Assembly: GCA_010093995.1 (NCBI GenBank)
Contig: ML992508.1
Coordinates: forward strand, 1,078,548-1,098,547
Direction of reading: 5' to 3'
DNA: 20,000 nt
Source: Elsinoe ampelina
Taxonomy: Eukaryota
Position 1 is the stretch's first letter. Every line of letters starts with the position of its first letter. The position numbers were made by a program, and so were the translations under genes. Shown one piece after another: positions 1 to 20,000 of the stretch. Under the pieces are notes generated by a model, which was not told the DNA's origin, did no database searches, and saw only the letters and a program-made list of their open reading frames with translations.

Positions 1-10
1 ATGTTATCAG

Positions 11-122
11 GTTCCTTGCACTGGTTTGCATCATGGGGGACGATAACCCGATGGAGAGAAAAGCGATTATCGACTACAATGTCAATATTTTCAGGGATGC
101 GCTGGCAAAGGTCTGGTCGTAA
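11..122 (+). CDS. GTR2: Last exon of Rag GTPase Gtr2/RagC-D homolog (gene begins upstream of the window)
   Basis: After ...ttatcag (acceptor at 9-10) the frame from 12 reads FLALVCIMGDDNPMERKAIIDYNVNIFRDALAKVWS-stop (TAA 120-122). This resembles the RagC/Gtr2 C-terminus as I recall it (FLALVCI...ERKGLIDYN..CFR.A). Not in the ORF track. Confidence 0.8.
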
Positions 123-405
123 TAGATAAGAACGCGAACATGTACAGTAGCTCTAGATACCATGATACCAAATTTTTTTCTTCTCCATACTGAGGCCCAT
201 TCAAATCATCCCTATCCATCAGAGCTCGCGCGTAAAAGCTTCAGCGGGACCCGCGGTAAAGGGTGTTTTAAACGTCGATCCCGGAAGCTAGCATTCCGAC
301 CAATGTCGATCAATTGAATACGCAGCATGTTCCTATAAACTGTCCTTACTGTAAAATCATCCTCGAGACAATCCTACTTAGCTCTGCATCTCCCATTCCC
401 CAGAT

Positions 406-1199
406 ATGGCAGAAGTCCGCCGCCGCAACCCCCCAAGCAAATCATTAGACGACCGCATCCGAGAAGAAGACGACAACAAACCCATCAGCTCCTCCATCTC
501 CTTCCTCGACATCCTCCGTATCCTAGGCGGCATCGCTCTCCTCAACTCCGCCCTCTCCTACTACATCACAAAGGACCCGGTCTTCTGGGGCTCACGACCA
601 TGGTGGACCCAACCCACCCAAGTCCAACGATGGATTGTACCTTCCCTCCTCCCCCCATGTCCCCCCCTCCCCCTACGCACCCCCGCTAACCTCCCCAGAA
701 CGGCCCCCTCCGCCTCACCGACGCCCAACTCGCCGCCTACGACGGCACAGACCCCACCAAACCCATCTACCTCGCCCTCAACGGCACCATCTACGACGTG
801 ACCGTCGGACGCTCCTACTACGGCCCGGGCGGCATGTACGGCTTCTTCTCCGGCAAAGACGCCAGCCGAGCCTTCATCACGGGGTGTTTCGACACGGACC
901 TCACGCCCGACACGCGCGGCATCGAGGAGATGTACATCCCGCTTGACGACGAGGAGGCGGATCAGAAGCTGAGTAAAGGGGAGTTGAAGACGAGGAGGGA
1001 GAGGGAGACGAGGGTCGCGAGGGAGAAGGTCAGGCAGGGGCTGGAGGGGTGGGCGAAGGTTTTTAGGGGGGATACGGGGAAGAAGTATTTCAAGGTTGGG
1101 GAGGTGAGGAGGGAGGAAGGGTGGTTGGAGAAGCTGCCGAAGAGGGAACTGTGTGAGAAGGCAAAGGGCCAGAGGAAGAAGAGGAAGGTGCAGGGCTAG
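406..1199 (+). CDS. Cytochrome b5-like heme/steroid-binding domain protein (MAPR family) with N-terminal membrane anchor, ~243 aa
   Basis: Exons 406-636 and 699-1199. Intron 637-698 is gtacct...gctaac...ccag. The spliced product has a hydrophobic segment (FLDILRILGGIALLNSALSYYI), then LTDAQLAAYDGTDPTKPIYLALNGTIYDVTVGRSYYGPGGMYGFFSGKDASRAFITGCF, the MAPR/cyt-b5-like signature. Confidence 0.92.
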
Positions 1200-1520
1200 G
1201 GAGCAGGTGAATGGGGATGGGATATGGTTGGTAAATGAACATGATTTGGATTGTTTGATGGGTGTAAGTGATGGGTCACATTCACTGATGCTGGTGCTGC
1301 TCGAGGCGTGAGATCCGCTCTGTACACCGAGGACATGGAATGTGCCGCAAGCGATCTGACAAAGACTGATATTTGCGATGCACGGAATTCGGTCTCTCCA
1401 CGTGGCTTCAATGATCCTCGTTCGCGCTGTGCTACGAGATGTATCCGTAAATCATCAAACGCCAATGAGGCCGTTCCTCAGATGTCCCCATGCTCATCCA
1501 CCCGGATCATATCGATGACT

Positions 1521-2033
1521 CTAGTCCGAACCACCAACAGCCCTTGCTGTAAACTCGTTAGCACCGTGTCCAGTCTCGCCGCGAAATTTCGTGATCCATA
1601 CTGTAGATGCTGCCCCGAGCGTGTCCGACAACCTTCTTGATCTGTCCTCTCTCCTCCAAGTCGGCAATTGCCCTTCTGGCGAGCGAGCCATTGATCTTTA
1701 GACGATCGACGAGGACGGCGACGGTGATGAGACGGTATGACTGGACATCCTTCTGGAGCTTGTCGTTGGTGGCCTTGTCGAGAACGACGGCGTGCTGGGC
1801 CTTGTCCTTGACTGTCGGAAAATGTTAGTACCATCATCTTCGCATTGTAGCGCAACACCAGCAGGTCTATTCTCGAACGCAAAGTCGTTGCTGGTGGTGT
1901 GCTGAAGAGTGTGCCACATACCCTTGCCCTTGGACCACTTCTTCTTTTGCTTCTTGCCTCCGGTCGCAGCGGGAGCCTAACATTGTCAGAAAGCGTCCAG
2001 TGTGATCTCGATATCCGGTTGAACTCGTACCAT
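1521..2033 (-). CDS. RPS25: 40S ribosomal protein S25 (eS25), 97 aa, 4 exons
   Basis: Exons 2033-2031 (ATG only), 1976-1922, 1811-1602, 1546-1521. All introns are GT..AG with CTAAC/CTGAC branch sites. Product: MAPAATGGKKQKKKWSKGKVKDKAQHAVVLDKATNDKLQKDVQSYRLITVAVLVDRLKINGSLARRAIADLEERGQIKKVVGHARGSIYTRAVGGSD. Confidence 0.97.
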
Positions 2034-3172
2034 GTTGTCTGATTGATGTGTGGTTGTCGTGTGGATGTCAGGATGTCGCCGCAGTAATTTGCATGAGGTG
2101 TGTGCGTGCGGGCAGCCAAGACTTTCTGACTAAGCAAAGTCGTTTTGAACAGAGATGCGTGGATTCTACGCGCAATGGTCATTGGACATGGTGTACAAAC
2201 CACCTTCTTCGCATGAATGGGAACGTTATAATCAATGCGATGCAGCAGGAGCTTTCTCTTCAAGACTATCAAGGCATGTTGTCCCGCCGCGTCTTGCGTA
2301 CTGATCACGATCGAGAGTAGGGACGATCTCAGAGCGTGGGATTGCTTCCTCCACGTGTTGCAGCTTTCGGGCGTAACTCGTTCACATGCTCGTCAATAGC
2401 TCATAATCGGTCCTACACCAGTTGCATTTTAGGCCTTCTATTCTGGCCGACTGAATTTTCACAAGTGGGAAGGATTTCACAGCTTTTGCGTTTCATGTAC
2501 AACAGCTAGAAGCCCTGATATAGACTCTCGGACCGCCGTTGATGTGATGCGGATCGATGAACGTCCCTTGCATGTGTGTACCTCAATGATCGACAACCTA
2601 TCTGCATATCAGTCAACAACACTCGTCGACCTCGACGACTACCTCATCTCACCATGAAGAATATGAATACCATTGGTCAAGAAGTGACTATTGGCGTGAT
2701 CTCCGATGGATCCAAAGGCACAGCACAGACGGAAGCCACTCGCAGCCGCTTCCGAGCTTCTCATGATCGCCCGCCTGTCAGCCCCCGGTACAGCCAGTCG
2801 CAGTCGCAGCTGGCCAACGCGATTCCTCGAGGCATCGCAGAGCTCCGGTCTCTCAAAATGTAGTACAAGTCGCAGCTGCCTTCGTATTCCGTCAACCTGA
2901 AAGACTTGATCTTTTCTCTCGACCAATATTCGTGCTGGTACAGCATAACTATCGGCCCTCGCTCTACGTCCTTCCCCACTACCAACATCTTGCAATCTCG
3001 GCAGCCTTACCCCCCGGTGTCAGACCGACTTCTCTCGTTTGCGACTCGAATCCTACCGCGAAGAAAGGGCGCCTTGACAGCCATAATATCTAGTGTGACT
3101 ACACACGCGGAGGGAGTCTTCTCACCACAAGAGTCAGCATACGCTGAGTGTCGCGCATATGGTTGAGGCAGT

Positions 3173-4635
3173 ATGAAGGACAGAATGCCGCAGATGCTGC
3201 GAAGAGCGCAAAGATACACAAGTCTGGACGGTATAGCAGCGGAGAAAGATACGGTTGCTGTAAGGCCCTGTAAAGAACTTGCGACTCGAGCTTCCTTGGC
3301 TGACTTGCACAGTGGTATTGGAGAGTGATTGCTGGAATCGCATCATGGCTGTTGGTGGGAGGGTAAGTGCTTCCAAAAAAGCAAGACTGTGCATGAGCTC
3401 TGACCTTTGCTAGCTTCCTCATGCTTCCCGCGACCTTTGACACGTCGGACGACTTCAAGTTTAGCAAGACCGTCTTAACGATCTTAAGCATCACCTTCGC
3501 CGCTGCTGGGGTATGCCTGACCGCTGTACTCTTGTTAGTAGTGCGCAATTGGCAATTCCAAGCCGATGCTATACTGTTCCCGGCGTTCTCTTCGTGTCTG
3601 GTCGGTCTATTGACGGCACTGTACTCATTCTTAGTCCATCGTCGGTACACATGGAATCTTGCTGGGATCCTTACCACCGCCTTCTCGGCAGGTTTGACAA
3701 TCACGTACGGCGTCCTGCTCTTCATCACACAGAGACGAGTCGCTGCGTGTAGAGGTCTCGCCAAACCGCAGCACATCCCTCTGCGATCGCATACCTCATA
3801 CGAAGACGCTCGAACCATTTACGAGCCTTCTATTCAGTCGACAGTCCCGCCAATGCCGCAAAGTCCGCCTGCTCCAACGGAACCACTTCCTGACAATCGG
3901 ACGCGAGAGCAGTCCTTCTACAATAATTATTTGTCGAATATGTATCCAATGTTGCGAACGGATTCACGAGCAGCTCCACGCACTCCTGCCCCACCAACGG
4001 CAGGACCTCAGACTCCAAATACTCCATGGGATGCTCAGTCTGTTGTCTCCGAGCGTCCCCCAGCTCCACCCATCAATCGTCCGCCTGTCGAAGCATCCAT
4101 GCTCACGCAGGAGGAATTGACACGGCAGCAAATGCTCATGCTGCTGTTGAACCGACCGGAGCCGGAACGACCCGTTGATCCTGCAGGACATCCTCTCCAG
4201 CCTGAGACCAGCTATCGTATAGACTGGAATGGAGGGGAGACACAAACCCCAATCGTTGGTCCAGGAGAGACTCTCAACACACCCCACCGCCAGATTCCAT
4301 CCACACCCATCATTTCGCCACCGTCGGCAACGTCACGATCAGGAGGCATTGATCAGATCACTCCGAGCCGGCCCCAGCACACGCACACGAGAAGCACGTC
4401 CAGCCAGAAAGCCCTCGAAGCTCTCACCGGCGGTCGTGTCCACATACCACATGGAGTACCACCGCCGTCGTACGAGCAACACTGGGATGGCGTCATGCGG
4501 ACTGCGGCAGATATTCCACAAGATCGCCTGCATCCGGCATTTCGAGAGAGTCGCTTCATGCGAACAGGTGGAGCAAGGGAGGAGCGTAGAAGGGAGATTG
4601 AACGAGGAAGCACTCCCACGCATGAGCAGGAGTAA
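3173..4635 (+). CDS. Uncharacterised fungal membrane protein (~452 aa): about four N-terminal TM helices and a long Pro/Ser/Thr-rich disordered tail
   Basis: The 404-aa ORF 3421-4635 extends upstream by two phase-compatible exons, 3173-3259 and 3313-3362. Introns are 3260-3312 (gtaagg..gctgac..cag) and 3363-3413 (gtaagt..ctgac..tag). This gives ...DTVAWYWRVIAGIASWLLVGGFLMLPATF followed by three more hydrophobic segments. Confidence 0.8.
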
Positions 4636-5245
4636 CGGGCGACAAAGTTTTGTTTTTGGACTTTGACACGACTGCATCAGTGGCGCTTAATATCCACCAT
4701 TTGCGAACAGATCTCTTGGGGAACGACATCATGACGGACGGTGTTTGGGCTTCTTTCGACCGAATCGCAGGTTGTCTGGTGTAGATAGCATGTGATTGCA
4801 ATTATATTTACTCTACACTTCATACCTGGACCAATAATCGTCCTGCAAAAGGAACACTAACGGGTCCAGGCTGCGAAAGGCACATAGAACCCCTACGCAC
4901 TGATCCCACATTGGGAAGAGATTTCACACATTTCACATGCCTCACATTCTTTCCACATCACACGCCAGGAGGACCTCTTCTAACACGTGGGCAATCTCAG
5001 ATCTGAAGACTTTTGCTTTCGGATTCCACCTCACATCTTTCCCGCAGTACTCGTTTCACCCGGTTTCCACATTGCTAACATCGACAGCTCCCCACATGGC
5101 TTGCCTGGGGAGGGTCTTTACACTGCAGTACATGGGCGTACAATACAATGAAAGAGATGCAATCACGGACCCACGTCAACAGAAGACGAGATTACAAACC
5201 CCTCTCCCGCGCGGCAAGAGGCATATTTATCTATGATACATCTAG

Positions 5246-5347
5246 CCACCCCTCTCACTCCTTTCTCCTTTCTCCTTTCCCTACCCTTCCCCTCTACCCC
5301 CTCGCCCCACCATCCTCTCCTCTCCCTTTCGCTTCCCTCACTCCCCT
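5246..5347. repeat. Low-complexity polypyrimidine/polypurine tract just 3' of the MAS1 stop codon
   Basis: About 100 nt almost entirely C/T on the + strand (ctcctttctcctttctcctttccctacccttcccctctaccccc...), i.e. G/A-rich in the MAS1 mRNA sense. Confidence 0.7.
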
Positions 5348-5350
5348 GAC

Positions 5351-6896
5351 CTAAGAAATCATCCTCGTCATATCCCCCCGGATCCTCGCATAATCCAACA
5401 ACCCCTCAATCTGCCCCACCGCCGAGATGGCAATGTCACGATCCCACAACTTCCTCTGGGCAAAATCCTGCACGTCCTTCGCCGAGATGGCACCGACCAC
5501 ACGCTCCACCTCCTCTGGGCTGAGGCGGCGGCCTGTCGTGATGGTTTGGCGGCCAATGTCCTCTGCCACGGCAGTGGTGCCGTCGAGGGAGAGCAGTAGC
5601 GAGGCCTTGAGTTGGGACTTGGCGCGCTCGACTTCGGAGTCGTTGACGGCGAAGGAGAGGCGGGACCACTCGCGGAGGGTGAAGTGGACGAGGTCGTCGA
5701 TGCGGGTGATGGCGTCGGTGACGAGGTAGATGCCCCAGAGACTGAGAGAGGGTTAGCAAAGTCACAAAGGGGGGAAGGAAAGAGGGGTCTTACCCGGTGT
5801 CGCTGTAGCTGGTGGAGAAGCTCATGAAGCTGTTGGCGAGCTTGTTCTCGTGGACGAAAGTGCTGAGCTTGCTGCCGAGATAAGGGGAGTTGCCCATGGC
5901 GCGGTCCCAGTTGCCGACGATGGCCTGGGCAACCAGAGCGGTGAAGTAGTCGTCGTCCTTCCATGAGACACCCTCAACTGCAATGGCGATGTTGGCGGTT
6001 GGGATGGTGTCGTCTCGGATACGGACTTCGGAGCCGACAAAGTCGGGCTTTGCCTTCTGAGCGGCGGCGATGGCTGCCTCGGTCGACGTTGGTGGTTGGT
6101 TGGGGACCTTGCCGAAGTACTTCTCTGCGAGCTGTACGAGCTGTTCGTGAGGAATGCCACCAGCACCGACCAGTACCATGCGGTCAGCAGTGTAGTTGGT
6201 CTTGATGTAGCTGGTCAAATCATCACGGGAGATGGACTGGATGTTCTCCTTGGGTCCAAGGATGGTGCGGCCGAGGGGCTGGTCCATGAAGGCAGTTGCG
6301 TGAAGGTGGTCAAAGACAACCTCCTCGAGCTGCTTGTCGACCTCCTCCTGCTCGCGGAGGATGACATCACGCTCGCGCTCGATGGCAGAGCCCTCGAGCT
6401 TGGAGTTTTGTAGAATATCGGCCAGGATGTCGACAGTGTTGGGAACATCAGAGTTGAAGGACTTGGCATAGTAGACGGTGTTCTCGCGGGAGGTGTAGGC
6501 GTTCAGGTGTCCGCCCATGTTCTCAATCTCAAGCTCCAATTGTGACTGCGACCTCTTTTGCGTTCCCTTGAAGGCCAAGTGCTCCAGAAAGTGCGCGGTG
6601 CCGTTTGTTCGGTCTGTTTCCGCACGGCTTCCAGCATCAATCCAAACACCTACAGTCGAGGTTTGCGCATAAGGTGAGTATTCGGAGGCAATCTACATCT
6701 CCATCAGCCATTGATACCACTATCCAGCATTTCGATGTCCTACCGTAAAGCCATTGCTCAACGTTGTGCTCTCCGTCTTCACTCCATGACTGACCGGAGT
6801 CGCAAGGCCCCTGGTCACCGGCGATCTGATGGCATTGAGAGCGAGTCGGTTGCGAGTAGAATTCCTCAGATTGAGGGCTAGCCGCCGGGAGGCCAT
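5351..6896 (-). CDS. MAS1: Mitochondrial processing peptidase beta subunit (M16 family), 480 aa, 3 exons
   Basis: Exons 6896-6744, 6692-5794, 5741-5351. Arg-rich, acid-free presequence MASRRLALNLRNSTRNRLALNAIRSP. TVGVWIDAGSRAETDRTNGTAHFLEHLAFKGT carries the inverted Zn motif HFLEH, followed by EIENMGGHLNAYTSRENTVYYAK. Confidence 0.96.
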
Positions 6897-7157
6897 GGCG
6901 ACAAGTTCTGAGGATAATGGTGGTTGAATAGCTGCTTGGAACAGAAATTGTGAGCGACGCCGGCGAGATTGACGATTTGCAGCAACAAGAAAGCTCGCTC
7001 TTTGGTCTTGGCAAATCGTTGTCCTTCTCGCGGCTCTTTCCGATCCGATCACGTCCAATCCCGAGGCTCGCATTACCCTCTTTGGAGACATCAGTTGCTC
7101 TGGCATGTCAACTGCACCTCTACCTCTCCACGACCTGCCGCTCCATCATCCTCGACA
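6897..7157. promoter_or_regulatory. Compact divergent (bidirectional) promoter region between MAS1 and SDH4
   Basis: Only 261 nt separate the two head-to-head ATGs (6896 on -, 7158 on +), so both promoters and 5' UTRs must lie here. Confidence 0.7.
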
Positions 7158-7871
7158 ATGGCATCAGCAATGCGCTCCTCCGCCTTTCGCCAGGCCTTCC
7201 TGGCTCAGCCCAGCAAATTCACAGCTCCTCTGCGCACCTCGTCGCGGTTATCCCAGCTCGCAACACCCGCATTCGCACGAGTAGCTGCTTTCCACGCCTC
7301 CCCTCGCCGCTCCATCCTGCCTCCTCTCCCACGTAAGCGGCCCCCATCAGTTGCTCCGCGGCCCTCGCCTGCTCGTTCTCGATCGCCACCACTAGCAATG
7401 CGTGCCTAACCTTGCCTCCCAGAGAAAATCATCGGCACAGTCAACGACCCGGCCCCTGTGCCCCCTGTGTCCCCCCAACATGGCAGCTACCACTGGACGA
7501 TGGAGCGCCTCATCTCGGCCGCGATTGTGCCCTTGACTGTGGCCCCCTTCGCGGCGGGGTCGCTCAACCCGGTGCTCGACTCGGTCTTTATTGCGACTAT
7601 CCTTGTGCACTCGCATATTGGTTTCCAGTACGTACATGAGGAGCCAGGATATATGATATTATATACAGGATGCTGGTGGGAGAGATGCAGTGCTAACGAC
7701 AATAGGTCCATCATCATCGACTACGTCCCGACGAAGCGGATGCCAAATGTAAGGAAGCTGTTCTGGTGGGCATTGAACCTAGCGACTGTAGTAGTGGGAA
7801 TTGGCTTCTACGAGTTTGAAACAAACGACGTAGGGTTGACAGAGGGCATCAAGAGGGTATGGAAGGCTTAG
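7158..7871 (+). CDS. SDH4: Succinate dehydrogenase small membrane-anchor subunit (SdhD/CybS), 181 aa, 3 exons
   Basis: Exons 7158-7332, 7423-7627, 7706-7871. Mitochondrial presequence, then ILPPLPQKIIGTVNDPAPVPPVSPQHGSYHWTMER...LVHSHIGFQSIIIDYVP...GFYEFETNDVGLTEGIKRVWKA, the CybS signatures including the heme His and quinone-site DY. Confidence 0.95.
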
Positions 7872-8092
7872 AGGGAGTGCTGTGGGTGTGTTATCTGTAT
7901 CATGGAGCGAGACACCAGCAGAAAGAGACAGAAATGTTTGTAGTACAAATTTTAGAAACATGAATTCGTCTGTCGTGGGTATTCCTTTCCCTTTCCCTTT
8001 CCCATTTGTCCAAAGGTACGTGACGCCTTGCTGAAAGTATTTTCATCTCGCCGTACCCATTTGCACTTGCGCCGTGCACCAGGTCTGGAGTC

Positions 8093-9962
8093 CTAAAACC
8101 AATAATCCTTCCCTGCCTCTGTGATATCAAATCGGCATCCCAACCTTATGCCTTTCTGCGCTAGAGCAGCTGTGTGGTCGTTCAATTGCTGCAGAATGAC
8201 CTCGCTAATGTGGGGGCCATCCTTCATCGTGTCTTTGACGTGCATAACTAGTACCCTCAGACCTTTGAGGGGAGGGTCCTGGTTGACCGGAGTGCTCACT
8301 GTGTTCGGCTGAGCACTGTTTATTTGACTTACCCCTTCGCTGAAACTCGTCTGGATCGGGATGGGTTTGTAACGGACGTAATCAGACCCCTGTCCTTCTG
8401 TTGCCGGCACGCTGGTGACCTGCGGCGTGGACCTCGGACTTGGAGTGTCTTGCAAGACGTCGTCAGGGACGCTACTCCGCCGGCCATATTGCAGTCCAAT
8501 GTTCCTCCCCACTAGACTGCGACTGCGCTTCTTGTCGAGGTAGTGCTCGGCATCTTGTGCGCCAGACAGACCATTCATTCTCTTCCGCTTGCGCATGGCT
8601 TTCTCGTTGGCACGTATAGCGCGCTCTTCTTTGACCATTTCGGCAAGGACCTGTAGCTCGGCGATCAAGTGACGGGGGGCTAAGTGTCCAAAGAGCACAG
8701 CATCGGCCTGAGTGTCAGCATAAGAGCACTCGACGAATATGCCCGTGAGGACGCCGGCGGCAATCTTTGGGGCCGCCTCGGCCCAGACACGGGCTGTTCG
8801 AGGAGCTACGGATATGCTGTCCGGCTCGACATCGCCGAACATGAGGATCTCGCGGTGAGAGGAGAGGTCGCGAATGAAGTAGGCGGTAGAGTCTACAGCG
8901 TGCATGTTAGGGTCTTGCTGGTATGGGTGCGACGTGATGGGTTGTGGCGGAGATGCATAAGATCCTGGCGTGCCGGGCATGTGGAGGTGCGAGAGTGACA
9001 TGTGTCGTTCTGTTGCTGTGTTGGAGGTGTAGTGTTTTGGCGTGCTCGCGTAGCCATTCGGGACATCCGACAGATTGGAGATTGAGCCTCGATGCGATTC
9101 GGTTGTGCCTGGTCGCATGCATTTGCCATGGGAGATCTTGAAGGCTTTGGTGGAAAGCCCTTCACAGACTTCGATATATCCTCGTCCTTCCCCTTCGCCT
9201 ACCATCACATCGCCCCCTTCCTTGAGACGCTGGAACGTCACGAACCCTACTCCACCATCTTCGTCGGTCAAATTGGGCCAAATGACATCGTTGAAAATGT
9301 GCCGTTTGATTGCATCTACTGTGAATGGAAGTGCTGCGAGGGTCTTTGGCCGTGAGGTGGCGTGGAAAGCCGCAGTATTGATTGCGAAGCCGGACAGATG
9401 ATCAAGATGTGGATGGCTAATCAGATACGCAGCGACATGACTCCTAACAATGTGCGCTGCATTGGCTCTTGCGGAAGCATGAGGCAGCGGAACTCCGGCA
9501 AAGGGTCCATTCTCGAGCACGATTGGCTCTAGCTTGGGTGGTGGAGGCGGTCTGGAGAGCGGCGATGATGGAGGTGAAGAATTTGGCCCCACCGGGTTCT
9601 GCGGCGACAATGGCTGATTATGGAAGAGGTTACCATCCGAGTCGGCCCGTATTTGGTCTCGCGATATAGCAGGGAGATGTTGTTCCAGGATTCTTGTGAT
9701 GGCGGCAAGATGGGTACCTGCATCCACTGCAAGTATTGAACCTCGTACCCAGCCAGATGCCGTCGACCGTACTAAGAAACCGCTGACATTGTCTTCGCTT
9801 GGACCACCTCCGGAGCCCTGTAGGTGTCAGCTCCTGGTACGCATAGCTTTGGCGAAGGAGCCTGCGAAGTGTACTTACCAGACAAATCACCTGTATCGCT
9901 GCATGGTGGCTGTGTTCCGATGCACCGTAGCTGACGGGAGTTGGCAGGTCCTGAGAGGTCAT
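8093..9962 (-). CDS. PDE1: Low-affinity class II 3',5'-cyclic nucleotide phosphodiesterase, ~602 aa, 2 exons
   Basis: Exons 9962-9879 and 9817-8093. Intron 9878-9818 is gtaagt..gctgac..cag. Motifs: IQVICLGSGGGPSEDNVSGFLV, LAVDAG, YLISHPHLDHLSG (HxHxDH), HIFNDVIWPNL, FGDVEPDS, IFVECSY...LFGHLAP. Confidence 0.94.
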
Positions 9963-10492
9963 GGAGCCTCCGGGCAGGTCCAATGCCTTGAAATGCGATC
10001 GTGTCTCTCGATCCTTGTCCCGTCTCTTTGCGCCTAGCGGTATGTCCTCGTTTGTTTCCTCGACCAATGTTTCCTTGACGTCGGTCCGAGCGTTGCTGGG
10101 TCAAATGCGTCTGATTCAGGTGTCGTTTGCGGATTTGCAGGTAATCCGCGCTGGAGGATTGAACGTCCAGGTTGCGCTACAAGCTGTCTGTTCCTGCTAT
10201 GAAAGGCGGTACAGGACAAAGTCGTGAATCATCAATGATGGATGAAAGAAAGAAAGAGAAGGACAGTTGAAAGGCAAACATGCATAAAATTAAGCTACCG
10301 CTGCAACAGTAGGTGGTTGTTGTACACGGACGCAGTAAAATAAAGTAGCTTCCTCTTGCCTGCAGCTATGTCTCAGGCCTAGATCCCAGGATCGGTAACG
10401 GGTGGGATGCTGTTGTAGCTGGCAAATCGGATCGAGAGACGTGTGTTTTATTCAGAGAATTACAATAACCGATTTATCTACTGTACGTGCGC

Positions 10493-10499
10493 TGACTCA
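10493..10499. promoter_or_regulatory. TGACTCA (Gcn4/CpcA/AP-1-type bZIP consensus) upstream of PDE1 at the edge of the RIP block
   Basis: Exact TGACTCA in gcTGACTCAt, about 530 nt upstream of the PDE1 ATG. A single heptamer can occur by chance. Confidence 0.25.
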
Positions 10500-10920
10500 T
10501 CAGTACCAGTTCTTTAGTACTAGAGAAGCTGTACTAGCCTTCTATTATAACACTCCCCCTCTAGTATAGATTGTTAAAGCTAGAGAACTATCCTATTATA
10601 TATAAGTAAAGTAATTAGGTTATTACTTTATCTCTTTATAATTACTTATAATTGTTAGTGCTAGCTAATCACTAGTAAGAATTTACTATTAGATTAGCTT
10701 ATAACAGCTAGTAGCAATAGTAACTATTAATAATAGCTAGGTAGCTATTATCTCTATTGTTCTATGTAAATAGATTAGCTTATAAATCTTAATAAGGGAG
10801 ATATAAGTATCTAGCTAACTTCTTTATAGTTTCTCTTTCCTTTATTATACTTATAATAATAGCTTACTATTTTATATTCTACTTTTATACCTTCTATAGT
10901 ATAAACTAACTCTTTACACT

Positions 10921-12092
10921 ATAAGTGCTACTACTTAGCTAGGTATTAGTAGTATTACTACTAGTGCTAGAGTACTAGGTAGTCCGCTAGGTAGTAGAGG
11001 TAGAGGACGTAATTTTCCTTAGTCTAGAGATTTAACTAGTTCTAAAATAAAAGAGTAGAGTACTATAAGGGCTATTGCTAGACTAAATACTCTTAGTATA
11101 TTATCCCTTATATAGTCTAAAAAGTAGTCCTAACTTATTATAGTTAGGACTAAATAGGCTCTTACTTAGGAGCTTACTATAAGCATTTAGAACGACCTTA
11201 CTAGGCTTAGGGACCTTAGATACTATAACTATAACTCGCTATACTTAGTCTTTAAGTCCTTTACTATTTAGGCTTTTAGTGCTAGTAACCTAGATCTTTT
11301 AGTCTTAGCTTCTATCTAGGTAAAGAACCTAACTAAGACAATTAACTTAACTAGTTCTCTAACTTATATAGCTACCTTAATAGGAACTAGTGCTACTAGA
11401 AGGGTTATTTACTATAGTACTAACTACTATACTAAGTATTAGAGCTCTACTCTAAGTAATAATAATAGCCTTAGTAGAGCTAGTAAGTTTAAGTAGTATA
11501 TTATAGTCTCTAGCTAGTTCTATAGTACCTATACTAACTATACCTATAGTCTATAGTATAAGACTTACTCTCTTATCTAGTATACTCTAACCCTAAGGCC
11601 TCTAAAGGAAACTCTAAGTAGTTTAAGGCCTATTACCTAATCTATTCTATATAGCCTAATACATTTACTAACTAAGCTTTTAAGGTCTTTCTCTTTTAGT
11701 AGTACTTTGCCTTAAAGGTTCTTACTAAGGCCTACTTCTTCTTATAGTAGGCCTACTAATGTTATTAATAAGTCCTTAGTCTATCCTAACTTACGCTACT
11801 TTATTATAGTCTCTATAGACTTTATTAATCTAGTAAATCCTATATAGGCTAAGCTCTAGGCCCTATAGGTTATTATAGCTAGGTTTACTATAAGTATAGC
11901 TAAGATTATATCTAGTAAGAGAGCTAGCCTTCTAATTATTTACACCTTTACTATATAAGGTTTAGCTAGCGGTATAGGTTATATAAGAAATATATCTAGT
12001 TCTTCCCTAAGAAACGAAAGGTTAAAGGCTAACTCTAATACATTAATAGGTAGTAGATCTTATACTAGCTCTAAGAGCTTTAAGAGGATAAG
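10921..12092 (+). pseudogene. RIP-degenerate ORF of unknown identity, apparently interrupted by the LTR element
   Basis: Frame 1 from ATA(ATG?) at 10921 de-RIPs to plausible protein (MSATTQPGIGG...GGPPGGGGGGRNFPQ...) whose stops are TAG/TAA. It appears to resume in frame after the 3' LTR at ~19391. No recognisable domain. Confidence 0.35.
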
Positions 12093-12290
12093 TGTAAGAA
12101 CTAACGTAGTAAGTATACTACGCTAGCTTATCTTAGAGATACTATTCCCCGTAGGAGAATAAAATACTCTTCGCTTATATAATAGATAGAGTAGAGATTA
12201 GTTTTACGATAATTAAAAGTATACTAGTATAACACCTATTCTACTTCTATATACTTGTCTTTCTAGCTTTAATATTCTACCTTCGTTATA
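12093..12290 (+). repeat. 5' LTR (198 bp)
   Basis: Starts TGTAAG and ends TTATA (TTACA after reversing RIP). Aligns without gaps to 19188-19385 with 18 mismatches by manual count. Confidence 0.95.
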
Positions 12291-12293
12291 ATT

Positions 12294-12302
12294 CTAATCT
12301 CT
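12294..12302 (+). other. Candidate self-priming primer-binding site
   Basis: CTAATCTCT, 3 nt after the 5' LTR, is the exact reverse complement of AGAGATTAG inside the LTR (12193-12201; also 19288-19296). No TGG-type tRNA PBS is evident. Confidence 0.65.
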
Positions 12303-12336
12303 CTTATATTCTATCGAATAGAGCTATATAGATAAG

Positions 12337-15300
12337 ATAGTACCCCGTACTTAGCGCTAGCGAAACGACTAACTACCGCTAGAGTAGTACTAGTATAGAT
12401 AACTCCCTAATAGCTTAGCTATTAGCGAGACATTTACTAAATTAGCTATAACTCTAGAGATAACTTCTATTAAAGATCGCTAGGCTAGGGAAGGGCTAGC
12501 GCTAAGGCTACACCGCGCTAATATAGCTCCTATAGGAAGTATAGCTAACACAGGAAATAATACTATATATAAAGCGCTTTATACTTATATCGCTTAGCTC
12601 GAGAATATACTTAGTAGTCGCTCCCTAGTTATAGCGCTAGTACTACGTAGTTGTTTCGACGACGTATAACCCGACGATATTTGCCTAATAAACCTATAAA
12701 TTGCAAGAGAGTATATACTAAACTTACGCTACCCCGAGGCCTTAGAGTTTACTATTATAGTAAGAGTTAAGGAATTTATACGTATGTATAATAATGTCTT
12801 TAAGATAGTGCCGAATATCTACTTTAAAGAAGTTACTTAGTGCTATATAGCTACTAGCTACTTAAAAGGTTAGCTTAGCTATAATTAGGACTCGTATACT
12901 AAGAGCGCTAGCGTTATACCCTTATAGAGCCTAATATAGTTCTAGCTTTAGAACTAAGCCTAGAGTTCTAAAAACTATAGTAATAGCTACGTAGTAAAGT
13001 TCTTTACGTCGCGCTAGCGTAGAGAATAGTCGATTACTAATTTCTATATGTTCCTCGATAGTTACGAGTTCTATATTAAGATAGTACTACTTCTAGACGA
13101 CGTCTACTATATATAGCTTATCGCCTATACTACGCTAGAGCTACGCTCGGAAGTACTCTATTAGGGGAACCTATCCCTAATTAAGGTAGAACTTCTAGTA
13201 TATCTATCCTGTTTAGAGTAGAACCTACTAGGCTACTTTAACTCTATATAGGGGTAGTATAAGTATAACGCTAGAGAGAAGACTAATACTTTTGCTAAAA
13301 GACCTTACTATAACGAAGACTATAAGAGCTAAAAGGACTAGTAGAGTAGCGCTAATACTACCCCTATAGCTCCTCGACCTAGCGCTACTTACTCTTATAA
13401 TATCTATAAGAGCCTAGACTATTAGGCGCCGAACTGTCCCTAGAAGGACTCTTTAAAACGGATAGTGTCCTTACGTTTACTAATCCTAAGCGGCTCTAGC
13501 GTAATATAGAGTATATACCAAATTCGCGCCGATATTATAGTTAACCTACCTAAAGGCCCTATCGAAGAGGTAGCTCTAATAGATAGTAGCGCTAATAGTA
13601 ACTTTATTAGCTAGTATTTTACTATACGCTATTATATCGCTATCGACCCCCTAGTAGTATACTAAGTATATAGCTTAGATAAACACGAATTAACTACCTA
13701 CGGATATACTAAGTTAGCCTTTACTATTAAGAATAGTAAAGGAATAACGTAGGCGTCGCGCTAGTAGTTTAAAAGCGTTAATATAACTAGTTATAATCTT
13801 GTATTAGGCCTACTATAGCTATTGTCCTACGACTCTAAGATTTAGTAGAGCGCTAGTATATAGAGGCATTATACTAGTACTATATAGGTGTCGATTCTAG
13901 ATATACTCTCCTTCTCCTAGGAGCTAAATTAGCCTAACGCCTAGCTCTACCTAGTATATATATACTAGGACAAACCTAGCGTTCCGACTCTACTATACTA
14001 GCTTAATAACTACGTAGACGTTTTTAATAAGAGTATAGCAACAGCGCTACTAGGTAACGATTTTACTTACTCTATCGATATTAAAGAGAGGAAATATCTA
14101 CTCTAGGGACCTATCTACTCCCTCGGTAAGAAGGAGCTCTAGGTACTTTAAGAGTATATAGACGACAGCTTAGTAACGAGTCGACTCTAGTATAGCACTA
14201 GCTCTACGGAGTCTCCTATCCTATTCGTTCCTAAGAAGAATAGTTCGCTACGCCTATATATTAACTATTGTAGGCTAAATAATATTACTATTAAGAACTA
14301 TTACCCCTTACCCCTAATTACTAAGATACTTAATTATATTAAGAGCGTATGCTTATTTAGTAAGCTAGACCTTATAGATACCTACTATAGGGTATATATC
14401 TAGCGTAGTAATAAATAGAAGATAGTGTTCCGCTATTACTATAGCTACTTCGAATATACTATTATATCTTTTAGCCTTACTAACGCTCTAGCTACGTTCT
14501 AGACTTATATACATTAGTACTTAAGTAGCTTAGTAGACTACTACTATATTATATACCTAGACGATATTCTAATCTACGCCGGCGACAAGTAAGAGTATTA
14601 CTAGGCTATTAGGAGCGTACTAGACTACCTATGTAAGAATAGCCTCTATATAAAACTAAAGAAGTATATCTTTAAGGTAATATAGGTAGTATTTCTAAGC
14701 TATATTATTAGTAGTAATAGCGTCGTAATAGAGTAGCCCTAGGTATAAGCTATTACTAACTAGCCTACCCCTACTAGCCTTAAGGAGTTATAAACCTTTC
14801 TTAGATTTACTAATTTTTACTATCGATTTATTAAGAGCTTCTCCTACGTAGCGCTACTACTAACTATACTTATGTAAGAGTTAGTCTAAGAGAAGTAAGT
14901 AGGCCTATTTCTATAGAGTAACGACGTAGTATAGGCCTTCGATAGGCTTAAAGCTACCTTTACATAAGCGCCTATACTACACTACTTTTTATTAGGTAAG
15001 CCTCTCTAGCTCGAGACTAACGCTTTAGATTTTGTACTCTCTAGAGTAATCTTCTAGTAAAATAAAGGCGACACTCCTACGTAATACTAGTACCCTATAG
15101 CGTTCTAGTTCTAGAAGCTATAAGATATAGAACTAAACTACACTACCTACGATAAAGAGCTTCTCGCTATTATAGAAGTAGCGTAGTACTAGCGCTAGTA
15201 CCTACTTAGCGCTACTACTCTAATTAAAGTCCTCTCTAACTATAATAACCTTAGGTACTTCCTAACTACTAAGAAGCTTTTATAGCGCTAGGCCCGCTAC

Positions 15301-17466
15301 GCTAAGGTACTAGCGTAGTTCGATATTATTATTTAGTACTATAGTAGGAAGACTAACCTAGCTAATAGCCTATTACGTAGGCCTAACTACTATAAGTATA
15401 AAGAAGATATATAGGAAGAGCGCTATATATTAGTCCCTCTCTTAGAGTAAGCGTTATAAATACGAAGTAAAGGAGTTATACCTATATCTATTATAGATAA
15501 GAAACCTAAGGCTAGGAGGGCCTAGAAAGATAGTAATAAAGCTAGTATAGCTTATATACCTTAAACTACTCCTTAACGTAACGCGCTTATATAATTCTAG
15601 TATACTTCTAGAATAGCGCCTATAAGTCTACCTATTACCTTAGAAGCGCTATAGCTATACTAAAAAGAGTTAGAGTCTCTAGAGTAAGAAGAGTAGCGCC
15701 TAAAGGACACTTACGTAGACTCTCCTCTAAGCCTAACTAGTAACGTCGAATCGGAATAATATACGCCCGCTCTAGTATCCTAGGACGTTCTACTACTCGT
15801 ATAAGAGACGCTAGAGAGCTAAGGGCAAGAAGAAAGCGTAACGCCTACGTAACTCTAGGATACTCTTAGTAGAGAGCCTACTATAATTTTAGACTAGAGT
15901 TAGTAGATTATATATCTCTACGCTACGTAAGTACTAGTAAATAAGACTATATATACTTCTTCTACTCCTACGTTACTCTAGGACCTTATCTACGTAGTAT
16001 AGTAAAGGGACACCTTTACTTATAGTAAGGAATAGAAACTTCTAAAAGAGAAGACCTTAACTAGTAATAGTACTACCCTAGAGTAGAGCCTATCTAGTAA
16101 TAGCTTACTCCGTAACAGGAGTAGAGTATATATCCTAGAAGAAGCTACCTTAAGAGTAGAGCTTATATAGTATAACTATAACAACCCCTTAGAAGGTTAC
16201 TTTAGCTATATAAAGACCTACCTTAATATAAGGAGGAAGTACTAGTAGCTAGGTATATCCGTTGCTATAAAAGCGTATATTAAGCGCTACGATAGCTACT
16301 AAAGGTATAAGGTAATATAGTATAAGCCTTATAGTCTCCTATAACCCTTACTAATTCCGCCTATACTTAAGGCCTTATAATACTAGTCGCTTAATTTTAT
16401 TACTAGCTTACCCCTAGTAGAGCTCTAGCCTAGCGTCGTTATAGACGTAATTATCGTATATATCTATCGCTTATCTAAGTTTAGTATCTATACGCCGACG
16501 TTAACTAAGCTTAATACTAGGGACTTTACTAATCTATTTAAAATAGACATTATAACGTTATTCGGAACGCTAAAGACGCTAGTCTTAGATAGAGAGTCTA
16601 TCTTTATAAGCAAATTCTAGAGTACGCTATACTAGCGCTAGAAGGCGTAATATAAGCTTAGTACTAGTTTCTACCTATAGATAGACAGCTAAACTAAAAG
16701 GTAAAACTAGACGCTAGAGTAGTACCTACGCTACTTTATCGACTATTACTAGACGGACTAGCTATACTAGGTTAAGTAGGCGTAATTCGTGCATAATAAT
16801 ACGTATTAAGCGTTACTATACGCTACGCTAGCGTAGTTCTTATTTACGTAGGAGATACGCCTATCTAATAATATTAAGGCGCTAGCGCCGCCTAGCTATA
16901 CGCTAGCGTATAACTCGTTAGTTGACAACTAAGTATAATCTATTACTAAAACGTATATAGAGCTCGCCTAACACCTACGTAAAGTATAGAAAGACTAAGC
17001 GCTAGCCTATAATAGAGGTTAATAAGTAAAAGTCTTCTATAATAGCGACAAGGTTATACTTAGTACTAAGAACCTTCGTAGCGCTAGACCTAGCTATAAG
17101 CTATTAGCTAAGTATATTAGCCCGTTTATAATTGTATAACGAATTAGTACGTAGGCGTATAAGCTATACTTACTAGATAAAATAAAGCTAATCTATAACG
17201 TCTTTAACGTTGCGCTACTAGAGCTATATAGGCGTAGTAAGGGCATACGCCTACCGCCCCTAGAGGTAGAAGGGTAGGAAGAATACATTATTAAACGCAT
17301 CCTTAGTAAGAGCTATACTAGCACCCTAAAGGCGCTATACTACCTAGTAAAGTAGTAGGGTTACCCTATAGAAGAAAGTATATAAGAGCTAGTAAAAAAC
17401 CTTATAAACGCTAAGGAATTACTATATAAATATAAGGTAGCTTAGCATAAGTATAGCGCTAGCTAA
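12337..17466 (+). pseudogene. RIP-inactivated gag-pol polyprotein in one continuous frame (~1710 codons)
   Basis: De-RIPed frame-1 motifs: zinc knuckle CNICKSPDHWAPNC (13396-13437); protease ALIDSGANSNFIS (~13573-13611) and DLVLGLPWL; RT LFVPKKDGSLRLC, YPLP, MPFGLTNAPATFQ and an intact YLDD (14554-14565); RNase H LETDASD, YDKELLAI, ADGLSRRPD (~15010-15390); integrase HHCC (~16177-16299), SLDFITGLP, VSDRG, FHPQTDGQTERQNQTLEQYLR, GPF (~17119); chromodomain EYIIERIL...YLVKWQGYPIEESTWEPVENL (17281-17403). End position is approximate. Confidence 0.93.
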
Positions 17467-17658
17467 ATACTCTAGATATACTTAGGATTAATAAGTTAAA
17501 GGTATAAAATTTAAAGTAAAGAGTACCTAGGCGTAGCGCTAGGTTAGCTTAGAGTATTATTAGCTTACGTAGAGAGAACACTAGCGTAGTAAAAACTATA
17601 GAATTATACCGAAGTAAAGGGGGCGTAGCGTAGGCGTAGCGCCCTAGCTCTCCCTACC

Positions 17659-18529
17659 TTAACTATCTATATTATCTACCTTAGTCTTATCCTTATTATT
17701 CTCCTTAACACCGTTAATATGCCTAGTTAGCGCCCTCGTAGCATTATTAAGCGCCTACGTAGTAGCGGCTTACTTATTCTTAGTAACTACCTATAGAAAA
17801 GTTAGTATAGCTTAGGCGTTATAGAGGCGTACTTCTAGACTTATAACATTAGCTAAAGCCTTAAGTATAAAGTTAGTATTACTAATTATACCTAGGCGTA
17901 GCGCCTTTACTAGCTTCTTAGTATCGACTTTAGAGGTAGTAGGCGTAGCGATAGTACTATTATAGTGTAAAGAGGTCGTACTATTATTATTACTCTTATT
18001 AACTACCTTACCTTTACTCTTAGCGTTAGACTTACTCTATATATACTTAGCGCTAGCCTTCTTATATATATAGTTAGTATAGGTAGTAATCTAGCGCTTT
18101 AGAAGAATAATGTTCTTCTTAGGAGTAGTAGTATCGTTATAGAGTAGTATATATATAGTAAAGTATTTGTCCTAGAGCTTCTTAGTAGTAACTTAATCCT
18201 TAGAGTTAAGCTTAGTAGGCTACTAAGGTTAGTATAAAGTAGGTATAGCGTAGGTATAGAGTATACCTAGTAGTAGTGTTTATTACTATAACTATAATAA
18301 TTATAGTAGGTAGCCTTAGCCTTAGTAATCTAGTAGAGAGAATCCTTAATAGAGAGTACACTATCTTCGAGCTAGAGGTACTTATCGATAGTAATAGTGT
18401 AGTATAAGTATAGTATAGAGTACTAGTTCTAGTTAGTAAAATCGCTCTTATAAGGTCTATAAAAGGTTAGCGCTAGCGTAGTATAAGTGCTATATATAAT
18501 ACTTACTCCTTAGGAATTTTAGAGGCTAT
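17659..18529 (-). pseudogene. Spliced antisense accessory gene inside the retrotransposon (4 exons, ~239 aa), divergent Zn2Cys6-like Cys cluster plus acidic tail, RIP-inactivated
   Basis: Exons 18529-18507, 18456-18267, 18219-17845, 17790-17659. Introns 18506-18457 (gtaagt..gctaac..tag), 18266-18220 (gtatac..actaac..tag) and 17844-17791 (ataagt, RIPed gtaagt..actaac..tag) are 47-54 nt long and phase-compatible (2,0,0). Confidence 0.72.
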
Positions 18530-19171
18530 AGTTATTAAAGTACGTAAGTATATAGGAGGTAAGCTAGTATAGAGCTAGAATAATAAAGGGAAAAAAAATT
18601 ACTACGTAGGTACTATACTAGGTTAGTAAATAAATAACTAAATAGATAAGCTCGATAGCTAGATCTATAGTAGCGTAGGCTTAGTATATATACTAAGCCT
18701 CTCCTACTAGCCCTTAGGCTAGTAAGACCTAGTCTATACTATATAGTACCTAAAATAGGTTACTAGTATAGTATTAGACCTACGTAAGTATAGAGCTAGT
18801 ATTAAGTAGAATACTTACGCGAAGGAAGTATTATAAAGGAGAAAAGAAGAAGAGAAGGAGAAGAGAAGGATATATATCTAGCTCTAAGCTAAGACTAATC
18901 TAGAGAATAATAGGTAGTAGTATATAATAATAGGTAGATCCTTATATATAAAGATAATAACGTAAGAGCGCTATATTCTATATATAAAGAATCTGTGCTA
19001 TTGCTACTATATCTAGTATATAAAGAATAATACTAGCTAGTATAAGCGCGCCATACGTGCGGAGAGTACGCTACACCTAAGGGGCGCTAGCGAGATACTC
19101 TTTTCTAGTTTTCTCCTATACTAGGTTTTCTAAGTTTTATTAAGGCTTATAGGCGCAAGGGCGTGCCCCCT

Positions 19172-19183
19172 AAAGGGGGAGAA
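19172..19183 (+). other. Polypurine tract (plus-strand primer)
   Basis: AAAGGGGGAGAA ending 4 nt before the 3' LTR. It overlaps a small CCCCC-TAAA-GGGGG inverted repeat (19166-19179). Confidence 0.85.
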
Positions 19184-19187
19184 TAAT

Positions 19188-19385
19188 TATAAGAACTAAC
19201 GTAGTAAGTACGCTATACTAGCTTATCTTAGAGATACTATTCCCTATAGGAGAATAAAATACTCTTCGCTTATATAATAGATAGAGTAGAGATTAGTCTT
19301 ATAATAATCGAGAGTATACTAGTATAATACCTATTCTACTTCTATATACTTGTCTTCCTAGCTCTAATATTCTACCTTCGTTACT
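19188..19385 (+). repeat. 3' LTR (198 bp)
   Basis: Starts TATAAG (RIPed TGTAAG) and ends TTACT. Direct repeat of 12093-12290. Confidence 0.95.
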
Positions 19386-20000
19386 CTAAGGAAGTAATTA
19401 GTAGAGTATAATAAGTAGTTAGTAGTATAGAATAGTAGTTAGTATTAAGTAGTAGATGTAGCTTAGGTATAAGTAGCTAGTAATAGAGTTATAATAGCTT
19501 TTCCTTTTTCTCTTTTTAATAATAAAGTAATAGACATTACTTTAGGCTTCTAATAAATAAGATAGCTTAATAAGTAGTAGTAGCATAAATAACATACTTA
19601 AAATAATAATATATATAAAATTTAAATAAGTATATAGTATAGATATACACTAAGTAATTAGCCTTTACTAATTAATTAAGAATCTTGTTAGGAGACTTAG
19701 GCTTTATAAGTGCATTAGCTAATTACTAAGTTATATTAATATACTTAAGCTTAATTACTCTAAGTTTATACTACTCTCTATAGTAATAATTCCTTAAATT
19801 AATATACTTAGATCTCCTTAAATTAGTATAATCTCTTATAAGTTTAATAGCTAACTTATTATTAATAAAGACTATAGTTAGGCTAAGGTAAATATTAGCA
19901 AGTAGCCTAAGTTTAATAATAAGGTTTCTTAACTAATTAATCTCTCTATAGGTCTTAGTAAGGGCAAGGTATTTAGCCTTAGTACTTAATAATATAATAA

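Follow-up and report, generated by a model that had tools for sequence, protein, structure and literature searches.

The 1.7-kb spacer between pol and the polypurine tract of a RIP-saturated chromovirus in the window (the whole 20,000-nucleotide stretch of Elsinoe ampelina DNA analysed here) was found to be a former protein-coding region that lies antisense to gag-pol, a conclusion supported above all by codon usage. We consider it probable that this region is a RIP-inactivated accessory gene of the chromovirus family, as an earlier note made from the sequence had proposed. The gene in this copy is dead, with 11 internal stops, and its value therefore lies in marking the layout that the family originally had.

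The host element

The element is a heavily RIPed Ty3/chromovirus, with an LTR pair around a single gag-pol frame that encodes, in turn, RT, RNase H and integrase (Table 1). The LTRs form a direct repeat of 205 nt with 91% identity, and transitions account for 17 of the 18 differences between them. Pfam searches of the gag-pol frame returned RVT_1 (2.4e-10), RT_RNaseH (1.8e-14) and SH3_Tf2-1 (6.2e-12), together with Integrase_H2C2 at 0.005, which is under the Pfam cut-off. At E ≤ 1e-10 pol has 702 homologues, the top ones being chromodomain polyproteins; the chromodomain (PF00385) is unreported in the RIPed pol frame at E ≤ 0.01 and present in most of the best homologues. The coding signal of pol ends at ~17416–17440, and its maximal segment in frame +0 stops at 17416.

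Across 10500–20000, the dinucleotide TA occurs 1968 times, versus 64 for CA and 57 for TG, and the trinucleotide TGA remains once on the plus strand and twice on the minus strand. TpA now occupies ~94% of the CpA/TpG-type sites in the element copy. A search of 10000–20000 against Rfam gave no matches. The RIPed DNA upstream of the element (10300–12091) was considered as an inverted copy of the spacer and rejected, as blastn and tblastx showed no relation between the two.

Table 1. Features of the chromovirus and of its antisense gene, in window coordinates
Feature	Position	Strand	Description
5' LTR	12084..12288	+	repeat core; TG-type start TGTAAG at ~12093
gag-pol	12601..17430	+	single frame +0 with many RIP stops; RT, RNase H, integrase zinc domain, Tf2-type SH3
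Exon 4	17659..17790	-	frame -2; terminal TAA 17661-17659; 43 codons, 0.19/codon
Intron 3 (candidate)	17844-17791	-	54 nt, in frame; ATAAGT..TACTAAC..TAG; donor RIP-compatible with GTAAGT
Exon 3	17845..18219	-	frame -2; 125 codons, 4 RIP stops; 20.2 nats, 0.16/codon
Intron 2	18266-18220	-	47 nt, phase 0; GTATAC..ACTAAC..TAG; donor RIP-compatible with GTATGC
Exon 2	18267..18456	-	frame -0; 63 codons, 5 RIP stops; Tyr-rich cluster at end; 9.9 nats, 0.16/codon
Intron 1 (candidate)	18506-18457	-	50 nt; GTAAGT..GCTAAC..TAG; frame -0 score -0.05/codon
Exon 1 (candidate, as placed in the earlier note)	18507..18529	-	ATA taken as RIPed ATG; 7 codons, 0.98 nats
35-nt tract	18836..18870	.	plus strand all purine, minus strand CT-rich; from sequence
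Polypurine tract	19172..19187	+	directly 5' of the 3' LTR; from sequence context
3' LTR	19179..19383	+	repeat core; start TATAAG at ~19188, a RIPed TGTAAG

Codon usage in the spacer

To examine the spacer, a codon log-odds model was trained on the RIPed pol of the element itself, that is on one gene, and the exons proposed in the earlier note were not used. Of 16 held-out 300-nt windows of pol examined as a control, the model called the correct frame in 15. Applied to the spacer, it chose minus frame -2 in the windows over 17600–18250, with a top score of 17.8, and minus frame -0 over 18200–18600, where the top score was 12.0, which is level with pol. Maximal segments were then scored with two half-trained models, one from either half of pol, the null being the highest-scoring segment in any wrong frame of the held-out half (8.8 and 10.1, respectively). 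The frame -2 segment reached 23.4 and 27.9 nats, running from 18216 or 18219 to 17667, and the frame -0 segment reached 14.1 and 9.6 nats, running from 18665 to 18263 or 18194. The coding segments thus lie at 18665–18263 and 18219–17667, in the spacer that separates pol from the polypurine tract, and their limits coincide with the start of exon 3, the end of exon 2 and the stop codon. Per codon, exons 2, 3 and 4 score above pol (0.107), and past 17660 the score is flat (-0.02 per codon downstream of the stop). The phase of the dinucleotide TA was also counted: it falls at the codon 3/1 boundary in 61 of 96 cases in 17701–18150, versus 405 of 1001 in pol. We regard the codon-usage test, rather than the motifs, as the decisive support for a former gene.

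Exons and introns

The earlier note had joined four exons into one minus-strand frame, and this was confirmed: with the three introns taken out, 23 + 190 + 375 + 132 = 720 nt remain in a single frame, and the codon test recovers the exon frames, the switch between them and the stop. The 240 codons of the joined frame contain 12 stops, namely the 11 internal ones and the terminal TAA. The gene lies tail to tail with pol, its stop being ~220–245 nt from the pol end. The remark in the same note that the in-frame stops are all TAG or TAA, as RIP would make them, is true and uninformative, since RIP took out nearly every TGA (only 3 remain in 10500–20000), so that reading through TAA and TAG opens every frame.

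The note had also described three short introns, each with a donor, a CTAAC branch point and a TAG acceptor. Their places, lengths, branch points and acceptors hold, and the donor is canonical only in intron 1. In introns 2 and 3 a canonical donor is restored only by reversing a TpG-to-TpA (RIP) change, which the adjoining bases permit. Intron 2 is the best supported of the three: the frame changes from -0 to -2 in this region, and neither frame gives a coding score within it (-0.02 and -0.10 per codon). A variant of 44 nt that ends at 18223 also keeps the frame. For intron 3, which is in frame, reading through gives 2 stops in 18 codons and 0.03 per codon, versus 0.16–0.19 in the adjoining exons, so the evidence that it is a real intron is suggestive only. 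Read through in the exon frame, all three introns score as non-coding (-0.05, -0.02 and +0.03 per codon for introns 1 to 3). With an exon 1 too short for the test, intron 1 is indistinguishable from chance. An alternative 5' end is indicated by frame -0, which is mildly coding upstream of the proposed start (5.5 nats over 18665–18510), and this signal fits poorly with exon 1 and the 50-nt intron 1.

Homology searches with the product

The product of the spacer was compared with sequence databases by several routes. Pfam searches of the six frames of 17400–19178, with stops read through, gave no family at E ≤ 1, and phmmer with the minus strand of 17659–18219 gave no match at E ≤ 0.001 among 1.84 billion representatives, a library expected to include NCBI proteins. 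A word search with the same segment gave none among 105 candidates. The earlier note had suggested tblastn as a way to find antisense homologues; run with the product against 80 related loci, it gave none below E 2.

The window and the 80 loci were also RIP-normalised, every CpA and TpG being converted in silico to TpA. This lifted pol identity from ~38 to ~43% only, and the normalised gag and antisense ORF were still undetectable, the few ORF matches being of low complexity and on the wrong strand. The element's own gag, taken as a control, likewise matches 0 of the 80 loci. With RIPed pol as a single query against viral contigs, 11 pattern matches and no relatives were obtained.

A Zn(2)-Cys(6) cluster (PF00172) was considered for the product and rejected: Y-X2-Y-X6-Y at the end of exon 2 fits the first half, and the second half is absent within 5–12 residues. 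The full pattern CX2CX6CX5-12CX2CX6-8C is absent from the window, whether read as Tyr or as Cys, and the six frames give no Pfam match.

Copies in two organisms

The earlier note had named absence of the segment from other family members as a finding that would speak against it. The segment is instead multi-copy, both in the source organism and in a second organism. In a run from the source organism (X1), 1826 short contigs cover 30 of 30 bins of 16900–19400 at a depth of the same order as that of the pol tail and LTR, and differ from the window, counted by place, by 253 transitions and 8 transversions. In the second organism (X3), 256 contigs again cover 30 of 30 bins, with depths likewise comparable to those over the pol tail and LTR. 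These data support the conclusion that the spacer is part of the repeat family rather than peculiar to one copy. An RNA-labelled run (X6) gave no contigs on the stretch and none of the listed runs that contain it is an RNA run, which is neutral either way.

Inside the spacer, the bin that holds the 35-nt tract has the top depth in both organisms. Judged by its sequence, this tract may have served the antisense gene as a promoter box or the element as a second polypurine tract.

Antisense genes in related elements

In a quick tree of RT-RNase H (82 rows), the window groups with three metagenome loci, L014, L001 and L017 (SH-aLRT 89, with 95 for the enclosing clade), a placement that is unsure owing to the long branch of the window (1.5) and its compositional bias. 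Two of these chromovirus loci, L001 and L017, are the closest relatives with an intact sequence, and both have Cys-rich antisense genes that are homologous to each other (tblastn 1e-10, 6e-7 and 2e-5), placed 3' of pol, tail to tail with it, and ~1.0–1.2 kb long. Their products are 26–41% identical to each other, and their pol 57–79%. Both genes have a canonical phase-0 intron of 46 or 47 nt, two residues past the last of four shared Cys, which stand at -23, -14, -11 and -3 relative to the intron. RIP turns TGY into TAY, that is Cys into Tyr, and in the window Tyr stands at all four of these positions before the 47-nt phase-0 intron 2. The background frequency of the four-Tyr pattern is 8 in 18866 boundaries over the six frames of 10500–20000; the match was spotted post hoc and involves four positions only.

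No significant alignment links the window to L001 or L017 (no hits at E ≤ 10, raw or RIP-normalised). The relatives also differ from the window at intron 3, L017 being without a second intron where it would fall and L001 having its second intron at a different place. Database relatives of the L001/L017-type product number only 3, all of them unnamed proteins, and an AlphaFold2 model of the C-terminal part of the L017-type product, from a 5-row alignment, had a mean pLDDT of 48.

Three near relatives have no room for an antisense gene: L003, with a spacer of 128 nt, L002, with ~558 nt, and L014. The distribution of the gene within the clade is therefore patchy, which speaks against the reading as a family gene. 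The interpretation given in the earlier note is borne out in part: the former coding sequence, its multiple copies and the intron-containing antisense genes of L001 and L017 speak for it, and its putative parts are separate transcription, the promoter near the CT-rich stretch, the ATA start with exon 1 and intron 1, and a regulatory or anti-silencing role.

A second type of antisense gene, unlike that of the window and belonging to another pol lineage, is common to 7 of the 80 metagenome chromovirus loci, where it too lies between pol and the polypurine tract, with its ATG ~130 nt from the tract. This gene, named here after locus L027, has one conserved intron of 45–55 nt in which GTAAGT, TAG and a branch-like GCTAA are present. 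Purifying selection on the gene is clear, with dN/dS of 0.10–0.21 in 15 of 15 pairs from 6 loci. Its protein has a coiled coil followed by the exact Zn2Cys6 spacing CX2CX6CX10CX2CX6C, inside which the phase-2 intron falls; scored for PF00172, the L036 protein of this type reached 15 bits versus a cut-off of 21. HMM comparisons of the L027-type with the window's product, raw and RIP-normalised, showed no similarity (best E 0.46, in the right frame, at 18090–17980). Pfam searches of the antisense ORFs of L005, L027, L036, L001 and L017, and of P0122 and P0123, gave sub-threshold matches only, and the ESM Atlas gave unnamed clusters below 0.9, or nothing usable, for the L027 and L017 products.

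Alternative explanations

Among the alternatives, the one that survives best is that a fragment of a host gene, or of a gene from another mobile element, was captured once in reverse by the founder of the family and has been passive cargo since. Such an origin would agree with a product that has no identifying homologue and with the three close relatives that have no such segment; capture in antisense would preserve introns too, and gene transduction by LTR elements is known (PMC7264820). We nevertheless think it unlikely. The antisense genes of L001 and L017 are homologous and share their place and intron position even though pol has diverged, the window has the matching Cys/Tyr register, the antisense gene of the other lineage is kept under purifying selection, and the segment is as abundant as its flanks in two organisms.

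It is less likely still that the gene is a product of chance, RIP making TA-rich DNA full of TAG and of words like CTAAC and GTAAGT, in which forgiven stops and freely placed introns will always join a frame. With TAA and TAG read through, all six frames are indeed open, and two of the three donors require a RIP reversal. Intron-like segments under RIP-relaxed rules are found elsewhere as well, 15 of them in 15.4 kb of other RIPed strands versus 7 in the 1.1 kb of the antisense ORF on the minus strand; for strict GTAAGT..CTAAC..YAG the counts are 2 and 1 in the same two sets. The minus strand of 17501–18500 contains CTAAC 9 times, versus 0–5 times per 500 nt per strand elsewhere, an excess that owes partly to codon structure (NCT AAC), so the splice motifs alone are weak. 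However, the codon model was blind to the proposed exons, and it returned segments scoring two to three times the best wrong-frame held-out pol segment, with limits on the exon borders. The phase bias of TA, moreover, exceeds that of pol itself.

The least probable reading, that the signal belongs to the sense strand as an extension of pol or a third ORF in frame +0 (that of pol) or +1, with the minus frame as its mirror image, can draw on the register of +0 with minus -2 (maximal segment 10.6 or 5.7 nats, 17650–17929) and on the 2 stops in 136 codons of +1 over 17663–18070, but minus -2 leads +0 by 13–22 nats in both half-trained models, this contrast, when applied to pol, identifies the right strand for 15 of 16 windows, the frame switch at 18220–18266 matches minus-strand splice signals, and the ORFs of the relatives are antisense.

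Discussion

If the spacer is, as we favour, an inactivated accessory gene of the family, its product before RIP would have had ~240–320 residues, with an N-terminal Cys-rich part, probably zinc-binding, followed by a basic part rich in Lys, Asn, Ser and Thr. The gene would have had at least one short spliceosomal intron, intron 2, and perhaps three, introns 1 and 3 being predicted with less certainty. Introns in this orientation outlast retrotransposition because the gene's pre-mRNA is complementary to the genomic RNA, which therefore carries none of the gene's splice signals; the present gene, if the reading is true, is a concrete case of retroelement introns kept for this reason. The gene would presumably have been transcribed separately, from its own promoter and start codon, and its product may have been a nuclear nucleic-acid-binding regulator of the element's expression or silencing.

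The annotation of LTR retrotransposons usually amounts to gag and pol. In the window, the antisense gene is still recognisable in a RIP-saturated copy by its codon statistics and its Cys-to-Tyr footprint, and the relatives add, for fungal chromoviruses, at least two antisense genes that are unrelated to each other, contain introns and encode Cys clusters, with purifying selection clear in one of the two. We tentatively suggest, as a possibility still short of an expectation, that several fungal chromovirus lineages carry fast-evolving, intron-bearing antisense genes for Cys-cluster nuclear proteins (zinc-finger-like, and Zn2Cys6-spaced in one lineage) under purifying selection. These might form a layer of accessory regulators like the antisense regulators of retroviruses, overlooked as gene callers and repeat masking hide it, and the window would hold a RIP-killed member whose protein tuned transcription of the element or silencing by the host. 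If such proteins do regulate element expression or host silencing, they would bear on repeat expansion in fungal genomes.

Comparison with known systems

The closest known layout is that of brtn in the Botrytis element Boty, reportedly the subject of Zhao et al. 2011, Virology 417:248. Four papers describe brtn as a gene placed antisense in the interval from pol to the 3' LTR (PMC7264820, PMC8365987, PMC4227169, PMC5987419), and one of them describes Boty as a fungal Ty3/gypsy element with a chromodomain in gag-pol (PMC4227169). Compared by description, the layouts of Boty and the window are alike, the window copy being RIP-dead, and the empty phmmer result for the window's product bears only indirectly on any likeness to the BRTN protein. 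The premise of the earlier note that a chromovirus consists of gag and pol only is thus too strict, as brtn and plant antisense genes are published (PMC7264820).

In plants, several Ty3/gypsy elements have additional antisense ORFs in the interval from pol to the 3' LTR, including maize Grande (gene23), rice RIRE2, Silene Retand and Phaseolus PvRetro13. These ORFs have the same place and orientation as the gene of the window, occur in most copies of their families and lack clear database homologues, and gene23 of Grande is driven by a promoter of its own and makes a nuclear protein. The plant elements are mostly of the non-chromovirus Tat/Retand group and encode other proteins, some with PMD, Tr28 or SMC-like domains (PMC7264820; PMC11963269, PMC4408406). 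A sequence relation between the plant ORFs and that of the window is neither shown nor expected.

HBZ of HTLV-1 is a spliced antisense regulatory gene at the 3' end of its reverse-transcribing element, transcribed separately and driven by the 3' LTR. It belongs to an animal retrovirus and encodes an unrelated protein, and the analogy is one of layout only. An antisense promoter in the 3' LTR of HTLV is mentioned in PMC7264820. In the literature searched, antisense extra genes have so far been a matter of a handful of plant families and one fungal element, Boty with its brtn. The idea of such a layout is therefore correct, with precedents of the same kind already published.

Setting of the element

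The AT-rich half of the window, with a GC content of 0.28-0.38 from ~10300 onwards (0.51-0.60 in the ordinary fungal half), is saturated by repeat-induced point mutation (RIP): between 10500 and 20000, TA dinucleotides number 1968, CA 64 and TG 57, compared with 320, 693 and 731 in the GC-rich half. The M16 peptidase and phosphodiesterase genes of the GC-rich half lie at least ~200 nt from the border of the RIPed block. Within the AT-rich half is one LTR retrotransposon, with 17 of the 18 differences between its LTRs being transitions. A single long frame (+0) carries RVT_1, RT_RNaseH, a weak Integrase_H2C2 and SH3_Tf2-1 in Pfam, and a polypurine tract lies immediately 5' of the 3' LTR. The pol translation, with stops as X, matched 702 proteins at E<=1e-10, the best being chromodomain-bearing fungal-type polyproteins (37-41% identity). 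The pol coding signal, as judged by the codon model described below, stops near 17416-17440, and the spacer of ~1.7 kb that the earlier note placed between pol and the polypurine tract is thus borne out.

The RIPed AT-rich DNA 5' of the 5' LTR (10300-12091, plus strand) is unrelated to the element and has no Pfam match. It holds 10 CTAAC words (in 10501-12000), 6 relaxed intron-like segments and three borderline coding segments in three different plus frames (7.9-10.0 nats), and may be another RIP-killed intron-bearing gene. Past the 3' LTR, the translation of the RIPed stretch 19390-20000 (minus strand) resembles by eye the C-terminal part of a Ty1/copia polyprotein; Pfam gave no match there at E<=0.01.

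Features of the window and of related metagenome chromovirus loci (L numbers)
Feature	Position	Strand	Remarks
M16 peptidase (PF00675 3e-58, PF05193 3e-30) and class-II cAMP phosphodiesterase (PF02112 1e-51)	5790-6692 and 8093-9826	-	ordinary genes of GC-rich half
LTR direct repeat	12084-12288 and 19179-19383	+	205 nt, 91% identity
Intron 1 candidate	18506-18457	-	50 nt, intact GTAAGT
Intron 2 candidate	18266-18220	-	47 nt, phase 0, donor GTATAC
Intron 3 candidate	17844-17791	-	54 nt, donor ATAAGT
Maximal segment, frame -0	18665 to 18263 or 18194	-	14.1 and 9.6 nats
Maximal segment, frame -2	18216 or 18219 to 17667	-	23.4 and 27.9 nats
Best wrong-frame segment	held-out pol half		8.8 and 10.1 nats
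L017 intron	L017 4030-3985		46 nt, phase 0, GTGAGT..TGCTAAC..CAG
L001 intron	L001 7265-7219		47 nt, phase 0, GTGAGC..TGCTGAC..TAG
L027-type gene	L027 8962-10018	-	matching parts in L055, L039, L065, L029, L067, L042

Codon usage in the spacer

A codon log-odds model was trained on the element's own RIPed pol (a single gene), with the true frame set against the five wrong frames. Frame and strand were called correctly in 15 of 16 held-out 300-nt pol windows, whose own scores ranged from -1.7 to 14.0 nats. When the spacer was scanned, the minus strand was favoured throughout, with frame -2 preferred at ~17600-18250 (maximum 17.8 nats per 300 nt) and frame -0 at ~18200-18600 (maximum 12.0 nats per 300 nt). 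The cumulative score of frame -0 climbs from ~18680 to 18230 and then drops, and that of frame -2 drops until 18230, climbs steadily to 17660 and is flat thereafter. Maximal segments were obtained with two models, each trained on one half of pol (Table). Their limits match the exon 3 start (18219), the exon 2 end (18267) and the last pre-stop codon proposed in the earlier note, none of which the model had seen. Exons 2, 3 and 4 score 0.16, 0.16 and 0.19 per codon (pol, 0.107), reading through introns 1, 2 and 3 gives -0.05, -0.02 and +0.03, and the value for the 53 codons 3' of the stop is -0.02. In 17701-18150, 61 of 96 TA dinucleotides straddle codon positions 3|1, vs 405 of 1001 in pol, a bias expected from RIP of C-ending codons before A. 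A former minus-strand gene, with a frame switch at intron 2 and an end at the proposed stop, is therefore well supported by a codon model independent of the initial reading, and we regard the gene reading overall as probable.

Intron-like stretches and the joined frame

Removal of the three stretches gives, as had been claimed, one joined frame, which has 720 nt, 11 internal stops and a terminal TAA. Each stretch ends in TAG and has CTAAC 8-12 nt 5' of it; of the complete splice signals initially described, only intron 1 retains an intact donor. The donors GTATAC and ATAAGT need a TpG-to-TpA reversal, which the neighbouring bases permit. That all stops are TAG or TAA is true but of little weight, since RIP removed nearly every TGA (in 10500-20000, one is left on the plus strand and two on the minus), and reading through TAA and TAG leaves every one of the six frames open for 10 kb. 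The minus strand holds 9 CTAAC words in 17501-18500, an excess that stems in part from NCT AAC codons inside the proposed exons and carries little weight as an argument for introns. Intron-like segments are enriched on the minus strand of the gene, with 1 strict segment in 1.1 kb vs 2 in 15.4 kb elsewhere, and 7 relaxed segments vs 15.

Intron 2 is probably real. For intron 3 the chances appear even: being in frame, it is only suggested, by a score dip and two stops. Exon 1 and intron 1, with an ATA start, are a tentative 5' end that we rather doubt; a mild coding score of frame -0 further upstream (18665-18510, 5.5 nats) would be at odds with an intron 1 of 50 nt.

Copies of the spacer in sequencing runs

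Logan contigs of four public runs were compared with 16900-19400 at 80% likeness. Run X1 (source organism A) gave 1826 short contigs and run X3 (a second organism) gave 256, both covering 30 of 30 bins; X4 gave 2 contigs and X6 gave 0. The contigs show the spacer to be a multi-copy repeat part in two organisms, and the segment belongs to a repeat family rather than being a one-off insertion. In X1, summed depths are mostly ~4800-20100 over the spacer (one low bin, 990), ~5400-19400 over the pol tail and 15600-47200 over the LTR, and the differing places comprise 253 transitions vs 8 transversions.

One X3 contig skips 17564-17692, 129 nt including the stop codon of the antisense gene, and so records a version of the gene in the second organism with part of its 3' end deleted. 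The 35-nt run at 18836-18870, pure purine on the plus strand and CT-rich on the minus, lies in the deepest bin of the spacer in both organisms; it may be either a promoter box serving the antisense gene or a polypurine tract internal to the element.

Homologues and related elements

The strongest coding segment (17659-18219, minus strand, stops as X) was used as the protein query. None of 105 candidates passed in a word search, no match at E<=0.001 was found among 1.84 billion representative proteins, and Pfam gave no family for the spacer in any frame. These blanks are weak in power, since gag, protease and the integrase core of the RIPed copy likewise go undetected by Pfam, and the element's own gag matched 0 of 80 related loci in tblastn.

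Relatives were retrieved by aligning 12 pol homologues; of 589 pattern matches, 588 proved to be relatives, of which the best 80 metagenome loci were kept, together with 6 IMG/VR loci. The antisense product had no tblastn match in the 80 loci. In several of the relatives, the interval from pol to the LTR is long and contains antisense ORFs. Judged by pol, the loci closest to the window among the best 80 of 588 are L003, L001, L014, L002, L017 and L005. A quick maximum-likelihood tree built from 82 RT-RNase H rows groups the window with L014, L001 and L017 (SH-aLRT 89) inside a clade with support 95; given the window's long branch (1.5) and biased composition, this placement is tentative.

The antisense genes of L001 and L017 are homologous (tblastn 1e-10, 6e-7 and 2e-5). 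Their identity of 26-41%, compared with 57-79% for pol, indicates that the gene evolves far faster than pol, which accounts for the failure to align a RIPed member. In both loci the Cys-rich first part ends two residues past its last Cys at a canonical phase-0 intron, with Cys at -3, -11, -14 and -23 counted back from the exon end. Counted back from intron 2, exon 2 of the window has Tyr at the same four places, as would fit former Cys, since RIP turns TGY (Cys) into TAY (Tyr). The pattern occurs at 8 of 18866 boundaries in six frames of RIPed DNA, and the Tyr share of exon 2 alone (14/63) predicts ~0.002. This match, noticed post hoc, argues well, if not conclusively, that the window holds a RIPed L001/L017-type gene and that intron 2 is ancestral; position, intron and Cys/Tyr register all favour membership, but alignment gives no support. 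There is no room for such a gene in L003 (spacer 128 nt), L002 (~558 nt) or L014, which speaks against it as a universal feature. In the databases, the L017 product is related only to 3 unnamed proteins, Atlas and Pfam gave no name for the L001/L017-type product, and an L017-type structure model (pLDDT 48) was too poor for use.

A second, L027-type gene is common to 7 of the best 80 loci (of 588 relatives) at 49-83% identity. It is antisense in all 7, between pol and the polypurine tract, with a conserved ATG ~130 nt from the tract. Its one intron (45-55 nt, phase 2) splits the Cys pattern and has the donor GTAAGT in 4 of 7 loci, GTAATT once and ATGAGT twice, a GCTAA-type branch word and TAG in 7 of 7. 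The spliced product has a coiled-coil N-terminus, the exact Zn2Cys6 spacing CX2CX6CX10CX2CX6C and an acidic tail; no name was found in the ESM Atlas, and Pfam Zn_clus appeared only below threshold, on a related ORF of L036. Across 6 loci (L067, 5'-truncated and with a large insertion, was excluded), dN/dS was 0.10-0.21 in 15 of 15 pairs (median 0.17); fungal chromoviruses can thus carry antisense genes with introns that are genuine and under selection. Three further antisense ORF sets, unrelated to one another, are found from pol to the locus 3' end in L036 (10652-11888, minus; 198+134+64 aa), L005 (5905-7012, minus; 235+147+66 aa) and L082 (downstream of 6018, minus; 198 aa), each with Cys clusters and/or Glu/Arg-rich coiled-coil-like stretches.

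Proposed working of the gene

The antisense former gene spans ~0.9-1.0 kb, lies tail to tail with pol and has at least one short intron; it belongs to a multi-copy family, and intact relatives carry counterparts of it. The reverse-transcribed RNA would be the complement of its pre-mRNA, so that the spliceosome would leave the introns of the propagated copy in place. The gene would need its own minus-strand promoter within 18665-19383, for which the CT-rich run is a candidate; CT boxes occur near fungal start sites. The predicted product, in which a basic, Lys/Asn/Ser/Thr-rich tail follows a Cys cluster, is a putative zinc-binding nuclear protein that might act on transcription of the element itself or on silencing by the host, although we consider a regulatory function possible rather than likely. 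It is also possible that the antisense RNA itself contributes to double-stranded RNA silencing, a route considered for plant elements (PMC7264820).

Comparison with known antisense genes

Additional ORFs in antisense orientation, placed between pol and the 3' LTR, have been described for maize Grande, rice RIRE2, Silene Retand and Phaseolus PvRetro13 (PMC7264820; PMC11963269; PMC4408406) and, beyond plants, for Boty in Botrytis cinerea and Sclerotinia sclerotiorum (PMC7264820). These sources give their function as unknown, and the Grande product as nuclear, from a gene with its own promoter (PMC7264820; PMC11963269; PMC4408406). Further papers report a Boty-like element that has a CHROMO domain and brtn-106 (PMC4227169), a Monilinia transcript resembling BRTN, the Boty antisense protein (PMC5987419), and the absence of brtn from the current B05.10 annotation (PMC8365987). 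Among the matches listed in the literature searches, none further described antisense genes with introns in fungal chromoviruses. The window's gene shares with brtn-type genes its antisense layout between pol and the 3' LTR. Antisense genes in such a position are already known, and the window adds a probable further example.

Follow-up and report, generated by a model that had tools for sequence, protein, structure and literature searches.

A probable antisense gene relic with a possible former cysteine motif in a RIP-mutated Ty3/gypsy chromovirus of Elsinoe ampelina

The window analysed here, a 20,000-nt stretch of Elsinoe ampelina DNA, consists of two very different parts. Positions 1–10300 are ordinary GC-rich DNA (GC 0.51–0.60, TpA/ApT 0.39–0.84), while from ~10400 to the end of the window the sequence bears an extreme RIP signature (GC 0.28–0.38, TpA/ApT 1.9–2.75, (CpA+TpG)/(ApC+GpT) 0.04–0.18). 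The border between the unmutated GC-rich DNA and the AT-rich RIP-mutated block is sharp, falling at 10300–10400, and gives the window an isochore-like structure. Within the RIP-mutated part lies a Ty3/gypsy chromovirus. Its two LTRs form a 205-nt direct repeat with 91% identity: the 5' LTR at 12084–12288, whose true start is probably the TG at ~12093, and the 3' LTR at 19179–19383, whose true start is probably the TA (from TG) at 19188. The pol gene is recognized on the plus strand at 14227–17229, RIP-mutated and read with X at stops, through Pfam matches in the frame of 10303: RVT_1 (14227–14676), RNase H-like (14932–15321), a weak Integrase_H2C2 (16147–16311), and SH3_Tf2-1 (17047–17229), followed by a chromodomain-like end that reaches ~17490. 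A polypurine tract, AAAGGGGGAGAA, is found at 19172–19183 on the plus strand, immediately 5' of the 3' LTR, and similar tracts occur in two related elements, L001 and L012. About 300 nt upstream of this true polypurine tract, a purine-rich run with repeats of AAAGAAGA and AGAGAAGGAGA occupies 18835–18870 on the same strand. The DNA outside the LTR element (10401–12083 and 19384–20000) is also RIP-mutated, has no Pfam match in any frame, and probably represents other dead repeats; the outer parts share a weak inverted similarity (11026–11584 against 19836–19273, 59%).

The element is mutated nearly to saturation by RIP and, judged by depth ratio, belongs to a family of about 75 copies. Contigs from two public runs of one sample, placed at 80% likeness, yielded approximately a thousand pieces of this family with a total depth of ~15000, and it is the ratio of this total to the ~150–220 of single pieces that suggests the copy number. 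Differences between copies are nearly all transitions. At 17737–8, 17806–7, 18368–9, 18820–1, and 19069–70, one copy has CG where others often have TA, which indicates that CpG is converted to TpA in two steps and makes CGY (Arg) a further possible source of TAY codons. Single copies also retain different unmutated sites: on the minus strand of the window, in a frame other than that of the tyrosine codons discussed below, a TGT with its unmutated TpG survives at 18358–18360, and ~98% of the other copies have TAT there.

Between the end of pol and the polypurine tract lies 1.65 kb of sequence, and it is here that the original prediction placed an antisense gene whose tyrosine-rich stretch would be a zinc cluster masked by RIP. 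Because RIP produces only transitions, it leaves the purine or pyrimidine state of each position unchanged, and purine content by codon position can thus be used as a coding test in sequence of this kind. On the minus strand, 17662–18222 has purine fractions of 0.73/0.50/0.39 in the frame of codon 18063 (chi2 45.5, p = 1.3e-10); both halves of this region are separately periodic (p ~5e-6 each), and the signal exceeds that of every 560-nt window lying wholly inside pol. In the frame of the tyrosine codons, 18267–18456 gives 0.51/0.62/0.27 (p = 2.4e-4). No purine periodicity was detected in 17500–17661, 18223–18266, or 18457–19178 (p 0.16–0.93). In a sliding view, the periodicity stops at an antisense TAA (17661–17659), and the coding phase switches between ~18190 and 18275, where a 44-nt antisense intron candidate (18266–18223) sits. 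The test itself is blind to strand. We infer that the minus strand is the coding one from the edges of the signal, from the protein-like antisense reading as compared with a Leu/Ile/Ser-rich sense reading, and from the related elements described below. The tyrosine stretch very probably belongs to this antisense gene, as had been predicted.

The relic runs from ~18497 to 17659 on the strand opposite to pol, in the interval between pol and the 3' LTR. Its predicted stop is the TAA at 17659–17661, and its last exon (17662–18222, minus strand) comprises a Lys-rich stretch (18063–18007), a heptad-like part, and a K/N/D-rich tail (17706–17662), possibly acidic originally. The antisense Lys-rich stretch is formed by a 27-nt tandem duplication that stays in frame (18019–18077; 2.2 copies, 81% matches). 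Both the Lys-rich stretch and the tail had been proposed to follow the tyrosines, and both exist, but they lie in another frame and are joined to the tyrosine stretch only via the putative 44-nt intron (18223–18266, minus strand; GTATAC...TACTAAC...TAG). Intron-like motifs are common by chance (34 of a loose class and three of a strict class in 2 x 9.6 kb), so the motif alone is no evidence for an intron. Use of this one is suggested by the phase switch and by an intron at the same offset after the last cysteine in L012. The upstream exon (18267–18497, minus strand, frame of codon 18422) contains the tyrosine codons and is periodic over 18267–18456; its upper end is uncertain, and the ATA at 18497 could be a masked ATG. 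With 10 stops per 200 codons, its frame is the least interrupted of all frames and windows, but since every TAA or TAG may be a product of RIP, stop counts cannot separate frames. A 50-nt intron-like motif (GTAAGT...CTAAC...TAG) on the minus strand at 18457–18506 is one of the three strict matches, and no coding signal was detected by purine periodicity in the upstream frame that it implies. A 30-nt GT...AG stretch at 18359–18330 was rejected as an intron, being too short.

It could be supposed that there is no antisense gene at all, with the periodicity coming from the sense frame or from repeats and the spacer being non-coding or debris of another element. Besides the strand-blindness of the test and the presence of small tandem repeats, such a supposition can call on a purine/pyrimidine dicodon model trained on pol, a weak model that mixes up a frame and its mirror frame, which slightly favours the sense phase in 17500–18099 (17.3 vs 11.2). 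We nevertheless regard it as highly improbable, given that the sense frames are Leu/Ile/Ser-rich and have neither start nor stop at the edges of the signal, that the end of the signal coincides exactly with the antisense stop and its change of phase with an antisense GT...AG, and that tandem repeats cover only ~100 of the 561 nt of the last-exon region.

Within the antisense gene, the question is what the tyrosine codons once were. In the minus-strand frame of 18422, the six codons singled out by the original prediction are as described and share one frame: TAC at 18410, 18401, 18335, and 18275, and TAT at 18305 and 18296, with a spacing of x2, x21, x9, x2, x6. They are six of 13 tyrosine codons within the 52 codons from 18422 to 18267, the remainder being 18422, 18404, 18380, 18308, 18299, 18290, and 18272. 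In all six frames of the RIP-mutated part (10401–20000), tyrosine accounts for 9.4% and cysteine for 0.65% of codons, and although 13 tyrosines in 52 codons falls in the top 0.65% of windows, eight separate places reach this density, mostly in frames unable to code. The same six frames hold 18 Gal4-like Tyr/Cys patterns with one long loop, the class that the original prediction accepted, and 65–80 occurrences of the "second half" pattern alone. The strict Gal4 spacing occurs three times, always elsewhere (+17979, −19645, −11011) and in frames unlikely to be coding. The exact spacing of the six codons is rare in residue shuffles (mean 0.02), but it was defined after the sequence had been viewed, and its rarity is therefore no test. 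Comparable tyrosine patterns recur by chance, so that taken by itself the pattern is no proof.

Part of the stretch is moreover repetitive: codons 18410, 18404, and 18401 lie within a 5-nt tandem repeat (18388–18418, 5.8 copies), and the KAKA stretch is a 6-nt repeat. The first pair of the original prediction, 18410/18401, thus sits in a simple repeat, 21 residues away from the other codons, and finds no support. An alternative and weak "first half" is formed by Tyr 18410, 18401, and 18380 (18378–18412, minus strand), with x2 and x6 spacing and a lysine before the third codon, and here 23 residues separate Tyr 18380 from 18308. The strongest candidates for former cysteines are Tyr 18335, 18308, 18299, and 18275 (18273–18337, minus strand), whose x8, x2, x7 spacing is that of C3–C6 in a Gal4-like cluster. 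Tyrosine patterns with this spacing occur eight times in the six frames of 10401–20000, and this is the only one followed, after two codons, by a GT (at 18266); codon-block shuffles give 0.15 matches to the pattern plus GT per whole search space and ~0.01–0.04 for the antisense spacer alone. The canonical positions of C1 and C2 in this frame are GAT (18365) and CTC (18356), and RIP could not have produced either of them from TGY. This frame therefore lacks the strict six-cysteine Gal4 spacing, and what survives of the Gal4-type cluster originally proposed is the spacing of C3–C6.

Masking of cysteine as tyrosine, on which the proposal depended, is plainly seen in pol of the same element. The window pol was aligned with 40 intact chromovirus pols, and columns with one residue in at least 90% of sequences were compared. 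All six conserved cysteine columns read tyrosine in the window, as do 11 of 13 histidine columns; tryptophan columns have become stops in 10 of 13 cases and glutamine columns in 10 of 10, and tyrosine columns stay tyrosine in 16 of 17. Read in the other direction, a window tyrosine at a conserved column was formerly cysteine in only 6 of 34 cases (about one in five) and formerly tyrosine or histidine in 27 of 34. Other copies of the family give a more direct view of single codons. Plus-strand position 18298 is C in 14852 of 15074 depth of other copies in run X1 (~98%), so that nearly all of them have TGT (Cys) at the minus-strand codon 18299. It is the sole tyrosine codon of the stretch revealed as cysteine in the family among the 40 listed of the 166 variant places, and among these same 40 places none of the other 12 tyrosine codons has a G or C variant. 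The comparison with less mutated copies, suggested earlier as a check for TGY, thus found none of the six chosen codons among those places and brought out one that had not been chosen. Codon 18045, a last-exon tyrosine, reads CAT in 56% of the other copies' depth, an example of histidine origin.

These observations bear on an alternative in which the antisense gene is present and its tyrosine codons never encoded a zinc cluster, being instead a mix of true tyrosines, former histidines, and products of simple repeats. The spacing match to relatives would then be chance, and 18299 would be a lone cysteine. The predominance of former tyrosine and histidine in the pol control and the CAT at 18045 fit this alternative well, as do the frequency of loose, half, and strict patterns, the 5-nt repeat in part of the stretch, and the lack of both a canonical first cysteine pair and a profile signal. 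It accounts poorly for the cysteine at the middle codon 18299 in the family, for the one pattern of eight in which x8-x2-x7 is followed two codons on by GT and which lies only at this place, for a phase signature like that of the cluster regions of intact genes, and for the layout shared with the nearest relative, L012. We consider this alternative rather unlikely, although it deserves more weight than the absence of a gene.

The intact relatives are informative in this respect. Searching with the RT/RNase H part gave 1967 chromovirus pols, about 40% identical, and from an alignment of 40 of them 79 loci were fetched from metagenome contigs. The strict Gal4 spacing is found 14 times in 12 of the 79 loci, always antisense to pol and mostly directly behind it. 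In the 43 loci examined for it, the first-half motif C-x2-C-x6-C behind pol occurs 33 times antisense and three times sense, which is a further argument against a spacer devoid of an antisense gene; Gal4-like antisense genes thus occupy the same place in intact related elements. Eleven single-exon antisense proteins (166–223 aa) can be aligned, with all six cysteines invariant. Six of 10 intact antisense proteins match Pfam Zn_clus below the cut-off (10–17 bits vs 21), and the profile of the 11 proteins gives weak matches among solved structures to LAC9 (E 0.014), Pho7, LEU3, GAL4, PUT3, and HAP1. An AlphaFold model of an intact antisense protein (pLDDT 74.6) has a small cluster followed by a 59-residue helix (residues 68–126), and Gal4-type domains make up its top 11 Foldseek matches, all with E ≥ 1. 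In a protein atlas, the L019 protein falls among unnamed ascomycete clusters of 90–210 members, which is a lead only. The purine signature of the tyrosine exon, 0.51/0.62/0.27, resembles that of cluster regions in these intact genes (for example, 0.48/0.60/0.19 in L019).

Other layouts exist among the relatives. L022 (5296–5247, minus strand) and L076 (4287–4239, minus strand) have a canonical 49–50-nt intron between C3 and C4, 4–6 codons past C3, and in them the cluster is succeeded by a Lys-rich part, a part resembling a coiled coil, and an acidic tail, the order of parts proposed for the window. A third type of antisense cluster with an 11-residue C3–C4 loop (C-x2-C-x6-C-x11-C-x2-C-x6-C) was observed in L051, L052, and L069 (~13688–13590, 4216–4118, and 6157–6059, respectively, minus strand), which belong to a separate chromovirus clade. 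Behind the retrotransposon of L005, a fragment at 6541–7056 (minus strand) matches the end of PF13843 (DDE_Tnp_1_7, E 1e-8), and it is probably a neighbouring element.

None of the loci is close to the window element: pol identity is 30–35%, even after simulated RIP of the relative. A FastTree analysis of 49 loci and the window assigns the window, which has a long branch, to a seven-member clade (support 98); within it, L012 is the sister (support 84). The single-exon cluster genes and the L022 type fall in other clades. Three members of the window clade, L001, L004, and L031, have short spacers of ~70–380 nt, too short for such a gene, a point in favour of the reading without one. L012 has 2.3 kb between pol and its polypurine tract, and this spacer contains what appears to be an antisense gene of three exons, with two canonical introns (47 and 51 nt), an acidic end, and modest exon periodicity. 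Its last four cysteines, C-x8-C-x2-C-x7-C, are followed by two codons and then GT, which is the layout of Tyr 18335/18308/18299/18275 in the window, as compared after the tree had pointed to L012 and with an L012 gene model that is itself predicted. The x8, x2, x7 spacing is also that of C3–C6 in L019 and L020. The L012 gene model has no Pfam match above curated cut-offs, and its exon A has no usable protein-atlas match. Simulated RIP of L012 raised the pol score against the window from 923 to 1011, and the antisense exons were still unalignable with those of the window (p 0.13–0.99), apart from the four positions.

The relatives also correct the register of the motif. Of the six codons proposed as former cysteines, 18335 and 18275 fit the relatives' spacing, and 18305 and 18296 are each off by one codon; the middle pair is better placed at 18308/18299, where the spacing agrees and where 18299 is TGT in the family. 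A complete Gal4 cluster could still be assembled in this stretch with C1 at 18410, C2 at 18401, C3 at 18380, C4 at 18308, C5 at 18299, and C6 at 18275. This assembly needs either a 23-residue C3–C4 loop or an in-frame 45-nt intron (18359–18315) that would leave a loop of eight, and removing the 45 nt gives the spacing of L019. The first half then fits x2 and x6 with a lysine before C3, and the introns of L022 and L076, 49–50 nt long and 4–6 codons after C3, provide a precedent at C3–C4. However, the donor of the proposed intron is poor (GTACTC) and its acceptor is AAG, the first-half tyrosine codons belong to the 5-nt tandem repeat, and the long-loop pattern has five occurrences across the six frames of 10401–20000. 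The model was also fitted post hoc with many free choices, and we judge a full cluster improbable.

Similarity searches with the window sequence were uniformly negative. Pfam searches of the six frames of 17500–19178 with E up to 10 found no family, a test that is weakened by RIP damage, and the original expectation of a match to PF00172 or a related fold was not borne out by Pfam or homology searches of the window. With the last exon, a word-based protein search found no match and HMMER found no hits among 1.84 billion representatives. The six spacer frames gave only noise in tblastn against the 79 loci (best E 0.08, on the wrong strand), and tblastn of the window with the antisense exons of L022 and L076 likewise gave noise, the sole match on the expected strand pairing EKASRK... 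with KKASAK... (E = 18). A match of KAKAT-C to L076 was discounted, since the KAKA stretch comes from a 6-nt repeat. RIP-aware profile alignment placed the tyrosine-codon frame at ranks 48 and 60 among 246 windows; this alignment, which always chose the most favourable pre-RIP codon, was too permissive (noise 31 ± 7 bits). The integrase region of pol, searched at E 1e-10, gave only three distant matches, two of them named plant proteins, with a cut-off that was too strict, and a viral-contig scan with the RIP-mutated pol returned patterns that were Tyr/Asn-rich RIP artefacts, with nothing confirmed. In sum, neither protein databases nor the antisense proteins of the 79 loci yielded a significant match to the relic.

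Taken together, we favour, by somewhat more than even chances, a dead antisense accessory gene with a former cysteine motif at 18335/18308/18299/18275 in this Ty3/gypsy chromovirus. Such a gene would have lain opposite gag-pol, between pol and the polypurine tract, running from ~18500 to the stop at 17659–17661 with one short intron (18266–18223). Before RIP, its product would most likely have been a small nuclear-type protein in which a cysteine motif was followed by a Lys-rich stretch, then by a helical part resembling a coiled coil, and finally by an acidic tail. Four positions of the motif, C-x8-C-x2-C-x7-C, would be traceable today as tyrosines 18335, 18308, 18299, and 18275; with 18299 a cysteine in the family, the other three would have been cysteines by analogy with the spacing in relatives. 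From the intact relatives it may be supposed that the protein bound zinc and DNA as a Gal4-type dimer and acted on the element's own or host promoters. RIP would then have killed the gene, leaving the window copy dead and presumably with nothing expressed now.

This result explains a 1.65-kb stretch of a dead retrotransposon and illustrates that purine/pyrimidine periodicity survives RIP, giving frames and exon edges where translation and homology fail. What is added here is the map of frame and exons from this RIP-invariant periodicity and the corrected cysteine register. As the intact related elements show, a gene in reverse orientation that codes for a Gal4-like protein is present in many fungal Gypsy elements. 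More tentatively, fungal chromoviruses as a group may encode a small antisense Gal4-like zinc-cluster coiled-coil DNA-binding protein, the window family being one RIP-killed lineage; this broader view is possible, but we would not yet lean towards it. Under it, there might be at least four layouts: a single exon, a C3–C4 intron, an 11-residue loop, and the intron after C6 of L012 and the window. If it were true, LTR transcription or host genes could be under the control of a sequence-specific factor carried by the transposon, and such a factor could also have fed the large fungal Zn2Cys6 repertoire.

Among known protein families, the closest comparison is with Gal4-type proteins that combine PF00172 with a coiled-coil helix, such as GAL4, LAC9, PUT3, HAP1, and Pho7. 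The intact relatives share the exact cysteine spacing and the long helix that follows it, whereas the window keeps the spacing of the last four cysteines, as tyrosines, and has no canonical first pair and no match to the family. Host Zn2Cys6 factors carry a large regulatory domain. In contrast, the proteins of the relatives are small (~170–260 residues), encoded by transposons, and without such a domain. With respect to extra genes in LTR retrotransposons, we know of no cysteine cluster in the additional or antisense ORFs of plant elements. For plant lineages, extra ORFs, in part antisense, are reported from the interval separating pol and the 3' LTR (PMC7264820; Retand, PMC11963269), a location similar to that of the window gene. 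Among the papers listed by one full-text literature search, none was found on an antisense Gal4-like gene in fungal Gypsy elements. In the literature, brtn is cited as an additional antisense gene of Boty-like (BcGypsy1) Ty3/gypsy elements in Botrytis cinerea (PMC8365987, PMC4227169), and like the window gene it is an extra gene opposite gag-pol within a fungal Gypsy chromovirus. The window copy differs in being dead from RIP, and the likeness to brtn is one of description rather than sequence. On these accounts, antisense extra genes in fungal Gypsy elements are already known through brtn, and the window is a further, poorly preserved case.
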